Positions 1-64,000 of a stretch of DNA of 64,000 nt are shown in pieces (the first letter of the stretch is position 1; each line of letters begins with the position of its first letter). The notes under the pieces are model-generated. The model was given only the letters and a program-made list of their open reading frames with translations. It searched no databases and was not told the origin of the DNA. The stretch comes from Eubacteriales bacterium (GTDB lineage Bacteria > Bacillota > Clostridia > Oscillospirales > CAG-382), in the NCBI GenBank assembly GCA_045651785.1, contig JAZRTE010000086.1, positions 352-64,351 on the forward strand, written 5' to 3'. A program made the position numbers and the translations under genes.

Positions 1-22
1 AAACAACAACTGTGAGTTAACA

Positions 23-51
23 AAAAAGGTGCGTTTGATACGCACCTTTTT
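23..51 (-). terminator. Rho-independent terminator downstream of the 55..1248 gene
   Basis: Perfect hairpin AAAAAGGTGCG-tttgata-CGCACCTTTTT lies 4 nt beyond the stop. A/T tracts flank both arms, so it could act bidirectionally. Confidence 0.7.
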
Positions 52-54
52 GTA

Positions 55-1248
55 TTATGCAGTATAATTATCGAAATAACCTTGAATCCAAACAATGGGA
101 GTGCCTTTATCGCCGCTACCGGAGGTAAGGTCGCAAAGAGAACCGATGAGGTCGGTAAGTCTGCGAGGCGTTGTACCCTGTGATACCATTTGACCTACAA
201 GGTCTCCATCCTTTTTACGGATATAATTGCTGATAGCGTCCTTAAGTTCTTTACCTGAAAGATGCTTGAAATCGTTGTCGGCAAGGTATTTAAGCTTAAC
301 CTCATTAGGCTGACCTTCAAGACCTGCGGTATAGGCAGGAGAAACAACAGGATCGGCGAGCTCCCAGATCTTTCCTACAGGATCCTTAAATGCACCGTCG
401 CCGTAAACCATAACCTCAACGTTCTTACCGGTTCTTTCATTAAGAATCGATGCGATTTCATCAACTACCGCTTGGCAATCACGCGGAAACAGCTTTACTG
501 TATCTTCGGTCGCTTTATTACTACCAAGAAGACCGTATTCACAGTTATATCCCGAACCATTAACAGATTCATTAAGAACATCATCAAGACCGTAAACAAG
601 CTTTGCGCCTGCAGCTTTGAGAAGACGTTTGCTTCTTGCGCGAGTATGAATATCGCAAGTAAGAACCGAATCGGTATAATCAAGCACCTTGCGGCAATCA
701 TTTGCAAGAATGATCTCAACTTCACAATCTTGAGATTCAATAAGAGAGCGGTAATATTCAATATAGTCAACGCCGGTAAAGGGGTGCTTTACGATGCCGA
801 AAAGCTCACGGTATTTAGCTTCGGTAAGAACGTCAGTCCAAGGATTAACACCTGCAGCATCCAAGGAATCATAATCGATCAAGTGGTTTCCGACCTCATC
901 GGAAGGATAAGAAAGCATAAGTACGATCTTCTTCGCTCCGCGAGCAATGCCCTTAAGGCAAATTGCAAAACGGTTACGCGAAAGAATGGGGAAAATTACA
1001 CCAACAGTTCCTTCAGGAAATTTTGCTTTAATATCATCTGCAATCTGGTCAACCGATGCATAGTTACCCTGAGCACGAGCGACAACCGCCTCGGTAACAG
1101 CAACAACGTCACGATCAAGAATGTTGATATTTTCACTTTCTGCAGCAGAAAGGACACTTTCCGCAACAATTTTCGCTATATCATCACCCTGTCTGATTAT
1201 AGGTGCACGTACACCTCTGGACACAGTACCAATTAATCTTTCGTTCAT
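55..1248 (-). CDS. F420-0:gamma-glutamyl ligase (CofE)-family protein, long ~400 aa form
   Basis: 397-aa ORF with GGAGGA 6 nt upstream of the ATG. The N-terminus (GTVSRGVRAPIIRQGDDI...) and the Gly-rich C-terminus (LTSGSGDKGTPIV) resemble the CofE/F420 ligase fold. The family call is from memory of the motif pattern only. Confidence 0.65.
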   Translation of the reverse strand: MNERLIGTVSRGVRAPIIRQGDDIAKIVAESVLSAAESENINILDRDVVAVTEAVVARAQGNYASVDQIADDIKAKFPEGTVGVIFPILSRNRFAICLKGIARGAKKIVLMLSYPSDEVGNHLIDYDSLDAAGVNPWTDVLTEAKYRELFGIVKHPFTGVDYIEYYRSLIESQDCEVEIILANDCRKVLDYTDSVLTCDIHTRARSKRLLKAAGAKLVYGLDDVLNESVNGSGYNCEYGLLGSNKATEDTVKLFPRDCQAVVDEIASILNERTGKNVEVMVYGDGAFKDPVGKIWELADPVVSPAYTAGLEGQPNEVKLKYLADNDFKHLSGKELKDAISNYIRKKDGDLVGQMVSQGTTPRRLTDLIGSLCDLTSGSGDKGTPIVWIQGYFDNYTA

Positions 1249-1353
1249 ATTAAATCCTCCGAAAAAGATATTGACTTTTCTGTATTTATATTATAATATA
1301 AAGCGATGCATAAGTCAAACAATTAATTATAATGTTTTATATTAGAGGTTCTT

Positions 1354-2262
1354 ATGGATATTAAATTGGATCAATACAAGGTTTTTTATGAAGCTGCGAT
1401 TTGCGGAAGCTTTTCGGACGCAGCTAAAAACCTGTATATAACCCAAAGTGCGGTCAGCCAACAAATACGTTTGCTTGAAAACAAGCTTGGAGTTATGCTC
1501 TTCGCAAGAGGTCGCAAGGGCGCAAAGCTTACGTCTCAGGGCGAGTTACTTTTTGGGTACGTTAAGAGATCGCTTGAAGAAATACAAAACGCCGAAGCAC
1601 TTTTCACAAGAATGAAAACGCTCGAAGAGGGCAATTTGCGAATCGGCGCTGGTGATACGATCACAAGACATTTATTGATGGATGCACTTGAGTTGTTTCA
1701 TAACACGTATCCTTCAATCAAAATTGAAATCGTTAATCGTGTAACGAATGAAACCCTCGACCGCCTTACAGCCGGCAAAATCGACATTGCTTTTGTCAGT
1801 TTGCCGATCAACAAAAAAAAGTATCCGGACGTTATAATAAAAGAGATTGGTAAATTACACGAGGTGTTTATTGCGGGAAGCAATTACAAACACCTGGTCG
1901 ACCGAATTCTTTCGATTGAGGACATCGCTTCCCTACCGCTTGCAATGCTCGAACCGAAATCCAACACTCGTCATAATACTGACGTTTATTTCGAATCGCA
2001 CGGATTAAAATTAAATCCCGAATTTGAATTAGGCTCTTATGACTTATTATTTGATTTTGCGGAGAAAAATCTCGGCATTGCTTGCATTACTGAAGAATTT
2101 TCAAAAAACCTACTCAATAAGAATATTTTCAAGTTAAAAACAGATTTCACTATGCCCGAGCGAAGTATCGGAATATGCACATTGGCTAACGTTCCGCCTT
2201 CCCCCGCGGTTGTCAGATTGATTGAAATTATTGAAAGTTTAATTAACAAAAAAGCACGTTGA
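1354..2262 (+). CDS. LysR-family transcriptional regulator
   Basis: 302 aa with an N-terminal wHTH (FSDAAKNLYITQSAVSQQIRLLENKLG) followed by a LysR substrate-binding domain. It is divergent from the CofE-like gene. Confidence 0.9.
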   Translation: MDIKLDQYKVFYEAAICGSFSDAAKNLYITQSAVSQQIRLLENKLGVMLFARGRKGAKLTSQGELLFGYVKRSLEEIQNAEALFTRMKTLEEGNLRIGAGDTITRHLLMDALELFHNTYPSIKIEIVNRVTNETLDRLTAGKIDIAFVSLPINKKKYPDVIIKEIGKLHEVFIAGSNYKHLVDRILSIEDIASLPLAMLEPKSNTRHNTDVYFESHGLKLNPEFELGSYDLLFDFAEKNLGIACITEEFSKNLLNKNIFKLKTDFTMPERSIGICTLANVPPSPAVVRLIEIIESLINKKAR

Positions 2263-2277
2263 AACAACGTGCTTTTA
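2249..2277. terminator. Bidirectional intrinsic terminator between convergent genes
   Basis: AAAAGCACGTTG-aaa-CAACGTGCTTTT overlaps the LysR stop codon and sits 4 nt from the stop of the 2281..3381 gene. Confidence 0.7.
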
Positions 2278-2280
2278 ATA

Positions 2281-3381
2281 TTAAACATCAAAATAATTCT
2301 GCTCGAAAACATTGGCTGTATCGACTACAGCTTCGCCACCATTGCCTGTGTTACCTGATCCGCCGCTATTACTTGCGTTTGACAACGGCCCAAATTCAAT
2401 AAACAGCCTGATGCCGAACACAAGGAGATACAGTAGTCCTGCCGCAATCAAAAGCTTGGGAATGACCATTAATTTTCGGCTTTCGTTAAACTTTTCTTGC
2501 TCGGCAATATTCTTCATAGCCTTTTCGTATTGTTCAATTTTTTTCTGTGTTTCTTCCTTTGATTCAAGATATTTATTTTGTTTAAATCTTGATTTATCGT
2601 GCAGGGTGACCTCGCGCGGGTCATTAACAATTTGCGTCTTGGTTTCTGCTAATTTTTCCCCGGAAATTGAAGTTCTTTGCCACTCTTTTTCTCGTCCGCA
2701 TTTTTCGCAAAGCCCGGAACCATTCGGGTTTTTGTTTCCGCAACAGCATAGCCAAACGGTATTACCGAACTGCGGTATTACCTTGGTAGGATATTTTTCC
2801 TCGGCAGAGCGGTAAATGTTTACTCTCGAATATACCATCTTTGTTATATTGTCAAGCTCGTTATATTTTTTGGAATCTCCTGCGACAACAGTATTGATAT
2901 CAACCGTCTCGCCACCCGAATACTCAACAGAAAGCAAAACCAGCTCTATTTTTGTAAAATAGCTTTCGGGTAACGGTATGTAAACACACGAGCCAAATGT
3001 TTCGCTCTTGTTTACGGTGACTTTTTTATTCGATTCTCTAAACTTCAAATTCACGTCATCTTTACCTATGATTCCAAATGTAAGCAGATCGTGTGAATAT
3101 TCAAAGTCAATATGGGTATACGGAATATTTTGATTCAAATAACAGTTAATCCGCACTTTAAGCTTTCTTAAAGGCTGTTCGGCAACATTTTTGAATATAA
3201 ATGATGCAAAAATATCATAAGTGTCGCGGTCGGAAACGATATACCCCTCTTCAATTTCCACAGGACTGTCAGGAAGTATAAAAGGATACTCAAGATATTT
3301 AACGACACGCAGCGATCTCATTCGATCGTTTTTCTGCCGTAATATATGTTCTTTATCAATCGGATTTACATTATTTCTCAT
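2281..3381 (-). CDS. Hypothetical membrane-anchored protein with a zinc-ribbon motif
   Basis: 366-aa ORF with a Cys cluster (WLCCCGNKNPNGSGLCEKCGRE), a Lys/Glu-rich coiled segment, one C-terminal TM helix (VIPKLLIAAGLLYLLVFGIRLF) and a Gly/Ser/Asn tail. No family recognised. Confidence 0.65.
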   Translation of the reverse strand: MRNNVNPIDKEHILRQKNDRMRSLRVVKYLEYPFILPDSPVEIEEGYIVSDRDTYDIFASFIFKNVAEQPLRKLKVRINCYLNQNIPYTHIDFEYSHDLLTFGIIGKDDVNLKFRESNKKVTVNKSETFGSCVYIPLPESYFTKIELVLLSVEYSGGETVDINTVVAGDSKKYNELDNITKMVYSRVNIYRSAEEKYPTKVIPQFGNTVWLCCCGNKNPNGSGLCEKCGREKEWQRTSISGEKLAETKTQIVNDPREVTLHDKSRFKQNKYLESKEETQKKIEQYEKAMKNIAEQEKFNESRKLMVIPKLLIAAGLLYLLVFGIRLFIEFGPLSNASNSGGSGNTGNGGEAVVDTANVFEQNYFDV

Positions 3382-3391
3382 AGCAACCTAC

Positions 3392-4195
3392 CTAAAATTG
3401 AAAATAATGCTCAGGATCATTAAGAATTCCGCGTCTTGTGTAAGCATCAACAAATTCAAAGGGAGTATTATCGGGATTTCGTAGTGTACAGCCTTGAGCA
3501 TATTCGATGCGTTTATATTTAACGGTCAGCTCAAACGGCGTTTCTAAAATATACGGTTTGGCATTTTCGATATTTTTTACAGCTTTACACACTGCATCAT
3601 AGATTTCATCACAAACGGCATCGGGATGTTTGCTTATGCAGTTGTTCCACGCAAGTGCTTGCTTTGTAACGACCGTAGTTGCCCAGGGAAACGATTCTTT
3701 TGCTTGTGCGACACATATATCGTCAGACGACACAAATATCGTCTTTACTCCCTTTTTGCCGGCAATAGCTGCATCTATTTGAAGCTCGCCGACTTCGTTT
3801 CCGTTAATTTGATGCGACACAAAGGTTGAAGAGGAATAAACGTGCGCAAGAGTAGCTTTCGGTGTATCGTATGCATGGTAACCAATAAATATAACTCCGT
3901 CGAAGCTGTTATCTATGCCCGGAAAACGCAAACGACTTCCTGCGCCGATAATAAACTTGCACCGTTTATCAAATGCGGAATAATCAAAATTAACTCCGGT
4001 TCCGTGGCAATCCCAAATTACTACCTCGGTTGCACCGTTATCGAATAAGGCTTTTGCAGCGGAATTTGCCTCGCGCATTCCTTGCTGTACAGCAAATTGA
4101 TAATTTTTGGTTCCCTCGGCAAGCCCTTGTCCGTAAGAACCGACAACGCATGCCAATCCTTCTAAATCAACACTTATACAATATTTAGTTCCCAT
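3392..4195 (-). CDS. M55-family (DppA-like) D-aminopeptidase
   Basis: The N-terminus (KYCISVDLEGLACV) matches the M55 signature (YIS.DMEG..GV). I chose the ATG at 4195 because AGGTGGAG lies 6 nt upstream; the track start at 4207 is a GTG inside that SD. Confidence 0.7.
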   Translation of the reverse strand: MGTKYCISVDLEGLACVVGSYGQGLAEGTKNYQFAVQQGMREANSAAKALFDNGATEVVIWDCHGTGVNFDYSAFDKRCKFIIGAGSRLRFPGIDNSFDGVIFIGYHAYDTPKATLAHVYSSSTFVSHQINGNEVGELQIDAAIAGKKGVKTIFVSSDDICVAQAKESFPWATTVVTKQALAWNNCISKHPDAVCDEIYDAVCKAVKNIENAKPYILETPFELTVKYKRIEYAQGCTLRNPDNTPFEFVDAYTRRGILNDPEHYFQF

Positions 4196-4269
4196 AGTGC
4201 ACTCCACCTATTGAAAAATTGATTTTTTTCAGTATAATGAAAATATAACAAAACAGAAAGGTTATAATT

Positions 4270-5049
4270 ATGGAAAAGAACGAACTCAAAAAGATAAAAC
4301 TGTTTGTTTTGGATATGGACGGTACGATTTATTTAGGTGAAAAGATTCTCCCCGGCGCAATTGAATTTGTAAAAACCGCCCGTGAAAGCGGAAGAAAGGT
4401 TGCATTTTTTACGAACAACGCTTCCAAGAACCCGATGAATTACGTTGACAAGCTCAACCGAATGGGATTTGGTGCAACGAGAAACGATATAGTCACCGCA
4501 GGTGATGTTACGATCGAATACCTCAAACGCAATCATCCCAACGAAGCGGTATACCTTGTCGGCACACCCGCGCTTGAGCAATCGTTTATTGAAAACGGTA
4601 TTACGCTTTCCGAAAACGCTAATATCGTCGTAAGCTCGTTCGATACAACACTAACATACGAGAAGCTCGTTATCGCGTGTGATCTGATCAGAAACGGCGC
4701 AAAGTTTTATTGCACTCACCCCGATTTCAATTGTCCCACAGAAAACGGCTTTATTCCCGACAGCGGAGCCATTGCGGCTTTAATCACCGCTTCCACAAAT
4801 GTACTTCCCAAGTATTTCGGAAAACCTTTTAAAGAAACCGCCGATATGATTTCAGAGCTTTACGGCGTTCCGTTTGAAGAAACTGCAATAGTCGGCGACA
4901 GACTTTATACAGACATTGCACTTGGCAAAAACAACGGATTGATGTCTGTATTGGTGCTTTCGGGCGAAACCAAAATCGAAGATGTGAACGAAGATAATGC
5001 TCCTGATATTATTCTCGACGGCATCGGCGAAATAGTTAAATATTTTTAA
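4270..5049 (+). CDS. HAD-IIA family hydrolase (NagD-like sugar phosphatase)
   Basis: Shows the DMDGTIY motif I, FFTNN motif II, and the GK...GD..YTDI motif typical of HAD-IIA. 259 aa. Confidence 0.85.
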   Translation: MEKNELKKIKLFVLDMDGTIYLGEKILPGAIEFVKTARESGRKVAFFTNNASKNPMNYVDKLNRMGFGATRNDIVTAGDVTIEYLKRNHPNEAVYLVGTPALEQSFIENGITLSENANIVVSSFDTTLTYEKLVIACDLIRNGAKFYCTHPDFNCPTENGFIPDSGAIAALITASTNVLPKYFGKPFKETADMISELYGVPFEETAIVGDRLYTDIALGKNNGLMSVLVLSGETKIEDVNEDNAPDIILDGIGEIVKYF

Positions 5050-6151
5050 AGCAGCCCAATCTTAAACCGTTAACCGATTCCCCTCTTCCCACGCTGACGA
5101 TAACGCCAAAACAATCTAAAGGAAAATCAGCCATATACTCAAACGCCAAATTCTCATTACACAATCTGTTAATAATACGCTTGGTGTTCTCTCCGACGGG
5201 GAGAACATCTTTTATTATACCCAGACGTTTCTTTTCGTTCAAATAATAAGCCAACTGGCCAAAATGCGCTTTAACAGGCATACCGTTAACATCGTTGTTA
5301 ACTCTTAACAGATACAGATAATCGCCGTCGCTGACATTGGGGCGTCCCACCGCAACGGTTGCGCTATCATCGGGGGTAAAAACGAATCTCACGGGTACTG
5401 TTTTAAGGTAAGTGATCGCAGCGTAAAATCCAAGCGCACGCGCTAAAACGTTTTCTAAGCTTCCACCTAAACCAAAGCGTAGTATATTGTTATATGATAC
5501 AGTGTCGCAAAGAACAAGAGAAAACACCGCATTATACGACGCTCTGAAGGCATCGAAATGCTCGCCGTTAAGGCTTAGCGATACCTTTTCCGAATTATTA
5601 ATAACCGAACGATCTGCAGAGGAAATTACTTCGTTACCGGAAGTTAACAAAATCTTTTCGGTAGCAAGCATCTCGCCTGCCTTCACGATATTAATACAGT
5701 TTTTCTTAGCCTGTTCATAAAGCTTTTGTGCCTTTTTGGGTTTTGCCACCAAAAAGCGTTTGGTTTCCACCGCAGGAAGACTATTCCCTATCGCGCTAAA
5801 ATCAACGGTCATACCATTATGCAAAGAAAACAAGGAATAAATTCCACAACAAGAGTTTTTGAAAAGCTTTTTCGCCAAGCTTTTGTTCGCAATTCCGCGA
5901 TGGTCATATGCAAATATTAAATTTCCGGCATTAATGTCGAGTTCCCTATCCTTGATAACCGCCTCAGCTGAATTAATAATATCCATTACGGTAAAAGAAT
6001 CCGAACATTCAACTTCTTTTATAAAGCGCGAAAATATATTGCTGATCCGCACTTCATTTATATTGACCGAACCGATCTTTTTATATAGCAACGAATGCAA
6101 TCCAAAGGAAAGATCGTCAGCTATATTAAGATTATCAAGATTCATGTTCAT
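5036..6151 (-). CDS. Hypothetical protein (last gene of the comEC-mtaB gene string)
   Basis: 371-aa ORF with GGAGGA 6 nt upstream of the ATG. Its 3' end overlaps the convergent HAD gene by 14 nt. No motif recognised. Confidence 0.6.
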   Translation of the reverse strand: MNMNLDNLNIADDLSFGLHSLLYKKIGSVNINEVRISNIFSRFIKEVECSDSFTVMDIINSAEAVIKDRELDINAGNLIFAYDHRGIANKSLAKKLFKNSCCGIYSLFSLHNGMTVDFSAIGNSLPAVETKRFLVAKPKKAQKLYEQAKKNCINIVKAGEMLATEKILLTSGNEVISSADRSVINNSEKVSLSLNGEHFDAFRASYNAVFSLVLCDTVSYNNILRFGLGGSLENVLARALGFYAAITYLKTVPVRFVFTPDDSATVAVGRPNVSDGDYLYLLRVNNDVNGMPVKAHFGQLAYYLNEKKRLGIIKDVLPVGENTKRIINRLCNENLAFEYMADFPLDCFGVIVSVGRGESVNGLRLGCFKNI

Positions 6152-6166
6152 TTTAATTCCTCCGAT

Positions 6167-7441
6167 TTATAGTTTCGCGCCGTATAGAATGTTTCCGTCG
6201 TGCGAAGTTAATTTAATTTCAACAATATCGCCGACGTGACTGTTTTCGGCGTCAAAGCAAGCCTCAAGGAACTGTTCAGTGTGTCCAAAAGCCTTTCCGT
6301 CTACGATTTTTTCAATAAGGACCGAAGCGCTTTGCTCAATTTTATCGGCAAGTATCGATCGTTTAGTTTCCGCACAAGCGGCTATAAGACGCGCATTACG
6401 TTCCGAACGTTCATTTTTGGGCACTTTATTTGCCATTTCTGCCGCAATCGTACCGGGGCGCTCGGAATAAGGGAAAGAATGCACGTGGAAAATTCTTAAT
6501 TCCTTTAGGGTCTCAAGTGTTTCCAAAAACTCGCTTTCGGTCTCTCCGGGAAATCCGACGATAATGTCGGCGGAAAGCATACAGTTTGGAATATACTTTC
6601 TGATCATCTCAACCTTTTCGCATATATCTCTTTTGCGGTATGCTCGTCTCATATTTGTAAGCACCGAGTCGTTACACGATTGGATCGAAAGATGAGTATG
6701 GGGCATGAAATTCTCAATTTTTGAAATGCTCGACAAAAACTTATCGGTAATTATATTAGGCGATAATGAACCGAGCCTTAAGCGTTTAACTCCATCTACC
6801 GAAGAAACTCTTTCAATCAATTCACAAAGGGGAATTTTATTATACGCACCGACCTCAATACCGGTAAGAATAATTTCTGAATAACCGTTTGCGACCAATC
6901 GTTTTGCTTCTGCAACGACGTTTTCCGGACATCTGGAACGAACCGACCCGCGACATTTCGGAATGATGCAATAGGTGCATTTTCCGTTGCAGCCATCTTG
7001 TATCTTTATAAAAGCTCTGCATTCGGAGAAAAGATCGTCCTCACCGCAAATATACAGCTCTTCGTACGGTACATTATCCATAGGTTTTACAATGTCAAAT
7101 TTGGTTTCGGTTTTGTTGAGTATAAAGTCAACAACCGCGCCCTTATCAACATTGCCTCCGACATAGATCACATTTTCAATATCAATAAAGCTATTATAAA
7201 GTTGTGCGGCACAGCCAATAACAAGCACCTTGCCCTTTGCAGCCAACCGTCTTATTAATTGGCGACTTTTACGTTCACTTTCATTAGTAACTGCACATGT
7301 ATTGACAATATAATAATCACATTTTTCTTTTTTTGAAACTATACAACCATTTTCGCGCAGCCTTTCGGCAATGGCGCAGGATTCATACATATTAACTCGA
7401 CAGCCAAGTGTATAAATCCCAACGGTAACACTATTGTTCAT
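6167..7441 (-). CDS. mtaB: tRNA (t6A37) methylthiotransferase MtaB (radical SAM)
   Basis: Has the N-terminal UPF0004 domain (TLGCRVNMYES), the radical-SAM motif CNGKCTYC and a C-terminal TRAM-like region. 424 aa. Confidence 0.8.
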   Translation of the reverse strand: MNNSVTVGIYTLGCRVNMYESCAIAERLRENGCIVSKKEKCDYYIVNTCAVTNESERKSRQLIRRLAAKGKVLVIGCAAQLYNSFIDIENVIYVGGNVDKGAVVDFILNKTETKFDIVKPMDNVPYEELYICGEDDLFSECRAFIKIQDGCNGKCTYCIIPKCRGSVRSRCPENVVAEAKRLVANGYSEIILTGIEVGAYNKIPLCELIERVSSVDGVKRLRLGSLSPNIITDKFLSSISKIENFMPHTHLSIQSCNDSVLTNMRRAYRKRDICEKVEMIRKYIPNCMLSADIIVGFPGETESEFLETLETLKELRIFHVHSFPYSERPGTIAAEMANKVPKNERSERNARLIAACAETKRSILADKIEQSASVLIEKIVDGKAFGHTEQFLEACFDAENSHVGDIVEIKLTSHDGNILYGAKL

Positions 7442-8021
7442 TGTTAATCCTCGTTACGGCAGACGTATATTCATCCTCCGTGCATAGTAAATTTACTGCA
7501 TCAAGCAATGCTTTTGCCGTTAATGTTTTAGGTAAATCCAAAAGTTCGGCCAATCTTTCGCGTTTTTCCGAAGAATTGTTCATTCCCGAAAAGCCGTCTT
7601 CATAAAAACGAGTTTTTGTAATCGCACTTCTGTTGATTACGTTTTCACCTGCAAACGGCAACAATAGTTCACGCAAAATGCGAGAATCTATCCCTTCAAC
7701 TCCCAAAAAACCATCAGCGGATTCTTTATTTTTTCGTTTCTCTTTCCCTTTAATGGCGGGAGTAAACACGTTGTATATGTTCCCTTTTATGATGCCTTTT
7801 AATTTTGCGCGCAGGAAATTTCCCGCTCTGTCACTGTCGGCCAGCAAAATTATTCCGTTTTCTTTCGACAACCGTTTCAGAAGACTTTTTTTCTCATCGT
7901 TTTTAAATATCGAAAAGCCATCAAGCGTTATTATCGGAGACGATACGACAAGACTCAGCTTGGCTTTATCATATTTTCCTTCAACGATAACGGGGAATTT
8001 CAAACTAAGCCTATCTTCCAT
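7431..8021 (-). CDS. Toprim domain protein (RNase M5-like / DUF4093-type)
   Basis: Shows VIVEGKYD and LLADSDRAGNFLR Toprim motifs. The start is ambiguous: ATG at 8021 or TTG at 8051. Both overlap the holA stop, and the stop overlaps the mtaB start by 11 nt. Confidence 0.6.
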   Translation of the reverse strand: MEDRLSLKFPVIVEGKYDKAKLSLVVSSPIITLDGFSIFKNDEKKSLLKRLSKENGIILLADSDRAGNFLRAKLKGIIKGNIYNVFTPAIKGKEKRKNKESADGFLGVEGIDSRILRELLLPFAGENVINRSAITKTRFYEDGFSGMNNSSEKRERLAELLDLPKTLTAKALLDAVNLLCTEDEYTSAVTRINNEQ

Positions 8022-9078
8022 AAGTGCATATCCTGTAAAAAGCGAGTTCAAGTATTCTTAACGGATTACCCCTGTAGCTTTTAATTTTTTTATCAGCCAA
8101 AGTAAGCTCCTTAATAGCAAAATTCAAGACGCTTACATCGGTTTTTCCGACCGCAGATGCTTTTTTCTTGCAAATCCAGTCTTTAATTTTCGTTTCCTTG
8201 GAAATTACATCTAAATTTTTTCCTGAATCGATCCCAAGTTTTACCATAAGCATTTCGGCATATTCTTTAGCTAGAAAGCCAACCGCCATCGAAATGGAAT
8301 CGCGATCAAGATTCAAGCTATATAAAATCTTATTTGCTAAAACTATATCACGTTTATTTAAAGCACTGACTATATCAAAATATTTGTAAGCACTGTTTGA
8401 ACAACAATATTTTCTTACGTCAGAAACGCTTATCGGGGTACCGTTATATATTTCCGCAAGCTTTAAAATTTCGCCTTGAAGAATATACATATCGCTTCCG
8501 CAAACATTTATCAATTCGCGCGGTACCGAAAAATCAAATTTAACATTTTTTGCGTTAAGGTGTCGCGTTATCCAGGTTGTTAGCTTGTCCGCTTTTTCAT
8601 TTTCAAATTCAACCACCAACCCATTTTCGCGCACAACTTTGATAAATTGGTTTAAAAGCTTTTTTTGACCCTTTTCCTTATCACCCTTATCATCGTCATC
8701 ATCATGACGCATAACGATAAGTATTGTTATGTAGTCGGGTATATCCGAAAAAACTCTTGCGTAATCCTCAATATCACTTTCAAGAAGCTTCGCGGATTCA
8801 ATATCGGTGATTTCGATCAGCTTAACGTCCCACATATAGGGCAATGAATATATCGCATCTTCCAAATAGCTTATGCTGTCATTAGCAATATTGAAATACA
8901 GGTGATTGAATTCAGGCAAGGGTGATGAATCAACCTTGTTTCTGATAAGCGATGCGTAGTGGTCCTTTGTGTATTCCTCGGCGCCGCAAAAAAGATACAC
9001 ACCCGAAATATTATTCTCTTTTAATTTGGCTTTTAATATATCAAGGCTCATAAATTTGTCTTTCGTTTTCGCCGTCAT
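8011..9078 (-). CDS. holA: DNA polymerase III delta subunit
   Basis: The N-terminal pattern (VYLFCGAEEY) and overall length are typical of HolA, and its position after comEC is classical for Firmicutes. An alternative start at 9051 (MSLDIL...) is possible. Confidence 0.75.
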   Translation of the reverse strand: MTAKTKDKFMSLDILKAKLKENNISGVYLFCGAEEYTKDHYASLIRNKVDSSPLPEFNHLYFNIANDSISYLEDAIYSLPYMWDVKLIEITDIESAKLLESDIEDYARVFSDIPDYITILIVMRHDDDDDKGDKEKGQKKLLNQFIKVVRENGLVVEFENEKADKLTTWITRHLNAKNVKFDFSVPRELINVCGSDMYILQGEILKLAEIYNGTPISVSDVRKYCCSNSAYKYFDIVSALNKRDIVLANKILYSLNLDRDSISMAVGFLAKEYAEMLMVKLGIDSGKNLDVISKETKIKDWICKKKASAVGKTDVSVLNFAIKELTLADKKIKSYRGNPLRILELAFYRICTYGR

Positions 9079-11245
9079 TTAATACAATTCTTATTCTGTT
9101 TGAAAATGTGTCAACGTATCCGACATTCGAAGAATCATCAATTGCGGACTCTTTAAAATATACGTCGTTATACGAAGCGTTAAACAGACGCCCGCTAAAA
9201 TCATCAAAGATGGCAACATCGTAATTACCGGATGCGGGAAATCCGTTTAAAAAGATATTTATTGAATCTTCTTCGCTTGAAATAGAAAAATACGAGCCTT
9301 CGCCCAACATATCGTCCTTAATGAAAAGAAGCTCAAAATCATCAAGCTTAAATTCCAAAATATCTTCAAACTCAATTATATCATACTTCCTTTTATTTGC
9401 CAAGAATTTTATTTCATTATATATGTCAATTTCGTAAATATTTTTAGGTTTCGGCATATATATTTCAGAAATTGAAGTTCTTCCGCTGAAAAAACTGAAT
9501 TTATTATATGAATAGCTGTTATAATCGGTTAAAACGTATTTATCAACCGAGGTAAAACCGTTTTCAAAAACAACCGTCGGCTCAGAAGTATATCCCCCTG
9601 CCTCGAAAAATACGCTCGTCTCTTCATTTCTGAAAAATACATATTCTCCACCGTTTTCGCCGTATTCAACAACAGTAACACCATGATGATAAATATTATT
9701 TAAAAAACCGCAAAACACAATCGAAACGCAGAAAGAAACAGAAGCGATTGCAAAAACCTTGAAGCGATTTTTATGCAAAAACAACAGTGAGGCTATTATC
9801 AAGAGCGAAAACACACACGGAACAAAGATCCAATCGACGTACGAAGAAATCTTTCCAATATCCGATTTATGGATCAATTCGCTCAAGTCGGTTATGAAAT
9901 CAAAAATATAGCCTGCGGGAATCGCAATAATTTGCGCAAACGGCATATAAATCGCTGACACAAAAAAGGCAATAACTGCGAATACCAATGCATACGAAAA
10001 TATAGGAACAACGATTATATTGACAAGCGGAGATATGTAGGAAACAGAATCAAAGGTAGTAAGTATAACAAAGAAGGAAAATACAGTGGTTGAAAAAGAA
10101 ATTACTGCGGGTGTTATAACGGCATTCAAAAACGAATAATAAATTTTTAACAGCTTATTTTCGGTTAATTCACTCTTGATTTTGAAGTATTCATAAATAC
10201 GATCAATAATCGGTTCGGAAACTAAAATTGCCAGGCTGGCAAGAAAAGATAATTCTAAGCTTGCAGAGAATAACGAATAGGGATTGATCAACAATAACAC
10301 GCCGAGTGCAACAAATAGTATTGTAATGCTGTCCGAGCGTTTCAAAAATATTTTCGAAATCATTATAGCAAGAATCATTATCGACGCACGCGTTACACCG
10401 GGCGTAAAACCCACAAAGCACGCATACATCAAAACAACTGCACACGATGTGATACATGCTGCCCTTTTACCGAACGACAGTAAAATCAAAAGTCTGTGCA
10501 ACGTCATTGCGATAAGGGTTAAGTGTAATCCGCTTATTGCTAAAATATGAGAAATACCGCCGGAATTGTAAACAGAATATAGGTATGAATCAAGATCGCT
10601 TTTATCTCCGACCGTTACCGCCTTTGAAATCGGGCTAGCATATTCGAAACCGTCATACAGCCTTTCGGCTGATTCAGAAACAAAACGCCTTATATTATAA
10701 AACACTCCGTCGCCACGTTTCGTTTTTATGATCTCACCGTTAGCAGTCAAAGTAATGCCATGTGCCAAAAATTCTTCGCCGTCTTGCGCTTTATATTTTA
10801 CAAGGGCAGTTATCTCATCGCCTGCGATGAATGAATCATGCCTGTAATCAGTGTAAAGGCGTACCTTTTTGCCGCGTTCCACGCCAATGTCGGAGGATAT
10901 AACCTTTAAATCAAGTGCGTTTTCTTTAATCTCTACTATCTCGAACGTTGCACTGTCATCTCTGTAATTATATTGCACAGACGAAGATACGGAAAAATCA
11001 TACAAGCCAACACGAAAAACACCAAAAGAGAAAGCGGCAACCGCAAAGGTAGCCGCTAAAATCTTTTTTACGTTAAATTCTTTTCTTGCACGAGAAAAAT
11101 ATACAAATGCGCACAAAGAAAGCAGAGCAATTACAGAAAATATCGCGCACAAAGAGAAGGTGTCGACATTGAACACTTTAACGCCAAAAACAACACCAAT
11201 TGCAAAAATCGATACAGCAATTGCAATATAACGCTTTCCGAACAC
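9041..11245 (-). CDS. comEC: ComEC/Rec2 DNA internalisation competence protein
   Basis: 734 aa and polytopic, with the competence-domain motif (GISHILAISGLHL) and a C-terminal extracytoplasmic domain. GTG start with AAGGA upstream. Confidence 0.8.
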   Translation of the reverse strand: MFGKRYIAIAVSIFAIGVVFGVKVFNVDTFSLCAIFSVIALLSLCAFVYFSRARKEFNVKKILAATFAVAAFSFGVFRVGLYDFSVSSSVQYNYRDDSATFEIVEIKENALDLKVISSDIGVERGKKVRLYTDYRHDSFIAGDEITALVKYKAQDGEEFLAHGITLTANGEIIKTKRGDGVFYNIRRFVSESAERLYDGFEYASPISKAVTVGDKSDLDSYLYSVYNSGGISHILAISGLHLTLIAMTLHRLLILLSFGKRAACITSCAVVLMYACFVGFTPGVTRASIMILAIMISKIFLKRSDSITILFVALGVLLLINPYSLFSASLELSFLASLAILVSEPIIDRIYEYFKIKSELTENKLLKIYYSFLNAVITPAVISFSTTVFSFFVILTTFDSVSYISPLVNIIVVPIFSYALVFAVIAFFVSAIYMPFAQIIAIPAGYIFDFITDLSELIHKSDIGKISSYVDWIFVPCVFSLLIIASLLFLHKNRFKVFAIASVSFCVSIVFCGFLNNIYHHGVTVVEYGENGGEYVFFRNEETSVFFEAGGYTSEPTVVFENGFTSVDKYVLTDYNSYSYNKFSFFSGRTSISEIYMPKPKNIYEIDIYNEIKFLANKRKYDIIEFEDILEFKLDDFELLFIKDDMLGEGSYFSISSEEDSINIFLNGFPASGNYDVAIFDDFSGRLFNASYNDVYFKESAIDDSSNVGYVDTFSNRIRIVLNDGENERQIYEP

Positions 11246-11261
11246 GTTGACAATTCCTTAT

Positions 11262-11600
11262 TTATGCAAGTTTAATAGGAAGCTTTTCGCCACCCAAAAT
11301 ATGAAAATGAAGGTGCTTAACGCTTTGACCGCCGTCTTCGCCAACATTGGTAATAACCCTATAACCGTTTGCAAGCCCGCATTCCTTTGCTACGACGGGA
11401 ATCGCCTCGATAACCCTTGCGATAGCGCAAAGATTAGACGAATCAGCGCAATCGATAGAATCGATATGGACTTTAGGAACAACAAGAACGTGAACAGCCG
11501 CATTAGGATTAATGTCCTTAAACGCATACACGTATTCATTTTCATAAACCTTTGAAGAAGGAATATCGCCGTTGATTATTTTACAAAACAAGCAATCCAT
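11262..11600 (-). CDS. HIT-family (histidine triad) nucleotide hydrolase
   Basis: 112 aa with CLFCKI and the HLHFHILGG histidine-triad motif. AAGGAG lies 7 nt upstream. Confidence 0.9.
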   Translation of the reverse strand: MDCLFCKIINGDIPSSKVYENEYVYAFKDINPNAAVHVLVVPKVHIDSIDCADSSNLCAIARVIEAIPVVAKECGLANGYRVITNVGEDGGQSVKHLHFHILGGEKLPIKLA

Positions 11601-11611
11601 AGATATGCTCC

Positions 11612-14245
11612 TTACTTAATTTGCGATGCAAGAATATTTTCCGCTTCAGCAAGTGCATCGGGGATCTTGGTTGCATCCTTACCGCCGGAAGAAGCACTGT
11701 TAGGTCTACCACCGCCGCCACCGCCTACGATAGGAGAAATTGCTTTGAGAAGGTTACCGGCATGCGCACCGTTTTTAACAGCGGCAACACCGCAAGCCGA
11801 AACCAAGAGAACCTTGCCTTCGTTTACGGTAGAAAATACGCAAACGGCATTTTCGTCTTTCGCAACGATCTTATCGGCAGAATCGCGCAATGCATCAACA
11901 GTCGCGCCGTCGAAGCTTGCTCTTACAAGCTTTGCACCCTTAACGTCAACAGCATCCGCATACGCCTTGTCAACTGCTTCCGAAGCTGCCTTGAGATTCA
12001 TAGCGTCAAGCTCTTTCTTAAGGCGCTTTGTTTCTTCAAGAAGCTGTTCGGATTTATGAATAATATCGTCCTTGCTAACAGCCTTTACTGTCTTTTTAAC
12101 TTCTTCGAGAAGCTTTTCTTCGCTACGCATAGCAGAAAGAGTGTTGATACCGGTTGTAAGCTCAATTCTTCTTACACCTGCAGCAACGGACGCTTCGGAA
12201 ACTATACGCATAAGGCCAAGACAACCCGTTGCGGAAACGTGAGTACCGCCGCAAAGCTCAACCGAATAATCGCCCATCGAAACTACACGAACCAACGAAC
12301 CGTATTTTTCACCAAACAAAGCCATCGCGCCCTTTGCACGCGCTTCATCGGGAGTCATAATATCGGTATTAACATTTACGTTTTCAAGGATTTGAGCGTT
12401 AACCGCATCTTCAACCGCAAGAAGCTCTTCGGAGGTAAGAGCAGAACCGTGAGTAAAGTCGAATCTGCCGCGTTCTTCTGTTACATAAGAGCCTGCCTGT
12501 TCAACGTGAGTACCCAAAACCTTACGAAGCGCCGCTTGGAGAAGGTGGAGTGCAGAGTGGTTACGGCGAATAGCATTTCTTCTGCATACGTCGATCTTTG
12601 CAACTGCTTTTCCCTTTTCGAGAGTGCCTTCTTCAACGAAACCGATATGCAAATACTGACCTTCGGGAGTTTTTTGAGTATCGGTAACCACAAATCGACA
12701 TTTATCGGTAACGATAACACCGGTGTCGCCAACCTGTCCGCCGCCTTCGGCATAGAAGGGAGTTTTATCGGTAATTACGGTTGCATTTCCGCCAGCGAGG
12801 AATCCAACGTCTTCACCATCGGAAATGATGTATTCGATATTACATTCGCATTCGTTATCGGTATAACCGACAAATTCGGTAGGCTTAGATTTATCGATCA
12901 TTGCGAGAGCATCGCCTGCCCAACCTGCATCGATATTCGCTCTTGCTTCTCTTGCGCGCTTCTTCTGTTCCTGCATCAAAGCGCGGAATGCTTCCTCATC
13001 AACGAAAATGCCCTTTTCTTCGGTAATTTCCTTGGTAAGGTCAATCGGGAATCCATAGGTATCATAAAGCTTGAAAACATTTTCGCCGGAAAGAACCTTT
13101 TCACCGCTTGCTTCGGTTTCGGCAATCATTTTCGAAAGGATCGAAAGACCTGCATCGAGTGTTTGTGCAAAGCGATCCTCTTCTGCTTTAATAGTCTTTT
13201 TAATATACTCCTTGCGTTCGGAAAGTTCGGGATATGCGCCGCAATTGTTTGCGATTACAACGTCGCAAACGTCACCGAGGAACGTACCCTTAATGCCGAG
13301 AAGTCTACCGTGTCGAGCCGCACGGCGAAGAACACGGCGAAGAATATATCCTCTGCCTTCATTGGAAGGAATAACGCCGTCGCCGATAAGGAAGGTAGCG
13401 GTCTTGATATGGTCGGTAATTACGCGGATAGACACGTCATTATCAGACGAGCTGCCCTGATATTCCTTACCGCAAAGCTCACAAACCTTATTTAGAATGC
13501 TTCTGTTGGTATCAACCTCAAAGAGGTTACCAACATCCTGCATAACACACGCAAGTCTTTCCAGACCCATACCCGTGTCGATATTGGGATGAGCGAGTCT
13601 TGTGTATGTACCGTTTCCGTCACTGTCAAATTGAGTGAATACTATGTTCCAAACCTCGATAAATCTGTCGCAATCGCAACCGACCTTGCAATCGGGCTTG
13701 CCGCAACCGTATTTTTCGCCGCGGTCAAAATAGATTTCGGAGCAAGGACCGCAAGGACCCGAACCTATTTCCCAGAAGTTGTCCTCCTTGCCGAAACGAA
13801 CTATACGTTCTGCAGGGATGCCGTTTTTAACCCAAATATCAAACGCTTCATCATCTTCAAGATAGATGCTGGGATATAGTCTGTCCTCGGGAATGCCCAT
13901 CACCTTTGTAAGGAACTCCCAAGCCCACGGAATCGCTTCTTCCTTGAAGTAATCGCCAAACGAAAAGTTACCGAGCATTTCAAAGAAGGTGCCGTGACGT
14001 GCGGTCTTGCCAACATTATCGATATCAAGAGTACGTACACACTTTTGGCAGGTGGTCACGCGCTTACGCGGCGGCACGCGTTCACCGGTGAAATACTTTT
14101 TGAGCGGTGCCATACCTGCATTGATAAGAAGCAAGGAATCGTCATCCTGCGGAACAAGGGGAAAAGAATTCATGCAAAGGTGGCCCTTGCTTTCAAAAAA
14201 TTCAAGATATTTTTTACGAATTTCATTAAGTGAAATGGGTTGCAT
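11612..14245 (-). CDS. alaS: Alanine--tRNA ligase
   Basis: 877 aa with the class II AlaRS core (FTNAGM-like INAGMAP, FFEMLGNFSFGDYFK), the editing-domain HxxxH/CxxxH motif (HSALHLL ... CGGTHV) and a C-terminal DHHA1 GGGGG motif. Confidence 0.97.
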   Translation of the reverse strand: MQPISLNEIRKKYLEFFESKGHLCMNSFPLVPQDDDSLLLINAGMAPLKKYFTGERVPPRKRVTTCQKCVRTLDIDNVGKTARHGTFFEMLGNFSFGDYFKEEAIPWAWEFLTKVMGIPEDRLYPSIYLEDDEAFDIWVKNGIPAERIVRFGKEDNFWEIGSGPCGPCSEIYFDRGEKYGCGKPDCKVGCDCDRFIEVWNIVFTQFDSDGNGTYTRLAHPNIDTGMGLERLACVMQDVGNLFEVDTNRSILNKVCELCGKEYQGSSSDNDVSIRVITDHIKTATFLIGDGVIPSNEGRGYILRRVLRRAARHGRLLGIKGTFLGDVCDVVIANNCGAYPELSERKEYIKKTIKAEEDRFAQTLDAGLSILSKMIAETEASGEKVLSGENVFKLYDTYGFPIDLTKEITEEKGIFVDEEAFRALMQEQKKRAREARANIDAGWAGDALAMIDKSKPTEFVGYTDNECECNIEYIISDGEDVGFLAGGNATVITDKTPFYAEGGGQVGDTGVIVTDKCRFVVTDTQKTPEGQYLHIGFVEEGTLEKGKAVAKIDVCRRNAIRRNHSALHLLQAALRKVLGTHVEQAGSYVTEERGRFDFTHGSALTSEELLAVEDAVNAQILENVNVNTDIMTPDEARAKGAMALFGEKYGSLVRVVSMGDYSVELCGGTHVSATGCLGLMRIVSEASVAAGVRRIELTTGINTLSAMRSEEKLLEEVKKTVKAVSKDDIIHKSEQLLEETKRLKKELDAMNLKAASEAVDKAYADAVDVKGAKLVRASFDGATVDALRDSADKIVAKDENAVCVFSTVNEGKVLLVSACGVAAVKNGAHAGNLLKAISPIVGGGGGGRPNSASSGGKDATKIPDALAEAENILASQIK

Positions 14246-14284
14246 TTTATTTATGATCCTTTCAGATTTTTAAACGATTTTAAA

Positions 14285-15139
14285 TTATTCCGAAACCGCG
14301 GACGCCGCCGAGGATTCATCGGGGGTAATAATTATTGCCGGAACGTCCTTGGAGGTGCTCCAACGGATGCCTTTATCGGCGCAGTACTGCTTCGCATTGG
14401 AATCTTCTGCAGAAATAACCGCAAGCTTTTCACAGCCTTCAAACACATAATCTCCGATGGAGATATCCGGATTGTTTATCGAAATGAATTCAAGATTTTC
14501 ACATCCGTCAAAAGCGCGGGCTTGAACCTCCGTCACGTTGGAAGGTATCGTGAATTCTTTGATCGAACTGCAATAAGAAAACGCGCGCACACCGATCTCT
14601 GTGATCTTGGAAGGAATTATGACAGTTTCAAGTGATTCGCAACGATTAAAACAAAAGGCGGGAATTTCCGTAACGCCGCTTCCGAAGGAGATTGATTCAA
14701 GTGAGTTACACCATGCAAATGCACGGTTGCCGATGGAAGTAACGGAATCCGGTATACGAATAGATTCCAGTTTATCGGCATAATAGAATGCACTTTCTTC
14801 TATCATTTCAACCGAGCTCGGAATCTTGACGGAAACGATACTCACATCTGTTTCATAAAAGCAAAGCGAGCCGATAACCTTTACTGCTTTACCGTCAATA
14901 ACCGACGGAATAACGACTTCACCATTGCCATCCTTTGCCTTATACTTTGTAATCTTAATGTATTCTTTATACACATCGTATGCAAAATCATCATTTTCCG
15001 CAGACGTTATATAGTCATCGGGCATTCTGGATTCTTCAACACCGGTGACCGCCGTTTTTGCTTTTTTCAAAATAGTGTCGCACGAGCAGAGTGTTACACA
15101 TATCAATGCAACAAGCAATAAAAGCAAGAATCTTTTCAT
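14285..15139 (-). CDS. BspA-type leucine-rich-repeat lipoprotein
   Basis: Start moved to the ATG at 15139, giving MKRFLLLLLVALICVTLCSC (signal peptide plus lipobox Cys). The body is tandem ~23-aa LRR_5-type repeats (IP.SVT.IG..AF..C..L). Confidence 0.8.
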   Translation of the reverse strand: MKRFLLLLLVALICVTLCSCDTILKKAKTAVTGVEESRMPDDYITSAENDDFAYDVYKEYIKITKYKAKDGNGEVVIPSVIDGKAVKVIGSLCFYETDVSIVSVKIPSSVEMIEESAFYYADKLESIRIPDSVTSIGNRAFAWCNSLESISFGSGVTEIPAFCFNRCESLETVIIPSKITEIGVRAFSYCSSIKEFTIPSNVTEVQARAFDGCENLEFISINNPDISIGDYVFEGCEKLAVISAEDSNAKQYCADKGIRWSTSKDVPAIIITPDESSAASAVSE

Positions 15140-15230
15140 CAAGCATATTCCTTTCGGGTATTTCCTATCAATTATAACACCAAGTATGCATTTTGTCAAT
15201 TTACATTACAAGAAAAAACACAGATTTTTA

Positions 15231-15259
15231 TTGACAATATAAGAAATAAAGTTTAAAAT
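15231..15259 (+). promoter_or_regulatory. Putative sigma-A promoter of the epimerase/SGNH operon
   Basis: TTGACA, 17 nt spacer, TAAAAT, located 38 nt upstream of the 15297 start codon. Confidence 0.45.
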
Positions 15260-15296
15260 ACAGTTGACTAAATAATTTCAAGGAAGGTTTATTACT

Positions 15297-16517
15297 ATGG
15301 ATAAGGCAACATTCGCATCCTATCGCAAATTTTATAACGACCAGCTTATGAAGGACTGTATCCCCTTTTGGATGAACAGCGACCTTATTGACAAGGAAAA
15401 CGGTGGCTATATCACCAGTGTAGACAGAGAAGGCAAAGCATACAACACCGATAAATCGGGTTGGTTCCAAGGCAGATGTCTTTGGACTTTCTCGCGTCTT
15501 TGCAACATTTACGGCATCAAGCCCGAATGGGAAGAAGCTGCGAAGCTTGGTAAAGACTTTATTGACAAGCATATCGCCGATACAGACGGCAGAATGTATT
15601 TCACCCTCACAAAGGAAGGTCTTCCTTTGAGAAAACGTCGTTATTTCTTCACCGAAAGCTTTTACGTTCTCTCGATGGCTGAATATTCGGTAATGAGCGG
15701 CGACAAGGAGGCTCTTCGCAAGGCAGAAGAATGCTTTGAAATGATGCTCGCTATTTTCCGCGACGGCAACGCAGACCCTTATAAGATCACTCCCAAGGGA
15801 ATCGCATCCACCCGTGAAGACCGTGCTGTTTCTTACCCCATGGTACTTATCAGTAGCGCGCAAACCTTGCGTCGTGCCGATCCCGAAAAGGCAGAATATT
15901 ACACCAAGGTCGCTCAGGAAATGGCGGATATCATAATCAACATCCACTACAAGCCCGAGCTCGGCTGTGTTCTTGAAACCGTTGGTCCTAACGGTGAATT
16001 CATCGACAATCCCGCAGGCAGAACCATAAATCCCGGTCACTCTATGGAAAACAGCTGGTTCCTTATGAACCAAGCTATCTATACCGGCGACAAGGAGCTT
16101 CTCGCAAACGCTCTTAAGATTTTGGACGTTTCACTTGAGTGGGGCTGGGACAAGGAATACGGCGGATTTATTTACTTCACCGACGTAAGCGGTCGCCCCT
16201 GTGAACAGCTTGAACACGATATGAAGCTTTGGTGGGTTCACAACGAAGCATGTATCGCTACCCTTCTCGCTTACAGTATCACAGGCGATGAAAAGTATTG
16301 GAAATGGTTCGAAAAAGCTCACTTCTATGCATTCGGCCACTTTGCTGATAAAGAATACGGCGAATGGTACGGTTATCTCCATAAGGACGGCACCGTTTCC
16401 CATACCCAAAAGGGTTCTATGTGGAAGGGTCCGTTCCACCATCCCAGATTCCTTATGTGCTGCGAACACATCTTCGCTTGTCTTGAAGAAGGCGTTCCCG
16501 TTAAATCACTCCTTTAA
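15297..16517 (+). CDS. AGE-family (N-acylglucosamine 2-epimerase / cellobiose 2-epimerase-like) isomerase
   Basis: 406 aa with alpha/alpha-barrel style repeats (GGY..S.DREG, KSGWFQGR, PGHSMENSWF, WWVHNEA, GEWYGYL) typical of the AGE superfamily. Confidence 0.75.
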   Translation: MDKATFASYRKFYNDQLMKDCIPFWMNSDLIDKENGGYITSVDREGKAYNTDKSGWFQGRCLWTFSRLCNIYGIKPEWEEAAKLGKDFIDKHIADTDGRMYFTLTKEGLPLRKRRYFFTESFYVLSMAEYSVMSGDKEALRKAEECFEMMLAIFRDGNADPYKITPKGIASTREDRAVSYPMVLISSAQTLRRADPEKAEYYTKVAQEMADIIINIHYKPELGCVLETVGPNGEFIDNPAGRTINPGHSMENSWFLMNQAIYTGDKELLANALKILDVSLEWGWDKEYGGFIYFTDVSGRPCEQLEHDMKLWWVHNEACIATLLAYSITGDEKYWKWFEKAHFYAFGHFADKEYGEWYGYLHKDGTVSHTQKGSMWKGPFHHPRFLMCCEHIFACLEEGVPVKSLL

Positions 16518-16540
16518 TCTTGCGATTTAAGGTGTTTGTT

Positions 16541-18793
16541 ATGAAAAAAATCACATTCATTCTGTGCATAGCTTTATTGCTTTCGGTTTTTGCTCCCGCA
16601 GCTCTTGCCGAAGACTACGGAAGCGGCACAAAGAAGCTTTTGATCACTCATATTAATGTAAATTATGCAGAATATGAGGGCGCCGGAGTTATTTACTCAT
16701 CCTCAACCGACGGTACCATTAAACCTTACGGTACCTTCAATTGGTGGAACGTGGTTGTATTCAAATGGGACAGTGCAGAAAAATGCTATGTAGTCGAAAG
16801 CGTTAACACCGCAATGAACGTTTCGAAGGAAACTACCCAAATCCCCGCTAACGGTTTTGTATACTGTTGTAATACCGGTAATGATTATCCCGCGCTGGGC
16901 GACAACAGCAAGCCGAACTACACTACCAAGGAAATGAACGATACATGTGCGTTCGTTTCCTCATTAAAGACAGGCGACAAGGCTTACCTTTACGGTGCAG
17001 ATCTTCTTAACGGAGTCGTTGATACAAACGGCGAATTGTGGTATGACGCCAATTATGAAAGCAACGCTTTTATTAAGATCGGATCGGAAGAAAGCGGCCT
17101 TAAAGCATATAACCCTGAAACCGCTGCCGAAAAGAAGCCTACCGTCAGGCTCGGTATAAACGCAATCAACGGAGGCATAGGTGAGGGTCAGGCAATGATC
17201 CTTACCCCCTCTTATGCAAAAACCATATCGGAAAAGAACAACAACTACAGCTGGTGTGCCGTTGCAGTTTTCGATTGGAACGAAAAAGATAACGCATACG
17301 TTTTGATTTCACGAGATACGTCCGTTGGCAACGGTATGCAGAAAAACGCGATCATCCCTCCGAACGGTTTTGCGGTATCTGTAAATAAGGGTAACAATTA
17401 TCCTGCCTTGGGAGATAACTCCAAACCGAATTATGTTAACCAAACCGCAACAACCTTTTATGATAAAATCGCAACCATAGATATAGGCTCCAAGGTTTAT
17501 CTTGAGGGTATCGATCTCGCGAAGAATACCATAAAATACGAAGGCGATGCCAAGTTTTATTACGATTCTTCAAAATACAAAACCAAGGCATTCCTGGTTT
17601 TCGGTGACGAAAAGCCCGAAAATTGCTATACCCCCGATACCAAGAATCACCTCCCTACTCCCGAAATCATAAACACCGATGAATTTTGCGGACACGGCGA
17701 CCTTGAAATAAAGTGGAACGAAGTCGAGGGTGCTTCCAAATATTTTGTTTCGGTTTTAAACAGCACAATAAACACAAACGGAGCGAATGTTATTACAAAG
17801 GAAACCACCGATACCTTTGTTAAGATTCCCAAAGCATCGCTTAACGTAGGCTCGAAATACACCGTAAACATTTATGCCGCAAGCAATTCCGGTGCTTCTT
17901 CGGTTGCTGTATATGATTTTGTTGTATGTAGCGAACGCGCATTAAACAGCCCCTTCAAAGGCAAGACCGTGGTAGCTTTCGGCGATAGCATTACCGCCTG
18001 GAAGGGCTGGGTATCAATGATGTACGGCGAGATCGGCACCGACGTTATTAATTCCGGTGTCGGCGGCGATACAACAGTCCACGCTCTCAACAGAATCCAA
18101 AAAGACGTTATTGAAAAGAACCCCGATCTGGTAATCGTCAACTTCGGTATGAACGACCAAGCGGTCAATCCCTCAACCGGTAAGAACCTTACCCCAATTG
18201 AAAAGTACGAAGAAAATTACAGAACAATTATCGATAAGATTCTTGCAACCGGCTCCGATGTTATCCTCGTTGCAGTGCACGACGTATGCGATTCTAAATA
18301 CGGCGGAGGTCAACCCACATATAACGCAAAGGATTCTCAAGGAGTTGGTTATGTCGACCGATTCAACGAAGTTGTCAAGAAGCTTGCGGATGAATACAAG
18401 CTCGGATTCTTAGACATCAACTCCCTTGCAGAAAAACAGTTGGATTCAATGATTCTTGACGGCATACACCTTAACGATAAGGGTCAGGAAAATTACTGCA
18501 AGTGGATTTCGGATTATTGTTTTGAATATGCTGAAAAAACCGATTTCGGCAACAATACCTCCGATAATGTTTCGAGCAACGTATCCGATAGCGACATTTC
18601 AAATGATACCCCCAAAACTTCGGACGTCATTTCCGAAAAGGAAGAGGCATCCGATGATGCATCTGATTCCGTCGCAACGTCAGATGACGGCATGAGCTCG
18701 ATCGAAATTGCAATAGCAACGATCGTTATGTTCATCGGCATTTCTGTTATCGGCGTTATGTTCATCAAGGTCATCAAGAAAAACAAACACTAA
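16541..18793 (+). CDS. Secreted, C-terminally membrane-anchored SGNH/GDSL hydrolase with duplicated N-terminal domains
   Basis: Start moved to MKKITFILCIALLL... (signal peptide ending AALA). It has two ~170-aa paralogous modules, an Fn3-like segment and an SGNH block I (VVAFGDSIT). Ser/Asp-rich linker and final TM helix follow. Confidence 0.8.
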   Translation: MKKITFILCIALLLSVFAPAALAEDYGSGTKKLLITHINVNYAEYEGAGVIYSSSTDGTIKPYGTFNWWNVVVFKWDSAEKCYVVESVNTAMNVSKETTQIPANGFVYCCNTGNDYPALGDNSKPNYTTKEMNDTCAFVSSLKTGDKAYLYGADLLNGVVDTNGELWYDANYESNAFIKIGSEESGLKAYNPETAAEKKPTVRLGINAINGGIGEGQAMILTPSYAKTISEKNNNYSWCAVAVFDWNEKDNAYVLISRDTSVGNGMQKNAIIPPNGFAVSVNKGNNYPALGDNSKPNYVNQTATTFYDKIATIDIGSKVYLEGIDLAKNTIKYEGDAKFYYDSSKYKTKAFLVFGDEKPENCYTPDTKNHLPTPEIINTDEFCGHGDLEIKWNEVEGASKYFVSVLNSTINTNGANVITKETTDTFVKIPKASLNVGSKYTVNIYAASNSGASSVAVYDFVVCSERALNSPFKGKTVVAFGDSITAWKGWVSMMYGEIGTDVINSGVGGDTTVHALNRIQKDVIEKNPDLVIVNFGMNDQAVNPSTGKNLTPIEKYEENYRTIIDKILATGSDVILVAVHDVCDSKYGGGQPTYNAKDSQGVGYVDRFNEVVKKLADEYKLGFLDINSLAEKQLDSMILDGIHLNDKGQENYCKWISDYCFEYAEKTDFGNNTSDNVSSNVSDSDISNDTPKTSDVISEKEEASDDASDSVATSDDGMSSIEIAIATIVMFIGISVIGVMFIKVIKKNKH

Positions 18794-18804
18794 CAATTTT
18801 CACG

Positions 18805-18834
18805 AAAGGCCGAGCAATCGGCCTTTTGTTTTTC
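18805..18834 (+). terminator. Intrinsic terminator after the SGNH hydrolase gene
   Basis: AAAGGCCGA-gcaa-TCGGCCTTT followed by TGTTTTT. Confidence 0.7.
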
Positions 18835-18989
18835 CCGCATCCTTCGCAAACGAATAATTTCTTAAAACGCATTACTTTAGAATATCCTTTTCCGAAAGAC
18901 TATATGTTAATAATATGGAATTTGTTACAATTTAATAAAAGCGACAACGCAAAATCGCTCTATTTAAGCAACTTTTTTATTAAAAACTA

Positions 18990-19018
18990 TTGATTTTTCT
19001 TGATTTTCGTGATATAAT
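18990..19018 (+). promoter_or_regulatory. Putative rpsB-tsf promoter with extended -10
   Basis: TTGATT, 17 nt spacer, TATAAT, with TGa immediately upstream of the -10. This leaves a ~118-nt 5' UTR before rpsB. Confidence 0.55.
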
Positions 19019-19142
19019 TCATAGGATTTTGCGAAAGGCAAAAATACACACACCGTATATGCTTGCTCGGGTGCACTTAACGTGTTATTAGGCAGGTAAA
19101 TTCAAAATGCGGTGGCGGGTAAGAAACCCGAAGGAGAAAGAC

Positions 19143-19874
19143 ATGGGAGTAGTATCCATGAAGCAGCTTCTCGAAGCAGGTGTACATTTCGGTCACCAAA
19201 CGAGAAGATGGAACCCGAAGATGGCAGAATACATCTTCACCGAGAGAAACGGCATTTACATCATCGACCTTCAGAAAACCGTTAAGAAGATCGAAGAAGC
19301 TTATCTCTTCATTCGTGACATCGCTGCAGAAGGCGGCAACATCCTTTTCGTCGGCACTAAAAAGCAGGCACAGGATGCAATCAAGGAAGAAGCTCTCCGT
19401 AGCGAAATGTACTATGTAAACGTACGTTGGCCCGGCGGTATGCTCACCAACTTCAAGACTATCGAGAAGTCGATTCAGAAGCTCCACAACCTTAACAAGA
19501 TGGCAGAAGACGGCACCTTCGAACTTCTCCCCAAGAAGGAAGTTGCAGCTCTCCAAAAGGAAATGAACGACCTCGAAAAGAATCTTGGCGGTATCAAGGA
19601 TATGAAGGGTATCCCCTCTGCAATCTTTATCGTTGACCCCAAGAAGGAAAAGAACGCTGTTGACGAAGCAAGAAAGCTCGGCATTCCCGTTGTTGCAATC
19701 GTTGACACCAACTGCGATCCCGACGAAGTTGATTACGTAATCCCCGGTAACGACGACGCGATCCGCGCCATCAAACTCATCGCAGCTACTCTTGCTGACG
19801 CTATTATCGAAGGCAAGCAGGGCGAACAGCTCACCGATTCCTCCGAAGCTACCGAGGAAGCAGCAGCTGAATAA
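19143..19874 (+). CDS. rpsB: 30S ribosomal protein S2
   Basis: [27 protein letters not shown] is the canonical S2 N-terminus. Start moved to the ATG at 19143, which has AAGGAGAAAG upstream. Confidence 0.95.
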
Positions 19875-19910
19875 TTAAAAAAACTAACGAATAATCAGGA
19901 GGAATATAAA

Positions 19911-20834
19911 ATGGCTAATATTTCCGCAAAAGACGTTATGGAGCTCCGTAAAAAGACCGGTTGCGGTATGATGGAATGCAAAAAGGCACTGGTTGAAACC
20001 GACGGCAACTTTGATGAAGCTATCAAATATCTCCGTGAAAAGGGTCTTTCTGTTGCAGCTAAAAAAGCAGATAGAATTGCAGCTGAAGGCGTTGTTGATA
20101 TTCTTACCGAAAACGGCGTAACCGCTATTATCGAAGTTAACGCAGAAACCGACTTCGTTGCAAAGAACGCTTCCTTCCAGGAATTTGTAAAGGGCATTCT
20201 CAGAACCATCGTTGCTAACAAGCCCGCTGATCTTGCAGCTCTTAACGCTCTCAACTTTGATGGCACCGACGTTACCGTTGAAGCTGAGCTTAAGAATATG
20301 ATCTTCACCATCGGCGAAAACATGAGCATCCGTCGCTTCGATATTATCGAAGGCAACACTGGTTGCTACATCCACGGCGGCGGCAGCGCAGGCGTTGTTA
20401 CCAAGTTCGAAACCGAATGCGATACCACCAACGCAGCTTTTGTTGAATACGCAAAGAACGTTTGTATGCAGATCGCTGCAATGAGCCCCTCTTACGTTGA
20501 CAGAGATTGCGTTCCCGCATCCGTTATCGAAAACGAAAAGGCAATTCTTCTCAGCCAGATCGAAAACGACGAAAACCTTTCCAAGAAGCCCGATGCAGTT
20601 AAGGAAAAGATGGTTGTCGGCAGAATCAGCAAGTTCTATGACAACAACTGTCTCGTTGACCAAGAATACGTTAAAGACGGCGACCTTACCGTTGGTAAGT
20701 ACACCGAAAACGTTGCAAAAGAGCTCGGCAACAGCATTAAGATCGTTTCCTTCGTTAAATACGAAAGAGGCGAAGGCATCGAAAAGAAAGAAGACGATTT
20801 CGCTGCTGAAATCAACAAGCTCGTTAACGGCTAA
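19911..20834 (+). CDS. tsf: Translation elongation factor Ts
   Basis: The N-terminal UBA-like motif (VMELRKKTGCGMMECKKAL) and the position after rpsB identify it. 307 aa. Confidence 0.95.
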   Translation: MANISAKDVMELRKKTGCGMMECKKALVETDGNFDEAIKYLREKGLSVAAKKADRIAAEGVVDILTENGVTAIIEVNAETDFVAKNASFQEFVKGILRTIVANKPADLAALNALNFDGTDVTVEAELKNMIFTIGENMSIRRFDIIEGNTGCYIHGGGSAGVVTKFETECDTTNAAFVEYAKNVCMQIAAMSPSYVDRDCVPASVIENEKAILLSQIENDENLSKKPDAVKEKMVVGRISKFYDNNCLVDQEYVKDGDLTVGKYTENVAKELGNSIKIVSFVKYERGEGIEKKEDDFAAEINKLVNG

Positions 20835-20846
20835 TATCACAATTAT

Positions 20847-20874
20847 AAAAGACGGCGAAAGCCGTCTTTTTTTC
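20847..20874 (+). terminator. Intrinsic terminator of rpsB-tsf
   Basis: AAAAGACGGC-gaaa-GCCGTCTTTTTTTT. Confidence 0.8.
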
Positions 20875-20904
20875 TAATTTAAGCCCTTAAATGTCCCCAA
20901 AAAC

Positions 20905-20933
20905 TTGACATATTACGACAAATGTAATAAAAT
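20905..20933 (+). promoter_or_regulatory. Putative promoter of the activase/dehydratase fusion gene
   Basis: TTGACA, 17 nt spacer, TAAAAT, located 44 nt upstream of the ATG at 20977. Confidence 0.5.
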
Positions 20934-20976
20934 ATGTTATTACACAATTTGTTCGTTGAAAGGATGCTTTGACGCT

Positions 20977-23900
20977 ATGAAGGAGTATCGTGCAGGTATT
21001 GACATCGGTTCAACTACTGTCAAGCTTGTTGTTCTTGATGAAGAAAATAAAATAATTTTCGGCGAATACAAACGTCATAGAGCCCACACGCAAGAAACTT
21101 TAGCGGAGCTTTTAAAACAAGCAAAAGCCGAGCTTGGTGACTGTATGCTCAAGGTGCGAATTACAGGCTCGGGTTCAATCAGCCTCGGCAAAGCAATGAA
21201 CATTGAATTTATTCAGGAAGTAGTTGCTGTTGCGACCGCACTTCAAAGCGTTGCTCCCCAAACCGACGTTGCCATCGAATTAGGCGGTGAAGATGCAAAG
21301 ATAATCTATTTCCGCGGCGGCCTTGAGGAACGTATGAACGGCGTTTGCGCGGGCGGTACCGGTTCGTTCATCGACCAAATGGCTTCCCTTCTCCAAACAG
21401 ACGCTTCCGGACTAAACGAAGAAGCAAAGAATTTTAAAGAAATCTATCCGATTGCGGCGCGTTGCGGCGTTTTTGCAAAAACCGATATCCAACCCTTGAT
21501 CAACGAAGGTGCGACCAAAGCAGACCTTTCCGCTTCTATTTTTCAAGCGGTTGTAAATCAAACAGTATCCGGCTTGGCTTGCGGCAAACCCATTCGCGGT
21601 TGCGTTGCTTTTTTAGGCGGTCCTTTACACTTTCTGACAGAACTCAAAAAGGCATTCATCCGCACCTTAAAGCTTACTCCCGAAACCACTGTCGATCCCG
21701 AAAACTCTCATTTATTCGCGGCAATGGGAGCGGCGCTCGAAGCAAGCTACTGCAAAACAGTCCAAATCGAAACGCTTATTTCAAACCTTGAAAAAGGAGT
21801 AAATATTGAATTCGAGTTAAAGCGTCTTGAACCTTTATTTGCCAACAGCACAGAATACGAAGAATTTTGCGAAAGACACTCGAAAGCAGTTGTCGGAAAA
21901 GACGATATTAAAAACTATAAAGGAAACTGCTTTTTGGGAATTGACGCAGGGTCAACCACCACAAAGCTTGCGCTTATAGGAGAAAACGGCAAGCTCCTCT
22001 ACTCATTTTATGCAAACAATATGGGCAACCCCATACAGACCGCAAAACGTGCAATTGCGGAAATTCAAAAAGCTTTGCCATCAGGTGTAAAAATAGCACG
22101 AAGCTGTTCAACCGGCTATGGCGAAGGGCTTTTAAAGTCGGCTTTCGGGTTAGACGAAGGCGAGGTTGAAACCATCGCACACTGCACCGCTGCCGCATTT
22201 TTTGATGAAAACGTTGATTGCGTTCTCGATATCGGCGGACAGGATATGAAGTGCATAAAGCTGAAGAACGGTTACGTTGATACAGTTCTTTTGAACGAGG
22301 CTTGCTCATCAGGTTGCGGTTCATTTATCGAAAATTTCGCAAACTCATTAGGATATTCTGCAGAAGAATTTGCCAAAGAAGCTCTTTTTGCAAAAGCTCC
22401 TGTCGACTTGGGAACCCGTTGCACCGTATTTATGAATTCAAACGTAAAGCAAGCTCAAAAGGAAGGTGCCAAGGTTAGTGATATTTCAGCCGGACTTGCA
22501 TATTCTGTAATTAAAAACGCACTGTATAAGGTAATCAAGCTTGCAGATGCAAAAGAACTTGGGCATAATGTAGTTGTTCAAGGTGGCACATTCTATAACA
22601 AAGCAGTTTTACGAGCTTTTGAAAAAATTTCCGGTGCTAAAGCGATTTGTCCCGACATTTCGGGTATTATGGGCGCATTCGGTGCCGCTCTTATCGCTAA
22701 AAACAGATATAAGGGCCACGAAAGCCAAATGCTCTCATTCGAAGAAATCGAAGCCCTTGAATATTCAACTACCGCAACACGTTGCAACGGTTGCTCGAAC
22801 AGATGTATGCTGACCGTCAACCGTTTCCCAGGAAACCGTGTTCACATAACCGGAAACAGATGTGAAAAGGGTGCGGGGAAGAATGTTTCCACCAAAAAAG
22901 GCGAAAACCTTATCTCATACAAATTAAACAGAATGTTCGATTATGAGCCGCTCGAGGAAAGCAATGCACCGAGAGGTGTTATTGGCATACCCAGAGTACT
23001 CAATATTTATGAGAATTTTCCATACTGGGCAACTTTCTTTAAAGAGCTTGGTTTTTCGGTTAAGCTATCTCCCCTTTCAACACGAAAGATTTACGAGCTC
23101 GGTATGGAAACGATACCCTCCGAATCAGAATGTTATCCTGCAAAAATTGCACACGGACACGTTCAATGGCTAATCGACAACGGAATAAAGACAATATTCC
23201 ACCCTTGTGTATTCTATGAACGCAAAGAAACAACAAACGCACAAAATCATTTCAACTGTCCTATAGTTGTTTCATATCCGGAAAACCTCAAAAATAATGT
23301 TGAAGATATCACGGACAAAAACGTTAAATACATAAGACCGTTCATTGCAATGACGAGCGAAAAGATCGCTTCTGACCGTCTTGTGATGCTCTGCAAGGAA
23401 GAATGGGGAATCCCTGCACATGAGGTTAAAAAAGCAGCAAAAGCCGCTTGGGAGGCGCAAACAGAGGCCAAAAACGATATACGCAAAAAAGGTATAAGCA
23501 CCTTGAAAAAAATGAGGGCAGAAGGCAGACAAGGCATTGTCCTTGCCGGCAGACCTTATCATATCGACCCCGAAATTAACCACGGCATTCCCGAGCTTAT
23601 CGCTTCTTACGGGCTCAACGTATTTACTGAGGACAGCATTCCTTTTGATTGCAATGCAAAAAGACCATTGCGTGCAAACGACCAATGGACATACCATTCA
23701 CGTTTATACAATGCCGCAGAATATGTTTCATCATACAATGATCTGGAATTGATTCAGCTCAATTCGTTCGGGTGCGGCTTGGATGCGGTAACCACTGACC
23801 AAGTTTGTGAAATACTTGAAAAATGCAACAAGCTTTACACCGTTCTGAAAATTGATGAGGTTAATAACCTTGGCGCAGTAAGGATCCGAATCCGAAGTCT

Positions 23901-25218
23901 TCTTGCCGCCATTTCAATCAGAAAAGATAATAAGATAAACGCCGAACCAAAAGACGTAACCTACAACAGAAGCGAATTCACAAAGGAAATGTTTGAGAAA
24001 AAGTATACGATACTTGCACCTCAAATGAGTCCTATACATTTCGATATCCTTTACCCCGTATTTAACAAGTACGGATTTAATATGGAGCTGTTGCGAAACG
24101 ACAATCGCAATGCGATCGACGTGGGCTTGAAATACGTTAACAACGATGCTTGCTTCCCATCGATAACCGTTGTAGGTCAAATTATGGATGCCGTGCTTTC
24201 CGGTAAATACGATACAGACAAACTCGCCATTATAATGACTCAAACAGGTGGTTGCTGCAGAGCAAGCAATTACGTTGGATTTATTCGCCGAGCACTTGAA
24301 AAAACCGGATATTCTCATATTCCGGTTATTTCGCTAAACCTTAACGGTATGGAGAAAAATGACGGCTTCAAGTTGTCGTTACCCTTGTTAAAGGATGCTG
24401 TGATCAGTATAATTTTCGGCGATCTTATGATGCGTTGTCTTTACAGAACTCGCCCGTACGAGCGTGCTAAAGGCTCGGCGAACGAATTGCACGAAAAATG
24501 GAAACAGAAATGCGTCGAGTATATCGTTAACGACAAATCAAAGCTCGGATTTAAAGAAATATGCAAGGGCATCGTAAACGATTTTGATAATTTGCCAATT
24601 GACGAAAGCCTCAAAAAGCCGCGCGTTGGCATTGTCGGTGAAATACTCGTAAAATATATGCCTTTGGCGAATAATCATCTTGTCGATTTGCTCGAAAGCG
24701 AGGGTGCGGAGGTTGTCGTTCCCGAATTAATGGACTTTTTAAACTACAGTTTTTATAACTTAGAGTATAAGAGCACGTATTTGGGCACAAGCAAAATGAG
24801 CACTTTTATCGCCAATTCGGGTATACGCATAATAAAAGCAGTAAGAAAAGCCGCTATCGAGGCTTTGGAGAACAGCAAGCGCTTTGAAGCTCCCATGACA
24901 ATCGATAAGGTTGCAGAGCTTGCACGCCCCCTGCTTTCAATTGGCAACCAATACGGCGAAGGATGGTTTTTAGCCGGCGAAATGGTAGAATTGATACAAA
25001 GCGGTGTTCCGAACGTCGTTTGTATCCAACCTTTCGCCTGCTTGCCTAACCACGTTGTCGGCAAAGGCGTTATAAAACAGCTCAGAAAGCTTTATCCTAC
25101 CTCCAATGTTGTTGCCGTTGATTATGATCCCGGCGCGAGCGAGGTCAACCAATTAAACCGTATCAAGCTTATGCTTTCCGTTGCAAAAAAACGATTGGAA
25201 GAAAATGAAAACAGTTAA
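20977..25218 (+). CDS. Giant fusion of two BadF/BadG/BcrA/BcrD-type activase ATPase domains and a 2-hydroxyacyl-CoA-dehydratase-like (DUF2229/HGD-D) region
   Basis: Two ASKHA phosphate-1 motifs are present (GIDIGSTTVKLVV and GIDAGSTTTKLALI), each followed by Cys-containing cluster-bridging segments. A long C-terminal dehydratase-like part follows. Start moved to MKEYRAG... at 20977. Confidence 0.8.
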   Translation: MKEYRAGIDIGSTTVKLVVLDEENKIIFGEYKRHRAHTQETLAELLKQAKAELGDCMLKVRITGSGSISLGKAMNIEFIQEVVAVATALQSVAPQTDVAIELGGEDAKIIYFRGGLEERMNGVCAGGTGSFIDQMASLLQTDASGLNEEAKNFKEIYPIAARCGVFAKTDIQPLINEGATKADLSASIFQAVVNQTVSGLACGKPIRGCVAFLGGPLHFLTELKKAFIRTLKLTPETTVDPENSHLFAAMGAALEASYCKTVQIETLISNLEKGVNIEFELKRLEPLFANSTEYEEFCERHSKAVVGKDDIKNYKGNCFLGIDAGSTTTKLALIGENGKLLYSFYANNMGNPIQTAKRAIAEIQKALPSGVKIARSCSTGYGEGLLKSAFGLDEGEVETIAHCTAAAFFDENVDCVLDIGGQDMKCIKLKNGYVDTVLLNEACSSGCGSFIENFANSLGYSAEEFAKEALFAKAPVDLGTRCTVFMNSNVKQAQKEGAKVSDISAGLAYSVIKNALYKVIKLADAKELGHNVVVQGGTFYNKAVLRAFEKISGAKAICPDISGIMGAFGAALIAKNRYKGHESQMLSFEEIEALEYSTTATRCNGCSNRCMLTVNRFPGNRVHITGNRCEKGAGKNVSTKKGENLISYKLNRMFDYEPLEESNAPRGVIGIPRVLNIYENFPYWATFFKELGFSVKLSPLSTRKIYELGMETIPSESECYPAKIAHGHVQWLIDNGIKTIFHPCVFYERKETTNAQNHFNCPIVVSYPENLKNNVEDITDKNVKYIRPFIAMTSEKIASDRLVMLCKEEWGIPAHEVKKAAKAAWEAQTEAKNDIRKKGISTLKKMRAEGRQGIVLAGRPYHIDPEINHGIPELIASYGLNVFTEDSIPFDCNAKRPLRANDQWTYHSRLYNAAEYVSSYNDLELIQLNSFGCGLDAVTTDQVCEILEKCNKLYTVLKIDEVNNLGAVRIRIRSLLAAISIRKDNKINAEPKDVTYNRSEFTKEMFEKKYTILAPQMSPIHFDILYPVFNKYGFNMELLRNDNRNAIDVGLKYVNNDACFPSITVVGQIMDAVLSGKYDTDKLAIIMTQTGGCCRASNYVGFIRRALEKTGYSHIPVISLNLNGMEKNDGFKLSLPLLKDAVISIIFGDLMMRCLYRTRPYERAKGSANELHEKWKQKCVEYIVNDKSKLGFKEICKGIVNDFDNLPIDESLKKPRVGIVGEILVKYMPLANNHLVDLLESEGAEVVVPELMDFLNYSFYNLEYKSTYLGTSKMSTFIANSGIRIIKAVRKAAIEALENSKRFEAPMTIDKVAELARPLLSIGNQYGEGWFLAGEMVELIQSGVPNVVCIQPFACLPNHVVGKGVIKQLRKLYPTSNVVAVDYDPGASEVNQLNRIKLMLSVAKKRLEENENS

Positions 25219-25240
25219 CTTAATTTAAGGAGGAGATGTT

Positions 25241-26692
25241 TTGATCAGCGATTTTTTAAAAAGTGCAGAAGCGTCTTCCCCTTCCGCAGCAGTAATTATA
25301 TCTGTCGCTTTGATGCTTTTCCTTGCATTTTTGATGACAAGAATCACCAAAAGACTAAAATTACCAAATGTAACAGCATACATAATCACCGGCATACTGA
25401 TCGGGCCGTATTGCCTTGATTTCGTACCTCAAACGGTTATCGACGGAATGGATTTTCTATCCGACATAGCTTTGGCGTTCATATCATTCAGTACGGGTCA
25501 GTTTTTCCGTTTTTCTTCTCTTAAGAAAAACGGACCAAAGGTATTTTTGATAACTTTATTCGAGGCTTGCTTCGCATCGGCGGCGATCTTTGTACTTGCC
25601 TACGGTGTACTTAATCTCAGCCTGACGTTTTCAATTGTACTTTCCGCCTTAGCCGCAACAACTGCTCCCGCATCGACAATGATGACGATTCGTCAAACGG
25701 GCGCAAAGGGTGATTTCGTCGATACGCTTTTACAGGTTGTAGCGCTTGACAACATTGTCGGTCTTCTCGCCTACAGCGTGGCAATATCGGTTGCATCCGC
25801 ATCGATCTCGGGCGATGGATTCAACTTTACCGACGTGTTGATGCCAACCGTTACTAATATATGCGTGCTTTTACTTGGATGTCTTTTCGGTATTTTAATG
25901 AAGCCGCTTTTGCAAAACAAAAGGTCTACAGATAATCGCCTTATAATAATGATTGCATTTTTGTTTGCGTTCTGCGGCATATGTGTAACTCTTGACATAT
26001 CTCCGCTGCTCGGTTGTATGTCAATGGGCACAGTGTATTTCAACATCACAGAAGATGACAAGCTTTTTAAACAGCTCAACTATTTTAATCCGCCTATACT
26101 TTTGCTGTTCTTCGTAAGGTCAGGCACCTGCTTTAACCTGAGTGTCCTTTTGGAACAGTCATCTACTGTAGGCACCGTATCGTTACTAACGGTTGGAATC
26201 GTTTATTTTATCGCAAGAATTATCAGCAAATACGGTGGAGCGTTTCTGGGATGTCTTGTGTGCAAAAAGCCAAGTAATATCCGAAATTATTTAGGCTTAG
26301 CACTTATACCCCAGGCGGGAGTTGCTATCGGACTTGCCGCCTTGGGCGCACGTGCGCTCGGAGGCGAAACCGGCGAGGCTTTAAGCACCATCATTCTTGC
26401 CTCAAGTATACTTTATGAGCTTGTAGGCCCCGTGTGTGCTAAGCTGTCGCTTCACCTTTCCGGCTCATACTCTGATAAGATAGAAAATCTTGTCGAAGTC
26501 CCCGAAACCGACGAAAGCGGTAATAAAAAAAGCGATGTCGATATACTTATCGAACGTATTAATAAAATTCAACAAGAGCTTCCACCGCACAGTATTAACG
26601 AAGATGAAAATGAATTCACCAATGCCGCTGAGGAGCATTTTGAAAATCAATTCAACAGCTTTTCGCGTTTCGGACGTTTTCGTCGCAGATAA
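25241..26692 (+). CDS. Cation:proton antiporter (CPA/Kef-type Na+/H+ exchanger family) with a soluble C-terminal tail
   Basis: Polytopic ~400-aa membrane core followed by an acidic tail. TTG start with AAGGAGGAG upstream. Confidence 0.75.
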   Translation: MISDFLKSAEASSPSAAVIISVALMLFLAFLMTRITKRLKLPNVTAYIITGILIGPYCLDFVPQTVIDGMDFLSDIALAFISFSTGQFFRFSSLKKNGPKVFLITLFEACFASAAIFVLAYGVLNLSLTFSIVLSALAATTAPASTMMTIRQTGAKGDFVDTLLQVVALDNIVGLLAYSVAISVASASISGDGFNFTDVLMPTVTNICVLLLGCLFGILMKPLLQNKRSTDNRLIIMIAFLFAFCGICVTLDISPLLGCMSMGTVYFNITEDDKLFKQLNYFNPPILLLFFVRSGTCFNLSVLLEQSSTVGTVSLLTVGIVYFIARIISKYGGAFLGCLVCKKPSNIRNYLGLALIPQAGVAIGLAALGARALGGETGEALSTIILASSILYELVGPVCAKLSLHLSGSYSDKIENLVEVPETDESGNKKSDVDILIERINKIQQELPPHSINEDENEFTNAAEEHFENQFNSFSRFGRFRRR

Positions 26693-26701
26693 GGAGAAAC
26701 T

Positions 26702-27433
26702 ATGAATTTACTAACAAAAGACCCTGTTGCTTTACTTTTGGGAAACTGGGCATCCGAATTAAGCCTTGAATCGGTCATTTTGAGAGTTTTTCTGTCGATA
26801 CTACTCTCGGCTATTATTGGTTGTGAACGTTCAAGCAAGCGCCATTCAGCAGGTCTTAGAACGTTTATGCTTGTATCACTTGCGTCTACAGTTGCGATGA
26901 TACTTGATTCATATGTAGTTACCGCCACGGATTCAAATTTATATCTTTTTTCTGCTGCAACGATAATCGGCGTTGCAACAATAAGCGTTAACTCTATGCT
27001 TTACAGCTCAAGAAGCCAAATTAAAGGACTTACTACCGCAGCAGGTCTTTGGGCTTCCGGTATTGTCGGACTCGCTCTCGGTGCAGGTCTTTACACAGTT
27101 ACTTTGATCGCATTTGCAGCTTTACTTTGCTGTCTTATGTTCTTCCCTGCTTTTGAAGTTTTTCTTAAAAACAGATCGAATCACTTTGAATTCCATCTTG
27201 AACTGAAAAGCAGCACTTATTTGCAGGATTTTGTAACAACAATAAGAAAATTAGGCCTTTCTATTGATGATATCGAATCAAATCCCGCATACCTTAATTC
27301 CGGATTAAGCGTTTATACTGTTGCAGTTTCTATCCAAAGCAAGGAATTAAAACAATACAAAACTCACCGCGAAATCATTGAGGCGCTTGATACACTCGAC
27401 TATGTTCATCACATAGAAGAAACACACGGATAA
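26702..27433 (+). CDS. MgtC/SapB-family membrane protein
   Basis: Has the MgtC N-terminal signature (LLSAIIGCERSSKRHSAGLRTFMLV) and a C-terminal ACT-like soluble domain. AAGGAG SD. Confidence 0.8.
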   Translation: MNLLTKDPVALLLGNWASELSLESVILRVFLSILLSAIIGCERSSKRHSAGLRTFMLVSLASTVAMILDSYVVTATDSNLYLFSAATIIGVATISVNSMLYSSRSQIKGLTTAAGLWASGIVGLALGAGLYTVTLIAFAALLCCLMFFPAFEVFLKNRSNHFEFHLELKSSTYLQDFVTTIRKLGLSIDDIESNPAYLNSGLSVYTVAVSIQSKELKQYKTHREIIEALDTLDYVHHIEETHG

Positions 27434-27443
27434 GGGGTTTGAA

Positions 27444-27812
27444 ATGAAACCGTTACCAGTAAGTATGCTTGCTTTTGAAAGCGCTATATTAAATGCTGAT
27501 AAGCCCGTTCTTGTTGTATTCGGCGCAATGTGGGACAGAAACAGCAGAATGCTGTTCGGTCTTATGGACGAGTACGGCGAAAAGCTTGACGGGAAAATGA
27601 TCACAGCAAGAGCTGATATTGATTATGTGCCGGAATTGTTCGCCGATTACGGTATTACCGAAATTCCAACGATGATTATTTTCGACGGCGGTGAACCCTT
27701 TAAACCTCAAGCCGGATATCACGGATTTGCCGACGTAGATAAATACATTTTCAGCTTTTACGGTTATCTTCCCTATCAAGCAAAATACGCTGATATCGAG
27801 AAATACTCTTGA
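27444..27812 (+). CDS. Thioredoxin-fold protein lacking the CXXC active site
   Basis: 122 aa with a thioredoxin-like layout (PVLVVFGAMWDRNSRML ... GITEIPTMIIFDGG). The position of WCGPC reads MWDRN, so no redox cysteines are present. Confidence 0.65.
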   Translation: MKPLPVSMLAFESAILNADKPVLVVFGAMWDRNSRMLFGLMDEYGEKLDGKMITARADIDYVPELFADYGITEIPTMIIFDGGEPFKPQAGYHGFADVDKYIFSFYGYLPYQAKYADIEKYS

Positions 27813-27864
27813 CAAATTTCAAATTATGATATAAAATAGTCAACGGTCTTTTGTGACCGCAGAC

Positions 27865-27951
27865 GCGGGTATGGCGGAATTGGCAGACGCGCTGGATTCA
27901 GGTTCCAGTGGTAGCAATACTGTACAGGTTCAAGTCCTGCTACCCGCACCA
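27865..27951 (+). tRNA. tRNA-Leu (anticodon CAG), encoded CCA end
   Basis: Acceptor GCGGGTA pairs with TACCCGC. The anticodon stem-loop is CTGGA-TTCAGGT-TCCAG (CAG). It has a long class II variable arm, a T arm CAGG-TTCAAGT-CCTG, and a terminal ACCA. TTGACA-17-TAAAAT lies just upstream. Confidence 0.9.
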
Positions 27952-27957
27952 AGTCTT

Positions 27958-28008
27958 AATAGCTTGAACCTCTTTACCGTTGGTAAGATGTTCGGGCTAT
28001 TTTGCTTT
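27958..28008 (+). terminator. Hairpin plus U-tract after tRNA-Leu
   Basis: AATAGCTTGAAC ... GTTCGGGCTATT forms 12 bp including two G-U pairs, followed by TTGCTTT. Confidence 0.45.
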
Positions 28009-28048
28009 ATGGAGGAGTATGAAAACTTCGACGGTTAATTAGCATAGC

Positions 28049-28080
28049 AAAGCCGCAGGCGAATTTTCGTCTGTGGCTTT
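28049..28080. terminator. Hairpin downstream of the small island ORF
   Basis: AAAGCCGCAGGCG-aatttt-CGTCTGTGGCTTT (with G-U pairs), located 26 nt past the stop of 28106..28318. Confidence 0.4.
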
Positions 28081-28105
28081 GTGATTGTGGGTATCCCTTA
28101 TTCTT

Positions 28106-28318
28106 CTATTTCATCAAGCTTGTTCTCTTGGTCGCTTCCTTTTTCTCGGTGCCGTCAGCACCCTGTTTTTTACGAGTCTTCCATTCCGCATAGTCTCGTT
28201 TTCCTTCTTCGGATGCAAGATACTCCCGCATAATTGGCAGCAGTATCCGTGCCAAAGATTCCATTTCATATTCGGGGATACCTAAATCATTGCGAGGAAT
28301 TTTCTTCTTTCTCGGCAT
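28106..28318 (-). CDS. Small basic hypothetical protein downstream of the integrase
   Basis: Start moved to MPRKKKIPRNDLGIPEYEMESLARIL... (70 aa). It sits 29 nt after the integrase stop. No family assigned. Confidence 0.5.
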   Translation of the reverse strand: MPRKKKIPRNDLGIPEYEMESLARILLPIMREYLASEEGKRDYAEWKTRKKQGADGTEKKEATKRTSLMK

Positions 28319-28347
28319 GATATAGTATCCTTTCTTTTTAGTTGTGA

Positions 28348-29310
28348 TCACTCTTCATAAATCTTCGTAATTCCGGAGCGATGATGACCGAGTCGCTCTG
28401 AGACCTCTCGTCTTGCCTGTTCCTCATTCATACCACGGGCAATAAGTCTTTCTTCCGTCTTTTGCGCGTAAGTGTGCCGTATTGCATGCCAACCGTAACC
28501 GCTGTCTGCTCGCTCTTTCTTGCCCTCTTTAATCTGAGCCTTTCGATCGGGATCCAAAATTTCATCAATATGATTGCTCATCCAATTGGTCAAAGCGGTT
28601 TTCACTTTCTTTACGCTGTTCTTGTGATTATCGCAGAACAAATAATTGCTTGACTTTTTCCCGTCCGCCTTGGCAATATTTAAAATCTTTTGCAGCATTA
28701 TGACTTGCTCTTCCGTATCAAGCGGAATATCTCTTGCCTGACCGCCTTTTCCGTTGGGTATGTGTAACTGCTTTGACTCAAGAGCTTCTTCCAATTGATA
28801 GATTCTTAATGTGGCAAGCTCATTTTTTCGCAGACCAAAATGGTAAACTACATATACTCCTAACACTACGTCACGTCTGTCTCCGCTTTTTGCGACATCT
28901 ACCATTTTTGTCAGTTCACTGTCAAGGAATCCCTTGTTGTACTTGCCTACCTCTCTCTTCTCCAAATCAAGCTTCTTGTTCTCCGGCAGCTTGTTCTTAC
29001 ACTTTGAATGCTTATGCCAAAATCGAATAGCGGACAGTTCGGTCATAATATACGATGCGCTTTTCCCATTTGCTTGAAGAAAATCAACGTAGGCAAAAAT
29101 ATGCTTGGCAGAAACATTCTTGACATTCTCAAGACGAAATTCAACTGCCAGGAATTTTGCGAAGCGTTCTTCGAGCGCAGAGTGATAACGTCTTCTTGTT
29201 TCAATCGATCCATTGTTGCAGTTATCAATATCACGCTTGAACTGAACGGCAAGGTTGTTCGCTATGTTCGATTGTGTCTCGGTCAATTCGTACTTAATCT
29301 GAACGCCCAT
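28348..29310 (-). CDS. int: Tyrosine-type site-specific recombinase (phage integrase family)
   Basis: Has the C-terminal catalytic signature (GWHAIRHTYA, H-x-x-R, and LGHHRSGITKIY with the Tyr nucleophile) plus an N-terminal SAM-like core-binding domain. I chose the ATG at 29310 (MGVQIKY) because GAAAGGAGGTGAAAGG lies upstream; the longer track ORF has no SD. Confidence 0.9.
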   Translation of the reverse strand: MGVQIKYELTETQSNIANNLAVQFKRDIDNCNNGSIETRRRYHSALEERFAKFLAVEFRLENVKNVSAKHIFAYVDFLQANGKSASYIMTELSAIRFWHKHSKCKNKLPENKKLDLEKREVGKYNKGFLDSELTKMVDVAKSGDRRDVVLGVYVVYHFGLRKNELATLRIYQLEEALESKQLHIPNGKGGQARDIPLDTEEQVIMLQKILNIAKADGKKSSNYLFCDNHKNSVKKVKTALTNWMSNHIDEILDPDRKAQIKEGKKERADSGYGWHAIRHTYAQKTEERLIARGMNEEQARREVSERLGHHRSGITKIYEE

Positions 29311-29340
29311 AGGCCTTTCACCTCCTTTCTGTAAATCTTT

Positions 29341-29386
29341 CAAACGAAAATTCCAATATTTTCGTTTGTACTGTAGTAATGCATTA
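29341..29386 (-). promoter_or_regulatory. Palindromes in the integrase 5' leader (possible operator or RNA hairpin)
   Basis: A perfect 11-bp inverted repeat CAAACGAAAAT-tccaat-ATTTTCGTTTG spans 29341..29368, and a 12-bp palindrome GTAATGCATTAC spans 29375..29386. They lie 30-75 nt upstream of the int start. Confidence 0.35.
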
Positions 29387-36289: not shown

Positions 36290-36757
36290 ATGGGACTGAT
36301 TGAATGTACAAGCGGCGCTTCTCTTTGGCGCGGCTATGATTATTACAAAGATAATAAAGTTAAGAATTTGATTGAAACATCTCCGGGGTTATTCACTGCC
36401 GATGTTGAAGGCAATTCTGATGAGCCTTACATTGTAGAGATCGATATTGCGCACCCTCGAAAATCCAAATGCAACTGTCCTCATGCAGACGGAAAACGTA
36501 TCGTGTGTAAGCATATGATGGCGGTATATTTCACTGCCTTTCCGGAAGAAGCTCAACGAATCTATAATGAAGCAATGGCTTATCAGGACCAAGCTGACAA
36601 GCGCGCCGAAGAGCTCTATGAAAAGGTCCGTCAATGTGTTTGGAAAATGAAGAAAAGCGAAGCTCAGCAAGCTTTACTTGAAGTGCTCTTCGATGGACCG
36701 GAATGGCAATTTGATAGATTTGTAAGAGAACACGATTTGGAGGATGACTATTATTAA
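36290..36757 (+). CDS. SWIM zinc-finger protein
   Basis: CNCPHADGKRIVCKHMMAVY fits the C-x-C-xn-C-x-H SWIM signature. 155 aa, AGAGG SD. Confidence 0.75.
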   Translation: MGLIECTSGASLWRGYDYYKDNKVKNLIETSPGLFTADVEGNSDEPYIVEIDIAHPRKSKCNCPHADGKRIVCKHMMAVYFTAFPEEAQRIYNEAMAYQDQADKRAEELYEKVRQCVWKMKKSEAQQALLEVLFDGPEWQFDRFVREHDLEDDYY

Positions 36758-36778
36758 AATACAGAAGGGAGAAAATAC

Positions 36779-38365
36779 ATGAAAGCCGTAATTTACGCTC
36801 GATATTCATCGGACAATCAGCGTGAAGAAAGTATAGACGGGCAACTTCGTGAATGTATGGAATTTGCCCAATACAACGAAATGACCGTTGTTAATACATA
36901 TATTGATCGCGCTTTGTCCGCAAAAACAGATAATCGTCCTGAGTTTCAGCGAATGATAAAGGATAGCTACAAATGCAACTTTGATGTGGTGATCGTATGG
37001 AAGTTAGACCGTTTTGCACGTAACCGCTATGACTCGGCACACTATAAGGCACTTCTAAAAAAGAACCGTGTGCGTGTAGTATCTGCCAAAGAAACCATTT
37101 CTGAGGGCGCAGAGGGCATCCTGTTGGAATCTTTGCTTGAAGGTTATGCAGAGTACTATTCCGTAGAACTTGCTGAAAAAGTTAAACGAGGGCTTACAGA
37201 GAACGCACTGAAAGGCGTTTGGAACGGCGGTACGGTTCCTTTTGGTTATGTCGTCAACAAACAAACTCACAAGTTGGAGATCGATCCACTTGCAGCAGAT
37301 GTTGTTCGTGAAATCTTTGATATGGCTTACGACGGCAAAACAGTCAAAGAGATTCACCGTTATTTAGAAGAAAAGAATATTACGCGTTCTAATGGCAAAC
37401 CGCTTCGCTATAATGCAGTGCGCTATATTCTCTCCAATCGCACGTACATAGGCGAATACAATCATTCGGGTGTATTGATTGAAGATGGTGTTCCCGCAAT
37501 CATTGAAAAGGATCGTTTTGAAAGGGTTCAAAGTGAATTAAAAAAGAACTCCAAAGCACCTGCACGTCATACCGCAGACGATGATTATCTTCTCACAACC
37601 AAATTGTTCTGCGGCAAATGCGGAGCAATGATGGTGGCACAGGCCGGTACAAGTCATACGGGAAAAGTACACCGCTATTATGCTTGTGTCCGTCAGAAAA
37701 AGCACAAGTGCAACAAGAAGATGATGCACAAGGAAAAACTTGAAAATTTCATCGTATATAAGACGATGGAGATTTTGAAAAATGATTCTGTGATTGAAGA
37801 ACTCTCGGCTCTACTTTACAATCTACAGTACAACGAAAGCACGGTTCTTCCCCAATTGGAACAGCAGTTGAAAGAACGCGAGAAAGAGATCGAAAACATT
37901 GTAAATGTTATTCAGCAAGGAATTGCATCTCAAGCGTTGGTAAAACGTCTTGGTGAACTTGAAGCATCAAAGAACGAAATCAGCGACGCCATTATCAAAG
38001 AGCAAATTCAGTCACCGACCTACACGCAGGACGAATACAGAATGGCTCTTACAAACTATCGAAAGATCGACATTACTCAGCAAGACGGTAAAAGAAAAAT
38101 CATCGACACATTCATCAATGCCATTTATGTGTACGATGACCATTTCAAAATCGTATATAACGGTAACAACAAAGAGGAGACAGTTAGTCTTGAAGCACTC
38201 GAAAACAGTTCAACCTTGTTTTCATCCGGTGCACCAGAAAAAACGACAAGTTTCGACTTGTCGTTTTTTCAGTTATATTCGCCTTGCGGCGAGTTATATT
38301 GCTTCACAGTTATAATTTGCTATTGCCGAGTGGTATTGCCTTCGGCGGTTAAAAGGCGAATATAA
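36779..38365 (+). CDS. Large serine recombinase (resolvase/invertase N-domain, recombinase domain, zinc ribbon, coiled-coil)
   Basis: Has the catalytic serine motif AVIYARYSSDNQ, VVIVWKLDRFARN, and the zinc ribbon CGKCGAMM...YYAC. The last ~45 codons run through a terminator-like hairpin into Cys-rich, repeat-laden sequence, so the true C-terminus may be earlier. Confidence 0.9.
   Translation: MKAVIYARYSSDNQREESIDGQLRECMEFAQYNEMTVVNTYIDRALSAKTDNRPEFQRMIKDSYKCNFDVVIVWKLDRFARNRYDSAHYKALLKKNRVRVVSAKETISEGAEGILLESLLEGYAEYYSVELAEKVKRGLTENALKGVWNGGTVPFGYVVNKQTHKLEIDPLAADVVREIFDMAYDGKTVKEIHRYLEEKNITRSNGKPLRYNAVRYILSNRTYIGEYNHSGVLIEDGVPAIIEKDRFERVQSELKKNSKAPARHTADDDYLLTTKLFCGKCGAMMVAQAGTSHTGKVHRYYACVRQKKHKCNKKMMHKEKLENFIVYKTMEILKNDSVIEELSALLYNLQYNESTVLPQLEQQLKEREKEIENIVNVIQQGIASQALVKRLGELEASKNEISDAIIKEQIQSPTYTQDEYRMALTNYRKIDITQQDGKRKIIDTFINAIYVYDDHFKIVYNGNNKEETVSLEALENSSTLFSSGAPEKTTSFDLSFFQLYSPCGELYCFTVIICYCRVVLPSAVKRRI
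38238..38269. terminator. Perfect 14-bp hairpin with UUCG loop inside the 3' end of the serine recombinase ORF
   Basis: AAAAAACGACAAGT-ttcg-ACTTGTCGTTTTTT. A/T tracts on both sides give a bidirectional terminator shape. Confidence 0.6.
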
Positions 38366-38444
38366 TACCGCAGCGAAACGAAGTGGAGCAATATCACTAC
38401 GAGCAAAGCAAGTAATATCACCCCGCCGAAAACGGAATATCACT
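38271..38444. repeat. Symmetric 3+3 array of a 9-mer (AGTTATATT x3 direct, then AGTGATATT x3 inverted)
   Basis: AGTTATATT occurs at 38271 and 38292, and AGTTATAAT at 38308. On the plus strand, AATATCACT occurs at 38390, AATATCACC at 38414 and AATATCACT at 38436; these are the reverse complement AGTGATATT. TATTGCC x2 and a TATATTCGCC / GGCGAATATA inverted pair lie between the two triplets. Confidence 0.55.
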
Positions 38445-38641
38445 AAAAATATAACACAAACGCCTTGAGATCGGGACACTGTTGTCTACTCATGATTTAA
38501 AAACTTTCGTTATTTTTTATCAAAATCATCTACTTAACGCAAGGAATGATGCACCAAAGTCCGTTTTATTGTACACTATACGTTGTATAATACTATCAAA
38601 GCTTATAAAAGCGTTTATTGCGAAGAAACGAGGTGACTACG

Positions 38642-39982
38642 ATGAGTAATACCATAAGCAATGCAATCAGCAAACTTTCAAAAATTACCGAAAAGACACC
38701 TATTGATTGGGATGCTTTCGATTCCGTTCTGAAGCAATTAGAGGACATTAATGTCTATGATGACAAGTACGAAGAAACTATCCTGTCACAATTTTTAATG
38801 GATGGAGATTTCTATAAACGCGGCTTTGTCCTGTCAGATATAGTCCGTCATTTCCTTGCTTGCGGTTATGATGTTTCTGCAAACAACGGCTTAAACGGTG
38901 GTCTGGCACTTCATTCGCTTTGTTGGTCTTCGTATGATCATTACATTTTGGATGCTGCGAAAGTTCTAATGAATGCCGGAGCACCCGTTAAATACAAAAC
39001 CGATGACGACGATCCCGACGAAGAACCCATGGGTCTTCTTAGAAGCATCAGATGTAAGCTTTCAGGCGCATGGATGGTGGATAACGACTATGCTTGGGCG
39101 AATACGCTGCAAGCCTATTATGCTATGACAGAAGCCAATATTGCGGGAAAGGATTACAATTCAATCGATAATTATGTCACTTGTATTGGAAAACCACTTA
39201 CTGCTGTTTCGGCCATTAGGAATGGAGATACACTCACTTTGCAGAATGAGGGAGTTTTCTCGGTCTACTCAGAACCGATTGTTATGTATTTTGAAGACAC
39301 GCCTTTGGTTATTAGCATTTATTCGGACTTTATCGTAAATCCCGTGTATGCCGACGATAAGAAAAATGAGCTTTGCGATGTTACCGGTGTATTTTCCTCT
39401 GTCATTGGTGCAACGCTAAAAGAAGTACAATACATAGGCACAACGATTTGCTGTTTTGAATTTGACAATGGACAAAGACTGTTTTTTGCCGGCCGTGACA
39501 GCGGCAACAAAAAACGGGTCGGGATTTTTGAAATTCGTGCCAAAGACAACGCCGTTGATATCGAACGCCTCAAAATCGAAAGCATTTGCGGTATAAACGG
39601 AACTATATTTGCAAGTACCGTTACAGACTATGAAGAGGATGCGATCGCCATTTTCTGTGACGATGCAGCATATATTCTGTACACTTGTCCCGGAAGCAGC
39701 GATAAATACAAGTTTGGAATCTGCTCCTGCTCCAAAGAGTTGGTCAATGAATATGCGCGTCAATACACACTAAAGAACCACTCGCGGATTTCCTGTGTTT
39801 ACAAGCAAGACAATCTTCAAGCTATCCGTATCGATTACCCTGAAGGACACTTCTATATAGTCGCTACCGAAAACAGCAACATTGGAATTCGACTTAGCGA
39901 TAAACTGTATGACCCTTTAGATATCTACGCTTTTCTAAGTACGAAAGGAAAGCATATTGAGTTCCAAAAGCGAAAGATCTGA
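38642..39982 (+). CDS. Hypothetical protein with an ankyrin-like N-terminal segment
   Basis: Start moved to MSNTISNAI... (GAGGTG SD). GLNGGLALHSLCWSSYDHYILDAAKVLMNAGAPV resembles an ankyrin repeat. The rest is beta-rich and unassigned. Confidence 0.65.
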   Translation: MSNTISNAISKLSKITEKTPIDWDAFDSVLKQLEDINVYDDKYEETILSQFLMDGDFYKRGFVLSDIVRHFLACGYDVSANNGLNGGLALHSLCWSSYDHYILDAAKVLMNAGAPVKYKTDDDDPDEEPMGLLRSIRCKLSGAWMVDNDYAWANTLQAYYAMTEANIAGKDYNSIDNYVTCIGKPLTAVSAIRNGDTLTLQNEGVFSVYSEPIVMYFEDTPLVISIYSDFIVNPVYADDKKNELCDVTGVFSSVIGATLKEVQYIGTTICCFEFDNGQRLFFAGRDSGNKKRVGIFEIRAKDNAVDIERLKIESICGINGTIFASTVTDYEEDAIAIFCDDAAYILYTCPGSSDKYKFGICSCSKELVNEYARQYTLKNHSRISCVYKQDNLQAIRIDYPEGHFYIVATENSNIGIRLSDKLYDPLDIYAFLSTKGKHIEFQKRKI

Positions 39983-40014
39983 ACGTATATATGATGAAAG
40001 TCGGCAAATAAACA

Positions 40015-40050
40015 AAAAGCAGTAAACACGATAGCGTTTACTGCTTTTTT
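40015..40050. terminator. Bidirectional intrinsic terminator at the island/core junction
   Basis: AAAAAGCAGTAAAC-acgatagc-GTTTACTGCTTTTTT lies between convergent genes. Confidence 0.8.
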
Positions 40051-40051
40051 A

Positions 40052-41485
40052 CTACTTCAAATTCAATACGGATATTGCGTCGGTGATATTCTTTTCAAGC
40101 GCTTCGCGGCCGTACTTATCAACCTCGGCCTTATTCTTATCGCCGTGTGTAAGACATCCGGCGCCGCCGATACAGCCACCTATACATGCCATACCCTCGA
40201 TGAAGTTGCCATCAAGAATACCCTTGCTGAGCTTAAGTAAAGCGATTCTGCACGCTTCAATACCGTCACAAACAACGGGTTTGATTTCAAAGTCGATATT
40301 TTGCTCCTTCATTGCTTGTGCCGCAGCATCGGTAAGACCACCGCTGCGTGCAAATATACGTCCGAAATACGAAGCGTTATCAAGCACACCCTCTTCAAGA
40401 GAAGCAATATCGAGATCGCGACTATCAAAGAGCGCTTGCAGTTCTTCAAACGTCAATACTGCATCAACATAGTCCTTAACACTGTCAAGCTTAGCTTCTG
40501 CTTTTTTAGCTGTACACGGGCCGATAAATACGACCTTTGCATTAGGTGTGTTTTCCTTAATATATTTCGCCAGCGCCGCCATGGGAGAAAGATTGTGCGA
40601 TATATATTTTTCAAGATCGGGGAAAGTGGACCTTATGTACTGAACGAATGCAGGACAGCAAGAGCTTGTAAGTATCCCCTTTTCGGAAAGCTCGCGCGCT
40701 TCGGACATGGCAACCATATCTGCGCCGAGAGCCGCTTCGATAACATCATGGAAGCCAAGCTCCTTCAAGCCGGAAACAACTTGTCCGAGCTTTGCGTAAG
40801 AAAACTGGCTCGAAATAGAGGGTGCAACGATTGCAAACACTCTGTCGCCGTTTTCAACGTAGCGGCTACCGTTTTTAAGTATTTCGATAGCATCGATAAT
40901 AAAAGACTTATCGGTAATTGCGCCAAACGGGCACTGATAAACGCAGGCTCCGCATTGGATGCATTTTGAATTATCGATTTTAGCTTCGTTATTCTCATTC
41001 ATAGAAATTGCTTTAACTTTGCAAGCGTTCTGACAAGGACGCTTACGACTTACGATGGCGGTAAATGGACAAACCTTTGCACAAGCGCCGCATTCCTTAC
41101 ACTTGGATTTATCGATATGAGCGACGTGATCCTCATCAAAAGTGAGCGCACCGAATTTACAAACGTCTTCGCAACGGTGAGCCAAACAACCGCGGCAAGC
41201 GTTGGTAACCTCATATCCGCCGACGGGACATTCATCGCAGGCAATTTCAAGGACTTCGATTATATTGGGATTCTCTTTATTTCCTCCCATTGCAAGCTTT
41301 ACACGTTCAGCCAATATAGCTCTTTCCTTATAAACGCAACAACGCATTGTAGGTCTGTTGCCCGGAACAAGCTTTTTGGGAACGTTCAAAAGATCTTCAA
41401 CCAAAGTATCGTTCCAAGCAAGTCTTGCAACTTCACGCAATACTTTATATTTAAGATGTTGAACCTTTGTGTCAAATTTTCTCAT
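40052..41485 (-). CDS. [FeFe] hydrogenase catalytic subunit with N-terminal ferredoxin-like clusters
   Basis: H-cluster motifs are present: TSSCCPAFVQYI (L1), FIGPCTAKKAEA (L2) and MACIGGCIGGAGC (L3). Two CxxCxxCxxxCP motifs lie upstream. ATG at 41485 after AAGGGGTG. Confidence 0.85.
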   Translation of the reverse strand: MRKFDTKVQHLKYKVLREVARLAWNDTLVEDLLNVPKKLVPGNRPTMRCCVYKERAILAERVKLAMGGNKENPNIIEVLEIACDECPVGGYEVTNACRGCLAHRCEDVCKFGALTFDEDHVAHIDKSKCKECGACAKVCPFTAIVSRKRPCQNACKVKAISMNENNEAKIDNSKCIQCGACVYQCPFGAITDKSFIIDAIEILKNGSRYVENGDRVFAIVAPSISSQFSYAKLGQVVSGLKELGFHDVIEAALGADMVAMSEARELSEKGILTSSCCPAFVQYIRSTFPDLEKYISHNLSPMAALAKYIKENTPNAKVVFIGPCTAKKAEAKLDSVKDYVDAVLTFEELQALFDSRDLDIASLEEGVLDNASYFGRIFARSGGLTDAAAQAMKEQNIDFEIKPVVCDGIEACRIALLKLSKGILDGNFIEGMACIGGCIGGAGCLTHGDKNKAEVDKYGREALEKNITDAISVLNLK

Positions 41486-41496
41486 CAAAGCACCCC

Positions 41497-42444
41497 TTAG
41501 ATATTGGCACCCTTAATAACTGCCTTAAGTGCTTCAGCAGATGCGTGAAGCTTTTGGAATTCATCATCACTCAGTTTTTGAGTTAAGATCGACCGTACGC
41601 CGTTAGAATCCACCAAAGACAAGGAGCTCAAGCAAACGTCCGAGATACCGTATTCGCCCTCATGCAAGGAAGAAACGGTAAGCGCTGTTTCGGCATTGCC
41701 TGCCAAGGTATTAACGATATGAGTGCTGGACATTGCGATACCGTAAACGGTGCAGCCCTTACGGGAAATAATCTTACCGCCGGACTTTCTTACGTAGTTT
41801 TCTACGTCGTCACGCTTATATTCGGTGGGAAGATTATATGCGGAAGCGATTGACGCGTTGTATTCGTCAACAGGCACACCCGCAATAGTAGCAGAAGACC
41901 ATGCTACGAACGAAGTATCGCCGTGCTCACCAAGCACGTTTGCGTGAACCTGTTGCTTATTTACGTGATAGATTTCTGCAAGACGTGTGCGGAGACGTAT
42001 TGTATCAAGAACTGTACCCGTACCCATAACCTGACTTTTGGGAAGACCGGTGTATTTAATGAAAGCATAGGTCAAAATATCCACAGGATTTGCAACAAGA
42101 ATATAAATAGCGTTCGGAGCATATTTAACGATCTCATTTGCAATGCTCTTAATAATGCCGACGTTGGTTTGAACAAGCTCAAGACGAGTTTGTCCGGGCT
42201 TTCTGCCTATACCCGAGGTAATAATAACAACGTCCGAGCCAACAGCATCGCGGTAGTCACCTGCATAAATATCGCAGTTTGCAAGGAAGGGCGTAGCTTG
42301 TTTAATGTCAAGAGCTTCGCCGAGCGCCTTTTCGGTATTGATGTCTATCAAAACGACTTCGGAAGCAGCTCCTCTTGCAAGTAAGGAATAAGCAGTGGTA
42401 GAACCAACCGCACCTGCACCGATGATTGTTACTTTTTTCTGCAT
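41497..42444 (-). CDS. ldh: L-lactate dehydrogenase
   Basis: Has the Rossmann motif VTIIGAGAVGSTTAYS, the substrate/catalytic pattern GEHGDT, and typical LDH length of 315 aa. Confidence 0.9.
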   Translation of the reverse strand: MQKKVTIIGAGAVGSTTAYSLLARGAASEVVLIDINTEKALGEALDIKQATPFLANCDIYAGDYRDAVGSDVVIITSGIGRKPGQTRLELVQTNVGIIKSIANEIVKYAPNAIYILVANPVDILTYAFIKYTGLPKSQVMGTGTVLDTIRLRTRLAEIYHVNKQQVHANVLGEHGDTSFVAWSSATIAGVPVDEYNASIASAYNLPTEYKRDDVENYVRKSGGKIISRKGCTVYGIAMSSTHIVNTLAGNAETALTVSSLHEGEYGISDVCLSSLSLVDSNGVRSILTQKLSDDEFQKLHASAEALKAVIKGANI

Positions 42445-42470
42445 TTCATTTCTCCCTCAATTAATTTTAT

Positions 42471-43643
42471 TTAGAAATAACTTACTTTTATACGTTTACC
42501 CATTTTCTTCAAGCAAGCGGAAAGCTCATCGACCAAATTCATTTTAATATTGAAATTAATGGGCAAATCGGGGTTTTGATGCGCCGGATTGACCGCGCGC
42601 CCAACAAAAAAGTTGATATCGGTCGCTTCTTCAAAAAGCAATCGACTTATAAGCGCTGCACCGTCACGTTTGAAATTCCATTGCTCATACAGCGCATTCT
42701 CGTTTAGATAATCTTTAGCGTACTGAATAACCTTATTCATCGTAATAACGCCTTCTGTAACAAGGTCAACTCCTTCTATCGTGGCGATAGGAGGAACATC
42801 GCTCCGTTCAAAGCTCAAGCTTGCTTTTACAGGCTTACCGAGAAATTTGGCAGCTATAGAAGACGTTGTACCGCCGCAAACAATATGTTTGCCTTCTTTG
42901 GAAAAGAACAGCGACATCATTCTGTTTGCATCATCACGATTTGAAGGAGGACCGAAAAGAATGTTCATCGGTTCCCGCTTTCTGATCTTGACCACGCACG
43001 CCGTCGTATCATCACCGGGTTGGAATCCGTAAAGGCGGTCACATTCGTCGACTAACATTGTTGAAAGATTCTTTGCTGTATAACCGCCTGCTACAAGCGC
43101 CTGCATATATTCGGCAATCTCTTCTCTCCTCCAACCGAAATTGTAGGTGATACCAAGACCGGCATGGGGACATCCGTCGCTAAGTGCAACAAACACGTCG
43201 TTTTCCTGCAATTTGAACGTAGACGTAAATATCTTTTTGCCGCCTATGTTCATTTCGGTTTTGGGATAGTTGTATTGCTCATAATCGCGAATGACGATTA
43301 CATGAGGATTATCGTACTGAATGACCTCGGCAGTCTCATTATTGATCAAATGGATTATCGTAAAGGTTGAATAAGCAACACCGCGTACCGAACAAACAGG
43401 AAGCGTTGCGGCAATCGTGGAAACACATTCCTCTATCGGCAAGCCCGCCGCCATCATAGTTGAAATGATTTTAGATGTAAGTGTTGAAAGAATGCTCGCT
43501 TTTACGCCGCTGCCAAGTCCGTCGGCAAGAACGATCACAGTAGAATTTTCATTTTCCTCAACGATATCGACGTGGTCACCGCAAAGCTCTTCGCCGTAAT
43601 GATTGATGCTCTTATATCCAATATCTGCGCAAAGATCATTCAT
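42471..43643 (-). CDS. SpoIIE/PP2C-family serine phosphatase with an unassigned C-terminal domain
   Basis: Shows the N-terminal PP2C pattern (GEELCGDHVDIVE ... VLADGLGSGVKASILS ... LSDGCPHAG ... DDTTACVVKI). Its start overlaps the HydS stop in ATGAATGA. Confidence 0.8.
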   Translation of the reverse strand: MNDLCADIGYKSINHYGEELCGDHVDIVEENENSTVIVLADGLGSGVKASILSTLTSKIISTMMAAGLPIEECVSTIAATLPVCSVRGVAYSTFTIIHLINNETAEVIQYDNPHVIVIRDYEQYNYPKTEMNIGGKKIFTSTFKLQENDVFVALSDGCPHAGLGITYNFGWRREEIAEYMQALVAGGYTAKNLSTMLVDECDRLYGFQPGDDTTACVVKIRKREPMNILFGPPSNRDDANRMMSLFFSKEGKHIVCGGTTSSIAAKFLGKPVKASLSFERSDVPPIATIEGVDLVTEGVITMNKVIQYAKDYLNENALYEQWNFKRDGAALISRLLFEEATDINFFVGRAVNPAHQNPDLPINFNIKMNLVDELSACLKKMGKRIKVSYF

Positions 43644-45315
43644 CGTTGATCGACTCCTTTAACTTCGTAAGCGCAATTTTGGTTTCTGCGGCAGTTTCGC
43701 CGAGAAGCGATGCGATCTCCTGAACGATACGCATTTGCTTTTCAACTACCATATCTGCTACCTCAAGTGTTTTTTGGTTAAATGTATTTTTCTTAACCCG
43801 CTCTTCCTCGGAATCTGTTACGTCTCTCATAATGCCGACTATCATATGTGTTTCGTTATCATATACGACAGTTTGCTCAACATAACGTTTATACTCAGCC
43901 AAATACGTGAGCTGGTTGCGAACGGTTCTGCCGCTGTTTTTAACCTGCATGAAAATACTCGGATCAAGTATTCTGATAACCGGCTCACCGAGAACGTCTG
44001 ATTCTGCACGAATATTCATAATTCTGCGAGCAGATTCGTTTATCTGCTGAACCTCAAGATTTTCGTTAAGAACTATAAGACCGTTCGGGGTGTTCTTTAC
44101 TATGGTATCCGAAAAGCTTTCCGCCTTATCCTTAAGATACGGTAAGCACATCGAAATTTCAGCCTTACCCTGAATGATGGCGATCGCCTTTTCACGGCAG
44201 GAATTATAACCGCAAGAGCCGCAATTTAACTCGTCAGAAGTCTTAAATTTGCCCATTTGGCGAAGCACCGACATAATTTCGGATTCAGAGGGCGTTGCAA
44301 GCTTATGCTCAATCGCCGTGAAATGCTTTTTAAGATTCAGAGAATCGGGTTGTTGAACTTCAAAATCTTTTTCGCCGGCATATTCAGAAACCGTAATGAA
44401 ATCCTTTATAGGTGATGCGTTGTGATATTTTTCCATAACGGGGCCACCTACGCAGCTGCCAACACACGCGGACATTTCGATAAAGCAACGGTGTATTTTT
44501 CCGTTTTCGATATCCTTTAACGCAGATACACAGTTATCAACACCGTCGATCGCCAAATAGGTATATCCGGGCGCATCCTGAGCCATTGTTTTTAAAACAC
44601 CGCCGGTTGTCGGGAAAAAGCGCGCTCGGCTGTTGACGTTATTGTCCCTTTCGGGTATAAGCTCGATATTTTCTGCCTTGAGCCAGTTGGAAAGCTCTTC
44701 GAAGGTAAGAACGGCGTCAACTAAACCCTCATAATATTCCGCTTCATCCTTCTTTGCAACGCACGGACCGATAAAGAGCGTTTTAGCATTGGGCATCCTT
44801 CTCTTAATATCAGCGCAATGCGCTTGCATAGGCGACATAACGTCTGCAAGATATTCAAGACAGGAGGGAAAATATTTTTGTATAAGCAGATTTATGGAAT
44901 GACAACAAGACGCTATAACAACATCTCTTTCCTCTTCCATAAGCATACGCTCATATTCGTTTTTAACGATCGTTGCACCGATAGCGGTTTCTTCGACATC
45001 ATAAAATCCAAGTTGCTTTAATGCTTGACGCATGGATTCAATTCCGATACCGTTATAGTTTGCGATAAAGGACGGAGCAAGGCTAACAACGACAGGGTCG
45101 CCGCTTTGAAGCAAAACTCTTGCCTTTTCGGTACCGTCGACTATCTCTTTAGCATTTTGGGGGCAAACAACAAAGCAACGACCGCACAAAATACACTCAT
45201 TACCGATAATATGGGCTTGATTTCCCGAAAAGCGTATGGCTTTTACAGGACAGTTGCGAATACATTTATAGCAATTCTTGCAATTGGATTTTTTCAAGGT
45301 TAAGCAATTCGCCAT
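43636..45315 (-). CDS. hydS: Sensory (group C, HydS-like) [FeFe] hydrogenase with a C-terminal PAS domain
   Basis: Has N-terminal CxxCxxCxxxCP ferredoxin motifs. The H-cluster motifs are altered: ASCCHSINLL instead of TSCCP, FIGPCVAKKDEA, and MSACVGSCVGGP. An extra CGSCGYNSC cluster motif and then a PAS fold (NTPNGLIVLNENLEVQQINESARRIM...) follow. Confidence 0.8.
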   Translation of the reverse strand: MANCLTLKKSNCKNCYKCIRNCPVKAIRFSGNQAHIIGNECILCGRCFVVCPQNAKEIVDGTEKARVLLQSGDPVVVSLAPSFIANYNGIGIESMRQALKQLGFYDVEETAIGATIVKNEYERMLMEEERDVVIASCCHSINLLIQKYFPSCLEYLADVMSPMQAHCADIKRRMPNAKTLFIGPCVAKKDEAEYYEGLVDAVLTFEELSNWLKAENIELIPERDNNVNSRARFFPTTGGVLKTMAQDAPGYTYLAIDGVDNCVSALKDIENGKIHRCFIEMSACVGSCVGGPVMEKYHNASPIKDFITVSEYAGEKDFEVQQPDSLNLKKHFTAIEHKLATPSESEIMSVLRQMGKFKTSDELNCGSCGYNSCREKAIAIIQGKAEISMCLPYLKDKAESFSDTIVKNTPNGLIVLNENLEVQQINESARRIMNIRAESDVLGEPVIRILDPSIFMQVKNSGRTVRNQLTYLAEYKRYVEQTVVYDNETHMIVGIMRDVTDSEEERVKKNTFNQKTLEVADMVVEKQMRIVQEIASLLGETAAETKIALTKLKESINDE

Positions 45316-45320
45316 ATTTC

Positions 45321-45584
45321 TTACTTCCCTTCGTTTACAGCAACCGCAAGTATATTCTTCTTGAAAAATTCATTAAAATTTTCACGAGTTACACCAACGT
45401 GCACTTCATCATTGACTTGAACGGTTACACCGACACGATTACACTTTCCGACGCAAAACGTACCTGCAAGCTCAACCTTGTCATTGAGTTTATTTTCTTC
45501 TATCGCCTGCATCAAAAGCTCGACAATATCCTGCGAGCCCTTTAAATGACAAGACGAGCCGACGCAAACATTAACGTGTACCAT
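45321..45584 (-). CDS. Thioredoxin-like [2Fe-2S] ferredoxin (NuoE/HndA-type small protein)
   Basis: 87 aa with the Cys pattern VCVGSSCHLKG ... FCVGKCN. Confidence 0.75.
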   Translation of the reverse strand: MVHVNVCVGSSCHLKGSQDIVELLMQAIEENKLNDKVELAGTFCVGKCNRVGVTVQVNDEVHVGVTRENFNEFFKKNILAVAVNEGK

Positions 45585-45589
45585 AAAAA

Positions 45590-45829
45590 TTACACCTTTG
45601 CAAGAACAGCGTCATTAAAAAATTCATTAACAGTTTCGGGAGTAACAGAATAAAATTCTTCGCCTACGGTAACACAAACGCCTTTTTGGCAATTACCCAT
45701 ACAAAAAGTTCCGCCAAGCTCAACCTTATCACCGATATTGTTTTCTGCGATAAGATCCTGAAGCTTTTCAACAACCTGACGCGAACCTTTAATGTGGCAG
45801 GAGCTACCGATACAAACCGTAATTTTCAT
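45590..45829 (-). CDS. Thioredoxin-like [2Fe-2S] ferredoxin, paralogue of the downstream gene
   Basis: Start moved to MKITVCIGSSCHIKG (GAGAGGAAA SD), giving 80 aa. It has the same Cys pattern (FCMGNCQ). Confidence 0.75.
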   Translation of the reverse strand: MKITVCIGSSCHIKGSRQVVEKLQDLIAENNIGDKVELGGTFCMGNCQKGVCVTVGEEFYSVTPETVNEFFNDAVLAKV

Positions 45830-46140
45830 AAAAATGTTTCCTCTCTGATATATGTTCGTATACTTTTTTCGCCATAATAACCCATTGTTCTGTATACAAA
45901 GGTATTTTATCATATTTTTTTCTCTAAATCAAGTATAAATATTATATAAGTATAATCAATATAAGGCATATCGATTCACAACAGATTAAAATTCCTTGGA
46001 TTGTTCTAAAAGTTTTAGATACGCGTTATTTCACCTGCAATATCTTCTTCCATTTTTGTTTTCACAGTCTGCACGTCATAGCCGCAACTAAACAGATAAT
46101 ACAATTTTGCAACAGCAGTCTCGGCAGTCACTGCGATTAT

Positions 46141-46180
46141 AAAAATGAACCGCATAAAAGAAATTTTGCGGTTCATTTTT
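46141..46180 (-). terminator. Intrinsic terminator of the 46179..47285 gene
   Basis: AAAAATGAACCGCA ... TGCGGTTCATTTTT overlaps the stop codon. Confidence 0.7.
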
Positions 46181-47285
46181 AATTATTATTTTTACTGTCA
46201 TTTTTACGCTTTGCAAAATACAGCTGCAGTCCCAAATAGAAAAAGAGAGAAACAAGCATTATGAAATAATAGCTTAAAAGGCGCCAGATAAGCATAACGC
46301 CGTTCGCCGTAGCAGCTACCGCTATAGCAGACGATCCGCCCGTAACGTGTAAAATTATGGACTTGAATATTTGGCCGGTACAGCCCTCTGCGCCTCCGGA
46401 TGCTCCCGGAGTGGGAAAAAATCCGATCGCAGTCAAAGCAAAAGAGGTTCCGATAATTATAAGGAACAGGTGGCTCGGTTCAACTTTAATATTGAACGAC
46501 ATAATTATGAAAAAAGCTGCGCCGTAATAAAAAACATGTGCAAGAATTTTTGATAATACGGCAAGAGCAAAATGTTTTTTCTTATGAAGAAGATCGGCAA
46601 AGGCCTCTTGAACCTGAGCTAAAAACGATTCTAAAGCATCAGCTTTGGATTCAAATCTGTTCAACGCTTTAACTTTACAAATGTAGCGAACAAATCGCAC
46701 AACCCAACCGCGGACGGTTTCGCTCTTTCCGAGCACAACCATAATTGTCAAAATAGAAAAATTCAAGACATAACCCGCGACGATGATCGACAACCACCAC
46801 GAATCTATCGCAGCAACCAAAGTGTCAAGGCAGAAAACACCAAGAAGCGACAAGCCGTTCGCCGCTACCATATAAACAACAAGATTAGCCATAAGCAATC
46901 CTGTCGATTCGGAAAGCTTAACCTTTGCTTTAGATAAAGAATGCGCCTGAAAGGGTTGACCGCCGGTAGCCCACGGAGTGATGCCGTTAAAGAAATGCTC
47001 GGTCATAGCAACAATGTACGTAATTTTGGAAGAAGCCTTAATATTTCTCGCTTTAGCAAGAATACACAATGACAAAGGATATAATGCAAGGTAAATAACG
47101 ACCATCAATATTGCAATAAACACGTACGAATAGTCAACGGTTTTAAGCTGCTCAATTATGCCGGGAAGGTCGTTAAAGGAAAGAACCGTGAACAGCAATA
47201 ATACGGCAACTATTGCGTAAACGATAAACAGTGCGATTTTTTTACCGTTAAGCGGATTTTTTTGTGTATTATTCTCCAAAATCAC
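46179..47285 (-). CDS. Polytopic membrane protein, LPG-synthase-TM / UPF0104 (flippase-like) family
   Basis: 368 aa with ~8 TM helices and an architecture resembling the MprF flippase-like TM domain. The family call is tentative. Confidence 0.6.
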   Translation of the reverse strand: MILENNTQKNPLNGKKIALFIVYAIVAVLLLFTVLSFNDLPGIIEQLKTVDYSYVFIAILMVVIYLALYPLSLCILAKARNIKASSKITYIVAMTEHFFNGITPWATGGQPFQAHSLSKAKVKLSESTGLLMANLVVYMVAANGLSLLGVFCLDTLVAAIDSWWLSIIVAGYVLNFSILTIMVVLGKSETVRGWVVRFVRYICKVKALNRFESKADALESFLAQVQEAFADLLHKKKHFALAVLSKILAHVFYYGAAFFIIMSFNIKVEPSHLFLIIIGTSFALTAIGFFPTPGASGGAEGCTGQIFKSIILHVTGGSSAIAVAATANGVMLIWRLLSYYFIMLVSLFFYLGLQLYFAKRKNDSKNNN

Positions 47286-47506
47286 AGTCCCCCTTCCCTA
47301 AAATTAGAATAATCGATTCATTATAATTACATAATCGATTTATTCTATCACAAATTTGTTTATTTTACAACATTTATATTAAAAATTGTTGAATAATTTT
47401 CAACTAAGATTTTCTATCCTTTGTGGTAAAATTAACAAGTTACGCTTAAATAGCTCAAAATATTGAAAGGAGCTCATCCGTTAAGAAAAGCTCCTTTTGA
47501 TATTAA

Positions 47507-48727
47507 CTATCTTATTCCGTAATTTTCAATCACGTAATCCATATCCTTATCGCCTCTGCCCGAGAGATTAATAAGAACGGAGCCGTGCTCCATAGTTTTA
47601 GCGAGCTTCATACCGTAAGCGACCGCGTGCGAGCTTTCAATTGCGGGAATTATGCCCTCAAGACGCGCAAGTTTAAAGAATGCATCGATGGTTTCTTCAT
47701 CATCTATAACGTCGTATTTTACTCTGCCGATTTCCTGCAAGAAAGCATGTTCGGGACCGGAAGATGGATAGTCGAGACCGCTTGCCACCGAATATACGGG
47801 AGCGGGATCGCCGTTTTCATCCTTAAGCATTATGCTGTTAAAGCCGTGCATAACACCCTCGGTACCGTACTTCAAGCTTGCCGCGTGGTCGCCGAGCTTG
47901 GGACCTCTGCCCAAAGGCTCAACGCCGTAAATATCAACGGGATCGTTAAGGAATCCTGCGAAAAGGCCCGCCGCATTGGAACCGCCGCCGACACAAGCAA
48001 CGATAGCGCTCGGAAGGTGTCCCGTCATATCAATAAACTGTTCACGAGCCTCGATACCGACAACACTTTGAAAATCGCGAACCATCATCGGGAACGGATG
48101 CGGGCCGAGAACGGAACCGATGCAATATATTGAATCCTTATATTCCTTACTGTATGCATCAAAAGCGGCGTCAACAGCTTCCTTAAGCGTTTTAAGGCCG
48201 TGGGTGACCTCAACGACATTTGCACCCAAAATCTTCATACGCGCAACGTTGGGAGCTTGTTTTTTAATATCGACAGAGCCCATATAAATATCGCATTCGA
48301 GTCCGAAGTAAGCTGCAGCGGTCGCCAACGCAACACCGTGCTGACCTGCACCTGTTTCGGCAATTACCTTTTTCTTGCCCATGTATTTCGCAAGAAGCGC
48401 TTCGCCCATACAATGGTTAAGCTTGTGTGCACCCGAATGGTTAAGATCTTCACGTTTTGCATAAAGCTGAACACGTCCGCCAAGCGCATCAGAAAGACGT
48501 TCAAGGTGAGAAACGGGTGTAGGTCTTCCCTGAAATTCTTTTCTTATTCTACGCAATTCTGCGATAAATTTTCTTGATTGGCAGATAGAGTAATATGCAT
48601 AAGTGATTTCTTCCATAGCGGCTTTCAGCTTATCATCGATATAAACTCCGCCGTATTTTCCGAAATATCCGTTTTTATCGGGGTAATTATTAAAATATGT
48701 TTCGAAATCAACGTTATTAAGCTTCAT
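47507..48727 (-). CDS. trpB: Tryptophan synthase beta chain (stand-alone TrpB)
   Basis: Has FGKYGG, the PLP-lysine motif [17 protein letters not shown], and GGGSNAAG. No trpA or other trp genes are adjacent. Confidence 0.9.
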
Positions 48728-48837
48728 TATTATTTTCTCCTATATATCAGATTAAATTGATTTTAGGTTAAACTTGATTTCATGCCCGCCATCGCTTTGA
48801 CAATATAAACATAAGCATTCTCTTTTCTATCTGTCAA

Positions 48838-49127
48838 AACAAAAAACGCCCCGACAGAATTCATTTTTCTGTCAAGGACGAATAACTTCTTATCCGCGGT
48901 GCCACCTTGAATTCACGGAATGCCGTGCGCTTTATCGGATACCAACATATCCACGGTAATTAACGCATACCTTACGTTGCAGAATACTTTGCGTATTTAC
49001 GCATTTCCTCGCACCCTCCGCGGTCCATTTGCCGAATCGTTTCTTGCCCGCATCGCAGCTGCACGGACTCTCTGTAAAGGCGTATTTCGACTTTATCTCC
49101 GCATCAACGGTTTAATTAACTAAATTT
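48838..49127 (-). promoter_or_regulatory. T-box riboswitch leader (probable Trp specifier) controlling trpB
   Basis: The minus strand contains the AGAGAG box, a UGG triplet in an AAA-UGG-A context (49025..49027), and the T-box core AGGTGGCACCGCGG (48894..48908). The terminator CGTCCTTGACAGAA-aaatgaa-TTCTGTCGGGGCG plus TTTTTT follows. Confidence 0.8.
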
Positions 49128-49133
49128 TTATTC

Positions 49134-49162
49134 ATTATAACACCGTTAAAAAATCTTGTCAA
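49134..49162 (-). promoter_or_regulatory. Consensus sigma-A promoter of the T-box/trpB unit
   Basis: The minus strand reads TTGACA, 17 nt spacer, TATAAT, a perfect consensus. Confidence 0.7.
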
Positions 49163-49250
49163 GGGCTTATTCCCTATTTTAAGCAAAAATATGATGACAA
49201 ACAAAGAATTTTGTGTTATAATGCCTTATCTCACAAAAGAGGATTCGATT

Positions 49251-50384
49251 ATGCAAAAGGCGATACAAAAATTAGTTGATTCTAAGGTTTTCAAAATTAT
49301 AATAAGCAATCCCGTCGAAAAAAGCAATTCGTTTCGCAAAATCGTTATTGAAAAAAAGAAAAGCGGTTATCAATCATCAAAGTATACCGAAAAGCAGGTC
49401 TTTCACGACAATTTTAACGACGAAGAGCTTTTTTCCTATCTTTGTAAAAACATATTACATAAATATAAGCAAATTAACGCTTGGTCCGACGGTATTGAAC
49501 ACATTTTGCTTATCTCCAAAAAAGGCGTTTGCAATTATAAAGCAAAGAAGCTTCAAACGAACGAATTTTCTCTTTCGGACAACGACCGCAAAAAGAATTA
49601 TATCATCGAGGAAGGCTCGATTATCGCACCGCTTGTTGATATGGGCATATTTACTCCCGACGGCAAGATTATCAAAGCAATGTACAGCAAATACAAGCAG
49701 ATCAACCGTTTTCTTGAAATTATCGACGACGAGATCTCATCTTCGGACAAGAAGGAATTTAACATAATCGACTTTGGTTGCGGTAAATCGTATCTTACCT
49801 TTATTCTCTACCACTATTTCACAAGGATCGCAAATATAAAGGTCAATATGATCGGATTGGACCTTAAAAAAGACGTCATTACCAAATGCAACGATGCTGC
49901 GAAAAAGTACGGATATACCGATTTGCGTTTTGAACTGGGCGATATAAACGGATATAAGGCGCCGTTTGAGGTTGATATGGTAATTTCGCTCCATGCTTGT
50001 GACACCGCAACCGATTTTGCGCTCTATAACGCAATAAACTGGAACGCAAAATACATCTTCTCCGTTCCCTGCTGTCAACACGAATTAAATGAACAAATCA
50101 AACCCAACGAGCTCTCCATCCTTTCAAGATACGGAATTGTAAAGGAACGTTTCTCGGCATTGGCAACCGACATAATACGAGGCAATCTGCTTGAGTATTG
50201 CGGATATAAAACTCAGCTTTTGGAATTTATCGAGCTTGACCACACGCCTAAAAACATTCTTATCCGCGCAGTAAAACGTCAAGCAACTCCCAAGCAAACA
50301 AAAGAAAATATGCTTAACGAGGTCAACTCGTTGATCAATGAATTTTCGTTTGAACCTACACTTTACAAATTAATCGTAAAATAA
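49251..50384 (+). CDS. Class I SAM-dependent methyltransferase
   Basis: Start moved to MQKAIQKL... (AGAGGA SD). The SAM motif I (IIDFGCGKSYLT) and VISLHACDTATD are present. Confidence 0.75.
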   Translation: MQKAIQKLVDSKVFKIIISNPVEKSNSFRKIVIEKKKSGYQSSKYTEKQVFHDNFNDEELFSYLCKNILHKYKQINAWSDGIEHILLISKKGVCNYKAKKLQTNEFSLSDNDRKKNYIIEEGSIIAPLVDMGIFTPDGKIIKAMYSKYKQINRFLEIIDDEISSSDKKEFNIIDFGCGKSYLTFILYHYFTRIANIKVNMIGLDLKKDVITKCNDAAKKYGYTDLRFELGDINGYKAPFEVDMVISLHACDTATDFALYNAINWNAKYIFSVPCCQHELNEQIKPNELSILSRYGIVKERFSALATDIIRGNLLEYCGYKTQLLEFIELDHTPKNILIRAVKRQATPKQTKENMLNEVNSLINEFSFEPTLYKLIVK

Positions 50385-50387
50385 ACT

Positions 50388-50413
50388 AAAGCTCCTGTTT
50401 GCACAGGAGCTTT
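50388..50413. terminator. Bidirectional terminator between convergent genes
   Basis: AAAGCTCCTGT-ttgc-ACAGGAGCTTT. Confidence 0.75.
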
Positions 50414-50418
50414 AAATT

Positions 50419-51291
50419 TTATTCGGCAGGATCGATTAGCAATTCAGCCACAAAAAGCATATGGTCGGAATGGCTTCTGTGGAAGGTATACGCAGAATCT
50501 TCAATATAGGTAAAATCGGAAGAATAACAGATATTGTCAATCATACTTTTACTGGAAGGATAGGTAATGTATCCATTTTCGGGATTGTTGACGCGGGAAA
50601 GATTTTCAAGAACGTTGAACTCATCAAAAGAGCCTACGTTGAAGTCACCGACAAGTATAACGTTCTTTGCATCCTTAACGGTTGCGGCAACCTTTTTGAA
50701 CTCACTTGCTCTGACGGTAGCGTTATTATGTGAAAGATGTGTAACAAAGAAGTTGATCTGCGTGCCGTTAACATCAATCTTTGTGCAACCCAAAAGGCGT
50801 CTTTCCACCTGAGTACCGGGATTGAGCTCGACTTCATTTGTGCTGATTATAGGATATTTGGAAAGCACCGCTGTACCATACGCGCCCTTTTTACCGTACT
50901 TTGCCTCATCACCCTTTAAATCGATACACTTGAAGTATGCATAATATTCCATACCCGTAAATTCTTTAAGCTTTTCCATAGTGTCGGTAAACTTGGAGCG
51001 CTCGCATAAAATATCAACCTCTTGAAGTCCTACGACATCCAAATCATTGTCAACAATGTCCTTTGCGATCTTGCTGAAATCCCAATCAACATCGCGACCA
51101 TTGGCAATATTATAAGAACCGACCTTAAGCTTAATAGGTCCAGAATTACTTTCATCGACAGAAGACTCAATCTGCACGCTCGATTCAGCAACAGAAGAAG
51201 CATCTTCAACCACACTTTCGTTACAAGAGGTCAGAGCGAACGTACCGAGGCAAAAAGCTGATAACAATAGCAACGATATAATCTTTTTCAT
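50419..51291 (-). CDS. Endonuclease/exonuclease/phosphatase (EEP) family lipoprotein
   Basis: Has a signal peptide plus lipobox (LLLSAFCLGTFALTSC), and the EEP motifs GSYNI, VGLQEV, GDFN and SDH. Confidence 0.8.
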   Translation of the reverse strand: MKKIISLLLLSAFCLGTFALTSCNESVVEDASSVAESSVQIESSVDESNSGPIKLKVGSYNIANGRDVDWDFSKIAKDIVDNDLDVVGLQEVDILCERSKFTDTMEKLKEFTGMEYYAYFKCIDLKGDEAKYGKKGAYGTAVLSKYPIISTNEVELNPGTQVERRLLGCTKIDVNGTQINFFVTHLSHNNATVRASEFKKVAATVKDAKNVILVGDFNVGSFDEFNVLENLSRVNNPENGYITYPSSKSMIDNICYSSDFTYIEDSAYTFHRSHSDHMLFVAELLIDPAE

Positions 51292-51355
51292 ATTTTACAT
51301 CCTTTCGAGTTTTGTGTGTTACAATTATATCATAGTAAAACACCATTTGCAACAG

Positions 51356-52531
51356 TTAAAATTTAAAACGCTTTCCGACTTTCTTTGCAATGCGGTAAAT
51401 CGGTCCCTCCAACTCTTTTTGCGCGTCCTTGAGGTGCTTGCGAATCTCAATTTTTTGAGGGCAGTGCTTTTCACATTTTCCGCAGCCGATACAATTAGAT
51501 GCGGCAGTTGAATTTGGACGCAATGCGGTACACATAAAATAATCCACAAGTGCCCAAAACTTACCTTCCGAAAATCTGCGGTTATATGCGGAAAAGGTTC
51601 CGGGAATGTCAACATTTTTCGGACACGGCATACAGTATCCGCATCCCGTACAACCGACCTTCATCTTTGAATTGATGGCTTTAACGACGTTTTGAAGCAT
51701 TACTTCGTCATCGGCAGTCAGCTCGCCGATTTCTGCATTTGATGCTGTGTTGACGTTATCCTCGACGATTTCCATTTTGTTCATGCCCGACAAAACAACC
51801 GTAACCTCGGGTTGATTCCACAGCCAACGGAATGACCATTGTGCAGGAGTATGCTTGACGGTATGGTTATTAAAAATCGCCTTAGCCTCGTCCGGAAGAT
51901 GCGAAACAAGCTTGCCGCCACGCAAGGGCTCCATAATAATGACGGGGATATTTTTTGAATTTGCGTGGTTTAGTCCTTTTCTTCCCGCTTGTGAATTTTC
52001 GTCCATATAATTGTATTGGATCTGGCAAAATTCCCAATCGTAAGCATCCAAGAGCTTGCAGAACATTTCGGAGTTGCCGTGATATGAAAAGCCGATTTGC
52101 TTAATTGCGCCCGCCTTTTTCTTTTCCTCGATCCATTCAATAACACCGAGTTGCTTCAAGCGCTCCCACGTATCAACGTCGGTCAGCATATGCATCAGAT
52201 AATAATCGACGTAATCGGTGCGCAATCTTTTAAGCTGTTCGTTGAATTTTTTATCAAGATCCTCTTTTGATTTTATTAAATAATGAGGTAATTTTGTGGC
52301 AATATAAACCTTTTCGCGTATTCCGTTTTTCTCGAGAATTTCGCCAAGACATGCTTCGCTTCCGGGATAGATATAAGCCGTATCATAATAATTAACGCCG
52401 TGCTCGTAGGCGTACATTATCTCGCGTTCGACCTCTTTATAATCAGTCGCTCCGCGTTTTCTGGGAAAACGCATACAGCCAAAGCCGAGTGCGGAAAGTT
52501 TATTGCCGTATTTATCGTTTCTGTAATTCAT
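51356..52531 (-). CDS. Aldo/keto reductase with a C-terminal 4Fe-4S ferredoxin domain
   Basis: Has the AKR N-terminus (LSALGFGCMRF, YDTAYIY) and C-terminal CTGCGYCMPCP ... CIGCGKCEKHCP motifs. Confidence 0.85.
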   Translation of the reverse strand: MNYRNDKYGNKLSALGFGCMRFPRKRGATDYKEVEREIMYAYEHGVNYYDTAYIYPGSEACLGEILEKNGIREKVYIATKLPHYLIKSKEDLDKKFNEQLKRLRTDYVDYYLMHMLTDVDTWERLKQLGVIEWIEEKKKAGAIKQIGFSYHGNSEMFCKLLDAYDWEFCQIQYNYMDENSQAGRKGLNHANSKNIPVIIMEPLRGGKLVSHLPDEAKAIFNNHTVKHTPAQWSFRWLWNQPEVTVVLSGMNKMEIVEDNVNTASNAEIGELTADDEVMLQNVVKAINSKMKVGCTGCGYCMPCPKNVDIPGTFSAYNRRFSEGKFWALVDYFMCTALRPNSTAASNCIGCGKCEKHCPQKIEIRKHLKDAQKELEGPIYRIAKKVGKRFKF

Positions 52532-52608
52532 AAATACTCCTCAAATTACTTTTGGTTGATTATATCACAACCCATACAAAAAAACAAGGCGGGACCGCCT
52601 TGTTTTAA

Positions 52609-53730
52609 TCATATAAATTTCAGAAGCAACATAAATGCGGTAAGCAAAAACAGAAAACCGAAATTGAACAGCGAAAATACGCCGATATACCTTCCCGCTT
52701 TACCCGGATTGTGCTTTGTATATTCTCTGAACGTGATCAGACTTGCGAGCGACGAGATCAATGTACCGCACCCACCGATATTAACGCCGACCAAAAGGTC
52801 TTGATAATTATCGGTAAATTGCGAAAGCAATATTGCAGAGGGTACGTTACTTATAACCTGACACGACGATACGCTGAACAGCAACGTGCTTTTTTCAAGA
52901 AGCACCGAAAAAAAATCACGGACAACGTCGATCCTTGCCATGTTGCCCGAAAAAATAAAGAAGAAAACAAATGTCAAAAGCAAAGGATAGTCCACCTTGG
53001 CTAACGCATTTCTGTCAAGGAACAAAAGCGATATCGGTATTATTATCAGCCCGATCCAATAAGGTATTCCGCGGAAAACGATTGCGATCGACAACGCAAA
53101 AAGAAGGAGATATACAGCGGTTCTCCCCTTTGGCAACTTTTTCTCCTCATCCTCAACATACAGCGGTTCGGGCTTTACAAACACAATGCAACACAGTGTT
53201 ATCAACGCTACAGAAAGAACAAATGGCGGTGCCATTATTCGCATAAATTCAAGGTTCGGTATATCGAATTTAGAATAAAGATAAAGGTTTTGCGGATTAC
53301 CGAACGGTGTTAACATTCCGCCGAGATTCGCCGCAATGTTTTGCATTATGAATGTAAACGCCATATACTTTTCTTTGCCCGTCGTCGTAAGAACAAAATA
53401 ACCGAGCGGTAAAAAAGTTAAAAGCGCCATATCGTTCGCGATAAGCATTGAGCCGATAAAGGTTATATAGACTAATGCAAGAACACTCATCCGTGCATTT
53501 TTGAATAGGCGAACGACTTTTTTTGCAAGTGTATAAAAGAACCTTATATTTTTTAAAGCACACACTACTGCCAAAACGCAGAAAAGACAGGTTAGGGTTT
53601 TAAAATCGAAATATTCAATATATTCTTTATCGGGAGTAACGATAAACGACGTTATCAACGCGGCAAGCAACGCCACAAACATAACGATATTTTTCTTGAT
53701 AAACGCGCAGGATTTGCAAAGTGTATTCAT
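52609..53730 (-). CDS. ArsB/NhaD (CitMHS/SLC13-like) superfamily anion permease
   Basis: Polytopic ~373-aa protein. Start moved to the ATG at 53730 (AAGGAAA SD); the track start is a TTG without an SD. Confidence 0.65.
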   Translation of the reverse strand: MNTLCKSCAFIKKNIVMFVALLAALITSFIVTPDKEYIEYFDFKTLTCLFCVLAVVCALKNIRFFYTLAKKVVRLFKNARMSVLALVYITFIGSMLIANDMALLTFLPLGYFVLTTTGKEKYMAFTFIMQNIAANLGGMLTPFGNPQNLYLYSKFDIPNLEFMRIMAPPFVLSVALITLCCIVFVKPEPLYVEDEEKKLPKGRTAVYLLLFALSIAIVFRGIPYWIGLIIIPISLLFLDRNALAKVDYPLLLTFVFFFIFSGNMARIDVVRDFFSVLLEKSTLLFSVSSCQVISNVPSAILLSQFTDNYQDLLVGVNIGGCGTLISSLASLITFREYTKHNPGKAGRYIGVFSLFNFGFLFLLTAFMLLLKFI

Positions 53731-53868
53731 AATTTTCCTTATATAGAATATAGAGTTTTTTGAACAACGGTTCAATTATATACACTTTATAATATTTGTC
53801 AATATATGAATCGGTTAAAACAAATAATAAAATGCAAAAGGTTTACCGAATACGGTAAACCTTTTTGT

Positions 53869-55110
53869 TTAATCCTCGAGCATTTCGGAAAGCGCTGTAA
53901 GTATGCCAAGCTTTCCGCTTTCATAAGTAAGACCGCCTTGCATATAAACGAGATACGGCTCACGCAGAGGCGCATCTGCGGAAAGCTCGATAGAGCTTCC
54001 TTGGGTAAAAGCGCCTGCAGCCATAACGACTGAATCGTTATATCCGGGCATTTCCCATCCCTCGGGAGTTACAAAGCTATCTACCGGAGAGCCTTTTTGG
54101 ATGCCACGGCAGAATTTAAGAACGTTTTCGGCATTGTAAAGCTTTATTGTCTGAATAATATCGCTACGTTTTTCGGTGCTCGGCGGATAGCATTCAAATC
54201 CTTGGCTTTCGAAAACAGCAGCAGCGAAATGAGCAGTCTTAATTGCTTGCGCTGTAACGTGCGGAGCGAAGAAAAGCCCTTTTATCATAGACTTCGTAGT
54301 GCCCATTGAAGCGCCTGCCTCAAGCCCGATGCCGGGAACTGTAAGACGGTAGGATGCAAGCTCAACAGCGCGCTTCGTTCCGACTATGTAACCGCCCGTT
54401 TCGGCAATACCGCCGCCTGCATTCTTTATAAGCGAGCCTACGAGAAGGTCGCCTTTCGGCTCTTCCTCTTCAACAAATTCGCCATAGCAGTTATCAACTA
54501 TCAAATAAACACCATCGAACTCGCGGACGAGATCGAAAAGCTCGTTAATTTCCGCAACGGTAAGTGTTCTTCTGTCACCATATCCTTTTGAACGCTGAAC
54601 GTAAACGACCTTTATCGATTTATCCTCATTCAAAACCGAACGGACCGCATCCAGATCAAGTGTTTTTCCGTTTACAAGCTCAATATCGCGGTACTTGACA
54701 CCGTATTCGGCAAGTGAACCCTCGCCGTTTTTATCACTTCCGCCAAGACCGATGACGTTATCAAGCGTATCATAAGGCTTTCCGCTTACCGAAAACATTG
54801 TATCTCCCGGACGCAAAACGCCATATAAAGCAATTGCAAGCGCATGAGTGCCCGAAATTATTTGCGAACGCGCAAAGCCCGCTTCCGCACCGAATGCTTC
54901 GGCAAACATCTTGTCGCACAAATCTCTGCCGTCATCGTTATAGCCATAACCGCAGGTCGGGTTAAAATGGCGATCCGAAAGTTGATTTTCACGGAATACA
55001 GACATTACCTTTTGTGTGTTTTTGAACGCAATCTCATCGATTTCCGCAAAAATCGGCGAAAGCTTTTTTTCGCTTTCAGCCGCAAGCGACATTAGTTTTT
55101 CGCTGAACAT
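53869..55110 (-). CDS. PLP-dependent Cys/Met-metabolism-type enzyme, YnbB / aluminium-resistance family
   Basis: 413 aa. The N-terminal half closely follows the YnbB pattern (HFNPTCGYGYNDDGRD ... SGTHA), with a QRSKGY lysine region. Confidence 0.7.
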   Translation of the reverse strand: MFSEKLMSLAAESEKKLSPIFAEIDEIAFKNTQKVMSVFRENQLSDRHFNPTCGYGYNDDGRDLCDKMFAEAFGAEAGFARSQIISGTHALAIALYGVLRPGDTMFSVSGKPYDTLDNVIGLGGSDKNGEGSLAEYGVKYRDIELVNGKTLDLDAVRSVLNEDKSIKVVYVQRSKGYGDRRTLTVAEINELFDLVREFDGVYLIVDNCYGEFVEEEEPKGDLLVGSLIKNAGGGIAETGGYIVGTKRAVELASYRLTVPGIGLEAGASMGTTKSMIKGLFFAPHVTAQAIKTAHFAAAVFESQGFECYPPSTEKRSDIIQTIKLYNAENVLKFCRGIQKGSPVDSFVTPEGWEMPGYNDSVVMAAGAFTQGSSIELSADAPLREPYLVYMQGGLTYESGKLGILTALSEMLED

Positions 55111-55133
55111 AATTTAATTACTTCCCTATTAGC

Positions 55134-56129
55134 TTATTCCGCGCCTTTTTCGATGAACGCGATAAGAAGGTCAACGCACGCTTCCATATCGTTGATATCG
55201 ATAGTTTCAACGGGAGTGTGTGTGTAACGAGTGGGGAGCGAGATACAGCAAGCGTAAGAGCCTGCGCCAGCAAGCTGCATAGCAGAGGTATCGGTACCGC
55301 CTGCAAGGAGAACCTCGTATTGATATTTAATGTTACCTTCTTCGGCAAGGTCGGTCAATCTGTCTACCATCTTGGGAGAGCAAATAACAGAGCTGTCCTT
55401 AACCTTGATAGCCGCACCGCCGCCAAGCTTTACGGTAAAGTGATTGGGGTTACCGCAAGCAGGCGCGGGAGTAATATCAAGCGCGATAGAGTAATCGGGC
55501 ATAATTGCAAAGGACGAGGGCTTAGCGCCGCGGCATCCTACTTCTTCTTGGGTGGTGAATACGAAATAGGTATCGTATGCGGGAGTTTCGCAGGTAAGAG
55601 CGGCACAAGCAGCAACGGTACAGCAAATTCTGTCGTCAAATGCTTTGGAGGTGTAGCGGTTTGCAGAAAGCTTTTTAACCATGGGAGCGACTGCGCAAAC
55701 GTCCCCGATCTTAACCTTACGCTTTGCTTTTGCGGCAGAATCCGCACCGATATCAACGAAAAGCTTGTTTGCATTGATATTAGCGGCAGTTGTGCCGTCT
55801 TCGATAACAAGGATACCCGAAGTACCGTTTTGGAATTTTACGTTATGATAAGACGAAGCGATAGCATTGATGCCGCCGATGGGAGCAACACGGATAAGAC
55901 CGTTATCCTCAATATTTACTACCATAAAGCCGATTTCGTCCATGTGAGCCGCAATCATAAGCTTTTTAGAGGAATCTTTGCCCTTTTTAAGTGCAACAAC
56001 ATTGCCCATTGCATCAATCTTGATATCGTCGCATACGGGTGCGAGGTCGTTTTTAATAATTTCCGCAAGCTCGGTTTCAAAACCCGAAACAGAAAATGCG
56101 TTTTGATATTTTTTCATTATGTTTAACAT
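55134..56129 (-). CDS. M42-family (FrvX/TET-type) aminopeptidase, paralogue 3
   Basis: SVSGFE, AAHMDEIGFMV and FTTQEEVGCRGA motifs. Its start overlaps the upstream stop (TAATG). Confidence 0.85.
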   Translation of the reverse strand: MLNIMKKYQNAFSVSGFETELAEIIKNDLAPVCDDIKIDAMGNVVALKKGKDSSKKLMIAAHMDEIGFMVVNIEDNGLIRVAPIGGINAIASSYHNVKFQNGTSGILVIEDGTTAANINANKLFVDIGADSAAKAKRKVKIGDVCAVAPMVKKLSANRYTSKAFDDRICCTVAACAALTCETPAYDTYFVFTTQEEVGCRGAKPSSFAIMPDYSIALDITPAPACGNPNHFTVKLGGGAAIKVKDSSVICSPKMVDRLTDLAEEGNIKYQYEVLLAGGTDTSAMQLAGAGSYACCISLPTRYTHTPVETIDINDMEACVDLLIAFIEKGAE

Positions 56130-57148
56130 TAGTTAAAGCTCCTTTCGTTAATTGCAGCCGCAAGGTCGGCAACGGCTTGTATATCATCAAGTGAAAGAAC
56201 GTTTGATTGCGAGTGGATATAACGCGCAGGGGCACTTATTGCCAATACCCTTGCACCCGATGCCGCTCGTTGATAAGCACCTGCCTCGTTACCGCCTGCA
56301 ACAACGTTTTTATATTGCCACTTAATATTCTTTTCGTCAGCAACCTTTGTTGCAAGTTCAAGCAACGATTTATCGTAAATCGTGCTCCTGTCCATAATCG
56401 AAAGCACCGCGCCGCTTCCAACGGAGCAAGCGCATTTTGATTTGGGAACACCCAATATATCGCCTGCGGTAGTTGCCTCAAGAGCAATTACAACGTCGGG
56501 ACGTAAGCGGTGAGCAACCTCCTTAGCGCCGTCACAGCCGATTTCCTCGCTGGTGTTGAACGCGAAATAGGTATCGTATTCCAAATCGCTGTTAATCATT
56601 GCAACAAGAGCCGCGCAACCGAAACGGTCGTCGAGAGCTTTGGAGCACACCAAACCGTTTCCGAATTCTTCATAATTGGGGGTAAAGGTACAGCAATCAC
56701 CGACGGTTATATATTGCTTTGCTTCTTCACGACTTTTCGCACCGATATCGATGTTCATTTCGCTTATCGCTTCGCACTTGCCTTTTTCCTCGGGAGTTTG
56801 CATGTGGATTGCCTTGGAAGCAACGACACCGTTAATACCGCTTTCGCAGAATACAACACGGCGACCGCTTACAACTCTTCTGTCGACACCGCCGACAGCA
56901 TCGAACCAAAGATAACCCTCTTCGTCTATATATTTGACCATAAAGCCGACTTCGTCCATGTGAGCGGAGAATAAGACCTTATTTTCGCGGCGTTGTTTAC
57001 CTTTTTTTAATACGATGAGGTTGCCCATAGGGTCGGTTTCATATTCACAACCCGAATCCTTGATGTCCTCAATAATAGCTTCGCGAACCGCATCTTCCAT
57101 ACCGGAAGGACCGAGAATATCGCAATATTTCTTAAGATATTTCATCAT
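56129..57148 (-). CDS. M42-family aminopeptidase, paralogue 2
   Basis: GPSGMED, SAHMDEVGFMV and FNTSEEIGCDGA motifs. AAGGAGGG SD. Confidence 0.85.
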   Translation of the reverse strand: MMKYLKKYCDILGPSGMEDAVREAIIEDIKDSGCEYETDPMGNLIVLKKGKQRRENKVLFSAHMDEVGFMVKYIDEEGYLWFDAVGGVDRRVVSGRRVVFCESGINGVVASKAIHMQTPEEKGKCEAISEMNIDIGAKSREEAKQYITVGDCCTFTPNYEEFGNGLVCSKALDDRFGCAALVAMINSDLEYDTYFAFNTSEEIGCDGAKEVAHRLRPDVVIALEATTAGDILGVPKSKCACSVGSGAVLSIMDRSTIYDKSLLELATKVADEKNIKWQYKNVVAGGNEAGAYQRAASGARVLAISAPARYIHSQSNVLSLDDIQAVADLAAAINERSFN

Positions 57149-57166
57149 GGCAGATACCCTCCTTTA

Positions 57167-58198
57167 TCAAAGCGATTGCAATACCGCCGCGACAAGACGC
57201 GAGGTATTCAAAGCATCGTTCATATCAACGATTTCACTCATGGTGTGCATATTCTTCAAGGGAATGGAAACAAGGAACGTGGGAATACCGTTACCTGCGG
57301 TCTGAACTGCATTTGAATTCGTACCGGTTCTTCCGGGTGCCGCCGAAAGCTGATAGGGGATGCCTTCCCTCTCGGCAACGCTGATTGCATATTTTGTCCA
57401 CGCTCTGTGAGTCTGCGGTGACAAGCAAATATCTCCGCCGTTGCCTGCGCGTACGCCTTCGCGCGTTTTGGGTGCGCCGGGAACGAACGCATGGGTAACG
57501 TCGATAACTATTGCCTTGTCGGGATTAAGAAGGTACGCTGTGGTCATAGCGCCTTTATAACCGATTTCTTCTCCGCCCGAGAACTGGAATGCAACGTCAA
57601 CATTAAGTTTGGATTTATCAAGCATCATTATTGCTCTTACGATAGCCGCGCCGCAAAGACGATCGTCAAAACCTGCGCCTGCAAGGTTTTCGCCAAGAAG
57701 CTTTGTCAGCTTACACGGAAACGCACAAGGTGTGCCGACACGAACGTACTTCTTTAATTCATCAAGAGGCATACCCGTGTCAATAAAGATTTCGGTAACC
57801 TCCATCTTCTTTTCGCTTTCACCAGGTTCTTGAAGGTGAGGCGGTTTCGAAGCAAAAATACCGCGAATCGTTTTTTTGCCGTAGACAAGAACGTCTGTTG
57901 CGGGAAGAATTTTTGCCGCAATGCCGCCGATATTGGCAATACGCAAAAATCCGCCTTCGCAAAGCTCGGTTACTACAAAACCGACGGTGTCAAGGTGCGC
58001 GTCGCAAAGAACAAGCGGTGCGTTTTCTTTACCGCAACGCATTATGCCGTAAAAGCTTCCGACCTTGGTGGTGCCCATCTCATCAAAGATTCCCAATGTT
58101 TCCACATAGGTGCGCAAATCTTCAAAGGCAGAGTCCTCAAATCCCGAAACACCGGGATAGGCCGTAAAGTTTTCTACGAGGGTGTATAATTTTTCCAT
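57167..58198 (-). CDS. M42-family aminopeptidase, paralogue 1
   Basis: GVSGFED, DAHLDTVGFVV and FSGGEEIGYKGA motifs. GAGGAGG SD. Confidence 0.85.
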   Translation of the reverse strand: MEKLYTLVENFTAYPGVSGFEDSAFEDLRTYVETLGIFDEMGTTKVGSFYGIMRCGKENAPLVLCDAHLDTVGFVVTELCEGGFLRIANIGGIAAKILPATDVLVYGKKTIRGIFASKPPHLQEPGESEKKMEVTEIFIDTGMPLDELKKYVRVGTPCAFPCKLTKLLGENLAGAGFDDRLCGAAIVRAIMMLDKSKLNVDVAFQFSGGEEIGYKGAMTTAYLLNPDKAIVIDVTHAFVPGAPKTREGVRAGNGGDICLSPQTHRAWTKYAISVAEREGIPYQLSAAPGRTGTNSNAVQTAGNGIPTFLVSIPLKNMHTMSEIVDMNDALNTSRLVAAVLQSL

Positions 58199-58209
58199 AT
58201 GTTACCTCC

Positions 58210-59553
58210 TCAGAGTGAATTTACAATTCTCTTGAACACGTTTCCGCGTTCTGCAAAATTTCTAAACATATCAAAGCTTGCTGATGCAGGAGTTAAAACA
58301 ACGTTATCTCCGTTAGTTGCCTTTTCCTTGGCAAGCTTAACCGCGGTTTCAAAATCCTCGGTTATTACATATTCGGTATAACCGACGTTATTGAAGACGT
58401 CGGCAATCTTTTTGGCGGTAGCTCCGCAAAGAACGGTATATTTAACCTTGTTCTTAAAAAGCTCTCCAATCGGTTCGTACGGTATGTTCTTATCGTATCC
58501 GCCGCAGATTGCTATGATCGGTGTTTTGAAGGCATTGACACATGCCGTTGTACGTGACGGACTCGAATCTATAGAGGAATTATAGAACTTAACACCGTTT
58601 ATTTCACGGACAAATTCAATTCTGTGCTCTACTCCTCCGAATTCACTTGCAACCTTATTCAGCGTTTCAACACTGACAAGATCTTTAACAGCCGAATATG
58701 CGGCGGCATAATTGTATCGATTATGTCTGCCGACGATTCTTATATCGTTATCATTTACCAAGCAAGTGCCGTTTTCGTATATTCCGTCTTCGGTGAAAAA
58801 TATGTCGCCGTTTTGAGTGTTTCCCGATATTGTGCGTATATTTCCCTTTGCGCATTTTTTGAATTCTTCCGAATATTCATCATCAAGATTAAGAACCAGA
58901 AGCGAGGAAGAATTTTGGAAAGAGAATATACGTTTTTTGGCTTCAACGTATTCGCTCATATCAACGTGCCAATCGAGGTGATTGGGCGCGACGTTGGTAA
59001 CGACCGCGACATCGGGGCTTTCCGAAAGCTTCATAAGCTGGAAGGACGAAAGCTCGATAACGGCATAATCGTTTTCGGTAATTTCATCGAGCGTGGCAAA
59101 AAGATTTACGCCGATATTGCCGCCGAGCCAAACCTTGTATCCTTGGGCTTCCAAAAGCTTAGCGATAAGAGTCGTTGTGGTTGTCTTGCCGTCGCTTCCC
59201 GTTACCGCAATTTTTTTGCAGGGACACAGGCGGAAAAACTCCTCCATTTCACTTGTAACGCGAGTGCCGTTTTTTCGAGCTTGGTCGATACCGTTTAAAT
59301 CGGGACGGACCGCAGGCGAAAGAAACAACAACGTTTCGTTTATACCATCAAGATAATTTTCACCGCAGATAAAATCGACGCCGAGGCTGACAAGCTCGGA
59401 ATAAAAATCTCTGTCGGATAAATCATTCTTATCGCGCACGACACAGCTTGCGCCGTTTGCCGCAAAAAGCTTTATGACAGGCAGATTGGAAACACCCATT
59501 CCAACAAATCCGACCGTTTTTCCTTTGTAGTTTGATGCGTATTCTTTTAACAC
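58210..59553 (-). CDS. murD: UDP-N-acetylmuramoyl-L-alanine--D-glutamate ligase
   Basis: Has GMGVSN, the Mur ligase P-loop VTGSDGKTTTT, and a C-terminal PASASFD motif. I chose the GTG at 59553 (GGAGG 8 nt upstream); the track TTG start contains the SD itself. Confidence 0.9.
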   Translation of the reverse strand: MLKEYASNYKGKTVGFVGMGVSNLPVIKLFAANGASCVVRDKNDLSDRDFYSELVSLGVDFICGENYLDGINETLLFLSPAVRPDLNGIDQARKNGTRVTSEMEEFFRLCPCKKIAVTGSDGKTTTTTLIAKLLEAQGYKVWLGGNIGVNLFATLDEITENDYAVIELSSFQLMKLSESPDVAVVTNVAPNHLDWHVDMSEYVEAKKRIFSFQNSSSLLVLNLDDEYSEEFKKCAKGNIRTISGNTQNGDIFFTEDGIYENGTCLVNDNDIRIVGRHNRYNYAAAYSAVKDLVSVETLNKVASEFGGVEHRIEFVREINGVKFYNSSIDSSPSRTTACVNAFKTPIIAICGGYDKNIPYEPIGELFKNKVKYTVLCGATAKKIADVFNNVGYTEYVITEDFETAVKLAKEKATNGDNVVLTPASASFDMFRNFAERGNVFKRIVNSL

Positions 59554-59668
59554 GAAGAATACCTCCAATATGTACTAACTTACTCATTATATATCCATTA
59601 TAAGAAATAATCAAGGTTTTTGACAGAAGATATTTGACAAAATAAAAGGAATATGATACAATTTTGTT

Positions 59669-60017
59669 GCGACCGTACCGAACAATCGCGCGGTGCCATG
59701 GCGAAAGCCCGTACCGTGAGGAAAGTCCGAGCTCCACAGAGCAGGATAACAGATAACATCTGCCGAAGGCGACTTTAGGGCCAGTGCAACAGAAATAAAC
59801 CGCCAAGATTTCTTGGTAAGGATGGAAAGGCGAGGTAAGAGCTCACCGGTGTGTCGGAGACGGCACAGCCATGTAAACCCTATCCGGAGCAACACCGTGG
59901 CGGGGGCATATGCTTGCTCGGCAGCCCCTATGGAGGTGGCATGGAGATTTACGGCAACGTAAATCCAAGATAGATGATTGTTCACGACAGAACTCGGCTT
60001 ATAGGTACGTTTGTCGC
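59669..60017 (+). ncRNA. rnpB: RNase P RNA (bacterial)
   Basis: Universal elements GAGGAAAGTCCGAGCTCC (P4 5' strand) and ACAGAACTCGGCTTA (P4 3' strand) are present. The P1 helix pairs GCGACCGTACC with GGTACGTTTGTCGC. TTGACA-17-TACAAT lies at 59634..59662 and a terminator at 60030. Ends are accurate to about 5 nt. Confidence 0.9.
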
Positions 60018-60029
60018 TCTTTTAAAAGA

Positions 60030-60055
60030 AAAAGCACCCTTTTCAGGGTGCTTTT
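60030..60055. terminator. Bidirectional terminator (rnpB / serpin gene)
   Basis: AAAAGCACCCT-tttc-AGGGTGCTTTT. Confidence 0.8.
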
Positions 60056-60057
60056 GT

Positions 60058-61407
60058 TTATATTTCGGGGTTCATCATAGTGCCGATAAAAAAGGGTGTG
60101 TTCGTATCGAGATCGATGAGCATATAAACGAAAGGACGGTCGAGATAAATATGGATGTCGTCAGGCCCGTTGACGGTAATGCCAAGCGTAGGAAGCGCCG
60201 TTGCAGCGCCCGCTTTCGTACCTCTTTCGTTGACCTCGATAAAGGTTCTGTGGATAACGTTATCGATATAGATATTGACGTCGTACGATCCCATCAAGCC
60301 GAAATCGGCCTTTTCGGGCGAGAAGGCGTTGGGCATTCCCATTTCGGACAGAGTGTCCGCCATATACATTTTATACTCTGATTTGAATTTGGGGATTCTT
60401 GTGAAAACCTTTCCCTTTTTTTCGTTTGAGAGCATATTGCTTATTTTTTCACCGGTAAGCGTATCGAGAAAATCCGACATACTTATTCCCTCGTCGGGTA
60501 GTATTGCGGCAAAAGCATATTTCCTTCCGACGTAATTCTTGATAAAGCCGATACAATTATCCGATTCGAAATATTTATTTTGCTCGTCATACATAAATTC
60601 CACGGTTTTTTCAGTGCCGTTTTCGAGAGTAAATACGTTTTCGAAAACCTCGTCGTTCTCGTATATTTTTTCCCAATCGGCTTGGAATGCAAGCGTGTTA
60701 ACAAGCACCATTAACGAATCGTCATCAAGATGATCAAGAATTTGCGGTATCATTCCGTCGGTTTCGCGCTCGACCCATTCGTTTATCTCTTTGAGCGTGC
60801 CCGAATCGAACTCCGATTGATAAAGCTGTGCGCCGTAATAATCTGCATTGATTTGAAGGAAATCACGGTTGGGGACAAATACCTCGCTATCCCTGTACCA
60901 AATCGAATTTGCGATCTTTAATTTGTATTTATTCTTTACGGGTAACGAATTGATATAACTGTAAATATAATCGTTCAGCTCATCGGCAGTCATACCTAAA
61001 ACCGATTCCATCTGGGCACGCGTTTCTCCGTCGGCACCGTTAAGCGTCATCGAAAGCGCGCACATAACGGACAAGGGCGAAACGAGAGAGCTTTTGCCGT
61101 CGGTTTGGCTTGCTTTAAAAAGGCGTATCGCAAAATCGGTCACTCTTTCGTTATATTCATCGATAACGATAGGTTCAACTTGATTCGGCGTGATCCCCTC
61201 CATAAGATCCTGCGCGTGTACAGTGTTGAATAGAGGCACTGTGAAAAACAACGACGTAAAGATTATACAAAAGCAAGCAGCCAATGCAATATATCGCGTC
61301 AGCTTACGGCGCTTCGGTTGCGATTTAGAGTTACGTGCTTTATTAACTTCGTCAATAATCGAATCATCGAGGAATTCAAATGCATTGCTGAGTTCTTCCT
61401 TTTTCAT
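60058..61407 (-). CDS. Membrane-anchored serpin with an anti-sigma-like N-terminal segment
   Basis: The first ~35 aa are cytoplasmic (MKKEELSNAFEFLDDSIIDEV...) and are followed by a TM helix (YIALAACFCIIFTSLFF). The extracytoplasmic serpin core shows NTLAFQADW, the hinge EVNERGTKAGAATA, and the LDRPFVYMLID motif. Confidence 0.85.
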   Translation of the reverse strand: MKKEELSNAFEFLDDSIIDEVNKARNSKSQPKRRKLTRYIALAACFCIIFTSLFFTVPLFNTVHAQDLMEGITPNQVEPIVIDEYNERVTDFAIRLFKASQTDGKSSLVSPLSVMCALSMTLNGADGETRAQMESVLGMTADELNDYIYSYINSLPVKNKYKLKIANSIWYRDSEVFVPNRDFLQINADYYGAQLYQSEFDSGTLKEINEWVERETDGMIPQILDHLDDDSLMVLVNTLAFQADWEKIYENDEVFENVFTLENGTEKTVEFMYDEQNKYFESDNCIGFIKNYVGRKYAFAAILPDEGISMSDFLDTLTGEKISNMLSNEKKGKVFTRIPKFKSEYKMYMADTLSEMGMPNAFSPEKADFGLMGSYDVNIYIDNVIHRTFIEVNERGTKAGAATALPTLGITVNGPDDIHIYLDRPFVYMLIDLDTNTPFFIGTMMNPEI

Positions 61408-61964
61408 ACGTCAAACCCTTCCTTTCTTAAGTGCTCCTTTAACGCCTTGCGAGAACGGAACAGCATATTTTTTACTTTTGATTCGCTTATACCGAATGAT
61501 TGCGAAATATCTTTTATCGAATCGAAAAAATAATACCTCGCAATAAAAACATTTCGGTTTGCGGTCGACAAAGATTTTACAAACGCGTTGATCGAGCCCG
61601 AGAGTAGCTTTGCTTCGTAATTCGATTCGGGAGTTGAGTTGTCTGTAATAATTTGGTTTAACTCGTCGATAGAAACCAAATATTCGGACGGGATACGCTT
61701 TTGACGATGATTGGCACGAAGCTTGTCGATAGAAATTCGTCTGATAAGCTTTACAAGATAGGTCGACAAAATTTCAGGCTCGTTCGGCGGAATTGAACCC
61801 CAGACGGCAAGATACGTATCGTTTACGGATTCTTTCGCGTCTTCCTCGTTTGCCAAAATGTTAAAGGCGATCTTCATCAGATATTTGCCGTATTTCTCGG
61901 TCGTTTCGGAAATGGCAGTTTCATCTCGATTAAGATAAAGCTCGACTATTTGCTTATCCTGCAC
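61404..61964 (-). CDS. ECF-type sigma-70 family RNA polymerase sigma factor
   Basis: 186 aa with region 2 (DAKESVNDTYLAVW) and a region 4 HTH (IKDISQSFGISESKVKNMLFRSRKAL). GTG start with AAGGAG upstream. The stop overlaps the serpin start (ATGA). Confidence 0.85.
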   Translation of the reverse strand: MQDKQIVELYLNRDETAISETTEKYGKYLMKIAFNILANEEDAKESVNDTYLAVWGSIPPNEPEILSTYLVKLIRRISIDKLRANHRQKRIPSEYLVSIDELNQIITDNSTPESNYEAKLLSGSINAFVKSLSTANRNVFIARYYFFDSIKDISQSFGISESKVKNMLFRSRKALKEHLRKEGFDV

Positions 61965-62230
61965 TCATATTCACTCCTTTTTTTACTTGTTGGGCACCCT
62001 TACTGTAATTACTCGATAAATCCGCTTAAAGGTTTCACTTTTTTTGAAAATTTTCAAAATATTTGGTAATAATTAATATTGAGTTTTCTTTTTTATTAAT
62101 AATAAAGTAAAAGTACGGAAAATGCAACAATGCCTTGCACATTTTCGCTTTATTTCGTTAAAACTTCTTGACATAATACGAGTTTGTGTATATAATAAAA
62201 GTGAATAGAACTATTTAAGGAGAACGCTCC

Positions 62231-63340
62231 GTGATTTTACAATTGGAACAGGCAAAGCTTTCGCTCGGCGAGCTTAGCGAAGGTATTAACGATCTTGGCG
62301 ATTCTATTGGCTATGAATCGTTGAAAAAAGAAGTTGAAGAGCTTGAAAACAAAACCGCTGAAGCAGGTTTTTGGGACAAGCCGCAGGAATCTCAGGTCGT
62401 TTTAAAGCAATTAAAATTCAAAAAAGGTACGCTCGAACGCTATCTTGCGTTAAGACGCAGTTTTGACGATATTGAAACGCTTATCGAGCTTTCTATTGAA
62501 GAGGATGACGACAGCGTTGTCGAAGACGTTTTGAGCGATCTTGAAGCGGTACGCAAGGAATACGAAAGACAGAAGATCGAAATTCTTCTTTCGGGCGAAT
62601 ATGACGGCAGTAATGCCATTATTTCGATTCACCCCGGCGCTGGCGGTACCGAAGCGCAGGATTGGGCGCAAATGCTTTACCGAATGTATTCGCAATATGC
62701 CGCAAAGCGCGGTTTTAAGCTAAAGGTGCTTGATTACCTTGACGGTGACGAAGCAGGTATTAAAAGCGTTTCTTTTATGGTCGAGGGCGAAAATGCTTAC
62801 GGCTATTTGAAGAGCGAATCGGGCGTACACAGATTGGTTCGCGTTTCCCCGTTTGACTCGAGCGGAAGAAGACATACTTCATTCGCTTCTGTCGAGGTTC
62901 TTCCCGAATTCAATGACGAAATCACCATTGAAATCAACGAAGCCGATTTGAAGATCGATGCTCACCGTGCAAGCGGTGCGGGCGGACAGCACGTTAACAA
63001 GACCGACTCGGCAATTCGTATTACACATATTCCCACCGGTATCGTTGTCGGTTGTCAGACCGAACGCAGTCAGGTTCAAAACCGCGAAACCGCAATGAAG
63101 ATGCTCAAGAGTAAGCTTTTGGAAATCAAGGAACGCGAGCACTTAGAGCGTGTTGAGGATATAACCGGCACTAAGATGAACATCGAATGGGGCAGCCAGA
63201 TCCGTTCTTACGTATTTATGCCTTACACTCTTGTCAAGGATAACCGTACCAACTGCGAAACCGGTAACATACAAGCGGTTATGGATGGCGAGCTTGACGA
63301 TTTTATCAACGAATATCTTAAGCTGAACTGCAACAAATAG
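62231..63340 (+). CDS. prfB: Peptide chain release factor 2, single uninterrupted frame
   Basis: Has the SPF tripeptide (VRVSPFDS) and the GGQ motif (ASGAGGQHVNKT). GTG start after AAGGAG. The N-terminal ~30 aa are in frame with the rest. Confidence 0.9.
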   Translation: MILQLEQAKLSLGELSEGINDLGDSIGYESLKKEVEELENKTAEAGFWDKPQESQVVLKQLKFKKGTLERYLALRRSFDDIETLIELSIEEDDDSVVEDVLSDLEAVRKEYERQKIEILLSGEYDGSNAIISIHPGAGGTEAQDWAQMLYRMYSQYAAKRGFKLKVLDYLDGDEAGIKSVSFMVEGENAYGYLKSESGVHRLVRVSPFDSSGRRHTSFASVEVLPEFNDEITIEINEADLKIDAHRASGAGGQHVNKTDSAIRITHIPTGIVVGCQTERSQVQNRETAMKMLKSKLLEIKEREHLERVEDITGTKMNIEWGSQIRSYVFMPYTLVKDNRTNCETGNIQAVMDGELDDFINEYLKLNCNK

Positions 63341-63384
63341 ATTTAAAATAAAATCATCATATTATATTTACGGAGGTATTTACC

Positions 63385-63684
63385 ATGAAAAAACTCAGAC
63401 CCATTATCGGCATTTCGCTCCTCGTTCAATCGGCAACATTTTTTGTACTTTGCTTGCTTAACCTTGAAAAGAAGAAGAACCTTGCAAAGGCGTTCGGCAT
63501 ATTCGGTGCAATAGGCGGTATTGCAGGCGTTGCATTGCTCGTTTCCGAATTCAAGAAGCGCAAAAAGCTTAAAGCGGCAGAAGATGCTTATTTGGATGAA
63601 TATGATGAATTCATCAGCGATTTCGAAGATTTCAATACCGACGAAGATGATATTCTTTGCACCTTCGAAGGAAAAGAAGCTTAA
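63385..63684 (+). CDS. Small membrane protein with an acidic tail (hypothetical)
   Basis: 99 aa with two TM helices followed by a DEYDEFISDFEDFNTDEDD tail. GGAGG SD. Confidence 0.65.
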   Translation: MKKLRPIIGISLLVQSATFFVLCLLNLEKKKNLAKAFGIFGAIGGIAGVALLVSEFKKRKKLKAAEDAYLDEYDEFISDFEDFNTDEDDILCTFEGKEA

Positions 63685-63700
63685 TTAAAAACGTTTACAC

Positions 63701-63729
63701 AAAAGCCACGATAAAAAATCGTGGCTTTT
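63701..63729 (+). terminator. Intrinsic terminator
   Basis: AAAAGCCACGAT-aaaaa-ATCGTGGCTTTT. Confidence 0.75.
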
Positions 63730-63807
63730 AACTTTTTTACCATTCGGTAAATATACTGTTTTAAGGGCTTTTATGCCCTATTAACGATTAAGGAGTAATG
63801 ATTACCG

Positions 63808-64000
63808 ATGGCAACGATAATTACAAACCGCGCAACCGTCAACTATAATTCGGGAACCGCGACGGCGGTTGCATTCTCGAATACAACGAGCACGGTTCTG
63901 AACGGAAGCTTGAGCATTAACAAGTCTTCCCTTTCCGAAAGCTACCGCATCGGGCAGGAGCTGACTTATATTATCACCGTATCGAACAACAGAAGCCAAA
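63808..64000 (+). CDS. 5' fragment of a DUF11-type conserved-repeat surface protein (runs off the window)
   Basis: The ATG at 63808 follows AAGGAG and the frame stays open to the window end. MATIITNRATVNYNSGTA...GQELTYIITVSNN matches the DUF11 repeat pattern. The minus-strand track ORF 63802..63999 is its shadow. Confidence 0.6.
   Translation, partial: MATIITNRATVNYNSGTATAVAFSNTTSTVLNGSLSINKSSLSESYRIGQELTYIITVSNNRSQ

Follow-up and report, generated by a model that had tools for sequence, protein, structure and literature searches.

Organization of the locus

The window, i.e., the whole stretch of 64,000 nucleotides (64 kb) analysed here, carries on its minus strand a gene for a 186-aa ECF σ factor (61404..61964), which is followed by an overlapping ORF of 449 aa (60058..61407). 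The features of this locus are listed in the order of transcription.

62008..62038, minus strand: putative ECF-type promoter, with the -35 TGAAACC (62037..62031), a T-rich spacer and the -10 CGAGTAAT (62015..62008)
61974..61979, minus strand: SD sequence AAGGAG of the σ factor gene, 9 nt upstream of the GTG
61404..61964, minus strand: ECF (group 4) σ factor gene, 186 aa, GTG start (Pfam and TIGR02937)
61404..61407, minus strand: ATGA overlap of the σ factor stop and the serpin start, read from the sequence; predicted translational coupling
60058..61407, minus strand: fused anti-σ-like/serpin gene, 449 aa (ORF and 21 fused homologue clusters)
61294..61407, minus strand: predicted cytoplasmic head, aa 1-38, with two short helices (3-10 and 15-25) and then a basic cluster
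61225..61293, minus strand: predicted single TM helix, aa ~39-61, a hydrophobic stretch after KRRKLTR
61273..61281, minus strand: invariant A43-A44-C45 near the cytoplasmic TM end (21 fused homologues)
61171..61221, minus strand: juxtamembrane segment, V63-H64-A65 and then the putative clamp Q66-DLMEGITPNQVE-P79 (tengpin alignment)
60067..61143, minus strand: extracytoplasmic serpin domain, aa 89-447 (Pfam, tengpin and Foldseek)
60175..60228, minus strand: reactive-centre loop, from the hinge P17-P8 (E394..T403) to the predicted P1-P1' (I410-T411)
60030..60055, minus strand: intrinsic terminator hairpin at the end of the two-gene operon, 11-bp stem with a T-run on both strands

The σ factor ORF matches Pfam Sigma70_r2 (23-87) and Sigma70_r4_2 (128-175) and scores 76.7 bits against TIGR02937 (sigma70-ECF; cut-off 42.9, E=1.5e-21); with regions 2 and 4 only, no region 3, and a length of 186 aa, it has the make-up of ECF group 4 (about 180-200 aa). 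Orthologues of this σ factor (47-75% identity) share the N-terminal MQDxxIVELY, and by NCBIfam the protein is not a SigV orthologue. The terminator that ends the operon is bidirectional and is common to the convergent rnpB. An initial annotation of this DNA had described a stop/start overlap in ATGA between the σ factor and serpin genes, which is indeed present in the sequence, as well as an N-terminal cytoplasmic segment of ~35 aa followed by one TM helix; the latter description is right in its layout, but the segment measures ~38 aa.

Upstream of the σ factor gene, the site at 62008..62038 combines an AAC-containing -35 with a CG-containing -10 (TGAAACC-N16-CGAGTAAT), and we take it to function as a promoter on the basis of its likeness to the Bacillus ECF consensus. 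A weight matrix made from 48 equivalent sites 5' of related σ factor genes, with the window itself left out, gave this site as the best match in the whole window (20.0 bits, to be read against a random background that contains true promoters and is therefore usable only for its median of -9.6 and its 95th percentile of 2.1). The second-best match (49337, minus strand, 14.7 bits) was discounted because a plus-strand ORF covers it and the closest gene start on the minus strand is ~600 nt away. As most of the ~98 loci examined have nTGnAACC-N16-CGAGnTAT 5' of the σ factor gene, we infer that this conserved motif is probably an autoregulatory promoter used by the σ factor itself.

An N-terminal module shared with partners of related σ factors

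In the serpin ORF, the basic cluster KRRKLTR precedes a hydrophobic stretch of 22 residues (about 39-61), a helix at residues 32-54 appears in the AlphaFold2 model, and the positive-inside rule gives a predicted N-in, C-out topology. The head helices appear in the AlphaFold2 model at low pLDDT (53-63). The alignment of fused homologues showed conservation of A9, D14, V21 and R25 of the head, and A43, A44, C45 and C47 are invariant in all 21; the AA pair of the TM helix reaches at least 90% conservation in the partner family at large. A43-A44-C45 was also considered as a lipobox and rejected, as ~5 hydrophobic residues before the Cys and ~16 after it place the motif inside the TM helix.

That this ORF occupies the position of an anti-σ factor, as the initial annotation had argued, is corroborated by the homology of residues 1-61 to the N-termini of other σ-coupled genes. 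A profile built from the N-termini of 52 partners only, from which all serpins were excluded, scored 49.7 bits at aa 1-61 of the serpin ORF, and this ORF was its only match among the 222 window ORFs. An exhaustive search with aa 1-85 recovered 21 representatives with lengths of 73-536 aa, all of them matching at their own N-terminus, while a word-index search with the N-terminal alignment A3 returned 15 short fragments only. The serpin ORF follows the pattern of the module, i.e., M-x(5-6)-DAL-x2-(L/I)-D-D-x2-I-x-E-x(3)-R, then a basic stretch and a TM helix with A-A-C. The non-serpin partners bear many different ectodomains on this shared head/TM module, and the serpin is therefore a swapped-in ectodomain.

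Neither Pfam nor NCBIfam contains an anti-σ model that matches the head/TM region, and no match to zf-HC2, RskA or another ASD was found up to E=5. The ~80-aa four-helix fold and HxxxCxxC motif of a class I ASD or zinc ZAS are absent from the head, which has ~38 aa and no His/Cys motif. DUF4179, a domain of RsiV and related Firmicutes anti-σ factors (PMC6066255, PMC7826278), gave a weak match confined to aa 32-64 of the serpin ORF (17 bits, E=0.008; cut-off 30.1), and one related partner (L087) carries DUF4179 above threshold, at 33.8 bits.

The absence of a curated family match and the very short cytoplasmic part could suggest that the N-terminal module serves in membrane targeting or as a co-factor rather than as an anti-σ factor, with control of the σ factor being transcriptional only. 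We consider this very improbable, as a tightly adjacent partner gene is present at each of the 76 testable metagenome loci that hold a related σ factor gene, with a 4-bp overlap at 59 of them (gene spacings computed from sequence), and as nearly all of these partners, including one with a DUF4179 ectodomain, carry the module. Short two-helix anti-σ factors, such as CnrY, are also known. The serpin ORF moreover has the layout of a single-pass, N-in protein encoded directly 3' of the σ factor gene, as judged from the ATGA overlap, the one TM helix and the conserved synteny. A σ factor gene followed by its partner is the standard signature of ECF σ/anti-σ pairs (PMC7826278). The head is presumed to be a σ-binding module, and the partner family that follows this σ factor subfamily is presumed to consist of short anti-σ factors. 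A short partner module, widespread and missing from both Pfam and NCBIfam, is thereby defined for a Clostridial ECF subfamily, and with it the promoter motif.

Fused and unfused relatives

A total of 21 distinct fused protein clusters (445-457 aa) were found. The same pair of σ factor and fused serpin genes, overlapping by 4 bp, recurs at loci L001-L006, L008, L010, L033, L109, L161 and L162 with serpin identities of 46-98%, so that the arrangement is neither accidental nor a product of misassembly. Synteny beyond the source genome, on which the initial proposal depended, was found at every one of the 12 related fused loci whose sequence extends far enough upstream, where the σ factor gene lies immediately upstream; the 4-bp overlap is kept in all fused loci. 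The architecture, a head/TM module and a serpin encoded beside an ECF σ factor gene, is thus confirmed as real and conserved.

An unfused form occurs at at least 13 loci, where the σ factor gene and the gene of a small, stand-alone partner are followed, 5-20 bp further on, by a gene for a lipoprotein serpin. Because related genomes have this separate downstream lipoprotein serpin, the serpin is in the first place an output of the σ factor circuit, a possibility that the initial annotation had left out of account, and the window protein fuses output and regulator. These three-gene operons, in which the serpin is a co-transcribed output, also lend themselves to a simpler account, in which the serpin of the window is an output only and the fusion provides only an anchor: a deletion between an ancestral partner gene and the lipoprotein serpin gene 3' of it would have swapped a lipid anchor for the TM helix of the partner, and the head/TM module would hold the σ factor until a cue unrelated to the state of the serpin, such as general envelope stress or turnover, releases it. 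The junction reads as such a simple deletion would give it, with the TM helix followed by V-x-A and DLMEG as in the post-lipobox sequence of the lipoproteins, and some stand-alone lipoprotein serpin genes have an ECF-type promoter of their own (L038, L012 and L045, with 23.2, 19.5 and 14.6 bits, respectively). This account, however, has to contend with the loss of the ancestral ectodomain, without which some part of the chimera must sense a signal if the σ factor is not to be locked off or on. In addition, fused forms that span 46-98% identity fall into at least three clades of both the serpin and the σ factor NJ trees (trees without support values), which argues that the fusion has been maintained by selection. 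We therefore regard a purely anchoring role as somewhat unlikely.

The serpin domain and its juxtamembrane segment

The extracytoplasmic part was initially described as a full serpin with an inhibitory-type hinge and a DRPF motif, and this description holds throughout: Pfam Serpin (PF00079) covers residues 89-447 (289 bits, E=7.6e-86), and both the hinge EVNERGTKAGAAT and DRPF are found in the ORF. Tengpin (2PEE) matches the ORF at E=8e-110 with about 45-50% identity, and tengpin chains were the best Foldseek matches (TM 0.87-0.92, normalised to the target). The hinge, E394-R-G-T-K-A-G-A-A-T403, follows the inhibitory pattern (E, G, T/S and small residues at P12-P9), and E394, G396, T397, A399, G400, A401 and T403 are invariant in the 21 fused homologues; the domain thus fits a serpin of the inhibitory type, as judged by its motifs. 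The distal loop differs between homologues and has pLDDT <50 at 408-421 in the AlphaFold2 model, and we take P1 to be I410 and P1' to be T411 by α1-antitrypsin spacing only. As the AlphaFold2 model is loop-inserted-like, nearest to latent or polymer tengpin, and of low confidence at residues 1-68, it is silent on clamp docking and on the native state.

Between the TM helix and the serpin domain, residues 64-78 align with tengpin 37-51, QAANLMDRIKANPVS; by this alignment the segment has the L-M peptide of the tengpin clamp, which docks on a hydrophobic patch near s1A. Tengpin inhibits leucocyte elastase and is trapped in its native metastable state by its own residues 39-51, which include L41/M42, while in latent tengpin strand s1A occupies the place of the clamp (PMC1905895). 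A65 and M69 do not vary among the 21 fused homologues, the conservation of L68 reaches at least 90%, and position -3 to A65 is V, A or I in all of them, making V63-H64-A65 a hypothetical, A-x-A-like candidate site for signal peptidase I. V-x-A and the clamp are also common in lipoprotein serpins, which are not anti-σ factors, and conservation alone is therefore no indication of a cleavage site.

The invariant A65 with V, A or I at -3 fits the alternative that the head and TM helix are a long cleavable signal sequence, which SPase I would cut constitutively after V-H-A65, yielding a soluble serpin and a stub that would be degraded, and freeing one σ factor molecule with each export. Expression would in this case be coupled to export and not to the sensing of proteases. 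RsiV and RsiP set a precedent, as ECF anti-σ factors for which signal peptidase is the site-1 protease. A constitutive cut acting on an autoregulated promoter would, however, amount to runaway positive feedback; a structured and conserved n-region of 38 aa is atypical for a signal peptide; and lipoprotein serpins often have V-x-A past their lipobox, a position at which SPase I is not expected to cut. This alternative appears improbable.

Proposed mechanism

We give about an even chance to the explanation, taken as a whole, that the locus is an autoregulated two-gene ECF operon in which the second gene encodes a chimeric single-pass membrane protein with its serpin on the cell surface, and that the head of this protein would hold the σ factor inactive at the membrane until regulated proteolysis frees it, the fate of the serpin ectodomain being the trigger. 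Release of the σ factor by protease attack on the serpin, as put forward in the initial annotation, remains a plausible hypothesis, to which the tengpin-type clamp beside the TM helix, the A-x-A motif and the A-A-C within the TM helix give a more exact form. In such a scheme, a target protease would attack the reactive-centre loop or clip the short juxtamembrane linker, and the stressed-to-relaxed change of the serpin would displace the clamp that adjoins the membrane. The A-x-A site or the linker could then become accessible to a site-1 activity, be it signal peptidase or another enzyme, after which a site-2 protease would cut the TM helix, perhaps at the conserved A-A|C. The freed σ factor would re-induce the operon, replacing both inhibitor and anti-σ factor, such that the circuit would measure the consumption of its own inhibitor. 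A serpin-protease complex would enlarge the ectodomain, and it is not obvious how the chimera could then get through a site-2 protease's size filter without a site-1 cut; a motif search found no site-2 protease gene in the 64-kb window.

The more specific proposal that the chimera is a suicide-substrate receptor, in which loop insertion of the serpin would displace the clamp and signal peptidase and then a site-2 protease would free one σ factor, is tentative and in our judgement rather unlikely. One irreversible change of a serpin would here equal the release of one σ factor molecule; if true, the bacterium would count and replace consumed inhibitor molecules, and serpin metastability would have its first role as a bacterial switch for signalling across the membrane.

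ECF σ/anti-σ pairs are a major form of bacterial signalling, and for most of them the signal is not known. Since the serpin ectodomain is closely related to an elastase-inhibiting serpin, host, dietary or microbial serine proteases represent a testable signal in this case. If confirmed, the preferred explanation would establish the consumption of a tethered inhibitor as a new means of sensing proteases, tie the metastability of serpins to signalling across the membrane, and account for the regulation of surface serpins, a class of proteins studied in relation to inflammatory bowel disease, in abundant gut and rumen Clostridia. The literature searched contained no paper linking serpins to anti-σ factors, and a head and TM anchor joined to a complete serpin is a combination not found in it.

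Comparison with known systems

Tengpin of Thermoanaerobacter tengcongensis (2PEE, 2PEF, 2VH4) is the nearest solved relative of the window serpin. The two have the same inhibitory hinge and share the clamp (window QDLMEGITPNQVE, tengpin ANLMDRIKANPVS), in which L-M covers a hydrophobic patch (PMC1905895). In tengpin, however, L-M stands at 41-42, so that nothing longer than a signal peptide can precede it, whereas the L-M of the window protein stands at 68-69, after the head and TM helix; furthermore, tengpin comes from a thermophile and has no described link to a σ factor, while the window protein belongs to mesophilic gut Clostridia.

With regard to the regulatory half of the chimera, RsiV/σV of Bacillus subtilis and Clostridioides difficile is a Firmicutes ECF pair in which the ectodomain of a single-pass anti-σ factor binds a host defence protein. 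Site-1 cleavage of RsiV is carried out by signal peptidase directly after the TM helix and is gated by structure just past the site (PMC6066255). The window protein likewise has a candidate A-x-A site at A65 and, directly after it, a segment that would be conformation-dependent. Its residues 32-64 give the weak DUF4179 match mentioned above, at 17 bits below the Pfam cut-off of 30.1. It differs from RsiV in that its ectodomain is a serpin and not lysozyme-binding, and in that its σ factor is no SigV orthologue by NCBIfam.

The RseA/DegS/RseP system of Escherichia coli σE provides a model for regulated intramembrane proteolysis of a single-pass anti-σ factor; RseP cuts RseA between Ala108 and Cys109, near the cytoplasmic end of the TM helix (PMC10024687). 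At the corresponding position, A-A-C is invariant in the window family; this likeness to the A108/C109 site can serve as a lead only. A cut at this A-A-C would leave ...YIALAA, which we take to resemble an SsrA-like degron. The window protein has no sequence homology to RseA, and the site-1 event and the sensor differ.

RsgI/SigI of cellulolytic clostridia likewise comprises paralogous pairs in Clostridia with an N-terminal anti-σ module and interchangeable extracellular sensors. The window module, however, has no RsgI_N match, RsgI sensors bind polysaccharides rather than inhibit proteases, and SigI-like σ factors are not classified with the ECFs (PMC7826278).

Finally, the serpin operon of Bifidobacterium breve also places a gut serpin under dedicated signal transduction (SerRK). 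SerRK consists of a histidine kinase and a response regulator and involves no ECF σ factor, and its sensor protein does not include the serpin. The B. breve operon is reported to be protease-inducible. According to Alvarez-Martin 2012, as cited in PMC8201313, this operon is reported to be autoregulated.

Organization and promoter of the operon

An ECF σ factor gene and a gene that encodes a cytoplasmic head, a TM helix and an outward-facing serpin in one polypeptide form an operon with the following features:

62008..62038, ECF-type promoter motif nTGnAACC-N16-CGAGnTAT, 40-60 nt upstream of the σ start
61404..61964, minus strand, ECF σ factor gene (186 aa), GTG start with AAGGAG 9 nt upstream
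61404..61407, minus strand, ATGA overlap between the end of the σ ORF and the start of the serpin ORF
60058..61407, minus strand, fused serpin gene (449 aa), directly downstream of the σ ORF
60030..60055, bidirectional, hairpin terminator at the operon end, common to the RNase P RNA gene opposite

The sequence bears out both genes and their ATGA overlap as read in the initial annotation: the 186-aa protein matches Pfam Sigma70_r2 and Sigma70_r4_2 and scores 76.7 bits against TIGR02937 (sigma70-ECF; cut-off 42.9), and residues 89-447 of the 449-aa protein match Pfam Serpin (E=7.6e-86). No equivalog-level NCBIfam cut-off was reached by the σ protein, whose nearest solved structures (SigW, SigE and CnrH) are all distant; it is an ordinary ECF σ factor. 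We have high confidence in the architecture of head, TM helix and serpin behind an ECF σ gene.

The promoter motif was found upstream of σ in most of ~98 loci examined, and a matrix derived from 48 sites that did not include the window gave the window site 20.0 bits, the top position in 64 kb; an autoregulatory-type promoter had been expected upstream of 61964. The AAC/CG character of the motif is that of ECF promoters (Bacillus SigW, SigX and SigM consensus), and the motif implies that the operon probably activates its own transcription. The same motif also precedes a small number of stand-alone lipoprotein serpin genes (related loci L038, 23.2 bits, ~2400-2660; L012, 19.5 bits, ~2400-2680; L045, 14.6 bits, ~3700-4000), which lack a σ gene within 4 kb and may be under trans control by this σ subfamily.

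With regard to the surroundings, a full-length class A RNase P RNA (59670..60017, plus strand; RF00010, 262 bits) is convergent with the serpin gene, and the divergent neighbour (62231..63340, plus strand) resembles the gene for peptide chain release factor 2, and its ORF appears to cross the place of the usual prfB frameshift without changing frame; its start sequence recurs in the upstream flanks of the fused loci L003, L005, L008 and L010. ORFs resembling mobile-element genes, e.g., a serine-recombinase-like protein at 36779..38365, occupy ~28300..40000 between housekeeping genes, a region that may be an integrated element.

The head and TM helix as a partner module

A metagenome scan with the σ alignment yielded 80 loci with σ factors 49-59% identical to that of the window; a tightly adjacent downstream gene was present in 76 of the 76 testable loci, with a 4-bp overlap in 59. 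Nearly all of these partner genes open with M-x5-DAL-x2-L-(D/P)-x-D-L-I-x-E-x3-R, followed by a basic stretch and a TM helix containing A-A-C, past which they diverge completely (total length 213-455 aa). The fused protein begins with MKKEELSNAFEFLDDSIIDEVNKARNSKSQPKRRKLTRY and a 22-residue hydrophobic stretch; its residues 1-61 score 49.7 bits against a profile of 52 distinct non-serpin partners, the sole match among 222 window ORFs. An exhaustive single-sequence search with residues 1-85 against 1.84 billion representatives returned 21 proteins of 73-536 aa, all matched at their extreme N-terminus.

Most partner ectodomains have no Pfam match; those matched are DUF4179 with weak DUF5643, Big_14, NfeD-like and serpin. 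The DUF4179 and DUF5643 pair is that of RsiV. DUF4179 is regarded as a hallmark of Firmicutes anti-σ factors (PMC7826278, PMC6066255). Position and homology thus support a putative anti-σ role for the head and TM helix, a module that is neither a class I nor a zinc ASD and that matched no curated anti-σ model in Pfam or NCBIfam. A very common σ/partner pair of the same subfamily occurs on human-gut metagenome contigs (L083, L091, L093, L095-L097, L099, L100, L102, L105-L107 and others); this partner (213-217 aa, MTSEKLHDALSLLPADLVAETDALR...) has a Cys-containing ectodomain without a Pfam match.

The serpin domain and its clamp

Among prokaryotic serpins, that of the window is tengpin-like, and tengpin is also its best solved relative (2PEE, 2PEF, 2VH4; E=8e-110). 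The inhibitory-type hinge noted initially held up: E394-R-G-T-K-A-G-A-A-T403 fits the inhibitory pattern, with seven positions invariant across 21 homologues, while the distal loop varies. The tengpin alignment begins at window residue 64, where HAQDLMEGITPNQVE pairs with QAANLMDRIKANPVS, and the clamp starts ~5 residues past the TM helix. In tengpin, L41 and M42 of the clamp peptide (residues 39-51) dock on a hydrophobic patch and trap the metastable native state; without the peptide tengpin goes latent, and strand s1A fills the place of the clamp in the latent form (PMC1905895). Vitronectin acts on the same surface in regulating PAI-1 (PMC8233489).

The tengpin clamp (DLMEG...PN) has been discussed in published work as a means by which a thermophile gains thermostability. 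This clamp (window residues 64-79) is kept in most serpins from mesophilic gut and rumen Clostridia (loci L001-L079), in fused and lipoprotein forms alike, and therefore looks general to this serpin clade. An AlphaFold2 model of the window protein (21 homologues as input; mean pLDDT 78.6) contains short helices at 3-10 and 15-25, a long helix at 32-54, a low-confidence linker at 54-68 and a confident serpin body; because this body is loop-inserted-like, nearest to latent tengpin, the model is uninformative on clamp docking.

Fused and unfused loci

Among the best 120 homologues, 21 clusters (445-457 aa) have the head-plus-TM form; most others (412-430 aa) start with a lipoprotein signal peptide, with the same V-x-A-x-DLMEG segment behind it. 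Scanning species-representative genomes gave 79 loci, every one in a Clostridia MAG from gut or rumen; in these loci, 73 of 74 non-fused serpins carry a lipobox or lipobox-like G-C motif. The σ-serpin synteny, for which a survey had been proposed, extends beyond the window genome: in every fused locus with enough upstream sequence an orthologous σ gene overlaps by 4 bp (L001, L003-L006, L008, L010, L033 and L002, in the last of which a contig end interrupts the serpin), and L109, L161 and L162 have the same arrangement.

An unfused order of σ, a 183-326-aa partner and a lipoprotein serpin was found in nine genome loci (L013, L034, L052, L053, L055, L063, L075, L076, L079) and four metagenome loci (L085, L098, L104, L128), with a partner-to-serpin gap of 5-20 bp where measured (8 loci). 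After a head and TM helix of the same kind, these partners continue into a low-complexity tail rich in acidic residues and, in most cases, a small beta-rich domain. In many genomes, the serpin is thus transcribed along with the σ gene as an output of the circuit, and the window version is output and regulator merged into one polypeptide. The partners of L013, L052, L055, L063, L075, L076, L079, L085, L098 and L128 have a common ectodomain, in which a long low-complexity stretch of acidic character precedes a small beta-rich domain at the C-terminus with motifs like VLVRIDAW-EDGF-G-V and FPVGSIVRV-F; Pfam gave nothing significant for it, the sole match being a weak DUF3221 (E=0.085), and it is possibly a protease bait. 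Some lipoprotein serpins (L055 4734..6431, L076 4671..6290, L050 4058..5764, L062 3896..5635) are longer, at 539-579 aa, and run on for ~150 aa past the C-terminal end of the serpin domain; P0016, a protein of 757 aa, begins directly in the serpin part and possibly contains two domains.

Neighbour-joining trees, which carry no support values, were built for the serpin domain and for the σ factor. Fused loci fall in at least three clades, interleaved with unfused serpin-linked systems and systems with other ectodomains, which fits recurrent fusion or domain swapping, although any count of fusion events from these trees would be provisional. A deletion running from immediately after the partner TM helix to immediately after the serpin lipobox would yield such a junction.

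A possible release pathway and comparison with known systems

The sequence data establish the architecture, the module homology, the synteny and the promoter motif. We infer that the head keeps σ at the membrane and that release occurs via regulated proteolysis. Three features (A-x-A, clamp and A-A-C) make a concrete proposal possible. V63-H64-A65, directly past the TM helix (A65 invariant; V, A or I at position -3), is a candidate counterpart of the RsiV signal peptidase site, which lies after residue 66 and is shielded by the structure of the following residues until lysozyme binds (PMC6066255). In the window protein, the residues past A65 are the serpin clamp, the docking of which depends on the conformational state of the serpin. 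The TM helix also has an invariant A43-A44-C45 close to its cytoplasmic end. A cut there would leave an SsrA-like ...YIALAA stub. The motif recalls the site at which RseP cleaves RseA, between Ala108 and Cys109 (PMC10024687). In the proposed chain, protease attack would lead to loop insertion, which would displace the clamp and permit a site-1 cut and then a site-2 cut, freeing σ and re-inducing the operon.

Two points speak against this chain: V-x-A and the clamp are also common in lipoprotein serpins, and a serpin that has captured a protease gains bulk rather than losing it. The main rival explanation is that the fusion just anchors the output protein and that the signal is something else. 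We consider protease sensing, as raised by the initial annotation, to lie roughly between rather unlikely and an even chance, according to how narrowly it is stated.

The fused proteins are named only 'serpin family protein' at NCBI, and a full-text literature search found no paper linking a serpin to an anti-σ factor or an ECF operon; the initial annotation, too, knew of no characterised serpin-type anti-σ factor. The pairing of a conserved head with an interchangeable ectodomain resembles that in RsgI/SigI and other ECF families. For regulated expression of a bacterial serpin, the closest functional analogue is the Bifidobacterium SerRK system (cited in PMC8201313).
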